A stretch of 35,624 nucleotides of DNA from a virus, in the IMG/VR virus record IMGVR_UViG_3300008970_000004. The stretch is one strand, 5' to 3'. Shown piece after piece: positions 1 to 35,624 of this stretch. How positions within the stretch are numbered: the stretch's first letter is position 1; every line of letters starts with the position of its first letter. The notes beneath the pieces are model-generated. The model was given only the letters and a program-made list of their open reading frames with translations, did no database searches and had not been told where the DNA came from. Both the position numbers and the translations under genes were made by a program.

Positions 1-99
1 TGTTGTTTTTAAAGATTACGTTGCAATTTATTATCGATTAACCGGACAACCAATATCATTTGATGATATTAGAAGTTCGGATGAAAAACTCAATGGTGC
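1..99. repeat. Terminal direct repeat, copy 1 (identical to 35526..35624); circular-assembly overlap
   Basis: Compared base by base: tgttgtttttaaagattacg...caatggtgc is identical at both ends. It lies inside an open reading frame that continues seamlessly across the junction. Confidence 0.95.
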
Positions 100-181
100 C
101 ATTAAGCATATCTATCCGAAAGTAGACATCATTATAGATGCTAATAGATACATATACGTATCATCTACTTTTCTTTTGTGA
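1..181 (+). CDS. int: Large serine recombinase (integrase), C-terminal end; continuation of 34237..35624 across the circular junction
   Basis: The frame carried over from 34237 puts codons at 2,5,8... It reads VVFKDYVAIYYRLTGQPISFDDIRSSDEKLNGAIKHIYPKVDIIIDANRYIYVSSTFLL and stops at TGA 179..181. The joined ORF is 1470 nt (489 aa). Confidence 0.9.
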   Translation, partial: VVFKDYVAIYYRLTGQPISFDDIRSSDEKLNGAIKHIYPKVDIIIDANRYIYVSSTFLL

Positions 182-311
182 GAATCTTATTTATATTCTA
201 TTTTTTGTTACTCTTTTGTTTTTCTAAGTACTTTTGATACTCTTTTGGATGTTCATCAACATATTTTGCTATCATAGCATTAGTGCTTCAAAATTGTTTG
301 ATTTGAGTTTT

Positions 312-1178
312 TTAAGCGTTTTTTTGAATAAAGAAAAACTCAACAAGTGCATCAGTGTGATCCACTTCATCAATAACTTCTTTCAATTTAGCAATCACAT
401 AACCACTGTCGAAATACTCATCGACAAGCTTTGCAATTTCTTTTTTTACGTCTCCCAGTGTATTACCAACATTGTCTGTAACATAAATTCTATTATTGAT
501 TTCATCATCTTTATAAATTTTAAGATAAGCTCCATTTTTCATGCTTTCGATTATATTTTGTGTTTCGTCAACCTTAATTAATTTCGTCACAACGACTTTA
601 ACTTTAGGATTGTCATATAGTGTAATTTGATTAAAGAAATTCACTTGAAGTTTTGCAATTCTGGATTTAAATCCAACCTCTTGTAGTACTGGTAATACTT
701 GAAATGTTTCGTCATCCCAGTATCTATTAAGATGACCAATTAAGTCATTGTCTGTAAGTTTCCCAATCAAAGCATCATTATGATAAATCAATAATTCAGA
801 TTGCTTAAAATCGAGTTTTAGGCCTTTGTTATTGATTGACTCAATATTTGCCATTTCAGAGACTTTAAATTCTCTTTTATATCCAAAAACTCTCAACCAG
901 TTTTCATGATTGTATGGAACAGAATCATAAAACTTAATAAATTTCGGTTTATTGTCTTCAATATATTTTTGTTTTTTTACTTTCTTTTTTTCTAGGTTAT
1001 ACTTGACAAAAATTACAATCTCAATAATAAATAATATCGTGAATATAAATGATGCTATGGTTGTTAATGTGGTATCATCATTCGGATCCACCAGAATATA
1101 AATTAAAGTCATGACACCTAAAACAATCAAATGAAAAATAGTTTTTTGCTTTTTGCTCATATTATCGTAGTACTTCAT
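312..1178 (-). CDS. Membrane protein of unknown function (two N-terminal TM helices plus a soluble domain); moron-like gene beside the integrase
   Basis: 288-aa ORF. Hydrophobic segments IFHLIVLGVMTLIYILV and IASFIFTILFIIEIVIFV. RBS GGGG 6 nt before the ATG. It has its own promoter-like element and sits downstream of a terminator. Confidence 0.7.
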   Translation of the reverse strand: MKYYDNMSKKQKTIFHLIVLGVMTLIYILVDPNDDTTLTTIASFIFTILFIIEIVIFVKYNLEKKKVKKQKYIEDNKPKFIKFYDSVPYNHENWLRVFGYKREFKVSEMANIESINNKGLKLDFKQSELLIYHNDALIGKLTDNDLIGHLNRYWDDETFQVLPVLQEVGFKSRIAKLQVNFFNQITLYDNPKVKVVVTKLIKVDETQNIIESMKNGAYLKIYKDDEINNRIYVTDNVGNTLGDVKKEIAKLVDEYFDSGYVIAKLKEVIDEVDHTDALVEFFFIQKNA

Positions 1179-1199
1179 ATATTTCCCCTTTTTTATTTA

Positions 1200-1208
1200 A
1201 TTATATCA
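1200..1208 (-). promoter_or_regulatory. Extended -10 promoter element TGATATAAT for the 312..1178 gene
   Basis: The minus strand reads TGATATAAT (TGnTATAAT consensus) about 20 nt upstream of the ATG at 1178 and immediately downstream of the 1231..1261 hairpin. Confidence 0.5.
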
Positions 1209-1230
1209 GCATTATAAAAATAGTGTGCAA

Positions 1231-1261
1231 AAAAAGGATCTGCAGTGTGCAAATCCTTTTT
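1231..1261 (-). terminator. Putative intrinsic terminator ending the late (structural/lysis-position) operon
   Basis: AAAAAGGAT (1231..1239) pairs with ATCCTTTTT (1253..1261) around a 13-nt loop. On the minus strand the stem is followed by a T-run. It lies 18 nt after the stop at 1279. The stem is AT-rich, hence moderate confidence. Confidence 0.5.
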
Positions 1262-1278
1262 GATTATCAATTATTCAG

Positions 1279-1881
1279 TTATTCAAGTGTCTTTAGCAGT
1301 CCTTGAAGGTAAGCTTTGAAATCATCAAGCTTTTCAATCTCTTGATTGATTGATGCCTTGGCCAATGCTATCTTGTCAGTATAAACACTGCAGTCTTCAC
1401 ATTCATGACATACGCCATGAAATGTAACCACTATCGGGTTCGGAGTCTCTTCTGATTCTTTTGCTGTTTCTCCAACTTCAGAAGCTTCTTCCACAATCTT
1501 TTCTTGAAATGTAGCGTTTGATTCAGGTTCTACTTCGTGCGGTATTTCTTCTTCTACCTCAATCACTTCATTTTCTAGAGCTTCTTCAGGAAGACTCAAG
1601 GCGGATGTTTCAACCACTGGAATGACAACTGATGCAATAAGTTTATCACCACGCGTAACAGTGAACTCAGCAAATTCTTCATCGGTGAATTGAAGAATTT
1701 CTTTTGCATTATCTGCAGCAATTGTCTTTGCAAGTCCGGAAACTGAATCAAAACTGTACATAGCACCGCCATCTGTGATGCCGATAGCTTGTAAGCCATG
1801 TTTATTTGCTTCATTCTGCATCTCAACAAGGTCACCAATGTTTTTGATTTTTCCATAGACACGTATTTCTGATGCGTACAT
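1279..1881 (-). CDS. Hypothetical protein (N-terminal globular domain, acidic linker, C-terminal CHECEDC Cys motif plus a helical tail) at the position of an endolysin
   Basis: 200-aa ORF. GGAGGA RBS 6 nt upstream of the ATG. The start overlaps the upstream stop as TAATG. No peptidoglycan-hydrolase motif recognized by eye. Confidence 0.7.
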   Translation of the reverse strand: MYASEIRVYGKIKNIGDLVEMQNEANKHGLQAIGITDGGAMYSFDSVSGLAKTIAADNAKEILQFTDEEFAEFTVTRGDKLIASVVIPVVETSALSLPEEALENEVIEVEEEIPHEVEPESNATFQEKIVEEASEVGETAKESEETPNPIVVTFHGVCHECEDCSVYTDKIALAKASINQEIEKLDDFKAYLQGLLKTLE

Positions 1882-2654
1882 TACACGTCCTCCTTCAGTT
1901 TCTGGATTTCAGCATCATAAGTTTGCAGTTTTGAATCGATAGCAGCGCGCTGTGTGATGAAATTGTTATTGGCAAGATCTTGTTCTGCAGTTGGCTTTCC
2001 ACCGTATTGTGTAATCCGGTTAAAGACTGGTTTCAAATAAGCATAATCAGCATCAAGCAGATCTCTTTCTTTCTTGGCCACTTTAATCAACTGATTTAGT
2101 TCTTTGATTCTCCCTTTGGAGAGTATAGTATTTTTGACTGCATCACCGAGCTCCTGACCTCTGGAGAGAATACCAGGGCCGGCTACAAAGCCGAGTGCTA
2201 CCAAGTATCCTTCAAGGTTCTCACCAACGAATGCGAGCTCCGGCATGAATACTGAAGCCACCCCTAATGCCAGAAGGATCACCGTGAACACGAGTGACAA
2301 AATCTGAACTTTACTTAATGTTTTAAAATATGCTTTCATTTTAATTCCTCCTCTTTTTAGAATTAATAATGTTCTAATCAATGCTTCCCCTTTGTGTTCG
2401 GGGTTTCTTACAAGTTGCACCAGGCTGTTTGTTTTCTCCATATTGAGAATGTCATCAAAGATCTTCTTCTTGTTTTTCCTTTTTCTTGTCAGAGCTTGGT
2501 ATATCCCGATCCAGATCAGGATGATCGATGAGATATAGAAAACTTTTTGATAGATGACAAGTTCTACGGAATCCAAAAGATCGATGAAGATGGTAAACAA
2601 TGTTGTGAGCCCTCCACCTACCAAACCCCAGAACTCTTTAATGAACTTCCACAT
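1881..2654 (-). CDS. Multi-pass membrane protein with C-terminal coiled coil; holin-like candidate with a possible internal second start at 2339
   Basis: 257-aa ORF with about four hydrophobic helices. An in-frame ATG at 2339..2337 is preceded by GAGGAGGA with 6-nt spacing. The C-terminus is rich in heptad-like charged residues. Confidence 0.7.
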   Translation of the reverse strand: MWKFIKEFWGLVGGGLTTLFTIFIDLLDSVELVIYQKVFYISSIILIWIGIYQALTRKRKNKKKIFDDILNMEKTNSLVQLVRNPEHKGEALIRTLLILKRGGIKMKAYFKTLSKVQILSLVFTVILLALGVASVFMPELAFVGENLEGYLVALGFVAGPGILSRGQELGDAVKNTILSKGRIKELNQLIKVAKKERDLLDADYAYLKPVFNRITQYGGKPTAEQDLANNNFITQRAAIDSKLQTYDAEIQKLKEDV

Positions 2655-2655
2655 C

Positions 2656-2988
2656 TCATGTGTACCTCAATTCAAGCGTTTGGTATAGGTCGTTGAACCA
2701 CTTAATCACATTGCCCACCGGATCTAACCCAAGGATGAACTGAGCGAGTACAAAGGCACCTATGAGCAGTATGCAAATGCTTAATACAGCTGCCCAATAA
2801 TTTCTTGGTTCGAAGATGAATGATCCAATCTTTTGGACCGTAACCAGGAACCACTCAAAGAATCGGTAAATCAGGTAAATAAATGTTAGAAACAATACGA
2901 TGTAGTATAAGATTCTAAGCACTTTTGGAAGCCTATTACCAACCCTATAGGCAAACCGTTTTGTTATAGCTGCTACATTTGCGTCCAT
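2656..2988 (-). CDS. Small two-TM membrane protein (holin-like)
   Basis: 110 aa. TM segments ILYYIVLFLTFIYLIY and AAVLSICILLIGAFVLAQFILGL. Lies directly downstream of the tail fiber genes. Confidence 0.6.
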   Translation of the reverse strand: MDANVAAITKRFAYRVGNRLPKVLRILYYIVLFLTFIYLIYRFFEWFLVTVQKIGSFIFEPRNYWAAVLSICILLIGAFVLAQFILGLDPVGNVIKWFNDLYQTLELRYT

Positions 2989-3018
2989 AGCATCCCTCTT
3001 TTCTATTTATAATTTCGA

Positions 3019-3321
3019 TTATTCTGAAACATAGTACGATACGACATCACTCATGTCCTTACCAGCTGCTTGAGCTCTTGCGTAAATCATGAACCCACCT
3101 ATAAAGAATCCAGTATTGATCGTAACAGAATTTAAATCTGAAGCAACACTTCCTCTAGCTGTAGTTGGTGGATTTGTGTTGCAGTCAGCATAAATTGTCA
3201 CTGTGAGATCATCGTTGTTTTTAACCGTGTATTTCCACGTGGTTGCAAAGAATGGAGTATTGATTGTCGGATTTGCAGTCTTTTGAGTTGTGACTTGACT
3301 ATTTACTACTCCTGGTATCAT
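3019..3321 (-). CDS. Small hypothetical protein downstream of the tail fiber (100 aa from MIPGVV...)
   Basis: The ORF track extends to 3348, but the ATG at 3321..3319 overlaps the fiber stop TGA 3320..3318 as ATGA, a translational-coupling arrangement. T/N-rich with a hydrophobic C-terminal patch GFFIGGFMIYA. Confidence 0.55.
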   Translation of the reverse strand: MIPGVVNSQVTTQKTANPTINTPFFATTWKYTVKNNDDLTVTIYADCNTNPPTTARGSVASDLNSVTINTGFFIGGFMIYARAQAAGKDMSDVVSYYVSE

Positions 3322-5450
3322 GTCTTTAACGCTCCAAACAATAACCATGTGTCAGTAGCAATCTTCTTAGCTGTAACCACTTGATACTGTGCATTAATAC
3401 GCTTTTTGCTTCCTTCACTCACGATTGTCACTCCAGCTGTGTATCCAACAGTAACTTCACCTGTTCCATAGCGAGCCATGTGTAATTCAGTACCAACAGG
3501 ATAAGCTACAGCTGAGTTAAGTGGGATTGTGAATGTGTATGCGGTTGCTGAATTCATGTAAAAGAATTTATCTGCATCCGATATTACAAACGTGTATGAT
3601 GATGTTTTTTGTACAGGTGATGTTACATGATTATGACCTACCAAACTAACTTCAACATCATTAAATGCTAATACTGAACCATAAATTAGAACATCGTCAC
3701 CATCGGCTTGTATTTCTACTCCACCTGTGTGAGCTCTTAGATATTTAAATGTATCTGCTGTTTGTATAGTGTCATATCTTTTAATGTCTACATAGTTTTT
3801 TGTTGCTGCATCTTGAGCTAAGGATGGCTCCCCTATATCTTTTAATAATGCTCCATTAAAATCAAGATAATCTAAAGCGTTAAATGCTATTGATCCGCCA
3901 TCTGATGATATCCCTCCGTTGAAGAATACTGTTCCTGTAAAGGCTCCACCAGCTTTAGGCATTTTTAATCCGATTTCTGTTGCTATTGTGGTTGCAAAGT
4001 ACGGATCATCTCCAAGTGCTGCAGCAAGTTCATTTAAAGTATCTAATGTTCCGGGTGATGTATCTACTAGTGCTGCAATCGCTAATGCTATTTCAGATGT
4101 GATTTCTGCTGCTGTCTTTCCTCCAAGTGCTGCCATTGTAGGTTTATTGTTAGGTGAATAAACTCTTTGTCCATTTTCTTTTATCTCACCAAATGTTTCA
4201 AATAATCCTGTCGACATATCCATGTAAGCTCGTTCAACACCTGCCGTCCTATCAATAAAACGTAATCGTTTGGTATTATTATATAAATCGATTCCAACTA
4301 TATACGATTGGTTTTTAAATTTAAATTCGGGAGATGTCGTCGATCCATCATCTAATAATAAATCACCACTTACAGTTCCTCCTCCATAATTAATTATGTA
4401 TGCGCTTATAATACCTGCAGGATCAAGTGTAATTTTATTATCAGTTTGATTTCCAAAAAACAATTTACTGTAAAGTTTGTTATCACCATACTTTGTAACT
4501 GTTGCACCTGTCTTTGATAGATTTGGTCTATCTAATTGCCATTCAATTTGCGATATGGATGTTTGATATGTTCCATCATGAGGAGTTTTTCCATAAATAA
4601 TGAACTCGATGATAGATCTACCGTGATTACCTCCATCACTAATTTTTTGAACATAGTTTGATGTAAGATTATTCCCAATGTAATCTGTTGATGTAATTTT
4701 TTTCCATCCAATCCCATGTGGCTGATATGAATAATTAAACACTCGATAATCAGAAGCTTGCGATGGTGTTCCTGCATAATAGAATGATAGATAAAAGTTA
4801 CCGTAAGAGTATCCTATTTCTGTTCCAAAGGTATCATAATAATTACCTTTTGGAGTAATTCTGACTTTGATGTAGTAGTCGACAGATGAAGTCGATGCTG
4901 TTGTTTCATAACTGCCATCAAAGAATGTTGATGCATTCAATGTTGCACTTACTGGACTATCAATATATTGAACTATTTCAGCACCTGGATATACATGTGG
5001 TGTTGTAGGAGTATATGTAAATGTAATAACTCCTGTTGTTGAATTATAAGAATAATGAGTTGTTGCATATTTCAGAGTTGTGCCATCATAAACTACAATG
5101 CTTGAAGGCTTAGGTGTGTTTGTTATTGTGTATGATGTTCCGCTACCTGATAAAGTATACTCAGCTACCCAATCAAGGTTCAACTTTGGATATGTTTCAC
5201 CACCATAGCTTTTAAGATGACGTGTTGCAACAACTACCCATTTTTTATCTGCTGCGTGTAAGGCATTATCTATTGAATTGATATATAACTTTTTGCCACC
5301 AAATGGATTTGTTGGCATTATTACATCATTATATGGTATTTTCCCATCTAATGTGCTTCGCAAACTATCAACTTGATCTATTGATGTTCTAAAATAATGC
5401 AGTTCCCATGCAGCGCCATTGAGTAAGTAGTACTCTGACTTAATTGCCAT
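3318..5450 (-). CDS. Tail fiber / receptor-binding protein (long paralog)
   Basis: 710 aa. Contains the fiber-typical motifs SPGTLDTLNELAAALGDDPYF and DAATKNYVD. The first 24 aa match the neighbouring fiber at 20 positions. Confidence 0.8.
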   Translation of the reverse strand: MAIKSEYYLLNGAAWELHYFRTSIDQVDSLRSTLDGKIPYNDVIMPTNPFGGKKLYINSIDNALHAADKKWVVVATRHLKSYGGETYPKLNLDWVAEYTLSGSGTSYTITNTPKPSSIVVYDGTTLKYATTHYSYNSTTGVITFTYTPTTPHVYPGAEIVQYIDSPVSATLNASTFFDGSYETTASTSSVDYYIKVRITPKGNYYDTFGTEIGYSYGNFYLSFYYAGTPSQASDYRVFNYSYQPHGIGWKKITSTDYIGNNLTSNYVQKISDGGNHGRSIIEFIIYGKTPHDGTYQTSISQIEWQLDRPNLSKTGATVTKYGDNKLYSKLFFGNQTDNKITLDPAGIISAYIINYGGGTVSGDLLLDDGSTTSPEFKFKNQSYIVGIDLYNNTKRLRFIDRTAGVERAYMDMSTGLFETFGEIKENGQRVYSPNNKPTMAALGGKTAAEITSEIALAIAALVDTSPGTLDTLNELAAALGDDPYFATTIATEIGLKMPKAGGAFTGTVFFNGGISSDGGSIAFNALDYLDFNGALLKDIGEPSLAQDAATKNYVDIKRYDTIQTADTFKYLRAHTGGVEIQADGDDVLIYGSVLAFNDVEVSLVGHNHVTSPVQKTSSYTFVISDADKFFYMNSATAYTFTIPLNSAVAYPVGTELHMARYGTGEVTVGYTAGVTIVSEGSKKRINAQYQVVTAKKIATDTWLLFGALKT

Positions 5451-5462
5451 ATGTACACCCCC

Positions 5463-6668
5463 TTATGCCAGTGTCTTAAGGAATACGTCACCATCGTTAT
5501 AGCCAGTTACTGCAGGAAGTGCAGCGCCTTTATCAATTACTGCTTTTGAATTCGCAATGGTGTATGCTCCTGTAATTGTCTGAGTATTATTTGTGTTATA
5601 TGCTCCTGTACCTCTTAGAAGCGTTATCGCTGCATAGACGTATTGCATATGCTCCCAGATTGCATTTCCATCAGGCACTGGTAGTGAAGTCCATGCATCT
5701 TTATCAATGTATCCATCTGCTCCAAAGTCTGATAATTTAGTTGCATTCATTCCTGCAATCATATTATCTACGATTCCAAAGACACCTACTCCATCATCAG
5801 TTTCATTTTTAATTCTAAGTGTAGTTCCTGTTTTTTGTAGTCCAGTTCCTGGCTGAATGGTATCTGGTTTTGAGAATACGGACCATGCATTGACTACTGA
5901 TGATACGTAGATGTAATCGTTTTGCGTTGATCCATATTCTACGAATACAGAATTTCCTATTCCGCTATCAGCATCTACTTTAATTGGAATTTTAGATGCG
6001 TTTAATTGATAGACACCATTTTCAGTTACTGTAGTTTGGTTTCTAAGCAGCACCCTGTCGCTTACTGCGAGAGTATATCCATCCAATGCATTCAATGCTA
6101 ATGCAGTGTTTATGTTTGCTATAGATGCAGCCTTGACTGGATCTTTAACTTTAAACCCTGCAGATACAAGATTATCAACATATTCTTTAGTTGCTGCATC
6201 TGTTGTATTTGTAGGAGCTCCTAGGTTAACTATTTTGTATCCATGAGCATCAATTCCACCTTGTGGATTAAAACTCATAATCAAATCTGAATCTGCATAT
6301 ATTTCTACAGTATTTACTCCAAATCCAATACCATTGAATGCTCCAGACTCAAGCCAAAAGCCACCGGGAATAATTGCTTTACTTCCAGATTCCCCTGTAA
6401 TGTCGCCTGTAAATGCAGGTCCATCCTTAGTAAGATATGTTCCTGATATATCTGGTAGTAAACCTACTGGTATCAATGCATTTGCATCTAATTTTAGCAA
6501 TTTGTTTGCTGCATTAAATGCAGCAAGATAATCACTGATTGCAGTTCTTTCATCAGCTATCATGACTTTATATGTTGTTGTTTCAACAATCAAGTCTGCA
6601 GATGTTTTAAAGTAATGTAGTTCCCATGCTGCAGCATTCAGTAAGTAATATTCCGACTTAACTGCCAT
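5463..6668 (-). CDS. Tail fiber / receptor-binding protein (short paralog)
   Basis: 401 aa. N-terminus MAVKSEYYLLNAAAWELHYFKTS is shared with 3318..5450. Motifs GPAFTGDI, DAATKEYVD and DRVLLRNQTTVTENGVYQL are typical of phage fibers. Confidence 0.8.
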   Translation of the reverse strand: MAVKSEYYLLNAAAWELHYFKTSADLIVETTTYKVMIADERTAISDYLAAFNAANKLLKLDANALIPVGLLPDISGTYLTKDGPAFTGDITGESGSKAIIPGGFWLESGAFNGIGFGVNTVEIYADSDLIMSFNPQGGIDAHGYKIVNLGAPTNTTDAATKEYVDNLVSAGFKVKDPVKAASIANINTALALNALDGYTLAVSDRVLLRNQTTVTENGVYQLNASKIPIKVDADSGIGNSVFVEYGSTQNDYIYVSSVVNAWSVFSKPDTIQPGTGLQKTGTTLRIKNETDDGVGVFGIVDNMIAGMNATKLSDFGADGYIDKDAWTSLPVPDGNAIWEHMQYVYAAITLLRGTGAYNTNNTQTITGAYTIANSKAVIDKGAALPAVTGYNDGDVFLKTLA

Positions 6669-7050
6669 TTTCTACACCCTCTTTCGATTCTTTAACTGGC
6701 TTTGCCCATATGACTTGTCCATTTCTATATATTAATTGTTCCACTATTGTTTCTAGTGGTAATCTAATTTTTAGATTGGATTCTTTCTCATCAACTTCAT
6801 GAAGCTTTTCGCCATCTATTTTTAAATGAAATAAACGCATTTTTTTCAGTTGAGCTTTAACAATGTTTGCTTCATAAATTGCAGGGATTCCTTTGTAGTT
6901 TCCAAATAACACAGGTTCTTTGTAATCTACACCAAATTCAATTGCCGCCATAGGAAGATCTATAAATACATCGCTATTTGGCATAATTTTTACATATGGA
7001 AACTCTTCAATAGTTTCTTTTGTAGGTTTGTAATTAATAATTTGTTTCAA
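6658..7050 (-). CDS. Hypothetical baseplate/fiber-associated protein
   Basis: 130-aa ORF between Tal and the fibers, overlapping both neighbours by 11 to 17 nt. No motif recognized. Confidence 0.55.
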   Translation of the reverse strand: MKQIINYKPTKETIEEFPYVKIMPNSDVFIDLPMAAIEFGVDYKEPVLFGNYKGIPAIYEANIVKAQLKKMRLFHLKIDGEKLHEVDEKESNLKIRLPLETIVEQLIYRNGQVIWAKPVKESKEGVENGS

Positions 7051-8797
7051 GGGTGCTTGCTCCTTCCACTACTAGTTCTTCTGACGTTGTATCGTTCAGA
7101 ACTGTCAATTCACCACCAATTGGCGAACTCATTGCTAACATATCAATTTCACCTGATATGGGTTTGAACCATGTATTGTACTTTGTGTTATCTGGTTCGG
7201 TATCTTCAACCCAAGGATCGACTTTTATTTCAATAACTTTAGATCCTCCACTAGACCTGGAGCTGTTTTTAACAATATCATCTACGCCAAGATCATTCTT
7301 GATGATTTCTGTCAACTTGGTCTTTTTGAATCCAAGCTTGATTGATGTCACTTTTCCACCTGCAGAGTATTTGGTTACTTTCTCTGAAACAGGCAAATCT
7401 TTATAGTTTCCATTCGAATCATAAGCTCTTACAAGTTTATTCAGTTCAAATTCTGACAAGGGGATTGGTGATATCGTGTTGTCGTCTGTTAGAATGATGT
7501 TTTCTACATACCGACTATTTACTAACTCTGATACCGCGTTGAGTTGCGCCTGAGCTAAGTAGTCAGCTTCAAAGATTTTCTGCTGCACTGGATAGATTCT
7601 CTTATCTGATGGAGCATAACCTTCATAGATCTGATTGTCACTTCCGAGGGTATAAACTTTTTCAGGAAGATTTGGACGCGGATAATAGGTGCTACCAGTT
7701 TTCTTTGTGTATAAGACTTCACCAAGGATTCCAACTTTTCCATACTGCCAGTTACTGCAATAAATTGTTTCTCCGGTAATGCTATGCGTGTACTTGTATC
7801 CGATTCGATAATAAGCTTTATCATCAAACGGTTCAGTCTGTAATAAATCCCAGACTTGAGTACCTGAAGGAGGTGTTGATGGACATGATGTTCTATCTAT
7901 CAGAGCTGGATAAACATATCTCGTTGCCTTAACTTCCGATGCGTTATAACCAGTGATGTTCCCTGGGATGTATTCTTTGTTCTGAATTCTTCTAAGTACA
8001 TGATTATTTTCATATACTTTTGGATCAGGAAGAGCTGGAGTGATTCCAGAACCTACAAGATCACTTTTACTACTTGCTTCATCGTATTCTGTGATGTTGC
8101 TATCTAACCATTCGGTTTCGATTTCATCTATCGTATTGAAGCTAATCGTTGCAATGACTTTATTTGTCTTGATATCGGATGTTGTTTTTTCATGAATAAA
8201 GTCCTTCAAGTTTATTTCAATCATGCCGTTTTGCTTTTCATAGATGAATTCTATTCTATTGAGCGAAGCGTTAAATATTGCCTTCACAAAGTAATTAAAA
8301 TACCCAAGATAGGGTTTTTCAAATTTTTCAGCATTCACTACCAAGTACTTATTTGCATAGTCAGCAATAAACGTTGTGTCTGTGATGTCATCTGGAATAT
8401 TAAAGTAAACTGGAATATTTGTTATCATGCTGTCTGTTGAATTCATGATCGCTTCTGATGTTTTTGCAAATATTCCTTTAAGCTGTAAATTGATTGTCCC
8501 ATTTGACCAATCAAGCAAGACATCAATATTTCTTATCTTTCTTAGATCCTCACCTTTAAAATCAACGATGGAATCATCAAGTTTCTGAATGTTTCGAACA
8601 AACCCCGAGTGATATGTAGCACCAGCTGGTTGTGATGGATCCTTTAGAATATACAATGCTGCTTTCTCAATATTAACAAGTGTATAAATCTTAAACTTTG
8701 AAACATTAGGATCATATACTCGTTCTTCAGTTTCATAAGATATGACTTCTGCGTTGGTGATATGAGATAAGTCTCTATCATAAAGTTCGATGTACAT
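7034..8797 (-). CDS. Tail-associated protein (Tal / prophage-tail endopeptidase-like minor structural protein)
   Basis: Lies immediately after Dit, with a size typical of siphovirus Tal. The ATG at 8797..8795 overlaps the Dit stop as TAATG. The 8812 start in the ORF track is a GTG, so the ATG is preferred. Confidence 0.65.
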   Translation of the reverse strand: MYIELYDRDLSHITNAEVISYETEERVYDPNVSKFKIYTLVNIEKAALYILKDPSQPAGATYHSGFVRNIQKLDDSIVDFKGEDLRKIRNIDVLLDWSNGTINLQLKGIFAKTSEAIMNSTDSMITNIPVYFNIPDDITDTTFIADYANKYLVVNAEKFEKPYLGYFNYFVKAIFNASLNRIEFIYEKQNGMIEINLKDFIHEKTTSDIKTNKVIATISFNTIDEIETEWLDSNITEYDEASSKSDLVGSGITPALPDPKVYENNHVLRRIQNKEYIPGNITGYNASEVKATRYVYPALIDRTSCPSTPPSGTQVWDLLQTEPFDDKAYYRIGYKYTHSITGETIYCSNWQYGKVGILGEVLYTKKTGSTYYPRPNLPEKVYTLGSDNQIYEGYAPSDKRIYPVQQKIFEADYLAQAQLNAVSELVNSRYVENIILTDDNTISPIPLSEFELNKLVRAYDSNGNYKDLPVSEKVTKYSAGGKVTSIKLGFKKTKLTEIIKNDLGVDDIVKNSSRSSGGSKVIEIKVDPWVEDTEPDNTKYNTWFKPISGEIDMLAMSSPIGGELTVLNDTTSEELVVEGASTLETNY

Positions 8798-9573
8798 TAA
8801 TCCGTCACCCACTTTTTATAAACGACATGGACAGGTATTGATTCAATCTTCTCATGAATATCATATGAACCAGTTTCAATGACTGGAAATGCATACCCTA
8901 CATGATTAACCATGGTATACGCATTGACAAATGTATCACTCGCTATATCATTAAATATAATGGTCTTTTTCTCACTATCAATAATCAGTTTTTGACCTAG
9001 ATCTAAAGATTGAAAAATCTCCAACTCAAATACGGCTGTAAATAATCCTGTTGGTGTAACATCAAGAAAATAACTTAATTCTTCAGAATAAACTGTTTTT
9101 TGAAAAGTTACGATAGGTTCAATTGGCAAAAAATGATTATTAATGATGGTGATTCTGTTGCCTGATGCAGTAATGAGTTCATACCAAGGAGTTATTCTTT
9201 CAAAAACGAATTTCTCCTGGAGAACGTTGTAATTCGTCTTTTGAGATTTTGGAGCTTCTTTCAAAGCAACGTCAGCAAATACCGTTCTACCATTAACCGA
9301 ATATTCAAGAACTAACCCGTTAATCCAAGTCCCAAGGAATGTCATGAAACTGGTAAAATCCGTATAAGCATTAGAGCCAATCCCAAATATAATGGTCATG
9401 GCTATGTTTTGATAAGTTAGTTTCCGGTTTGAAACATACTTTCGTTGTGATGATTGATTGACATTGTATGAGAAACTAGATCCTAATCCATCGACATCAG
9501 TTACTTTGGAACTACCACTAGATAGATCAAATGATGCAGTCTTTAACTGATTCCATAATTTGAATGTTCTCAT
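8797..9573 (-). CDS. Distal tail protein (Dit-like)
   Basis: 258 aa, directly downstream of the tape measure gene, with a TAATG overlap at 9573. Call rests on position and size. Confidence 0.6.
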   Translation of the reverse strand: MRTFKLWNQLKTASFDLSSGSSKVTDVDGLGSSFSYNVNQSSQRKYVSNRKLTYQNIAMTIIFGIGSNAYTDFTSFMTFLGTWINGLVLEYSVNGRTVFADVALKEAPKSQKTNYNVLQEKFVFERITPWYELITASGNRITIINNHFLPIEPIVTFQKTVYSEELSYFLDVTPTGLFTAVFELEIFQSLDLGQKLIIDSEKKTIIFNDIASDTFVNAYTMVNHVGYAFPVIETGSYDIHEKIESIPVHVVYKKWVTD

Positions 9574-11573
9574 TATAATTCCTCCGCGAGTCTGATTTGA
9601 ATTTGTTGAACCATATCATCAAGATTCGCTTCTGCAGCATAGTTCTGAATAACGATTGCTCCAGCTGCAATGGTCACATTTTTTGTGGAAGTATCGTTGG
9701 TTATTGTGGAAGTATTATTAACAACTTGTTGGGTAGTGTTATTGCTAATTGCTTGATTAATTGGATTGCTAGGAGTTCTAGTTGTTGTAGTTTCTGATTT
9801 TGGCAACTTACCAGTTTCAAGCTGAATTTTAACATTCTCAATTTCTGATACAGTAAATCCAAGTACATCACCAATTTTATTAATATTTTTGATAACCTGG
9901 TTAATCCAATCAATTGCTTTATTTACTGCACTACCGATAAAATCCATAATACCTTGAATGAATGTTTGAATACCTTTAAAAATTGACATGTATAAGTCTG
10001 ACATGAATTTGAAGCCTTTGGAAATTGGTCCAATAATGAATCCAAGTAAAGTGTCTAAAACACTTATTACAACGTTTAGAACTGGTACGAGAATATCTGT
10101 TAATAAGGATATAAATGGCATAAAAGTTGTAACTAGCATCTGAATTCTTGTAGCCAATACGTTTCCTAAAATATCGACAATCGGCATAATGGCTTTAAAA
10201 ACTGTTTCAAGTAAATTTCCAACTACATTTAGTATAGGCATCAATGCAGTTCCAAGTGTTTTTACTAATGAATTGATGGATTCTCTGAAGTTTTCATTTG
10301 ATGAATATAACAAAGCAAATAATGCTGCTATTGCCGCAATTGGACCTAGAGCTAATCCCATTCCCTTAAATGCTGTTGACAAATTTCCAACCATTCCAAT
10401 CATTGATCCAATTCCAGATGTTATTTTTCCTGTAATTAGCAATACCGGAGCTAAAGCAGCAACTAAACCTAAAACGCCAACCATGACGTTCTTTTGTGAA
10501 TCTGATAAATTGCCAAACCATTCAGCAAGAGATTTTATAACTGGAACAATCCTCTGATTAACCACTTCAGCAAGGCTTTCCATGACGGGTAACAAAGCCA
10601 TCCCGATTTGATCTCTGATTGTTTTAAACGAAAATTTGAGGTTATTCAGCACATTATCAAAGTCAGCAAGACTATCAACCTGTTCGTTAGTTAGTGTGTC
10701 AAAGTTTTTGTATTCTTTCGCTAAATCAGCTAATCCTTCACCACCAGCTTTAAGCATTGGAATCAATTTCGCACCCATGCGTTCACCAAAGATTTCGTTA
10801 ACGTATGCAGCTTGCATAATTGGATCCTCAATACTTGCAAGTTTATTCACTAATTCATCAAAATTCACACCCATGCCCTTGGTTGCTTCCTCAGAAGAAA
10901 ATCCAAGTTCTATGAGCGCTTTACTCATAACGTCTATGTCACCCTTGGCCAACGATGCAAATGCACCTTGTGCTTTAACTAAACCTGCCTGCAACTCATC
11001 ATTAGTAACATCTGTTTGCATTGCAATATATTGCCACTTTTGAAGTTCTTCTGCAGAAAGATTAACTCGATCTGCAAATGTTTTCAAGTTATCTGCAGAT
11101 TCAATAGTTGATTTGCCAATAGCGGTCATTCCAGTAAGGATGCCTGCTGCAGCTGCACTGAATGGCAATAAAGCTTGTCCTGCTTTAGTAAACGTATCAC
11201 CAACATTTTTAAAACCATTGACTAGATTGTCCATCTTGACTTGATTTATTTCTTGTAATTGTTGTTTAAGTTGGACTGCTTCAGCTTCTGTTTTTATCAA
11301 TTTTGAACCTAAATCATCATACTCTTTCGTATCAATCTTTCCAGCGGATTCGAGTTTTTTGAGTTCTTCTTTAAATGTCTTTGCTTTGTCTTCAGTTCTT
11401 TGAATTGCTTCTCTCATCATTCGTTGAGCTTCAGCATATCTTTTACCATCAAACTCGATTGCAAGTGATTTCTGAAGGTTTTTAGCATCTCTAACTAATC
11501 TGTTAGTTTCTGCATCATACTTCTTTGTATTTGCCAATATTTCTACTTCAATGGATGATCCAGTTTTCGCCAT
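9573..11573 (-). CDS. Tail tape measure protein
   Basis: 666 aa. N-terminal coiled coil, long central hydrophobic Gly/Ala/Leu-rich segment, position after the G/GT chaperones. Confidence 0.85.
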   Translation of the reverse strand: MAKTGSSIEVEILANTKKYDAETNRLVRDAKNLQKSLAIEFDGKRYAEAQRMMREAIQRTEDKAKTFKEELKKLESAGKIDTKEYDDLGSKLIKTEAEAVQLKQQLQEINQVKMDNLVNGFKNVGDTFTKAGQALLPFSAAAAGILTGMTAIGKSTIESADNLKTFADRVNLSAEELQKWQYIAMQTDVTNDELQAGLVKAQGAFASLAKGDIDVMSKALIELGFSSEEATKGMGVNFDELVNKLASIEDPIMQAAYVNEIFGERMGAKLIPMLKAGGEGLADLAKEYKNFDTLTNEQVDSLADFDNVLNNLKFSFKTIRDQIGMALLPVMESLAEVVNQRIVPVIKSLAEWFGNLSDSQKNVMVGVLGLVAALAPVLLITGKITSGIGSMIGMVGNLSTAFKGMGLALGPIAAIAALFALLYSSNENFRESINSLVKTLGTALMPILNVVGNLLETVFKAIMPIVDILGNVLATRIQMLVTTFMPFISLLTDILVPVLNVVISVLDTLLGFIIGPISKGFKFMSDLYMSIFKGIQTFIQGIMDFIGSAVNKAIDWINQVIKNINKIGDVLGFTVSEIENVKIQLETGKLPKSETTTTRTPSNPINQAISNNTTQQVVNNTSTITNDTSTKNVTIAAGAIVIQNYAAEANLDDMVQQIQIRLAEEL

Positions 11574-11588
11574 GTCTTCACCTTCTTT

Positions 11589-12250
11589 TTACAATCTATC
11601 AAAATCATCAGCTGTCGCTTTTCTTCTTTCAATTCCAAGAGATGATAATCGATCACGTTCTTTATCAGATTTCATTCTTTCCAAAACGTCGATATCATAT
11701 TCAATAATCATAGCTTGAAGATCTGTATAGTTCAGTGATTCCATTAAACCATACTGTATTTTGTGTTCATTTGCCTTCTTTACCACTTTTAAAACAGAAG
11801 GCACGGACTCAATCTGTTCGCTTTTTCCGAATAATTCGTCAAAAAGTCTGTTAAGTCTTTGAGCCCGTGCTACTAGTTTTTTGAGGCAAATTTACCAACT
11901 TCCTGAATGACTGCAGATATCTTGCTCATAACGGTTTCAATGTTCGATACATCTAGAATGCCAACAAAGTCTTCAAAACTACCAAGTTTTGGAGAACTGA
12001 TGAAACAATAAATAACTCTAAGCAAATCTAAAAGATGCTTAGCTGCTGTTTTTTCATCTTTATTCCATTCTGAAGCAATTGCAGTCATGGATGATAAATC
12101 AACACCCTTTTTAAGTTCTTGGAAATGTGTTTCCCATTTAAGATGAGCTTTAAAAGATGTGTCTACGATCACAGTCAATTCTTCATTTTTTTGTACATAT
12201 TTGTCGTTTTCTTTTTCATAAGAAACCGTTGGTAATTTAATCGCAATCAT
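11589..12250 (-). CDS. Tail assembly chaperone gpGT-like fusion made by -1 programmed ribosomal frameshift (about 220 aa)
   Basis: The -1 frame from the slip site is open through to the stop at 11589..11591 and is the same frame as the 11589..11804 ORF in the track. Codon phases checked: zero-frame first positions are 1 mod 3, downstream ORF is 2 mod 3, which equals a -1 shift on the minus strand. Confidence 0.75.
11873..12250 (-). CDS. Tail assembly chaperone (gpG-like, zero-frame product)
   Basis: 125 aa between the major tail and tape measure genes. Ends ...GCC TCA AAA AAC TAG, which contains a slippery heptamer. Confidence 0.8.
   Translation of the reverse strand: MIAIKLPTVSYEKENDKYVQKNEELTVIVDTSFKAHLKWETHFQELKKGVDLSSMTAIASEWNKDEKTAAKHLLDLLRVIYCFISSPKLGSFEDFVGILDVSNIETVMSKISAVIQEVGKFASKN
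11876..11882 (-). promoter_or_regulatory. Slippery heptamer A_AAA_AAC (X_XXY_YYZ) for the G/GT -1 frameshift
   Basis: The minus strand reads TC A AAA AAC TAG. The heptamer is in the correct phase and sits immediately before the zero-frame stop. Confidence 0.75.
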
Positions 12251-12263
12251 TGTATCCTCCTAA

Positions 12264-12878
12264 TTAAACCGGCATTTTCGGAGTTGGTACTGCATCTCCA
12301 AATGTTGCATATGCGGCATCACCAGGTTTAACTGATAATTTGGTAACTTTCAATTCGTTACCATTCGCATCCTTATAGACTGATAAACCATCATTGGTCA
12401 TCATCTTTTCACCAAGAATTTTCAACGGAATTTCAAGGTTATTTAAAGTGACATTTTCTTTGCTTTGAGTGTGTGTTTCTGATGGCTTGCCTGATGTAAC
12501 ATTTAACAACCATACTTTTTTAGTCTTGGTTATTCCATCAAGCAATAGATGAGACTCGAAATAAACAGCATGTTCCACGCTATCTTTTTGCGTAATATCA
12601 GCGACTGCACCTCCATCAACCAACATTTTTCTATTCATGTCGATTTCATAATCGTCTGAACTTTGAATAGTCGTTAGTGATCCAGTCAATCCTTGATCCG
12701 TTGTGATTTCACACAAAATTTCACCATCACCATGTACTGGTTCAGATGAAAATGTCGATTCAAGATTGATTGCTTCTGCATACGCAAGATCCTGTACTAC
12801 ACCGTAAGCACCATTGGATCCTTTAACGGAATACTTAACATTTTTGATGTTAAATTCTACTTCTTTTGTTTTTGACAT
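12264..12878 (-). CDS. Major tail protein
   Basis: 204 aa, immediately upstream of the chaperone pair. Composition and position are typical of siphovirus major tail proteins. Confidence 0.7.
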   Translation of the reverse strand: MSKTKEVEFNIKNVKYSVKGSNGAYGVVQDLAYAEAINLESTFSSEPVHGDGEILCEITTDQGLTGSLTTIQSSDDYEIDMNRKMLVDGGAVADITQKDSVEHAVYFESHLLLDGITKTKKVWLLNVTSGKPSETHTQSKENVTLNNLEIPLKILGEKMMTNDGLSVYKDANGNELKVTKLSVKPGDAAYATFGDAVPTPKMPV

Positions 12879-12881
12879 ACT

Positions 12882-13274
12882 TTATTCTCCTTTGTTAAAT
12901 GCATCATTAAAAGCATTGATAACTTGTTCTTTGCTTGTTCTAACTGTACGTTTAATAAATCCTTTGTGTGGTGATGAAACCGCATGCTCTAGATATGCAG
13001 CTAAGGGAACTTGTTTACCGTTACCTTTTTTGTCTGTTCCTTCAACTTTTTTGGAGTTTTTAACGTACCTCACACCGCTGTAATCTTTTTTAATATACCA
13101 AGATGCACTAAAATGAGGAAATGAATCACCTAATCCAACAGCATCTTCCAAATTTCTCTTAAGAACTTCAGCAGATGCATCAAGTCCCTTCTCAATTTGA
13201 GGTCTTAGTGACTGTTTTTTGAATTCTTCTAAGATACTTTCTAGCTGCTTATCAACACTAATTGATTCACTCAT
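12882..13274 (-). CDS. Tail completion / HK97 gp10-like morphogenesis protein
   Basis: 130 aa. The helical N-terminus and the ...PLAAYLEHAVSSPHKGFIKRT segment resemble the gp10-family signature. Lies just before the major tail gene. Confidence 0.5.
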   Translation of the reverse strand: MSESISVDKQLESILEEFKKQSLRPQIEKGLDASAEVLKRNLEDAVGLGDSFPHFSASWYIKKDYSGVRYVKNSKKVEGTDKKGNGKQVPLAAYLEHAVSSPHKGFIKRTVRTSKEQVINAFNDAFNKGE

Positions 13275-13635
13275 GATAAATCAGATCTCCAGTGATGGTT
13301 CTTGTAAAGTACCCGCTTTGAGAATCATATATGTTTCCTGAAAGCGTGTATTTTATGTCATTGATTTTTAGAATATCTATGATACTTCTGTATATTGATT
13401 GTGCATCATTTGATTTTCTACAGTTAACGTAAATTTCAAAAGACGATTCTCTTAATATACTGCCTCCATCACCAAATGATTTTGGTTCATCATATGCTTC
13501 TTCCTGAATGACAATATACTTATCAGGTTTTTTGTTGTTGTCTTCATCCTGGTGTTGCTTATAAATCTTAATTGTTGATGATGAGAGTGGTTTAAGTAAT
13601 TCCCATAGTAAGTTATCCGGATATGGCATTCTCAA
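13267..13635 (-). CDS. Head-tail joining / neck protein (family not resolved)
   Basis: 122-aa ORF in the connector block, overlapping both neighbours. Confidence 0.5.
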   Translation of the reverse strand: MRMPYPDNLLWELLKPLSSSTIKIYKQHQDEDNNKKPDKYIVIQEEAYDEPKSFGDGGSILRESSFEIYVNCRKSNDAQSIYRSIIDILKINDIKYTLSGNIYDSQSGYFTRTITGDLIYHE

Positions 13636-13972
13636 TCATCTCCTTAACTCCTGGTTCCTTTGTTTCAGATAGATTCAATCGAATTTTCTCGAAAGATTCT
13701 CCTTTTGCTGTATTGCTTACTTCAAGTGCATAACTAAGTCCATCTTTTTTATAGTAGACAAACTTGTTTTTTTTATATACTTGTCGTTGAATTTGAACTG
13801 TAGCGACTAGCTCAACATTGTTTGTATGTGCATTCCAAAACGTAGTTGCTCCAACTTCTGTTAATTCTCCAAGAACCTTTTTAAAAGATAAAATGGATCT
13901 TGAACGATCACCGCTGATTGGATCTTGAACTGAGTCAACATCAAATAGGTAAACTGTAACATTAGATAGCAT
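13613..13972 (-). CDS. Head closure / head-tail adaptor protein
   Basis: 119 aa, second gene after the capsid gene. Call rests on position and size. Confidence 0.5.
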   Translation of the reverse strand: MLSNVTVYLFDVDSVQDPISGDRSRSILSFKKVLGELTEVGATTFWNAHTNNVELVATVQIQRQVYKKNKFVYYKKDGLSYALEVSNTAKGESFEKIRLNLSETKEPGVKEMIENAISG

Positions 13973-14270
13973 CAGGAATCACCACATATTTCAGCTTTTG
14001 AAGATTTGATAAGTACACTGGAGAGGTTTGAAACTCTCCAGGTACCATTTTCAAATTATCCATGACAAACTGGGTTAGAGCGATTACTGATAACTTATTT
14101 GAAAAAATAACTTCATCTTTCACATCGGCTAATTCCATGTCAGCAATACCTGCTTCAATGAGCATACCAATCCGTGCGTTTGAATCAGCATCTGTTGTAT
14201 CAAAACCAACAGCGTATGCAATTTTACTGCTATACGCAGTTATAAATTCATCTTTAGTCATAATAACCAC
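13962..14270 (-). CDS. gp6-like head-tail connector protein
   Basis: 102 aa, immediately downstream of the major capsid gene. Call rests on position and size. Confidence 0.5.
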   Translation of the reverse strand: MVIMTKDEFITAYSSKIAYAVGFDTTDADSNARIGMLIEAGIADMELADVKDEVIFSNKLSVIALTQFVMDNLKMVPGEFQTSPVYLSNLQKLKYVVIPDAI

Positions 14271-14307
14271 CCTTAATTAATAATTGTTTAAAACTTAATT
14301 ATCGACG

Positions 14308-15504
14308 TTAGACTGTTGCTTTCTTGAGGAAAACGAAGCCAGCTGCATCTGCAACTTTTCCATCTGCGATCAATGTTGATTTCTCAATCCATTCATCGGT
14401 GTCTTCATCAAAATATTTTCTGTAGGACACTTGAAGGTTTGAATTCAATACCCATTCAGAAAGATCTCCAAACACTAGGACTACATCGCCGGAAGCTGCT
14501 GCATCAAAGCTTGGTAGGTAGTCAACGATTTCAACAGGATAGCCCAAGAATGTTCTATCTTGTTTTCCAGCAATACCCATGTTAACACGAGCCACTGGTT
14601 GACCTTGTGCATCAACCATTCCAGCCATGTAAATATCCCATGTTGCCTTATTTACATAAATGGCATTACCTGGAAGTGTTGAATAAGCACTCTTGATTTT
14701 CGAGATGAACTTACTCATCCAACCAGCGAATGTTGCATCTGTTGCCAAAAAGTTAAACTTTTGACCAGCAACGATTCTTGTGTCATTAAGTAAACCTGTA
14801 GGTTGACCTGTACCGGATCCGTTGAATACTGATGCTTCAACAGCTTTTACGATTGCACGAGTAATTGCTCTTGCAATGAGCTTTTCAAATTGGTCAAGTG
14901 TTGTTGCACTTGCTTCAAGCGAAGTTGCAATGCGAACTTGAAGCTTGTAGTAACCAAATGAAATATATGTGCTTGCTGATAGCTTTTTCTTTTCGGAAAC
15001 TGCTCCTTCAGCAACCCATGATGCTTCTGGCTTTAATGAACTAATCGGAATTCTAGCGCCACCTTGGACGTTTGATCTTGTGATCTTTTGGAACACATTA
15101 CCATAAGATTCCAATTCTTCTACTACACGGTTCATGATTGTAGTTGGAATTAAAGCGGAAACATCTGTTGTCAATGTGGTTGCATCTGCTCTTAATTCAG
15201 CAGGTACTGATCCACCCTTTTTAACATAATTCATGAACGCTGAGCGGTATGCAACAGTAGCCCTTGGATCTTCAACACCGAGGTCACCTTGGCCAGCTGC
15301 ACCACGAAGATTTAAACCACCAATTTGAGTAATGGTGACGGTCTGAACATTTAATGCTTTTTGAAGATTTGATCTTTCTTCGTTCAAAGTCTCGTACTCT
15401 TTTGTAAGTTCCGTGACTCGTTCAACTTTATCTGCAGTTTCGATTTCTGCTTTAATCTCATTCATTCTTGCTTCTTTTGCCTGTATTTGTTCTAATAACT
15501 TCAT
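14308..15504 (-). CDS. Major capsid protein, HK97 family
   Basis: 398 aa with an N-terminal coiled-coil delta-like domain (MKLLEQIQAKEARMNEIKAEIE...) followed by the capsid body. Lies after the prohead protease. Confidence 0.85.
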   Translation of the reverse strand: MKLLEQIQAKEARMNEIKAEIETADKVERVTELTKEYETLNEERSNLQKALNVQTVTITQIGGLNLRGAAGQGDLGVEDPRATVAYRSAFMNYVKKGGSVPAELRADATTLTTDVSALIPTTIMNRVVEELESYGNVFQKITRSNVQGGARIPISSLKPEASWVAEGAVSEKKKLSASTYISFGYYKLQVRIATSLEASATTLDQFEKLIARAITRAIVKAVEASVFNGSGTGQPTGLLNDTRIVAGQKFNFLATDATFAGWMSKFISKIKSAYSTLPGNAIYVNKATWDIYMAGMVDAQGQPVARVNMGIAGKQDRTFLGYPVEIVDYLPSFDAAASGDVVLVFGDLSEWVLNSNLQVSYRKYFDEDTDEWIEKSTLIADGKVADAAGFVFLKKATV

Positions 15505-15506
15505 TT

Positions 15507-16172
15507 TTACTTTCCTCCTAGATTATTTATTTTGAACAAAGCTTTTCTTTTTGCTATATCAAGACTTTCATTGTTCACCAACAAAGTTGATCGAGCACTC
15601 TCCAGTGCTTTCTTTTCGTTCTCCAACGTATCAGATGCTTGTCTAGCATATATTTCAGTGTCTCCGTAAGCAGGAAAATTCACTGCACTTACTTCATAGA
15701 CTCTTGAAATTTCGGTGATTTTTCGTTTTGGAATATCTTTCTCAAGATCGCTCCACTCATTTGCTGTAACCTGGAACATGAATGACATACCCGATATGTC
15801 ACCACGCTTGACTGCAGAAAAGAGATTCTTCGCCTCACTATTATTTGCGATGTCAAGGCTTGCTTTTATTTTTAAGCCTTTATCATCAATAATTAGTTGA
15901 AGTGTTGAACTGGCATTGTTCTTTCTTGATCTAGCTAAAGCAACTCTTGAATCGTCATGATTGACTAATAATACTACGTCCTCTAGAGCTGATTCTTTGA
16001 TTGCTCCTCTAGCTATCGATTCAATCCACCAGTTAGTGCCAATTACTGTTTCCGAATCGAATACCGCGGCATATCCTTCAATAGTCGCTGTTCCTTTATC
16101 TTTGTCTTCATCGATACTGATATCGACTAGATTAAATGAACGTCTTGCCCGAAGTTCTTTACTCAGATCCAT
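15507..16172 (-). CDS. Prohead (maturation) protease, HK97 family
   Basis: IEGYAAVFDSETVIG...VLLVNHD...GMSFMF...VSAVNFPAY resembles the HK97 protease family. The track start at 16286 overlaps the portal gene by 128 nt. The ATGs at 16175 and 16172 follow GAGGAGGA and are preferred (start uncertain by 3 nt). Confidence 0.8.
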   Translation of the reverse strand: MDLSKELRARRSFNLVDISIDEDKDKGTATIEGYAAVFDSETVIGTNWWIESIARGAIKESALEDVVLLVNHDDSRVALARSRKNNASSTLQLIIDDKGLKIKASLDIANNSEAKNLFSAVKRGDISGMSFMFQVTANEWSDLEKDIPKRKITEISRVYEVSAVNFPAYGDTEIYARQASDTLENEKKALESARSTLLVNNESLDIAKRKALFKINNLGGK

Positions 16173-17391
16173 CATTATCCTCCTCATTTTTAGTGGTTTC
16201 CTTGTCCACTTGATATTTGTCTGCTTGATCTTGGCTAACAAAATTAAGACTAACTTTTTCCGGACCGCCGTCTGCTTCATATCCAATAAGCTCTCTTTGT
16301 TCAGCTCTTGATATGTAATTGGCTGGCCCCATCAGTTTAATGATTTCCAATTTAGTTTTCATTGATAAATGGTTTACTAGCTTATCGTAAACCTTTATTT
16401 GATTACCAAACTTTCTTTCTCTTTGATTAAATAAGACATGTGTCGCAGCTTGTTCTATTGCAATCTTGAATGGTTCAATATTTTTTTGATATAGAGATTG
16501 CCATTCGTTTTCTGTTGCATCACCGGTAAGAATCTTCATCGATACTCCAAAGTTCAAAAGTGAAACCTTGTCCAAATGGTCAAGGATTTTCTCATCAACA
16601 ATTTGAGACTGGGTAGTTAGTGCATCAAACTTGCCATCAACACCCAGCACTCCAAACGCACCTTCACCTTTTTTCATATTAAGCTCAAATTCTTGTTTAA
16701 ACTTACCTAGTGCTTCTTCACCCATCTGTGATTTAGCACTTAAGATGCCCTTCAACTGCATGGATGCTTCAAGTGCACGTGGCATGAGTGTTGTTACTTG
16801 GTCGTAAATCTTTAGTTTTTTCAACAAATCAACTCGCGATTCATTTCCAAAATAATAATTGTCACCAAAGTGTTTTCTAAAATGAATAACTTCATCATAG
16901 GGAACGTTGTATGTTCCTCCGTTGATGATTCTAAATACTAGATAATACTTTTTAGTTTTTTCATCAAACACCATGTCTTCTGATTCCGAATTGATTGGAT
17001 AAATGGATTTAAGTTCTATATATTCTTCACCATTCGCATACTTATACTTATGATATTCTGGATACCAGTATGCATTCGATTTCAGCTCCAACCTATAAGC
17101 TGTCCAATATAACATATCTTTAAGGATCATCAATTCATTCGGTTTATCCATAAGTAATTCATTGATTGTATCATTATTGGTTTTTACGATTCCGTCTTTT
17201 ATTTTTACTGATTTCAAAATCATCTTTGATGCTTCTTCTGCAATGGTATGAATACACGCTCTAACTACTGATGCTTCATATACATTAATTGCAGGTGATG
17301 ATGATAAGTAATTCCCAAAATTGACGAACTTTGTATTTTTATCATTTTTATCTCTCAAGAATTTGTTTACTAGATCTCCAAACCATCCCAC
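16159..17391 (-). CDS. Portal protein
   Basis: 410 aa between the large terminase and the protease. Acidic C-terminus. Confidence 0.8.
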   Translation of the reverse strand: MGWFGDLVNKFLRDKNDKNTKFVNFGNYLSSSPAINVYEASVVRACIHTIAEEASKMILKSVKIKDGIVKTNNDTINELLMDKPNELMILKDMLYWTAYRLELKSNAYWYPEYHKYKYANGEEYIELKSIYPINSESEDMVFDEKTKKYYLVFRIINGGTYNVPYDEVIHFRKHFGDNYYFGNESRVDLLKKLKIYDQVTTLMPRALEASMQLKGILSAKSQMGEEALGKFKQEFELNMKKGEGAFGVLGVDGKFDALTTQSQIVDEKILDHLDKVSLLNFGVSMKILTGDATENEWQSLYQKNIEPFKIAIEQAATHVLFNQRERKFGNQIKVYDKLVNHLSMKTKLEIIKLMGPANYISRAEQRELIGYEADGGPEKVSLNFVSQDQADKYQVDKETTKNEEDNDGSE

Positions 17392-17393
17392 AA

Positions 17394-19085
17394 TTATTCA
17401 CCACCCATGTTCATTAATATTTCAAAATCCGCTTGATACATCGATTTAACTGCATATGCAATCATCATGCTAACCGCTCCATCTATTCTGTTGGATGATG
17501 ACTGTACTTTTACAGGCATAATCAACCCCGAATTGTTTGTTTTCACTGCTACGTTCTTCAAATTCCACTTAGTCAATTCATTATCTTGATAGTTAATGAG
17601 GTGATCTTTGAAGTCTGCTCCTAAGGATCTCATCGGATTACTCATCACTGGATAATCCATTCTGATTTTTTCAGTAACGCCTTGACCAAATTTGTACTCT
17701 AAATCTTTAATGAGCCCTTTCGCATTCCATTGGTCATAACCAAACTTGAATGGTTTAAGTCTATATTTTTCATAAAGTTCCCAATACCATTGTGTGATTG
17801 CTTCATAAGTTACTTCGTTACCAGGAAGAATTCTAACCAATCCTTTTTGAGCTAGATAATGATAATCTTTTCTTTCAAGGTTGGTGTTGTTTTCACTATT
17901 GGCTTTCGATTCAGGTATGAAATACATGACCGCAAAGAACTTCTTTTGCCCTCTTTGAATGAGTGCTGATGCAGATGTTAAGTCTGTTGTTTCAGATAAG
18001 TCAATTCCACCAATATAGTATCCTTCTTTAAAATCTTCAAAATTGAATGTTTCAGCATTTTCAATCTCATTGTGCATCAGCCATGCAATTGCTTTGTTTT
18101 GTTTAAGATTGAAATCCTTACAGAGAATGAATGCCCGATCTTCTCTGGATGTTCTAGCTTTTTCAACATTATCCTGAAGATATTCCCATTGTTTGATAAC
18201 TCCCATCGATGGATTTGATTTCCACCAACTGTCACGGTCACTCCAAATTTCGTTTTCAGAGTCTTGAGTGTATAACCAAGGTAGAAGTGATTCATCATCA
18301 ATCTCTTTGTTTAAAACCTTTCTAGCATACGTTAAACGCTTATCTAGATAACCTTCATCAACGATGCCTTCAGTAGTAATTTCAAATACAAGTGGATCTT
18401 CAACAACTGAAGCTGATTGCCAGATTGACATGAAGATTGTGTTATCACGCATCTCATGGACTTCATCGATGATTGCTTTTGTGATGTTACGTCCTTCTTT
18501 GTTTTTTTGTCGTTCTGATATCTTGAATACTCTAGAACGGTTCTTTATGTTTTTAAGACCTTTTTTATTCCGGTGAGTATGTTTTCCATCTGGATCGATA
18601 GCTTCTCTCATGCTGTCAATTTCTTGGAATACAAGGTCAGCCTGTGCATCATCGTTTGATGAACAACAGATATCCTGCCCACCACGTCCAATAAACAAAT
18701 CAGTGTTGCAATCTGCTGCAGATAGTGTTGTCTTTCCATTCTTACGTGCGATTAATAGAAGGATCTGTTTATACTTTCTGAGTCCGTTAGGTTTCTTAAA
18801 ACTGTAAATGACTTCGAGTAACGCTCGTTCCCATTTCATCAGTTTTAATGGTTTTCCATAAAAGCGATTCTTAGATTGCTTGCACAATGTTTCAGTAAAC
18901 TCAATTCTGACATGCGCATCAGAAGGATCATAAGCATATAGATTCAAATCGTTATAGCAATTCTGAAGTATTCTTCTAATTTCTTGGCCAACTTTCCAGC
19001 CTTCATTAAAAACTTTATTGTAATAATCAAGGAAATATGAATGAACACCATTAATTTTTGTGTTCTTTAAATCGATCTTATTCAT
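17394..19085 (-). CDS. terL: Terminase large subunit
   Basis: 563 aa. Walker A-like LLIARKNGKTTLSAA. Walker B/nuclease-type acidic motifs (IIDEVHE, GGIDLSETTD). Lies upstream of the portal gene. Confidence 0.85.
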   Translation of the reverse strand: MNKIDLKNTKINGVHSYFLDYYNKVFNEGWKVGQEIRRILQNCYNDLNLYAYDPSDAHVRIEFTETLCKQSKNRFYGKPLKLMKWERALLEVIYSFKKPNGLRKYKQILLLIARKNGKTTLSAADCNTDLFIGRGGQDICCSSNDDAQADLVFQEIDSMREAIDPDGKHTHRNKKGLKNIKNRSRVFKISERQKNKEGRNITKAIIDEVHEMRDNTIFMSIWQSASVVEDPLVFEITTEGIVDEGYLDKRLTYARKVLNKEIDDESLLPWLYTQDSENEIWSDRDSWWKSNPSMGVIKQWEYLQDNVEKARTSREDRAFILCKDFNLKQNKAIAWLMHNEIENAETFNFEDFKEGYYIGGIDLSETTDLTSASALIQRGQKKFFAVMYFIPESKANSENNTNLERKDYHYLAQKGLVRILPGNEVTYEAITQWYWELYEKYRLKPFKFGYDQWNAKGLIKDLEYKFGQGVTEKIRMDYPVMSNPMRSLGADFKDHLINYQDNELTKWNLKNVAVKTNNSGLIMPVKVQSSSNRIDGAVSMMIAYAVKSMYQADFEILMNMGGE

Positions 19086-19404
19086 CAGCTATTTGATGCT
19101 TTTTCTTGAATCCATCAATAGAATCACCACTGTCTGGATCTAAAGCGTTATTCCCCAAGAGTTTGTTCAAAACGATTATCTGATTTGCATATACCTGTTT
19201 CAACTTGGTAACAACTTTTGCAGCTTCAGATATTTTTTGTTTAGTTGGATCTGTTTTATGTACAATAACTAATGGCAAACCACTGATTTTTTCAATTTGT
19301 TTCTTTGTATCAATGAAGTCTTCGATAAAATCATGATTCAAATCAAACACATCAACTTTATCTTTATTCACAAATAATGTTTTGTAGTAATCAATATCCT
19401 TCAT
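19078..19404 (-). CDS. Putative terminase small subunit (positional call)
   Basis: 108 aa, overlapping the terL start by 8 nt. No motif recognized by eye. Confidence 0.4.
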   Translation of the reverse strand: MKDIDYYKTLFVNKDKVDVFDLNHDFIEDFIDTKKQIEKISGLPLVIVHKTDPTKQKISEAAKVVTKLKQVYANQIIVLNKLLGNNALDPDSGDSIDGFKKKHQIADE

Positions 19405-19519
19405 ATTGTGCTCCTTTGATTAACTTTTTGAACCTCCGACTTTTTTCGATTCAACAAAGTTTTTGAATTTCAGATTTTTCCAAATTTTCAGTGGCGAGTG
19501 AAGTTATCTTGCTGAGGGG

Positions 19520-20221
19520 CTAACACGAGTCCTCATTTTTCAATTCAATAGGGGGGGTATACGTATCAAACCATTTGTTAATGTATGATTTCCAATCTTC
19601 TTTATACCGTTTACGATAATCATCCACTGATTCTAAACGGTTTAAGCACTCTTCCTTGGTTGTTTCTATAAGGATTGCTGCATCAACCTGTAGTTCATCA
19701 ATGATCCTATCCCTATCGAATGTGTTTGGATAACCGCCAATAATCCACGCTGTCTTCCACTGGCCATAACGAGTCTTGATATGATCTAGCAATAAATCCC
19801 TTACACTAAAGAGATTTCGTTTGACTGCTGGTACTTCTTGATATGTTGGCATGAGTGTGATTGCTTCCTGGAGTTTGTCCAAATCCACAACGATATCACT
19901 ATAGCCTTTGTTTTCTTTTACATATGATGTCTTACCGCTTAAAGGTGGACCATACACAAGGATTACTTCTTTGTTGGTTATGAATCGCCCATGCTCTTCA
20001 TTGTGGCATTGGTGACATATAACCTCTACATTATCCTTATTGAATGTCTTGCTGTAATCATTGTAATCGTGCTCTTTAAGATGTTGTATGTGATGCACTT
20101 CTAACTGTGATGTATCAGTAAACACCTTATTGCATCGACTGCATATACCGCCATTCTCAATTATGACAGTCTCTCTGAATGCTCTCCAGGATCTGCTTGT
20201 ATAAAATGTATTCCCTGGCAT
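19520..20221 (-). CDS. HNH endonuclease fused to a P-loop NTPase/kinase-like domain
   Basis: N-terminus: CSRCNK...EVHHIQHLKEH...NVEVICHQCHNEEH (HNH with CxxC pairs). C-terminus: VILVYGPPLSGKTSYV (Walker A) and a kinase-like remainder. Lies next to the terminase genes. Confidence 0.8.
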   Translation of the reverse strand: MPGNTFYTSRSWRAFRETVIIENGGICSRCNKVFTDTSQLEVHHIQHLKEHDYNDYSKTFNKDNVEVICHQCHNEEHGRFITNKEVILVYGPPLSGKTSYVKENKGYSDIVVDLDKLQEAITLMPTYQEVPAVKRNLFSVRDLLLDHIKTRYGQWKTAWIIGGYPNTFDRDRIIDELQVDAAILIETTKEECLNRLESVDDYRKRYKEDWKSYINKWFDTYTPPIELKNEDSC

Positions 20222-20709
20222 TAGAAGTCATTATCCTCTTTGAATTTTTGTATTTCCTTCTCAAGTTTCAGCTTCTTTTCCTTAAGAATATGATCTAATG
20301 GTTGGTCCATGAATGGTTCCTTGAGATTTCTACTGTAGTTTTTAAGAAGCTTCCATATAGCTGATTCAGAAGGTGGATACTTCTTGTGAACTCTTTTTTT
20401 CATGATTTTCATCTCATGATTTTCATCTATGACATCGCTCTCTGTAATTTCAGCATCTATCTCCTGATATCCAAAAGCAAGCTTCTCAAGAGTTTGAACT
20501 AAACGTGGAACTAGTAACTGTCCTTTATATTTCCTAGCTTCAAAAATAGTAGATGATAAGATGCCGTATTCTCTCTTGTACTTAATCCATGAGTTTTTGG
20601 AGATCTGCAGACGTGTATAAATATCCTTTTCGGTAGCACCCTCGTAAATTATCCAGTTGCGTATTTCATCAAGTCGAATTCGCACTTGATTCCATTTAGA
20701 GTCTGCCAT
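20221..20709 (-). CDS. HTH DNA-binding protein, first gene after the ORF-free gap (packaging-associated or late regulator)
   Basis: 162 aa. HTH-like GATEKDIYTRLQISKNSWIKYKREYG. RBS AAGGTGA. The stop overlaps the HNH gene start. Confidence 0.6.
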   Translation of the reverse strand: MADSKWNQVRIRLDEIRNWIIYEGATEKDIYTRLQISKNSWIKYKREYGILSSTIFEARKYKGQLLVPRLVQTLEKLAFGYQEIDAEITESDVIDENHEMKIMKKRVHKKYPPSESAIWKLLKNYSRNLKEPFMDQPLDHILKEKKLKLEKEIQKFKEDNDF

Positions 20710-20818
20710 TCTATCACCTTTATTGCTGTTTCATAAGTTCACACATTTCATATGTTTAAACGGTTACCTAAAATTTGTGAAAAAAAATAAATAACCGTCA
20801 TTTTTGCTCTTTATTATT

Positions 20819-20927
20819 GATGATACCTATTTTTTAGGACCTAGACTAATCAATATTTGGGGGAAATATGGATACAGTACCAGAGCAAGGAAACTGTAGC
20901 ACTAAGTCCTAAAAAATAGGTATCATC
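20819..20927 (-). ncRNA. Candidate structured RNA: 22-bp perfect closing stem enclosing two hairpins. The strand is inferred, not shown.
   Basis: gatgatacctattttttaggac (20819..20840) is the exact reverse complement of 20906..20927. Inner hairpins are tacagt/actgta (20873..20878 with 20893..20898, 14-nt loop) and atattt/aaatat (20853..20858 with 20864..20869, 5-nt G5/C5 loop). The region has no ORF of 60 aa or more. Confidence 0.45.
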
Positions 20928-21013
20928 TTACGTCTTTAGGCTACTTAATAAAAATATCTTAGTCAATACCAAAACTTCATGTTGCAAAAAAGGGAATCAT
21001 CCACGTAGTGAGG

Positions 21014-21043
21014 TATAAAAAAAGATAAGCTGTGCTCATCTTT
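21014..21043 (-). terminator. Rho-independent terminator after the PcfJ-like gene
   Basis: The minus strand reads AAAGATGAGC-ACA-GCTTATCTTT (10-bp stem with one G-U pair) followed by TTTTTAT. It starts 11 nt after the TAA at 21055..21057. Confidence 0.7.
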
Positions 21044-21054
21044 AGTTTGTAAAA

Positions 21055-22608
21055 TTATGCTATTGCCATCATGGTTTTATCACTGATCTGATCTGTGTGA
21101 CTGTTGATGTATTCAGTGAAGTATTCAGCAACTTTAGCAGGATCTTGATTGTTTGTACTCCTGCACTGTGTGACTTTGCCATTTCTTATTTCGACTGTAT
21201 AGAATGGTTTGTCGATGTATTTCTTTTTCCTAACGAATAGAACAGCCGTTTCTTTTCTAGCGATTCGATCTACATATTGAAACACACAATGGTTTAATGT
21301 TTTCCCTTCAACGTATAAATCATCTGCGGATTTTGGTGCAATCAATATGTAGTCGTCACCAATTTCCAGCTGTAAATGTTTATTGGACTGCCACACAAGT
21401 TCAAGGAATCTTTTCTTTTCTTCCTCTCGCTTTTTTCTTTCTTCTTCCGCCTTTTCTTTGCGTTTTTGTTCATTAATTCCCTCCAAGTGGAGTTCCCTTG
21501 CTTCTTCTCTATAACGAGGATCTCTTTCATCATCCGGAAGTAACTTCTGCCAATTCATCAACATAACTTTGTATTCTGTTGTTGACCACTTGAACTCCAT
21601 AATGAGTAAAATTTCTTTAAACTCTTCAACCAGATCTTCAGGAAATACATATTTGTCTCTTGATAAATCTAATCCAAGTTTATTGATGTATCCTATGTAA
21701 TACCTGTAGACACTTAGAAATGTTGTTCCAAATACTGTTTGCGTGGATTTTCTACCCTTGATGTACTGAATAAATTTGGTTTTACTAATTTGCGGATGTT
21801 CAGAAAGGAATGGAATCCAAAACTCTTCATAGCCATAATCTACAAACATGAATTCAGGATTTTCAAATCCTTTGGCATGCAACTTAACGATTCTATTATA
21901 ATGATATAGCCCTTTTCCTCGTAAACGAAAGAAATCCTGATGCTGCTTAAATAGTTTTAGATCGATATTATCGTAGCTTGACATCAATTCCGTTGCAAGT
22001 TTTGTATAACCTGACTTGATTAGCATTTCTATTTGCCATAGATGTTCACGTTCAAATCTGTTATTAAACAACGTGTACAAGTTCAAATACTCAAGCTTTG
22101 TAAAATCAAGGTATTTAAACTCTGGGATTTCATAAAGGAATTTCAAATCAATTTCAGATGGTTTGTACTCTTGAGTATAGAACACACCATCGGGATTGCT
22201 CGTTTGACCGTAACCAACTCTTGAATTTGACCAAAATGTTACGCCTGTCGATTTCCATGGCGCTGAATTGTATACATGGCATCCACCATCAATTTTATCG
22301 AATATTGCTAAAACCCGCCAAGCTCTCACGATGTAATATTCTCTGCTATTGAGGATAACGGTTTTTAATTCAAAACGTATATTTCTATCCATACTAGGAA
22401 GCTCTTGCATTAAACGATTAACTTCGCTCATCAGTTCGTCATCGTATTCTTTTCCAAACTTATCCGTATTGAATAAATAGTGCCAGTCTTTTTTGTGTGC
22501 ATAATATAAGTTTCTGTTTTCGCGGTAGAAGTTTTCAAGTCTATCCAGTTGATTTATAGTTAACTGTTTAAAGATACTACGATCAATGTTCAGCAAAGAG
22601 CCCATCAT
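21055..22608 (-). CDS. PcfJ-like protein
   Basis: 517 aa. The C-terminal EGKTLNHCVFQYVDRIARKETAVLFVRKK...PFYTVEIRNGKVTQCRSTNN matches my memory of the PcfJ-like domain. It lies beside a PcfK-like gene. Confidence 0.6.
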   Translation of the reverse strand: MMGSLLNIDRSIFKQLTINQLDRLENFYRENRNLYYAHKKDWHYLFNTDKFGKEYDDELMSEVNRLMQELPSMDRNIRFELKTVILNSREYYIVRAWRVLAIFDKIDGGCHVYNSAPWKSTGVTFWSNSRVGYGQTSNPDGVFYTQEYKPSEIDLKFLYEIPEFKYLDFTKLEYLNLYTLFNNRFEREHLWQIEMLIKSGYTKLATELMSSYDNIDLKLFKQHQDFFRLRGKGLYHYNRIVKLHAKGFENPEFMFVDYGYEEFWIPFLSEHPQISKTKFIQYIKGRKSTQTVFGTTFLSVYRYYIGYINKLGLDLSRDKYVFPEDLVEEFKEILLIMEFKWSTTEYKVMLMNWQKLLPDDERDPRYREEARELHLEGINEQKRKEKAEEERKKREEEKKRFLELVWQSNKHLQLEIGDDYILIAPKSADDLYVEGKTLNHCVFQYVDRIARKETAVLFVRKKKYIDKPFYTVEIRNGKVTQCRSTNNQDPAKVAEYFTEYINSHTDQISDKTMMAIA

Positions 22609-23170
22609 TTATCTCCTCATTGTGAATCTTAAACTTCATATCCTGGATAGCTTCAAATTCTTTTTGGATTCTGAGTTTGCGTTCTTCAGGTGTTTCCTTT
22701 ACTTCTGCAGGAAGCACTATCGGTTTAGTATTCTTCTTTGTTGATGTCACTACAACTGGTCCTTCATCTTCGTCTTCATCATTATCACAATCATCATCAC
22801 ATACCACTTCGGATTCTTTGACATCAGCTGCTTTTGATTTTGATTTCTTTGGTTTCTTTTCAGTTGTTTTGGGCTTCATCTCAACATCGATGTTTTCTTT
22901 CGTTTCAACAAAGTAATGGACAGCCCAGCCATATACAACATCATCATCTACATGTGCAACAGATCCTTCTTTATATTCAGGATTGTTTGCTTTAAAATGC
23001 AGATAAGTGGTCAATTCTTTGTAACCCTTATCTTCTGATATCATTCCATTTGCTAACTGATCATCTGATGCAGCTAACTCCTGAAGATGCTTAATGACAG
23101 CACGTGTAATCTTTAATGGAGCCGGAATTGATTCAAATTTTTTAATGATTGATTCTTGTAGTTGATTCAT
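22583..23170 (-). CDS. PcfK-like protein (family that includes anti-CRISPR AcrIIA9) with an acidic/lysine-rich tail
   Basis: 195 aa. ...KGYKELTTYLHFKA...GSVAHVDDDVVYGWAVHYFVETKENIDV resembles the PcfK-like core, followed by KKPKKSKSK and DDDCDNDEDEDE tracts. Good RBS (GGAG, 8 nt before the ATG). Confidence 0.5.
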   Translation of the reverse strand: MNQLQESIIKKFESIPAPLKITRAVIKHLQELAASDDQLANGMISEDKGYKELTTYLHFKANNPEYKEGSVAHVDDDVVYGWAVHYFVETKENIDVEMKPKTTEKKPKKSKSKAADVKESEVVCDDDCDNDEDEDEGPVVVTSTKKNTKPIVLPAEVKETPEERKLRIQKEFEAIQDMKFKIHNEEINDGLFAEH

Positions 23171-23477
23171 TTTTATTTCTCCTTCTAATTTGAATATTGT
23201 ATTTTAATAATGCTTTTTTTACTGTTTTTGATGAAACACCATGTTTTTTTGCAATTGATGATATGGATAATCTTCTATCAATATACATTCCAGACAACTT
23301 ATTTCTATTAATTAATTGCATGAATGTACTTTGTATTTCAATATTCATTTTTCTCAATCTGCGATAAATAGTATCTTTTGAGACATAACTTAATTCAGCA
23401 ATTTTGCTTATACTTATACCATTTTGATACTGATACAAAATTGCTTTATCTCCTAAATCAATTCTTTTGGCTGCCAT
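23142..23477 (-). CDS. DNA-binding protein with two tandem HTH repeats
   Basis: 111 aa. The two halves are alike: ISISKIAELSYVSKDTIYRRLRKMNIEI and LSISSIAKKHGVSSKTVKKALLKYNIQI. Confidence 0.65.
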   Translation of the reverse strand: MAAKRIDLGDKAILYQYQNGISISKIAELSYVSKDTIYRRLRKMNIEIQSTFMQLINRNKLSGMYIDRRLSISSIAKKHGVSSKTVKKALLKYNIQIRRRNKNESTTRINH

Positions 23478-23485
23478 AAAATCAC

Positions 23486-24295
23486 CTATTGAGAATCATC
23501 GATATTTACAATTTCCGCTAGCTCAAGGATTCTCGTTGTAAGTCTTCTAGTATCAACAGAATCACCATATAGAATCGTTAAATCCTCGATTGAGTAATTG
23601 CTAGTGAATATCGTGAGTTTCTTATATGCAAGTCTATGCTGCAGCAATGGCATTAAAACTTCACTTCTAAACCAGGATGATTTATGTTCAGCTCCAATAT
23701 CATCAATCACAAGAAATTCTCCATCATTGATATATCTTATTCGCTGTTCAATTTCGTTAAATTCCTTTGCTTGTCTTGCAAGACTTGGTGTAAATAGAAA
23801 ACTTCCATGCAACCCTTTGTCAACCAAAGCATTTACGATTGCATTAGCTAAGTAAGTTTTACCAATCTGAAAATCATTGGAATGGATATAGATTCCGTAA
23901 CCTAATTCACCATCAATAATAGCCTTTGCCAACTTATAAGCATTCTTTCTCAAAGGAGTGTTTTTTCTGAACTTATCAAGAGATGCTTCAATATCTCTAC
24001 TGTCTTCACCAAAGCAGTTCACGTATTTAGTACGTTTATTTTTTTGAATTGTTGCTTTGGTTGGTACATAGGTTATCTCTAAATATGGATCTCTTTTGAG
24101 TTGTGGCAAACATCCATCTTTTTCAATCCCTCTTAACTGGAGATATAAGTGGGCTGTTGAGAGATTATGAATAATTGATACATCTATGTCTCTAGTTTCA
24201 GGATCTTCAAGAATTGCTTGTTTCATCTTTTCTAGACTGTCTGTTTCTTCTAGGGACGTATTGATGTTTTTTAATTGATTTTGCAGTTTCTCCAT
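23486..24295 (-). CDS. DnaC/IstB-like AAA+ helicase loader
   Basis: 269 aa. Walker A ...FQIGKTYLANAI, Walker B FLVIDDIGAE. Strong RBS AGGAGGA 5 nt before the ATG at 24295. Confidence 0.75.
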   Translation of the reverse strand: MEKLQNQLKNINTSLEETDSLEKMKQAILEDPETRDIDVSIIHNLSTAHLYLQLRGIEKDGCLPQLKRDPYLEITYVPTKATIQKNKRTKYVNCFGEDSRDIEASLDKFRKNTPLRKNAYKLAKAIIDGELGYGIYIHSNDFQIGKTYLANAIVNALVDKGLHGSFLFTPSLARQAKEFNEIEQRIRYINDGEFLVIDDIGAEHKSSWFRSEVLMPLLQHRLAYKKLTIFTSNYSIEDLTILYGDSVDTRRLTTRILELAEIVNIDDSQ

Positions 24296-24980
24296 CTTTA
24301 TCCTCCTTATTTTTATCTCTTCTATCCCAATTGAGAATAGTTAGATAGTGTGATTGATAAGATCTACCAGAAGAACCCATATACATTGATAAATTCTCAA
24401 CACGTTCTTGGTAATCCTTAAACTTAGATTTTAGTTTTTCAAGTTCTTCATCAGTTAACAAAACATTTTTTAAAGTCCCATATTTATGTTTGATGTTCGA
24501 AACGGGTGATTCTCCTATATTCTTTTCTTCTTTAACTTCTATTAACTTAACTTTACTTAACTTATCTTGGGTTGCCATTTGGTTGCCATCACGTTCTTCT
24601 TCAATAATTCCGCTGAATAAATCGTGTGGTTCTTCGATAAGTTTTAGTGTATATGCCTTGTTTTCTTTCATGTCTAGCATTGCCATTTGATCTTGATATA
24701 CTGTAGGTTTATATCGATCATGGCGAATTAAGTTATGGATTCTCCAATGCTTTATAACGATGACACCATTTTCAAATGCTATGATGAGCTTCTTAGCAAT
24801 TAATAAGAGGTAATCATCTTTTGATGCTTTAACATTTCGCAATATCGATTGAGGGTTTTTAACAAATCCATCATCATCTGCTTTTCCGATTAAATGGAAA
24901 TAGTAATTTTGAGATGATACCGGAAGATCTAAAAACGAATCGCTATCTGTAATTTGGTCTGAAAACATTCTTCTTGCCAT
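24207..24980 (-). CDS. Replication initiator / replisome organizer-like protein
   Basis: 257 aa. The N-terminus MARRMFSDQITDSDSFLDLPVSSQNYYFHLIGKADDDGFV and the C-terminal ...SHYLTILNW are typical of phage replisome organizers. It lies upstream of the loader and contains iterons. The 3' end overlaps the loader gene by 89 nt. Confidence 0.65.
   Translation of the reverse strand: MARRMFSDQITDSDSFLDLPVSSQNYYFHLIGKADDDGFVKNPQSILRNVKASKDDYLLLIAKKLIIAFENGVIVIKHWRIHNLIRHDRYKPTVYQDQMAMLDMKENKAYTLKLIEEPHDLFSGIIEEERDGNQMATQDKLSKVKLIEVKEEKNIGESPVSNIKHKYGTLKNVLLTDEELEKLKSKFKDYQERVENLSMYMGSSGRSYQSHYLTILNWDRRDKNKEDKDGETAKSIKKHQYVPRRNRQSRKDETSNS
24532..24589. repeat. Iteron-like direct repeats inside the initiator gene (candidate ori)
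   Basis: TTAACTT occurs at 24532, 24542, 24547 and 24557. GGTTGCCAT occurs at 24570..24578 and 24581..24589 (11-bp period). Confidence 0.5.
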
Positions 24981-24986
24981 GATTGA

Positions 24987-25244
24987 TTACTCCTTAACCT
25001 CTTTTGAAATATTTTTTAAATCTTCTTCATTAATGACTCGAAAGCCAATATATTTATCTTTTAGTTTTGTGCGGATTTGGTCCAAACAAGATTCTTCATC
25101 AACACCGATGACATATTTAGGTGAGCTATAAAAAACTGCATCGATTGGATTTTCATCCTCTTTAAATTTAATGATTTGTCCGTTGAATAATGTGATACCT
25201 CTTTTTCTTCCTTTTGCCATGAGTCTATAGTCAACTCGTATCAT
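24987..25244 (-). CDS. Hypothetical protein
   Basis: 85-aa ORF, the first gene after intergenic repeat R1. Confidence 0.55.
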   Translation of the reverse strand: MIRVDYRLMAKGRKRGITLFNGQIIKFKEDENPIDAVFYSSPKYVIGVDEESCLDQIRTKLKDKYIGFRVINEEDLKNISKEVKE

Positions 25245-25441
25245 AATTGCACGCTTTCTGTAGTTTTTCCCACTACTTATTTTTGTGATAGAAAATCTTA
25301 CATAACCGCTAGAACTGTAAGATTTTTTATCTTTTTTAGTTATGCTTACTTTTTAGCGTTATTGCGCTATCAAGTGCGGTTTTCACTCATTTAAATAATA
25401 AAAATAATTTACAGTAACCCAAATTCCCGTTAAATCACTCT
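25245..25441 (-). repeat. Intergenic regulatory repeat R1 (homologous to 28044..28243)
   Basis: Blocks shared with R2: aaatcttacataacc, ctatcaag(t)gcggt, aaaataatttac(a/c)gta, aattcccgttaa, aatcactc. Contains a perfect 11-bp inverted repeat, 25292..25302 with 25316..25326. Confidence 0.7.
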
Positions 25442-26049
25442 TTTTTGGGTTCTAAAACATAGACAATTTGCTTGATGATTTCACTGTGTTGATACACTGT
25501 ATAAACCCTTACTCGATCACCTAGATTAAGAGCTGTATCTTCAGCTTCTGAACTGAGTCCGAGTGCAGCAGCATGACCGGCAACATAGCCTTCACAAATC
25601 TCTTCAGAAGTGATTTCGTCAGCTAGATAATCTTCAGTACCAGGAACTGCATCTAGATTTCCAAGTTCATCAACAAGCGCTTCACATGTAAAAATACTGA
25701 ATACACAATTACTACATAAATCATCTGTCACCCAGTGGCAACCACCAGGACATGCATGGTCCGAAGAGCATCCACAAACCTTGCAGAATCTAGGATCCTT
25801 ATCAAATAGAGCTTCTTCTTTTTCGAGCTCACCTTCTTTGATGATCTCGTATACATCTTTAGCATATGGTTCATCTTTGTTAACAACTAAATAGGATTGT
25901 CTGATTTTCTTACCTTGTTCATAACGCTTGTCTTCGATCTTCTGCATGATGTTAGCAAGCTGCAATGCTTCTTCAGCTGTAATAAGTGTCAGAACATCTG
26001 CTCTCTTAATGACGATGTGTGTGTTTGGTTTTTCTTTAAATTTACTCAT
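25435..26049 (-). CDS. Hypothetical protein with a Cys-rich putative metal-binding domain
   Basis: 204 aa. Contains CKVCGCSSDHACPGGCHWVTDDLCSNC. Confidence 0.6.
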   Translation of the reverse strand: MSKFKEKPNTHIVIKRADVLTLITAEEALQLANIMQKIEDKRYEQGKKIRQSYLVVNKDEPYAKDVYEIIKEGELEKEEALFDKDPRFCKVCGCSSDHACPGGCHWVTDDLCSNCVFSIFTCEALVDELGNLDAVPGTEDYLADEITSEEICEGYVAGHAAALGLSSEAEDTALNLGDRVRVYTVYQHSEIIKQIVYVLEPKKE

Positions 26050-26093
26050 AGTTCATTTATGGTCAACTGGTGACCTTCCTCATTTCTTCTAAA

Positions 26094-26378
26094 TTAATCA
26101 ACTGTAACAGTCGCATTGTATTCTTCCCAACCAAAAATATCAGGTATTATTTTTTTGTAAAATTTTCTCATGTGTGGTTCGTTTTTATAATGAACGAAAA
26201 ACTCACGTATTTGTTCCATTTGTATATCAGTGATTTTTTTATCACCTACTCCATTACTTCTTTTTTCTTTAATAATGTAAAGTTTGTCATCTCTTAATTC
26301 AGCAAGTAGTACAACAGTTTCATCATAATAACCAACATCTAAAGCAATAGCATAGTGAGTGTTTGGTTTTTCAATCAT
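26094..26378 (-). CDS. Hypothetical protein
   Basis: 94-aa ORF. The N-terminus MIEKPNTH shares EKPNTH and 14 identical nucleotides with the N-terminus of the next gene downstream. Confidence 0.55.
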   Translation of the reverse strand: MIEKPNTHYAIALDVGYYDETVVLLAELRDDKLYIIKEKRSNGVGDKKITDIQMEQIREFFVHYKNEPHMRKFYKKIIPDIFGWEEYNATVTVD

Positions 26379-26651
26379 TTAGATTACCCACACAGGAAAT
26401 GCTTTCTTGTATGTTATCTTCTCACCTGTGAAATAATTAGTTTCATTAGTCACATCTGAGTAGCATCCATTAGGGTACTCATCACCACATTTTGGAAACC
26501 AACATACTTGTCCTTCTTCAATATCATCAATGGTCACTGGATCTGCTCCGGATTCTTCATTGTAGATGTCTACAGCTTGTTGCTTTGTGTACTTCTTTTG
26601 ATCGAAGTACCATTGGTCATTATCAAATTCCATGTAGTCAAAGCTTTTCAT
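26379..26651 (-). CDS. Hypothetical protein
   Basis: 90-aa ORF tightly packed with its neighbours. Its stop abuts the next start and its 5' end overlaps the upstream gene by 4 nt. Confidence 0.55.
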   Translation of the reverse strand: MKSFDYMEFDNDQWYFDQKKYTKQQAVDIYNEESGADPVTIDDIEEGQVCWFPKCGDEYPNGCYSDVTNETNYFTGEKITYKKAFPVWVI

Positions 26652-27094
26652 TTTAAAACCTCCATATTGTAATTACTATCAATAAATTTTAGAGTTAATG
26701 TTCTGTTGACTTCGTTACCTAGCTTGCAATAGATTTCTTCGATGTCTTCATGTGTGAAGTTGGTCCCCAAATACTTATTGATGCCATCTAGATACCATTT
26801 TCTCGTGTCTTCGTGACCTTCCTTAAGTGCTGGTCTTGATAACCACTCTAACACCTTACATGCCATACTTTCTTCAGAATATCTAAACCAAGTATGATTA
26901 GTATTTTTTTCTAGTTTGGTCCAGCTCTTAGGTACTTGATTTATGTCAAGACCTTCGATATCGTTGTAGTTCACTTTCGCAAAGTTCCAAATGCGTTCTT
27001 GATAGTCAATTTCAAAACATACTTCTAAAGAGCGATTTACATAGATTCTTCCTTTACCACCGAAGCTTTCAAATAACTTTTTAAGCTTTTCCAT
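26648..27094 (-). CDS. Hypothetical protein
   Basis: 148-aa ORF. Operon-style overlaps on both sides. Confidence 0.55.
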   Translation of the reverse strand: MEKLKKLFESFGGKGRIYVNRSLEVCFEIDYQERIWNFAKVNYNDIEGLDINQVPKSWTKLEKNTNHTWFRYSEESMACKVLEWLSRPALKEGHEDTRKWYLDGINKYLGTNFTHEDIEEIYCKLGNEVNRTLTLKFIDSNYNMEVLK

Positions 27095-27602
27095 GAGACA
27101 CCTCGTAATTCTTAGGTTTGAAGATTGGTATTGATTTAAACCCAGATTCTAAAATGATTACATTGTATGGCCCACTAAAAAGGCCATATGAACACCAGTC
27201 ACATTTTCCATCTTTGTTATGCCTATGGATGCATTCTTGAGGTGATGGTGTTTCATCACCACATTTTGGGCATATAAAGGTATCATATTTTTCCATGAAC
27301 TCTTTTCCTGTTTTAAACACGCCAATAAAATGTTGATCTTTTATATTAATATCTGGGAAGTTAGCTCTTTGATAGTAATTTGGCCATGAGTAATCACGTT
27401 TTTGTTCCATTAGAGTAATCACTTCATCAGGTGTCATACTGAATGCTTTAGCATAATCATTAACCATATTTTCAATCCAAATTATCTCATCTTTAAAACG
27501 ATCATTTGTATTCCATGATGTGTCATTTTTAAATTTTAATAGTACCTCTTGTAGTGTCATAGTTGTACCTAAACTAGTTTTTTTTACTTTTTGTATTTCC
27601 AT
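27081..27602 (-). CDS. Hypothetical protein with a CPKCG...CDWC Cys motif
   Basis: 173-aa ORF. The start is preceded by motif copy A, which includes AAGGAG 9 nt upstream. Confidence 0.6.
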   Translation of the reverse strand: MEIQKVKKTSLGTTMTLQEVLLKFKNDTSWNTNDRFKDEIIWIENMVNDYAKAFSMTPDEVITLMEQKRDYSWPNYYQRANFPDINIKDQHFIGVFKTGKEFMEKYDTFICPKCGDETPSPQECIHRHNKDGKCDWCSYGLFSGPYNVIILESGFKSIPIFKPKNYEVSHGKA

Positions 27603-27613
27603 TTTTTGAGTCT

Positions 27614-27626
27614 CCTTTGCTCTGGA
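27614..27626 (-). repeat. Early-gene leader motif, copy A (TCCAGAGCAAAGG, one extra A)
   Basis: The minus strand reads TAA AAACTATCCAGAGCAAAGGAGACTCAAAAA ATG. It is intergenic and fused to the SD of 27081..27602. Confidence 0.7.
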
Positions 27627-27632
27627 TAGTTT

Positions 27633-28043
27633 TTAATATGTTGAACTTATGAAAATGATATTTGGATCCTTTGTATAAGTGATGCTCCAACCTTGCTTTA
27701 TCCAATTTGATATTGCCAGGTCCTTATGAGTCACACTTCTCAAATCTTGTTTAAAACTGATTGTTTGTTTTGCTTTCACGACTACTGGTAAAAGATTTGA
27801 TGATCCTTGATTATTGATTTTATGATGCAGCGTTCTAGACTGCCATTCCTCACAAAATGATTTACCAGTATTTGCGTGATTCCGAATAACTGCAGCTTGA
27901 TATCCTAAACCCTTGACTGAGATGATCGTGTCATTTTCATCAACTTTGATAGTTGCGAACTTATCTCTACCAAGGTCGATGTAATACTCGTTTTTTAACT
28001 TGTTGAATGATATGAGTTGGAATAATTGGAGCTGTTTTGCCAC
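27633..28043 (-). CDS. Hypothetical protein (GTG start)
   Basis: 136-aa ORF. The GTG at 28043 is preceded by AAGGTG with 7-nt spacing. It is the first gene after repeat R2. Confidence 0.5.
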   Translation of the reverse strand: MAKQLQLFQLISFNKLKNEYYIDLGRDKFATIKVDENDTIISVKGLGYQAAVIRNHANTGKSFCEEWQSRTLHHKINNQGSSNLLPVVVKAKQTISFKQDLRSVTHKDLAISNWIKQGWSITYTKDPNIIFISSTY

Positions 28044-28243
28044 TTGGATACACCTTTTTTCTTTAGTCGATAAATCTTACATAACCCCTAAATCTGTCAA
28101 TTTTTTTGTGTTGCTTTAAATCTTTAAATCGTTCGCACTATCAAGCGGTCAATTGCGTTTTTTTGGTTCTCTACTTTCTAAAATAATTTACCGTAGAGTT
28201 AATTCCCGTTAATTCCGTTAATTTGGTGTGTTTTAATCACTCA
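28044..28243 (-). repeat. Intergenic regulatory repeat R2 (homologous to 25245..25441), with a promoter-like TTGACA
   Basis: The minus strand reads TTGACA (28100..28095), then 15 nt, then TAAGAT. It also has tandem AATTAACGG(G)A and shares blocks with R1. Confidence 0.65.
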
Positions 28244-28641
28244 ATAAATGTGAGCTGAGGTGGAATATCATCAGGTAAATTCCCAGCCCAAACGAAACTG
28301 TTTTGAGTGATGTAGTTGTTATAGTTTGAAACAATGTTGTTTGCTGCAATCTTGGCACTGATAGCATACTGGTACTCGTTACTATCGTTTGCAAAATCTT
28401 TGTATGTATTCCAGGTTTGGTTGTAGGCATTATAGTTCGAAATCATTGCTCTAGCTGTATCTTCAACCATACGTCTGTTTTCATAGTCAATTTCTTGATC
28501 GATTACATCACGTTGAAAGTAAAACTCATTCCACCAGGATCGATACGTTAGATTGAACTTGAACATCAATCCATGAACGATCAATATTAAAACGATAAGT
28601 GAAGCAATGGTGATGAAGATTCCTAAAAATACTTTTTTCAT
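28237..28641 (-). CDS. Membrane-anchored protein (N-terminal TM/signal anchor)
   Basis: The ORF extends to 28662, but the ATG at 28641 (MKKVFLGIFITIASLIVLILIV...) starts 1 nt after the upstream stop and gives a canonical signal-anchor N-terminus. Confidence 0.6.
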   Translation of the reverse strand: MKKVFLGIFITIASLIVLILIVHGLMFKFNLTYRSWWNEFYFQRDVIDQEIDYENRRMVEDTARAMISNYNAYNQTWNTYKDFANDSNEYQYAISAKIAANNIVSNYNNYITQNSFVWAGNLPDDIPPQLTFIE

Positions 28642-28642
28642 T

Positions 28643-29200
28643 TTATTCACCATCTGTTTCAATAATCACAACCGGATTATCAACACTGATAAATAGATCT
28701 GTATAAAGGTAAGTTCCATTCCATTCAATGTACTTTCCATCCACCGTGAAAAAGAATATTCCATCATCGTTAGATCCATAGGTTCCATCAACATCAGGCA
28801 TTTCTTTTTCTATAACTGCACCGTTCGAGTAGTACTCTTGCCACATGTCAGGTGTCAACCATGAGTTAAGACTGGATACTTTACCTAAAACTGTAAACTG
28901 AGCAACCACTGTGTTTCCTGTAAATAGTACGATATAGCCTAATGGAAGCGGTACAGGGCTCTGTAATGCATTTGACTTATCTCTCATACCATTTACCCAA
29001 TAGAGTCTCTTAATGAGGTTATAACGCTCTAAAGAATAATCAATATCAGTTGGTGTTGGTTGGTTTTCTGCCAACTTGTCACCAAGCTTAAATGTTGCTT
29101 CAATGTCTTTATCTGTTGCACTGTCTTCTAAGCAACCACTCAACATGACTAAACTAATAATTAAAACAAAAACTAATAATACTTTTTTCATACTTTTCAC
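28643..29200 (-). CDS. Lipoprotein
   Basis: 185 aa. Signal peptide MKSMKKVLLVFVLIISLVMLSGC with lipobox L-S-G-C. Confidence 0.75.
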   Translation of the reverse strand: MKSMKKVLLVFVLIISLVMLSGCLEDSATDKDIEATFKLGDKLAENQPTPTDIDYSLERYNLIKRLYWVNGMRDKSNALQSPVPLPLGYIVLFTGNTVVAQFTVLGKVSSLNSWLTPDMWQEYYSNGAVIEKEMPDVDGTYGSNDDGIFFFTVDGKYIEWNGTYLYTDLFISVDNPVVIIETDGE

Positions 29201-29289
29201 TGCTCCCTTTTCTTCATCGGTATTCGATGATACTTTTATTATTTGTGTACACCACCAAGATACATTACGGTTTTTATGAATTGGATCCT

Positions 29290-29625
29290 TTAGGAATTGT
29301 TATCAGGTGGATGATTAATCCAGTACGTATAGGCTTCGTAATAGTTGGCTCGAATGCGTACTAATACTTCAAGTCTTTCAGGATCGTCTCCACTTTCTTC
29401 GAGTACCTGAATCTCAGCATCAATCACTTCAATCAATAGGATGACTGCAAGCACATTTTCATCGATGTACTGGTGCAACGTCTCCGGTGTGATTTGTTCA
29501 AGCTCATTGATCTGGTTTTCTAAGTCATTAAGCCTTGCTTCTTTCTTAATGTCTGAAAAACTGTAATATAGTAAGACAATTACTAATACAATAATGATGG
29601 TCAATAAGTAATTCGTTTTTTTCAT
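29290..29625 (-). CDS. Membrane-anchored protein with a coiled-coil segment
   Basis: 111 aa. N-terminal TM YLLTIIIVLVIVLLYYSF. Its start overlaps the recombinase stop by 4 nt. Confidence 0.6.
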   Translation of the reverse strand: MKKTNYLLTIIIVLVIVLLYYSFSDIKKEARLNDLENQINELEQITPETLHQYIDENVLAVILLIEVIDAEIQVLEESGDDPERLEVLVRIRANYYEAYTYWINHPPDNNS

Positions 29626-30305
29626 TGTTTCTCCTTTTGATTTTTATGAACTCCACCCAGATAAGTGGCTGTTCGATCTCGTTCAGCATCTTCTCTTCCC
29701 CACATGACGTACAGCTGAGAAGTCGCTATATCGTCGTGATTATACATTTTGGATAAGGTTTGCCAGGATCCTTTATTTAGGATATACTGGTAACCGAATG
29801 TCTTTCTTAAACTATGCAGTCCGAACGTATAGGCTATTCCTATCGCTTCGGCTGTTTTACTTAATAAGGAATGCCCTTGTTGCCTAGTGATTGGTAAAGA
29901 ATATACCTTTCCATCCTGCATTGTTTTTTGGCCCATGAACATGTAGTCGTATTGAGTCAAATTGTTTCTTGCAACATAATTCATGATGTCCTGGTGAAAA
30001 TCTTTGTTCATCCGGAAGTTTTGCATCTTTCCGGTTTTGTTTTCTTTGATAGACATGTAACCTTTAATAACATCTGTGACTCTAAGTTGAAGGAGATCCT
30101 CAGCTCGAAATGCTGTATTGAATCCAACTAAACAAAGCATCCAGTTACGATCAGCTTGGTACCTTTTAACCTCCGACTTCGCTTGTTCCCTTTTTTTAAG
30201 TAAATAGAACATGAATCTCTCTATTTCTTGAGGATCCTTAATCGGCATCGTTTGATGCTGGCCACCAAAATACTTAATCCTTCTGCCCATGTCTCGTACC
30301 TTCAA
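29622..30305 (-). CDS. Small tyrosine recombinase (phage-integrase-family catalytic domain)
   Basis: 227 aa. Candidate catalytic residues in the canonical order: R in AFRAEDL, K in KTGK, H-x-x-R in LHSLRKTFG, H in YNHDD, Y in ATSQLY. The N-terminal region is only about 60 aa. Confidence 0.75.
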   Translation of the reverse strand: MKVRDMGRRIKYFGGQHQTMPIKDPQEIERFMFYLLKKREQAKSEVKRYQADRNWMLCLVGFNTAFRAEDLLQLRVTDVIKGYMSIKENKTGKMQNFRMNKDFHQDIMNYVARNNLTQYDYMFMGQKTMQDGKVYSLPITRQQGHSLLSKTAEAIGIAYTFGLHSLRKTFGYQYILNKGSWQTLSKMYNHDDIATSQLYVMWGREDAERDRTATYLGGVHKNQKEKQ

Positions 30306-30531
30306 GGTGTCTTAATGCTGCAGTTATATCGTCATTGCACTGTATATCAATCTTGGTTTTATTACTTGGTTCCCAAACGTACTTTTTCCATTCAGGATCA
30401 TAATACATAATGCCCAATGTTTCTCCATCACGATTTTTGACATAAACCACATAGGTCTTTTTTCTACCTGATGGTGGGTAAGATATGAAACTTAATAACT
30501 TGCTTTTAATCGGTAGTAATTGAGTAATCAT
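30274..30531 (-). CDS. Hypothetical protein
   Basis: 85-aa ORF. Its 3' end overlaps the recombinase start region. Confidence 0.5.
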   Translation of the reverse strand: MITQLLPIKSKLLSFISYPPSGRKKTYVVYVKNRDGETLGIMYYDPEWKKYVWEPSNKTKIDIQCNDDITAALRHLEGTRHGQKD

Positions 30532-30605
30532 CTGTTTGTATTCCTTTCATATTTGAGTTTTAAACGATTTGAATAGGTCATTTGTATTCTTACTGCTATA
30601 AAGCG

Positions 30606-30896
30606 TTAAAACTCTATCTCGCGTAAATACTCAATTACTGACATCTCATCTTGAGGTAGTCCTGAAATCACATACTCGTTGTTTTCATCTAGACCAGCAA
30701 GTTTTCTAATTGCTAGAGTTTGATAAATATCAGCGGATAATGGATGATCGCATGTCTTGAGTTGAACCTTTACAAAATCAGTTCCTTTAAGCTGCAGTAA
30801 CCTTAATGGTTCAGCTGCAAACAAAAGTTTCCAATTTTTCGGGTTAGCGAGATAGAGTTTTCTATCGTTTTGATTTATTAATGTTTTTGTCCCCAT
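30606..30896 (-). CDS. Hypothetical protein (96 aa from MGTKTLINQ...)
   Basis: The track ORF (to 30971) begins with TTG and has no SD. The ATG at 30896 is preceded by AGGGAG 7 nt upstream (motif copy B). Confidence 0.55.
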   Translation of the reverse strand: MGTKTLINQNDRKLYLANPKNWKLLFAAEPLRLLQLKGTDFVKVQLKTCDHPLSADIYQTLAIRKLAGLDENNEYVISGLPQDEMSVIEYLREIEF

Positions 30897-31035
30897 GTGG
30901 TTTCTCCCTTGCTCTGGATACTTTCTTTTCATGGCCACACCAGAAACAGTGTAGCTTGTTTTTGTTTTCAATCATGATCTTTAAATCGTAGTGTCCACAT
31001 TTAGGACACTTTTCAGCTTCTTGATTATCAATCAT
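30862..31035 (-). CDS. Small zinc-ribbon protein (57 aa), absent from the ORF track
   Basis: Translated by hand: MIDNQEAEKCPKCGHYDLKIMIENKNKLHCFWCGHEKKVSRAREKPHGDKNINKSKR. It has two CxxC pairs, RBS AAGGTG 7 nt upstream of the ATG, and starts 12 nt after the upstream stop. Confidence 0.6.
   Translation of the reverse strand: MIDNQEAEKCPKCGHYDLKIMIENKNKLHCFWCGHEKKVSRAREKPHGDKNINKSKR
30907..30918 (-). repeat. Early-gene leader motif, copy B (TCCAGAGCAAGG)
   Basis: The minus strand reads GTATCCAGAGCAAGGGAGAAACCAC ATG. It matches copy D at 21 of 22 positions. Confidence 0.75.
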
Positions 31036-31047
31036 TCATGTGCACCT

Positions 31048-31887
31048 TTAATCCTCTTCAGGAAGTAAGCCATTCAGAAGTTTTCTTTCTTCTTGTTCAA
31101 GACGATTTACGAATTGAACAATTTGTTTGGATGCATAATCAGATAATGCGGATAAGTAGGCATTACGTGCAGAATCAACTTTGTCATAATCATTTATCTC
31201 TTTGTGTTGCTCAAGACCTTTAGATGATTCGGCATCAAACACCTTATCCATATAGTGACTATCTGCAGAATCATTTACTAGAAGTGTTGGTTCTAGTTGT
31301 GGATCTGATTTTACAAAGCCTTTTGAAACACCCTGTTCTTCATGGATACGCTGCTCATCTGGATTTGCTGAAGGTGTCATTACTTTAAATTGTGATTCAA
31401 CTCGATGTAACAACGTTAAGTTGACTCCGAATTTGTTCTTATGGTTACCACGAGAGATAATGTACTTCACTTGGTTTACAGTCAGTTTGAGATGCTCAGC
31501 TGCTGATCTGATTGAACTAAATATTCCTTTAATGTCACCTAATGGGTACAAACGATACTCAATAATATAATCAGTCTTTCTTGACTTGGTTTTTGATGTT
31601 GTTTCCACTTTCTTTTCCTCTCTTATCTGTTTTCCTCTTGTGTAGTTCTTTCGACCTAAAGTACTGCTTCCTAGATCATATGTTCCATCCATGAATGCTG
31701 TCCAAATGGTGTCCAAAGTATCTTCAGATTTGTACCATGGCTTTTCCTTGGCCAAGTCATAAAACTCTCTCTTGAGATCACCACGTGGAATCTTTCCATC
31801 TTTTAATGCTTGATGGTAGTAATTTGCAAATTGTTTGATAGGACTGTTCACACCGCGTATCTGTGGCAGTCTTTCCAAAATATCCAT
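31048..31887 (-). CDS. Hypothetical DNA-binding protein (NUMOD-like segment)
   Basis: 279 aa. YIIEYRLYPLGDIKGIFSSIRSAAEHLKLTVNQVKYIISRGN resembles the nuclease-associated modular DNA-binding motif. No nuclease motif was seen. Confidence 0.45.
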   Translation of the reverse strand: MDILERLPQIRGVNSPIKQFANYYHQALKDGKIPRGDLKREFYDLAKEKPWYKSEDTLDTIWTAFMDGTYDLGSSTLGRKNYTRGKQIREEKKVETTSKTKSRKTDYIIEYRLYPLGDIKGIFSSIRSAAEHLKLTVNQVKYIISRGNHKNKFGVNLTLLHRVESQFKVMTPSANPDEQRIHEEQGVSKGFVKSDPQLEPTLLVNDSADSHYMDKVFDAESSKGLEQHKEINDYDKVDSARNAYLSALSDYASKQIVQFVNRLEQEERKLLNGLLPEED

Positions 31888-31899
31888 AATATCAACCTT

Positions 31900-32445
31900 C
31901 TAAAATGGGATTCCATTTAACCTTTCAATTTCATCAATTTGTTCTTTAGATAAATACATGAATGATTGCGGAGCATGTTTGATATTGATATCTGATAGAC
32001 TAACTTCATTCACAAGTTGAAGATCATTGATTCTCCATGCAAACCCAGAATTTATTGTTCCATAGTCTATTAAGTCTTGTTGTGTTAACTTTAAATCTTG
32101 AAGCAAATCATCAGCTATCCACCTGGTTGGCCAAGCCGGATAAAGTGGTTCTATTGTTTCAAGAGTGAATCTAGCTACAATAGATCCTCTTCCTTCAGTG
32201 ATAAGTCTTAAATGCGTATATGGATTAATCTCTTTAAATATTTCATATCCAAACCACTCATCATACTTGTCACCCCATCTATCATCTGTAACATAGCGTT
32301 GAGTGCCGAATGACTCATAAATGTAAACATGGCACGGTAGATTAATCTTTGGGATCTGTTTTCTAGCTTCTGCAATTTTCTTTCCATCAAGGATTAACTT
32401 TGAGTATTTCCTTTTGATTGGAAGCAATATACCATGTGGAATCAT
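31900..32445 (-). CDS. ASCH-domain-like protein
   Basis: 181 aa. The N-terminus LLPIKRKYSKLILDGKKIAEARK resembles the ASCH/PUA-like signature. Confidence 0.45.
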   Translation of the reverse strand: MIPHGILLPIKRKYSKLILDGKKIAEARKQIPKINLPCHVYIYESFGTQRYVTDDRWGDKYDEWFGYEIFKEINPYTHLRLITEGRGSIVARFTLETIEPLYPAWPTRWIADDLLQDLKLTQQDLIDYGTINSGFAWRINDLQLVNEVSLSDINIKHAPQSFMYLSKEQIDEIERLNGIPF

Positions 32446-32957
32446 TTTGTCACCTTGTCTGAAAAGACATTTTCATGTATAATTACTTTGGTTTCTTCCT
32501 TGCTCTGGAATGAAACACTGAACGCATGCGCCTCCCCAGGTTGTGCGTTCTTTTCTTTTTCACTAAAGTATTCATTAATGTATCCAAGTCTTAATGCAAA
32601 GTCTTTAACACGTCTAATGAACCAATCATTCATATCCCGGTAGCCAGCTCTTCTAAAGTTTGCTTTACACATTAATTTCTTTAGTTTCCTTGGAAGTCTT
32701 ACATGAATATGAAAATGAGGATAATCTTCAGGAATATTAAATCTTGTGTTTGGATTCTTTAACAGCTGCAGTTCTTTACGCTCATAAATCTCTAATCGAT
32801 GCATCCCCAACTGCTCTTCAATTGCTATCATGGTTTCCGGTGTTGGCAGTACTTCATAGTTTTCAATAAGAGATAGAATCATAGGACTTACCTGTAGTTC
32901 GTTTGCCAGATCTGTTTGTCTGAAACCTTTTTTCTTTCTAACGTTCCTTAGTTTCAT
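32442..32957 (-). CDS. XRE-family HTH protein with a C-terminal extension
   Basis: 171 aa. HTH: KKGFRQTDLANELQVSPMILSLIENYEVLPT. Confidence 0.65.
   Translation of the reverse strand: MKLRNVRKKKGFRQTDLANELQVSPMILSLIENYEVLPTPETMIAIEEQLGMHRLEIYERKELQLLKNPNTRFNIPEDYPHFHIHVRLPRKLKKLMCKANFRRAGYRDMNDWFIRRVKDFALRLGYINEYFSEKEKNAQPGEAHAFSVSFQSKEETKVIIHENVFSDKVTK
32498..32509 (-). repeat. Early-gene leader motif, copy D (TCCAGAGCAAGG)
   Basis: The minus strand reads CATTCCAGAGCAAGGAAGAAACCAAAG. It lies inside the 3' end of 32442..32957, about 50 nt upstream of the 32445 start. Confidence 0.7.
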
Positions 32958-33295
32958 GACTGGGTACCTCGTTGTTCTAAAAATGAATTCATGCTTGCTA
33001 AATCCGAAAATTTTCTATTGTTGTCTTTACACCAATCTTTATAGAACAAAATAATGTTTGGATCTAATGACCAGTCAATCTTTTCAATTTCTTCTTTATC
33101 CAAACCCATTCTTTCTAAGCGAGACTTCGAACCATCAATGATTGCCTCTTCTTCCTTTGTTTTACATCTGATGGTTGTTTCATTAACTGTTAAGAACCCA
33201 TAATGCAAAATTGCTGAAGTTAGTGCAGCTTTAGCCTCACTTATTACTTCAACAACTTGTTCACTTTCAATTGATACTTTAATTTTCTTTAACAT
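32954..33295 (-). CDS. Hypothetical protein (113 aa from MLKKIKVSIE...)
   Basis: The track ORF (to 33376) overlaps the upstream gene by 56 nt. The ATG at 33295 is preceded by AAGGAG 7 nt upstream (motif copy C). Confidence 0.55.
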   Translation of the reverse strand: MLKKIKVSIESEQVVEVISEAKAALTSAILHYGFLTVNETTIRCKTKEEEAIIDGSKSRLERMGLDKEEIEKIDWSLDPNIILFYKDWCKDNNRKFSDLASMNSFLEQRGTQS

Positions 33296-33304
33296 CGTTT
33301 TTCT

Positions 33305-33316
33305 CCTTGCTCTGGA
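33305..33316 (-). repeat. Early-gene leader motif, copy C (TCCAGAGCAAGG)
   Basis: The minus strand reads TAG CAAATCCAGAGCAAGGAGAAAAACG ATG. It is intergenic and fused to the SD. Confidence 0.75.
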
Positions 33317-33320
33317 TTTG

Positions 33321-33515
33321 CTATTTTCTTTTTTTATTACTTGCCTTCTCATCGATCCTTTTGTCGGTATTGTCATCAGCTGTCACCACATCATCTGATA
33401 ATTCCAGTACTTCCTGATTGTTAAGACCGATTATATTTCTGATAAACCAATCTGCTGCACTTGACAAATCAGGCTCATTTACAGCTTCAACCTTACTAAT
33501 TACTTTTAAATTCAT
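33321..33515 (-). CDS. Small acidic hypothetical protein
   Basis: 64-aa ORF, the second gene of the early operon. Confidence 0.5.
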   Translation of the reverse strand: MNLKVISKVEAVNEPDLSSAADWFIRNIIGLNNQEVLELSDDVVTADDNTDKRIDEKASNKKRK

Positions 33516-33529
33516 AGCAGATCACCAAT

Positions 33530-33745
33530 CTAATTCACAAATAATTCATCAACAGGTTTATCTAGGAATGTAGAAATTCTACTGGTTTCATCTAAATAAA
33601 ATCTTGATGTACCATTAAGCTTTTTTCTTAATGCACCTTCAGATAATCCCATTTGCTTTGCTAATGATCTAATTGAATAACCCCTAAAAGCCATTTCTTT
33701 TCTTAGATTAGCGTATAACAAAGTGGTTTTTTGTCCTTTTGGCAT
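33530..33745 (-). CDS. Cro-like / XRE-family HTH regulator (first early gene)
   Basis: 71 aa. HTH: YSIRSLAKQMGLSEGALRKKLNG. It is divergent from the CI-like gene. RBS GGAG upstream. Confidence 0.7.
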   Translation of the reverse strand: MPKGQKTTLLYANLRKEMAFRGYSIRSLAKQMGLSEGALRKKLNGTSRFYLDETSRISTFLDKPVDELFVN

Positions 33746-33777
33746 ATCGTTTATGCTCCTTTCTTATCGTAATCAAA

Positions 33778-33791
33778 ACGCATTTCGATTA
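33778..33791. promoter_or_regulatory. Operator-like repeat O-a (ACGCATTTCGATTA), part of the imperfect palindrome 33769..33792
   Basis: Exact 14-nt repeat of 33864..33877. The flanking sequence GTAATCAAAACG|CATTTCGATTAC is a 10/12 inverted repeat. It lies between the -10 of the leftward promoter and the cro-like RBS. Confidence 0.55.
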
Positions 33792-33804
33792 CTGTGTTAT
33801 CTCT

Positions 33805-33833
33805 ATAGTAATGCTTTTCGATATCTATGTCAA
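33805..33833 (-). promoter_or_regulatory. Early (lytic-direction) promoter: TTGACA, 17 nt, TACTAT
   Basis: On the minus strand, TTGACA is at 33833..33828 and TACTAT at 33810..33805, with an exact 17-nt spacer. Confidence 0.6.
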
Positions 33834-33863
33834 GCACAAAAATACAATAAACGATATTTTTAT

Positions 33864-33877
33864 ACGCATTTCGATTA
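33864..33877. promoter_or_regulatory. Operator-like repeat O-b (ACGCATTTCGATTA)
   Basis: Exact copy of 33778..33791. It overlaps the expected -35 position of the rightward promoter. Confidence 0.5.
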
Positions 33878-33885
33878 TTTTGATG

Positions 33886-33891
33886 TATAAT
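33886..33891 (+). promoter_or_regulatory. -10 box TATAAT of the repressor/integrase (lysogeny) promoter
   Basis: TGTATAAT lies about 28 nt upstream of the CI-like ATG. No good -35 was seen. Confidence 0.45.
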
Positions 33892-33918
33892 AATGCTATA
33901 AAGATGAGGTGATTGTAT

Positions 33919-34230
33919 ATGGATATCTACGATAGAATCAGCCAACTATTGATAACTAAAGGGAAAACAAGAAAAGAAATGTGTCAGGATTTAAAAATAC
34001 CTTATAGCACATTGAATTCACTATATCAGCGTAGAACACAAAGGATCAATTTTGACATGATTCAAGATATTGCGAAATATTTGAACAGAACAGTAGAGTA
34101 TTTGGCTTTAGGTATTGAGCATCAAATGTCACCAAAGGATGAGCTTGTAATAATATTCGAATCATTGAACGATTCAGATAAAAAACAACTTATAGAGTTT
34201 GCTAAATACTTAAAAAACAGACAAGGATGA
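33919..34230 (+). CDS. CI-like repressor (short XRE-family HTH, no peptidase domain)
   Basis: 103 aa from the ATG at 33919 (the track uses TTG at 33913). RBS GAGGTGA 6 nt upstream. HTH: KTRKEMCQDLKIPYSTLNSLYQ. It is divergent from cro-like and lies upstream of int. Confidence 0.7.
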   Translation: MDIYDRISQLLITKGKTRKEMCQDLKIPYSTLNSLYQRRTQRINFDMIQDIAKYLNRTVEYLALGIEHQMSPKDELVIIFESLNDSDKKQLIEFAKYLKNRQG

Positions 34231-34236
34231 TTGATT

Positions 34237-35624
34237 ATGAATAAAGCGGTTATATACGCTCGATACTCTTCTGATAAGCAACGTGAAGAATCAATTGAAG
34301 GCCAATTGATGATTTGTCACGACTTCGCTAAAAAAAATAATCTTCAAGTTATTAAAGAGTATATAGATAGAGCAAAAACAGGAACTCGTACAAATAGATC
34401 TGAATTTCAGAGAATGATAATGGATAGTAATACCCAATCTTTTCAATATGTAATTCTATATAAAACTGATAGGTTTGCTAGAAACGAGCATGATTCTATC
34501 GTGAACGAACATTACCTTTTGACCAATGGAGTTCAGTTGATGTATGCGACTCAACCTTTTTTGAATAATAAAGGTGGTAGAATCATTAAAGCAATTTATC
34601 GCGTACAAGATGAAGAATACTCGATAAATCTATCAGAGAGAACAAAGCTTGGTTTAGCTATGAATGTTGAAAATGGGAATGCAATATCTGGTCAATGTCC
34701 TATTGGATATAAAATAGAAAACAAAAAAATGGTCATCGATGCTGAAAAAGCAGATATCCCAAAGTTTATTTTTAATCTTTATGCTGGAGGTATAAAGGCT
34801 ACAGACATCAACATTATGCTGCAAGAAAAGGGCTATAATCCATTTAATATAAATTCAATTAGTAGGATGATCCGAAACAAGAAATATATTGGAACATTAA
34901 CATTTCAGGGCAAGGAGCATCTTAACTATCATCCTCAACTAATAGATAACGAGACATTTGAAAAAGCAAACTCGATGCTTAATAACAAAAGAGCACGTCA
35001 TGGTGGAAGGTCTATAGAGAAGTATTTATTAAGTGGATATTTGTACGATCAAAACGGAAAACGATTTGTCGGTAATAGTGGTAATGGTGAACATGGGAAA
35101 AAATATAGGTATTATTCATTAGGTAAACGCTATATAAAAAAAGACCACATAGAAAAACTTGTGATCGAAACTATAATAAGTACTTTATCTAAATCATCTA
35201 CTGAGTTTGCTCAAGAAATCCATAATAAATTGCTTAATAGTTCTGGAGAATCGAATGCAGATATAGCAAGAAAGAAACTAAATGGAATAAATAAAGATAT
35301 AACCAACTTAATTAATGCTATTAAAACTGGAATAATAAATGATTCAGTGAAAGACGAATTAGATCGTTTGGAAAAATTGAAGTTGCATTTGCAATCAGAA
35401 CTATTAAAACCAGATGTTAGTCAGTTTAGTGTCTCCCAGTTAAGAAAAATGGTTGAACAAATGAAAAAAAAACACCTCACCGAAAGTGATAAGGCATCTT
35501 TAATATCTTCGATGGTTGATAAAATTGTTGTTTTTAAAGATTACGTTGCAATTTATTATCGATTAACCGGACAACCAATATCATTTGATGATATTAGAAG
35601 TTCGGATGAAAAACTCAATGGTGC
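34237..35624 (+). CDS. int: Large serine recombinase (integrase); runs off the window end and continues at 1..181
   Basis: The ATG at 34237 gives MNKAVIYARYSSDKQREESIEGQ... (resolvase-type catalytic Ser motif). Followed by DRFARN and a recombinase-domain ...CPIGYK.... The frame is open to the last base. It is not in the ORF track because no stop falls inside the window. Confidence 0.9.
   Translation, partial: MNKAVIYARYSSDKQREESIEGQLMICHDFAKKNNLQVIKEYIDRAKTGTRTNRSEFQRMIMDSNTQSFQYVILYKTDRFARNEHDSIVNEHYLLTNGVQLMYATQPFLNNKGGRIIKAIYRVQDEEYSINLSERTKLGLAMNVENGNAISGQCPIGYKIENKKMVIDAEKADIPKFIFNLYAGGIKATDINIMLQEKGYNPFNINSISRMIRNKKYIGTLTFQGKEHLNYHPQLIDNETFEKANSMLNNKRARHGGRSIEKYLLSGYLYDQNGKRFVGNSGNGEHGKKYRYYSLGKRYIKKDHIEKLVIETIISTLSKSSTEFAQEIHNKLLNSSGESNADIARKKLNGINKDITNLINAIKTGIINDSVKDELDRLEKLKLHLQSELLKPDVSQFSVSQLRKMVEQMKKKHLTESDKASLISSMVDKIVVFKDYVAIYYRLTGQPISFDDIRSSDEKLNG
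35526..35624. repeat. Terminal direct repeat, copy 2 (identical to 1..99)
   Basis: See copy 1. Confidence 0.95.

Follow-up and report, generated by a model that had tools for sequence, protein, structure and literature searches.

A structured RNA element of 109 nt is encoded on the minus strand of the viral genome IMGVR_UViG_3300008970_000004 (IMG/VR), at positions 20819..20927 of the window, which is the whole 35,624-nt stretch of DNA that was analysed. Whatever its function, the element constitutes a new structured-RNA family without an Rfam match. Judged from its sequence, it is probably a new, putative phage riboregulator, one of whose hairpin loops is complementary to ribosome-binding sites (RBSs) of the phage's own early genes. 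To our knowledge, most known phage small RNAs (sRNAs) are either regulators of host genes or antisense in cis to just one gene of the phage.

All genes of this genome are found on the minus strand, and the overall DNA composition is 35% GC. The first 99 nt of the window are identical to its last 99 nt, and the window is therefore a circular assembly of 35,525 bp. Searches of GenBank phages with megablast and blastn returned zero relatives. The host is probably a Firmicute and not an enterobacterium; one relative was binned with an Erysipelotrichaceae MAG. In the order of transcription, genes for an IstB/DnaC-like protein, an HTH protein, a PcfK-like protein and a PcfJ-like protein (21055-22608) are followed by a gap, beyond which lie gene X (162 aa, 20221-20709), an HNH endonuclease, a 108-aa probable small terminase, the large terminase and the morphogenesis genes. 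This arrangement identifies the gap as the junction between an early/replication module and a late module. The gap is indeed 345 bp long, but its preliminary description as the longest ORF-free stretch needs qualifying, as it is tied with 33946-34290 and a stretch of 800 bp free of listed ORFs lies at the right end. Within the gap, the only ORFs are of 20-31 aa and are unsupported by the pattern of conservation. Protein X has no Pfam or PHROG match, and a PDB fold search with its AlphaFold model (pLDDT 64) gave no significant match, so that X is of no help in assigning a function.

The perfect 22-bp stem and both inner hairpins that had been described earlier were recovered when the sequence was checked. 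Positions 20819-20840 and 20906-20927 are exact reverse complements, and the repeat reaches 26 nt (20819-20844 / 20902-20927) if one position is read as U·G on the minus-strand RNA, giving a closing stem of 26 bp (the 22 perfect pairs plus CUAG/UUAG with the single U·G) that encloses two hairpins. Hairpin 1 (20873..20898, minus strand) consists of TACAGT (20873-20878), a 14-nt loop (20879-20892) and ACTGTA (20893-20898); on the RNA its loop reads 5'-UUCCUUGCUCUGGU-3' and is the proposed seed. Hairpin 2 (20853..20869, minus strand) exposes a CCCCC loop at 20859-20863 and appears on the plus strand as ATATTT, GGGGG (20859-20863) and AAATAT. Folding against dinucleotide-shuffled controls, a check suggested at the outset, gave a predicted energy of -47.9 kcal/mol (z = -9.4) for the minus-strand RNA and -42.7 kcal/mol (z = -6.7) for the plus strand. 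No Rfam family reached its gathering score anywhere in the window. At E<=10 there were 9 sub-threshold matches, all to generic long hairpins (HIV pol-1 stem loop, miRNA precursors), and neither Rfam nor ARAGORN called a phi29-type packaging RNA, tRNA/tmRNA, Y RNA or 6S RNA.

Relatives were found by way of homologues of X and of the IstB-like protein, and about 20 uncultured metagenomic loci were seen to carry a homologous element at the same early/late junction. The order of parts at this junction is fixed: terminator, small inverted repeat, TTGACw-17-TAnnnT, long-stem element, second hairpin and first late gene. Three versions of the element can be distinguished. Type A, found in the window and in 8 other variants, has two inner hairpins. 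Type A2 (L264/L265) precedes a different late module, which is without X and has a 77-aa HNH protein and a Terminase_4-family small terminase; its stem sequence is largely different, the hairpin-1 loop is exactly kept, and the C5 loop is kept on a rewritten hairpin-2 stem (AUAUUU/AAAUAU replaced by AAAA/UUUU). Type B has another 22-bp stem, with 1-3 internal mismatches, around a single inner hairpin whose loop contains UCCUUUGC, and hairpin 2 is absent. A covariance model (CM) built from types A and A2 finds exactly one element per genome and recognises type B at 22-29 bits. Across the 10 type A/A2 variants, only one position of the hairpin-1 loop differs (U/C) and the C5 loop does not vary at all, whereas the stems have drifted. 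Loops are thus constrained in sequence and stems only in pairing, which is the pattern predicted by a recognition or seed function. Separate scans of IMG/VR with 14-15-nt RBS motifs were swamped by chance matches, among which only L027 and L257 were true relatives.

A search for compensatory changes had been proposed together with the claim that the element acts as minus-strand RNA, and the alignment of 10 A/A2 sequences bears that claim out. In this alignment 97.3% of the structure cells are paired, rising to 98.8% in the closing stem, and 7 of the 26 stem pairs have changed on both sides, values that were reached by none of 500 shuffles; slid controls fall to 34-43% paired cells. Fourteen of the 26 stem pairs vary. 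Read on the gene-sense strand, the stem positions that depart from Watson-Crick pairing are G·U in 8 cases and C·A in one. In each variant the RNA of the sense strand folds more stably than its antisense, and CM scores across genomes are 105-147 bits for the sense and 44-58 bits for the antisense strand (for the element of the window, 139 bits on the minus strand against 52 on the plus). The non-palindromic interior is better conserved than the stem arms. Together, the covariation of the stem and the G·U asymmetry indicate an element that works at the RNA level on the minus strand, and on this comparative sequence evidence it is taken to be a structured RNA in gene direction rather than a DNA site.

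The signals that flank the element are conserved as well. The terminator claimed ahead of it (21014..21043) was found by a terminator scan at 21021..21043 on the minus strand as the intrinsic terminator of the PcfK/PcfJ operon, and every homologue has an equivalent GC hairpin and T-run at this position. Between it and the element lies a candidate promoter, P1 (20938..20966, minus strand), with the -35 hexamer TTGACT (20961-20966), a 17-nt spacer and the -10 hexamer TAGCCT (20938-20943), from which transcription is predicted to start near 20931, about 4 nt ahead of the stem. Because its -10 matches the consensus at only 3/6 positions, P1 was missed by a consensus scanner. In the 12 aligned homologues, however, ATTGAC never changes and the -10 always keeps its TA and its final T, with a spacer that is fixed at 17 nt in length and varies in sequence, a combination that is the signature of a real sigma-70-type promoter with a weak -10. 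The TTGACw-17-TAnnnT signal, conserved in 12/12 of these homologues, would give the element a promoter of its own, as expected for an sRNA. The small inverted repeat CAC-GTA-GTG (21002..21010), between the terminator and P1, is kept among relatives as TCAC-TAC-GTGA or ATTAC-GTA-GTAAT with its 3-nt core in both orientations, and may be an operator.

Downstream, a second conserved hairpin (20760..20799, minus strand) pairs ACGGUUAUUUA with UAGGUAACCGU around a U-rich 17-nt loop and is followed by UUUAAAC and a conserved block up to gene X. Its GG, AG and GA variants all pair with UU on the sense strand (one-sided wobble), and an equivalent is present in type A2; it could be a weak terminator, an attenuator or a regulator site. 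The terminator scan found no canonical intrinsic terminator between the element and gene X, where the only candidate 3' of the element is this hairpin with its 17-nt loop and the poor U-tract UUUAA. Nor is the element itself an intrinsic terminator, its stem being followed by CAAUAAUAAAG and the first U-run lying about 35 nt downstream. With a promoter-like signal upstream but no canonical terminator downstream, the element may be a leader of the late mRNA rather than a free-standing sRNA.

As first described, the motif of the hairpin-1 loop recurs on the minus strand of the early region at three exact sites and at a fourth with a 1-nt insertion. The loop sequence CCAGAGCAAGG, at 20880 on the plus strand, is matched exactly on the minus strand at 30907, 32498 and 33305, and the copy at 27615 (copy A) reads CCAGAGCAAAGG, with one extra A relative to CCAGAGCAAGG. 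Allowing at most one mismatch, 5 matches to CCAGAGCAAGG were counted where 0.33 were expected, a number reached by 0/100 shuffles. Three of the four sites were confirmed as RBSs, 8-12 nt ahead of the ATGs at 33295, 30896 and 27602. These are the site at 33305..33315, before a 113-aa gene (-25.0 kcal/mol), that at 30907..30917, before a 96-aa gene (-25.5 kcal/mol), and that at 27615..27625, where CCAGAGCAAAGGAGACU precedes a 173-aa gene and was assigned by sequence match and loop pairing. The fourth (32498..32508, minus strand; copy C) was assigned by sequence match and lies within the 3' end of an HTH_3 gene rather than at an RBS. Perfect complementarity extends over 11 nt at 30907, as had been stated, and over 12 nt at 33305 and 13 nt at 32498, two figures that had apparently been swapped.

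Target prediction against shuffled loops, which had also been recommended, placed the window's 4 sites at -24.3 to -25.5 kcal/mol, beyond the best shuffled-loop control (-22.4 kcal/mol). When the loop was scored against the 30 nt upstream of 53 minus-strand ORF starts, only the starts at 33295, 30896 and 27602 paired at -24 to -25.5 kcal/mol, and the next-best RBS reached -18.7 kcal/mol (n=53). The predicted cost of opening is 3.3 kcal/mol for the loop seed and 2.7-5.4 kcal/mol for the targets, leaving a predicted net loop-target energy of about -16 to -19 kcal/mol. Two other matches were considered and rejected. Hairpin 2 matches the RBS at 1178 over 10 nt, which was not significant, and an inverted match of 13 nt that links the X leader to sequence upstream of copy A was judged to be due to chance.

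Complementarity between loop and RBS was found in all six A/A2 genomes examined, with 11-16 nt of pairing to RBS motifs (6/6) at -24 to -29 kcal/mol. Applied to type B genomes, A loops gave background values in 5/6 (-17 to -20 kcal/mol), the exception being L013 (-22 to -24.6 kcal/mol). The motif is kept at the orthologous 113-aa gene, the HTH_3 tail and the 173/155-aa gene, and in other members at the RBS of PcfK, and it is retained at orthologous RBSs despite flanks that have diverged past megablast detection. The 33305 copy is conserved in L027 although its flanks have diverged; the 32498 copy is conserved in L264 and L266, where the region is also coding, and both this copy and those at the PcfK RBS overlap coding sequence. 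In the target variants CCAGAGCGAGG, CCAGAGUGAGG and CCAGAGCGAAGG, pairing is kept through G·U or a single bulge; target substitutions are few and all transitions, which are the commonest substitutions anyway. In three genomes (L005, L012, L266) the loop has CUCC in place of UUCC, and this loop pairs with the 27615-type site over 9+7 nt at -26.9 kcal/mol. The element and the early module are in physical linkage, the former lying where the PcfJ module ends, and shared ancestry could therefore account in part for their co-occurrence.

Complementarity is thus kept in the six A/A2 genomes, whereas in type B an 8-nt seed match stays at background level. Between types A and B the count of A in the target (GCAAGGA versus GCAAAGGA) matches the count of U in the loop (UCCUUGC versus UCCUUUGC), and GCAAAGGA is seven-fold over-represented in type B (12 observed, 1.7 expected). 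The type B RBS motif is (C/U)CCGAGCAAAGGAA; the type B loop matches its own motif over the 8-nt GCAAAGGA only, plus 4 nt at some sites, and its duplexes do not exceed shuffled-loop controls. The CCGAG of this motif is conserved without pairing to the loop and must therefore serve something besides pairing. An accessible seed with complementarity to initiation regions beyond chance is accordingly predicted for A/A2 and not for B. As regards the RBS-occluding, trans-acting sRNA originally proposed, an RNA element, its minus strand and its RBS complementarity were corroborated, and loop-target complementarity in type B was not.

A mechanism can be proposed from these features. Transcription would start at the sigma-70-type promoter directly after the terminator of the early/replication operon, a position that would make the element the first product of the late (X-HNH-terminase-morphogenesis) unit. 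The structure of the element, its strand and conservation, the promoter-like signal and a complementarity that recurs across genomes are firmly established from the sequences; that the element is expressed and processed, and that it represses rather than activates, we infer. On the 26-bp basal stem would sit one or two hairpins, with the single-stranded loops as their functional parts. As an extended anti-Shine-Dalgarno (anti-SD) seed, the hairpin-1 loop (UCCUUGCUCUGG) would pair with a motif, UCCAGAGC(A/G)AGGA, that is fused to the SD of three to five early/middle genes. Such pairing would occlude the RBSs of the tagged genes and may trigger cleavage of the duplex, and as the element builds up its targets would be translated less. 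A probable role of the long duplex is to stabilise the RNA; being a good substrate for RNase III, it may also allow the element to be freed from the late mRNA. Whether the loop has this antisense, anti-RBS function is, in our estimation, an evenly balanced question. The fuller scheme, in which an RNase III-excised leader of the late operon silences a regulon of early genes bearing the RBS tag UCCAGAGCAAGGA by means of both its anti-SD and C5 loops, is put forward tentatively, as a possibility less probable than the antisense function itself. Its timing and direction, an early shut-off when late transcription begins, would be pure conjecture. Were the scheme correct, switching off tagged early genes from the head of the late operon would provide a simple and portable translational timing, RBS tag and loop would be a lock-and-key pair co-evolving in phage lineages (types A and B), and the Firmicute sRNAs with C-rich loops would gain a phage member. 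With about 20 loci in three structural versions, a covarying stem, and a seed and targets that can be predicted, the family is defined well enough for reporter fusions with compensatory mutations in a heterologous Firmicute, although the phages themselves are uncultured.

The strongest alternative, which we consider rather unlikely as a complete explanation, is that the element is purely a cis-acting 5' leader of the late mRNA and that the complementarity of its loop is secondary or incidental. It might shield the approximately 20-kb late transcript from 5' exonuclease, be an RNase III processing site, or do both; alternatively, it might be a put-like RNA that renders RNA polymerase resistant to terminators. 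In a Firmicute, a 26-bp hairpin flush with the 5' end would on its own stabilise a transcript, and it is ideally suited to RNase III; here the predicted start is only about 4 nt ahead of the stem, a perfect duplex of 22-26 bp is a classic substrate of RNase III, and the covariation-conserved 26-bp stem supplies the near-perfect dsRNA of at least about 20 bp that marks an RNase III site. Furthermore, no terminator separates the element from the late genes, which it heads even where the first gene differs (X in type A, the 77-aa HNH in type A2), and the absence of significant targets in type B suggests that the feature common to the family may be the stem and not an antisense loop. A stabiliser or RNase III site would, however, leave unexplained both the 14 invariant loop nucleotides and C5 above drifting stems and the 11-16 nt matches to 3-5 RBSs in every A/A2 genome examined. 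Pairing in cis of the loop with the RBS of gene X was considered and discarded, as it reaches only -7.0 kcal/mol. Stabilisation and RNase III cleavage in cis are in any case compatible with a role in trans.

It is improbable that the element is instead a protein-binding RNA whose loops are recognised by a protein of the phage or its host (such as the HTH protein X, PcfJ/K or a translational regulator), or, in a variant of this idea, that the plus-strand loops GCAAGGA and GGGGG are a decoy for a factor acting at early RBSs. Invariant loops would fit such recognition, and the conservation of CC(A)GAG in type B without loop complementarity suggests another reader of the motif; no RNA-binding candidate was found, however, and X is without a Pfam, PHROG or PDB-fold match. 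Antisense transcription could be driven by the plus-strand -10-like hexamers downstream of the element (TAAAAT, TAGAAT, TAATAT), but these are not significant at 35% GC and have no conserved -35, and both the 8 to 1 G·U asymmetry and the CM scores speak for the minus strand.

A DNA-level element (a cruciform, cos/pac or terminase site, origin or operator palindrome) is very improbable: although such a role would suit a perfect inverted repeat of this length that lies in the largest intergenic region and shortly upstream of the packaging genes, and Watson-Crick compensatory changes alone would fit a DNA palindrome too, a palindrome or cos/pac site predicts imperfections without strand bias and not G·T on one strand at 8 positions against 1 (G·U and C·A in RNA terms), the interior is more conserved than the arms, the conserved GC-rich block in the HNH-TerS gap (19405-19519) is a better cos candidate, and the contig ends of relatives are assembly overlaps rather than termini. 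In HNH-associated cos phages, cos is usually found in the HNH-TerS gap. The contig end of L006, 37 nt before X, was examined as a genome terminus and rejected, being explained by circular-assembly overlaps (37260-127 = 37163-30 = 37133).

Among known systems, the antisense riboregulator proposed here can be set beside four. In the c4 RNA of P1/P7 (RF01695), sequences exposed in loops pair around the phage's own RBS and block translation (PMC12197685); the pairing of c4 loops at the RBS is credited to Citron & Schuster 1990 in PMC2864571. Like c4, the element is a small structured phage RNA with loops complementary to RBS sites of the phage's own mRNA. It has no sequence or structure match to c4, with RF01695 absent even at E<=10, and whereas the targets of c4 control one gene pair (icd/ant), those of the element are 3-5 separate genes of an upstream operon. 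Moreover, c4 is processed from the transcript on which its targets also lie, further downstream; the element heads the late operon, and its targets are found 6.7-12.4 kb upstream, in an operon that ends at a terminator. The host of the element is probably a Firmicute and that of c4 enterobacterial.

In Firmicutes, the hairpins of S. aureus RNAIII and the sRNAs RsaE/RoxS use C-rich loops (UCCC/CCCC) to pair with several SD regions without needing Hfq, and the resulting duplexes are often cut by RNase III. The element resembles them in its CCCCC loop, its UCCUU-containing loop and its multiple RBS targets. Whereas these sRNAs are encoded on the chromosome, end at terminators of their own and act on host genes, the element is phage-encoded, has a 26-bp stem and no evident terminator, would act on the phage's own genes and shows no homology to them. 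Long double-stranded stems in phage leaders or between cistrons are also known from the T7 R sites, SP82 early RNA and the lambda N leader. The 22-26 bp duplex of the element is long enough for RNase III, its cleavage being putative, but those hairpins are without conserved antisense loops.

In T4, the phage factors RegA and RegB act at the RBS regions of many early mRNAs and end their translation (PMC3014915). The same logic of early-translation shut-off is proposed for the element, with the difference that RegA and RegB are proteins (a repressor and a GGAG-specific endonuclease) and the proposed effector here is a base-pairing RNA; if the multi-target leader reading is true, the element would be an RNA counterpart of RegA/RegB. 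In mechanism, c4 is the closest precedent and the C-rich-loop sRNAs of Firmicutes are a second, and RegA/RegB resemble the proposed regulator in functional logic. The element belongs to none of the families compared, as it has no Rfam match and differs in the operon of its targets, host range, structure and position. In kind, it is predicted to be a phage antisense riboregulator, an outcome that partly supports the interpretation first given to it.

Among the non-coding parts of the early/late junction, the block at window positions 20735-20799 (CGGTTATTTATTTTTTTT..TAACCGTTTAAnCnTAT..GTnTGAACTT) is the best conserved. This block folds into another hairpin, whose wobble pairs are U·G when read on the sense strand, and its TAACC-GTTT-AACATAT part is retained in type A2, one of three versions of the structured RNA element (20819-20927, minus strand) among the relatives, where it stands before another first late gene. 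The block might serve as an attenuator, as a late-promoter element, or as a regulator site. Protein X, the product of the first late gene of the window (20221-20709), is 173 aa long in some relatives (metagenomic loci L007, L013, and L017), in which it carries the N-terminal extension MNLCNKIKGD.... The frame of this extension in the window (20710-20745, GTGAACTTATGA) is shut by a stop codon, and X of the window therefore begins at MADSKW.

Between the terminator of the upstream operon (21021-21043) and the candidate promoter P1 (20938-20966, minus strand) lies a small inverted repeat, CAC-TAC-GTG, at 21002-21010, with equivalents in the relative loci L019, L025, and L026; in type B it reads ATTAC-GTA-GTAAT. 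Its 3-nt core is asymmetric and has one orientation in some relatives and the opposite one in others, so that at the DNA level the site appears to be symmetric. This repeat may be an operator for P1.

Type B phages have an extended ribosome-binding site (RBS) tag of their own, (C/T)CCGAGCAAAGGAA, which recurs at PcfK and at several early genes (L019 positions 1501, 1635, 2441, 6579, and 11803; L007 positions 4340 and 8125; also in L257). Within this tag, the CCGAG part is conserved despite its lack of complementarity to the type B loop. In the window, the RBS of a 288-aa gene (ATG at 1178) at 1179-1200, AAAAAAGGGGAAAUAUAUG, includes a 10-nt stretch, GGGGAAAUAU, that is complementary to hairpin 2 of the element (AUAUUUCCCC). 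The C5 loop of that hairpin may target this RBS, through a match that, taken alone, is without statistical significance.

Comparison of both ends of the window showed nt 1-99 to be identical to nt 35526-35624; hence the window is a contig assembled as a circle, whose ends share a k-mer overlap, and its true length is 35,525 bp. Other long stretches with no ORF of at least 50 aa are seen at 33946-34290 and 34825-35624, at what is presumably the start of the early region. The whole junction cassette is present twice (L019 and L021) on one 38-kb contig, IMGVR_UViG_3300017698_000165. The two copies have different upstream genes, and in one of them the hairpin has a deletion and includes an N. Chimeric or concatemeric assembly may account for this contig.

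The gap between the HNH and small terminase (TerS) genes (19405-19519) holds a block, GTTAGCCCC(y)CAGCAAG(r)TAACTT..CTCGC, that is GC-rich in an otherwise AT-rich genome and is conserved in phages of both types, A and B. This block is plausible as a cos site of this HNH-associated terminase system.

Follow-up and report, generated by a model that had tools for sequence, protein, structure and literature searches.

A short motif fused to the Shine-Dalgarno (SD) sequence of a few early and middle phage genes is complementary to the apical loop of a conserved structured RNA in the late-operon leader of the same phage, and this loop may silence the motif-tagged genes together. The window, a 35,624-nt stretch of viral DNA (IMG/VR record IMGVR_UViG_3300008970_000004), represents the entire genome, about 35.5 kb, of a temperate siphovirus-like phage whose host is probably a member of the Erysipelotrichaceae.

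It is hypothesized that a trans-acting anti-SD loop silences the tagged gene set by RNA-RNA pairing, a reading whose chances we regard as evenly balanced. The motif would act as an "address tag" (5'-UCCAGAGC-3') fused to the SD sequence AAGGAG. The reader of the tag would be an RNA, namely the 5' leader of the late operon, produced from a promoter-like site past the early-operon terminator. Its 14-nt loop (5'-UUCCUUGCUCUGGU-3') can be described as an anti-SD sequence lengthened by the complement of the tag. Once the leader RNA is made, the loop would pair with each tagged site over 11–15 bp, masking the SD of the genes that start at 33295, 30896, and 27602 and also binding the orphan copy D. 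Translation initiation would thereby be blocked, possibly with double-strand-specific cleavage, resulting in joint shut-off of the tagged genes. The motif copies, the conserved structure, and the complementarity with its conservation are direct observations; we infer that the leader RNA is transcribed, that pairing takes place in vivo, and that repression is its effect, along with the timing of that repression.

The TerL of this phage shares no more than about 42% identity with those of known phages, and the early region and leader had no nucleotide match in annotated phage records. In the order of transcription, the early/middle terminator is followed by the promoter-like site, the structured RNA, and the operon for the terS-like protein, HNH endonuclease, and TerL (Table 1). 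Equivalent GC-rich hairpins with T runs occupy the terminator position in relatives.

Table 1. Positions of the tag copies and of the features surrounding the late-operon leader in the window.
Feature	Coordinates	Strand	Description
Copy C	33296..33316	-	TCCAGAGCAAGGAGAAAAACG; intergenic; abuts ATG 33295 of a 113-aa gene, function unknown
Copy D	32488..32509	-	TCCAGAGCAAGGAAGAAACCAA; within 3' end of HTH_3/XRE gene (32442-32957)
Copy B	30897..30918	-	TCCAGAGCAAGGGAGAAACCAC; tail of 57-aa zinc-ribbon ORF; abuts ATG 30896 of a 96-aa gene
Copy A	27603..27626	-	TCCAGAGCAAAGGAGACTCAAAAA, one extra A; intergenic; precedes ATG 27602 of a 173-aa gene
Terminator-like hairpin and T run	21021..21043	-	Intrinsic type; closes early/middle operon after PcfJ-like gene
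Promoter-like site	20938..20966	-	-35 TTGACT 20966-20961; 17-nt spacer; -10 TAGCCT 20943-20938
Structured RNA element	20819..20927	-	26-bp closing stem, 20927-20902 with 20844-20819; encloses two small hairpins
Hairpin 1 loop	20879..20892	-	UUCCUUGCUCUGGU, 14 nt; antisense of motif plus anti-SD core
Hairpin 2	20853..20869	-	AUAUUU-CCCCC-AAAUAU; C-rich loop invariant
First late-operon gene	20221..20709	-	162 aa, terS position; followed by HNH endonuclease and TerL

Tag copies in the window and in related phages

The minus (coding) strand carries three exact copies of the motif TCCAGAGCAAGG (30907-30918, 32498-32509, and 33305-33316) and a fourth with a single mismatch, an extra A, at 27615-27626. 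This sequence scan bears out the four minus-strand copies of the first-pass annotation, and the contexts that it gave for A, B, C, and D hold when the positions are re-read from the sequence. Its count of 21 identical positions out of 22 between B and D, on the other hand, becomes 20 of 22 on recount. A functional SD lies within three of the four window copies (A, B, and C) and within all of the site E and site A copies of relatives. Copy A stands 7 nt upstream of ATG 27602. Copy D lies 43–64 nt upstream of ATG 32445 and is not a ribosome-binding site, since no start codon is found at a usable distance.

Recurrence on this scale is not expected by chance. The core 11-mer CCAGAGCAAGG has an expectation of 0.002–0.004 copies per strand under Markov models of orders 0–3, which makes the earlier estimate of 0.02 conservative. 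No other 11-mer has four copies in the window once A/T-rich low-complexity sequence and double counts via the duplicated window ends are left out. In order-3 Markov simulations, some 11-mer with at least five G+C reached at least four copies in 6 of 200 runs; the window alone therefore gives roughly p = 0.03 with the search over all motifs allowed for.

Judged by sequence comparison, conservation in relatives settles that the motif is non-random. Copies of the tag are found upstream of genes in related phages. Where one relative aligns at 72% identity, the C block (26 nt) and the D block (23 nt) are the longest uninterrupted matches, and the next one spans 17 nt; both blocks are identical in L001/L027 against the 72% background. 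Site A has orthologous copies in L027, L033, and L041. Tags are also gained or lost at single ribosome-binding sites: the PcfK-gene site is tagged in L027, L033, L036, and L047 and untagged in the window and L041.

Wider searches returned few further cases. Only one contig in the IMG/VR motif scan carried more than one copy, and the 21 single matches were rejected as unrelated; at least one group among these lies in coding sequence. A metagenome scan with the loop pattern recovered one true relative, L033; six other matches belong to unrelated high-G+C sequence, five of them to one conserved family. A scan of genome_contigs with the IstB-like protein yielded no relatives.

Two further readings of the tag itself were discarded. 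An extension of complementarity to the 16S rRNA 3' tail fails as the upstream half of the tag mismatches the textbook Firmicute sequence, which may differ from that of the host, and a 3-bp UCC/GGA mini-hairpin within the tag is too weak to matter.

The late-operon leader RNA and its complementarity to the tag

The structured element is the window's one strongly structured intergenic element, with a predicted fold of -50.3 kcal/mol (z = -5.9). Its 26-bp stem is retained in eight relatives at 67–97% identity. Across eight sequences, 98.8% of stem cells are paired, compared with 36–41% for slid partners, and seven pairs have changed on both sides in a compensatory manner, a result reached by none of 500 shuffles. 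The stem contains 16 G-U cells at nine pairs versus three A-C cells, which favors an RNA read from the minus strand.

Two small hairpins sit inside this stem. Hairpin 1 is formed by ACAGU (20897-20893) and ACUGU (20878-20874), and its loop contains the fifth, inverted motif copy. The first-pass annotation had already placed such a copy in a hairpin loop, and it is present on the plus strand as ACCAGAGCAAGG at 20879-20890; read on the transcribed strand, it becomes UUCCUUGCUCUGGU, the antisense of the motif, which includes the exact antisense 11-mer, expected by chance at about 0.003 copies per strand. The loop core CCUUGCUCUGGU is invariant in eight relatives (67–97% identical) and costs 3.3 kcal/mol to open. 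A role of the loop copy as a plus-strand ribosome-binding site was rejected because no start codon follows it. The hairpin 2 stem reads AUAAAA/UUUUAU in L027, and its CCCCC loop showed no standout target, the best being -13.5 kcal/mol.

The promoter-like site keeps its position in all relatives with a variable spacer, and its -10 hexamer reads TAGCCT, TAGCAT, TAATTT, or TAGTTT. The window's hexamer is weak, and a consensus promoter scan missed the site. No canonical terminator was found between the structured RNA and the first late gene; the structured RNA may be just a 5' UTR and not a discrete sRNA. Searches of the window with Rfam brought no family to its gathering score, and permissive mode over 20690-21060 gave generic long-hairpin matches only.

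Predicted pairing singles out the tag copies. Over the whole sense strand of the window, the best four loop partners are C (-25.0 kcal/mol), D (-24.6), A (-24.3, with a 1-nt bulge), and B (-24.1), followed by a site at -18.7 against a mean of -6.9 (sd 2.8). The same holds in every relative, where motif copies rank first among predicted partners at about -21 to -28 kcal/mol and the next sites fall near -18. Specifically, L027 has four sites at -27.6 to -23.8 (next -18.1), L033 has two at -26.9 and -23.0 (next -18.8), L036 has one at -22.4 (next -18.0), and site A of L041 reaches -25.3 (next -21.8). The target sites show no special accessibility, their opening costs of 3.6–7.3 kcal/mol being average against a background mean of 5.4.

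Sequence variation in the targets is compatible with pairing. The variants CCAGAGCGAGG, CCAGAGUGAGG, and CCAGAGCGAAGG preserve it as G:U wobble, and three of three independent substitutions are thus wobble-compatible where about one third would be expected by chance. Within the window clade, both sides of the paired core are invariant; strict compensatory proof of intermolecular pairing is therefore absent, because the core never changed on both sides.

Between clades, the paralogous tag copies shift together and the loop shifts with them. Most copies in the window clade contain GCAAGG with the loop CCUUGC, and the sister clade (L037, L044-46, L067, and L074) has GCAAAGG with CCUUUGC. The sister clade's tag is (T/C)CCGAGCAAAGGAA, with the variant CCGAGCAAAGG; the loop there complements 8–9 nt only, just GCAAAGGA(A), and the duplexes reach -12 to -17 kcal/mol. 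This clade also has one orphan tag copy that is not a ribosome-binding site. In L043, the sites are degenerate, and pairing of the phage's loop with them is poor (-7 to -9 kcal/mol).

Readers of the tag other than the RNA loop

The strongest of the competing explanations, which we nevertheless consider unlikely, treats the tag as the operator of a protein, with the loop unrelated to it or serving as a masking decoy. Encoded by phage or host, this RNA-binding protein could repress translation, serve as an activator, or act as an endoribonuclease, along the lines of T4 RegA/RegB. The concerted evolution of paralogous copies implies some trans-acting reader, and the majority of early proteins have no known function. 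In addition, conservation extends to TCC(A)GAGC, which forms the 5' half of the tag, and to the T preceding the core, although the sister-clade loop cannot pair there; the near-invariant T before CCAGAGC likewise falls outside the pairing. A search of the available DNA found no RNA able to pair with the 5' half in the sister clade, and since this half is conserved there without a visible RNA partner, it probably has a second reader. A protein operator leaves unexplained, however, both the exact antisense in the invariant loop of a conserved structure and the wobble-compatible target substitutions. Pfam recognized no RNA-binding or ribonuclease domain in 30 window proteins, nor did PHROGs in ten of the 30; most of these proteins are unannotated, so such a domain may still be encoded.

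Reversed logic is improbable, but it rests on the identical complementarity data. Here, the tagged early mRNAs would bind the loop and remodel or stabilize the leader to license the late genes, or the duplex would be a leader processing site. The loop does belong to the 5' UTR of the late operon itself, and the first late gene follows without an intervening terminator. There is no obvious switch, however, because the 26-bp stem neither sequesters the late gene's ribosome-binding site nor forms a terminator, and multiple SD-containing targets fit target repression more simply.

It is quite improbable, too, that a DNA-binding regulator, packaging factor, or replication factor recognizes the motif as double-stranded DNA, with five sites of which one is inverted. 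Orientation would not matter to such a protein, the phage's products include several HTH regulators and a double-HTH protein of 111 aa, and the inverted copy has a possible cos region as well as the promoter-like site in its vicinity. Against this, the motif is non-palindromic, four of the five copies are oriented with transcription and fused to an SD, and the target variants are of the wobble type. The inverted copy also falls exactly in a loop whose enclosing stem has G-U pairs that work only in minus-strand RNA.

The least probable explanation takes the copies for linkers or module boundaries that foster recombination between phage gene modules or remain from it, without a regulatory role: homology at site A among the window, L027, and L033 starts exactly at ATCCAGAGC with unrelated sequences upstream, the upstream flank of site C has diverged (11 of 24 positions identical), and the tag at site E moves with the downstream gene allele, but copy D lies inside a gene with homology on both flanks, twelve nucleotides are short for homologous exchange, direct repeats would favor deletions, and the antisense loop and its invariance stay unexplained. 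Of the three roles offered by the first-pass annotation, the sRNA operator is thus favored, given an antisense loop in a covarying RNA and copies that are its top predicted partners, while recombination boundaries draw limited support from the start of homology at A and lose it at D.

Known regulators and implications for the phage lineage

The c4 antisense RNA is co-transcribed with and processed from the same operon as its single target mRNA (icd/ant), lies just upstream of it, and serves immunity. In phages P1/P7 (immI), c4 is structured, and its complementary sequences, thought to be in loops, block translation near the ribosome-binding site (PMC12197685). Both c4 and the element described here are phage-encoded structured RNAs with sequences complementary to sites around the ribosome-binding sites of phage mRNAs. 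The present phage differs in having a Gram-positive host and an RNA in the late-operon leader, with 6.7–12.4 kb separating it from four sites that precede different genes; relative to its targets, this element lies downstream, and a terminator and its own promoter-like site come before it. P22 sar and lambda OOP and aQ are further examples of phage RNAs whose base pairing represses phage genes (PMC12197685). These are transcribed opposite a single target with full complementarity, whereas the present RNA is encoded in trans, shares a strand with its targets, and would address several short ones.

The C/U-rich hairpins of Staphylococcus aureus RNAIII and RsaA pair with target SD sequences and arrest translation, and RNAIII additionally promotes mRNA degradation (PMC2837412, PMC3961350). 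The CCCCC loop of hairpin 2 and the anti-SD core UCCUU of loop 1 resemble these C-rich loops. RNAIII and RsaA, however, are chromosomal and use short UCCC seeds, while loop 1 joins the anti-SD to 7 nt matching the tag upstream of the SD, for 11–15 bp, and both RNA and targets come from one phage.

RegB of phage T4 cleaves early SD sequences at GGAG, and the operators to which RegA binds are located at ribosome-binding sites. The RegB endoribonuclease and the RegA repressor exert post-transcriptional control via mRNA decay and inhibition of translation initiation (PMC3014915). Their readers are proteins, in contrast to the candidate RNA loop.

For gene annotation, the tag corrects three over-extended ORF starts, as the first-pass annotation had proposed; for those at 30971 and 33376, the correction is consistent with SD spacing and the 113-aa ORF of a relative. 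The 14-nt loop and the 12-nt tag form a directly testable pair and suggest a simple layout for the programmable silencing of several genes. Since close relatives differ in whether a given gene is tagged, this pair could also serve to study how base-pairing regulons originate and are gained and lost in viruses.

To account for temporal control in temperate phages with Gram-positive hosts, one usually invokes repressors, activators, and antiterminators. As a more tentative extension of target repression by the loop, which we hold to be somewhat doubtful, the lineage may possess a phage-wide RNA "address-tag" regulon. Genes would gain or lose a 7–8-nt SD-fused tag, and one late-leader loop would read them all, so that their coordinated, timed shut-off needs no protein repressor. 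Tag and loop would co-evolve between phage clades, and a second reader may use the conserved 5' half of the tag. If true, an uncultivated lineage of Erysipelotrichaceae phages would use a compact, RNA-only mechanism in which a portable, tag-defined set of early genes is silenced by a single late-leader loop.

Genome organization of the phage

The window represents a temperate phage whose ~35.5-kb sequence assembles into a circle; its G+C content is 35% and nearly all of its genes are on the minus strand. Because both window ends repeat each other (1-99 and 35526-35624, with k-mers at 2-95 found again exactly 35525 nt on, at 35527-35620), the assembly is read as circular and k-mer counts are doubled near the ends. 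The gene map was built from sequence plus Pfam or PHROGs. TerL is at most ~42% identical to that of any deposited phage, and one relative was found within a MAG whose label is Erysipelotrichaceae bacterium UBA6182. A tyrosine-recombinase-like gene lies amid the early genes and is kept in relatives; it is separate from the ORF beside the CI-like gene, which is read as the putative integration recombinase.

Features of the window, with variant-tag sites of three sister-clade contigs
Feature	Position	Strand	Basis
CI-like repressor	33913-34230	+	sequence, Pfam/PHROGs
Putative recombinase ORF, adjoins CI-like repressor	up to window end	+	reading from sequence
Cro-like gene	33745-33530	-	
Early genes, function mostly unassigned	after Cro-like gene	-	
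IstB-like ATPase, 111-aa double-HTH protein, PcfK-like and PcfJ-like proteins	early/middle region		
Tag site C, before ATG 33295	33316..33296	-	
Tag site D	32509..32488	-	
Tag site B, before ATG 30896	30918..30897	-	
Phage_integrase gene, 222 aa	29622-30290	-	
Promoter-like region, ~145 nt, two copies	28072-28215; 25293-25436	-	
Tag site A, before ATG 27602	27626..27603	-	
Terminator-like hairpin	21043-21021	-	
Intergenic region, 345 nt	between terminator-like hairpin and terS-position gene		
Box CACTACGTG	21002-21010	-	
Structured RNA element	20927..20819	-	
Hairpin-1 loop	20892-20879	-	
Hairpin 2	20853-20869	-	
ACGGTTATTTATTTTTTTT ... TAACCGT	20760-20798	-	
terS-position gene, then HNH endonuclease, TerL, structural genes	start 20709	-	
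Variant tag, L037	4335, 8120		
Variant tag, L067	2436, 6574, 11798		
Variant tag, L074	4387, 9506		

The tag and its copies

The tag is a short motif with four minus-strand copies, A to D, and re-reading of the sequence bears out the positions reported in the first-pass annotation. Copies B, C, and D match TCCAGAGCAAGG exactly; copy A contains an additional A. B and C run directly into their ATG, and A stops 7 nt short of its own; D is in the 3' end of an HTH_3 gene, without a usable start codon. Copies B and D are identical at 20 of 22 positions, one fewer than the 21 previously claimed. The mechanical ORF starts at 30971 (TTG; ORF 30606-30971) and 33376 (ATG; ORF 32954-33376), both minus, are over-extended, as had been proposed; SD-fused tags and a 113-aa ORF in the related contig L027 place the true starts at 30896 and 33295.

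The chance expectation for the core 11-mer is 0.002-0.004 copies per strand, and no other 11-mer has four copies once A/T-rich low-complexity sequence and counts raised by the duplicated ends are set aside. The contrast is smaller in a look-everywhere control, where 6/200 simulations reach such a count. Doubt over chance origin is removed by an alignment of 902 columns with a relative (72% identity), in which no identical runs are longer than the C and D blocks (26 and 23 nt). The tag observation is confirmed.

An extra tagged site, E, is found at the PcfK-like gene start in L027, L033, L036, and L047. Site E is untagged in the window and L041, though the upstream gene is homologous, so individual RBSs acquire or lose the tag.

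The genes at 25244 and 28043 each follow a copy of the duplicated promoter-like region. The copies align in two blocks of 41 and 36 nt with ~80% identity, and the region contains TTGACAGATTTAGGGGTTATGTAAGATTT. It also occurs in relatives, directly before the tagged A gene in L033, and may function as a middle promoter whose regulator is shared.

A predicted structured RNA in the late-operon leader

The first-pass annotation described an inverted fifth copy of the motif. The copy is present, but its sequence on the transcribed strand is UUCCUUGCUCUGGU, antisense to the motif, and it forms the loop of a 5-bp hairpin. A 26-bp stem encloses two hairpins, this one and another whose loop is CCCCC (predicted fold -50.3 kcal/mol, z=-5.9). 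About 10 nt upstream is a promoter-like site (TTGACT, 17 nt, TAGCCT), whose position is kept in every relative while spacer and -10 vary. The element probably serves as the late operon's 5' leader. No terminator was found between it and the first late gene; it may also give rise to a small RNA by processing or run-off.

Two further conserved segments flank the element. Box CACTACGTG follows the early-operon terminator and precedes the late -35. It is kept in the window, L027, L033, L036, L043, L046, and L047, is CATTACGTAG in L037, and might bind an activator of the late promoter. Downstream, ACGGTTATTTATTTTTTTT ... TAACCGT is near-invariant in both clades while its flanks diverge, and is predicted to fold into a 12-bp hairpin whose loop is U-rich. 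Since the HNH and TerL genes adjoin, it may represent the cos region instead of a signal in RNA.

Window-clade leaders were taken from L023, L024/L041, L027 (identical to contig L001), L033, L036, and L047, and the comparison covers eight sequences. Paired stem cells amount to 98.8%, versus 36-41% with partners slid, and seven stem pairs change on both sides; the observed covariation is reached by 0/500 shuffles. Sixteen cells, at nine pairs, are G-U and three are A-C; the G-U pairs can form only in RNA of the minus strand. Neither loop core CCUUGCUCUGGU nor the CCCCC loop varies. The stem of hairpin 2 covaries (AUAUUU/AAAUAU to AUAAAA/UUUUAU in L027).

When loop 1 was scanned as a duplex against the entire sense strand of the window, its top-ranked predicted partners were C (-25.0), D (-24.6), A (-24.3), and B (-24.1 kcal/mol), followed by a site at -18.7 kcal/mol, against a background of -6.9 ± 2.8. 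The tag copies are likewise the best predicted partners in each relative, with its own loop. Pairing is predicted to be retained as G:U in all the variant targets CCAGAGCGAGG, CCAGAGUGAGG, and CCAGAGCGAAGG. The best partner of the hairpin-2 loop, the RBS of the gene at 1178 (AAGGGGAAAUAUAUG, window 1171-1200), is no outlier at -13.5 kcal/mol.

Regulatory interpretation and the sister clade

The most economical account, to which we give roughly even chances, is RNA-RNA pairing: the leader loop would pair with the tags and cover the RBSs of tagged genes. It is favoured because the loop is invariant and exactly antisense to a tag that occurs in several copies and is fused to an SD.

The sister clade has more distant terS-position homologues (56-70% protein identity) and shares synteny, promoter-like site, and long stem with the window clade. 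It lacks hairpin 2, and its single hairpin has a differing loop (CUUUCCAUCCUUUGC, UUUACUUCCUUUGC, or UUUAAUUCCUUUGC). In most of its genomes a variant tag, (T/C)CCGAGCAAAGGAA, occurs two or three times, at sites A and E and as one orphan copy; in L043, all versions are degenerate. This concerted change of paralogous copies between clades argues for a trans-acting reader. The AA to AAA change in the tag is matched by UU to UUU in the loop. The sister-clade loop is complementary to GCAAAGGA(A) only, with predicted duplex energies of -12 to -17 kcal/mol (a poor -7 to -9 for L043 with its own sites). For the 5' half of the variant tag, no complement was found in the cognate leader hairpin or anywhere else in the DNA available; its absence from the hairpin points to a second reader. 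The window clade may have extended the pairing, or else this half of the tag would also serve that second reader.

Rival accounts are that a protein reads the tag, that the same loop-tag pairing acts in the reverse regulatory direction, that the tag is a double-stranded DNA site, or that the copies are recombination linkers. Linkers fit site A, where homology begins exactly at the tag, but this start fits equally well a tag that is part of the downstream gene's RBS module. The earlier proposal of an sRNA or protein translational operator, an RNase processing site, or recombination sequences is supported in part and sharpened.

RNA-RNA pairing would resemble P1/P7 c4 RNA in mechanism, whose loop sequences pair around an RBS (PMC12197685), but differs in placement of the element and in having several targets. 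It is also like Firmicute C-rich-loop sRNAs such as RNAIII and RsaA in mechanism (PMC2837412, PMC3961350), and like T4 post-transcriptional control of its mRNAs in function (PMC3014915). The element belongs to no curated RNA family, and searches of the open-access literature turned up no anti-SD RNA with several targets in the late leader of a phage of Gram-positive bacteria. It is plausible that the finding represents a new form of phage antisense regulation.
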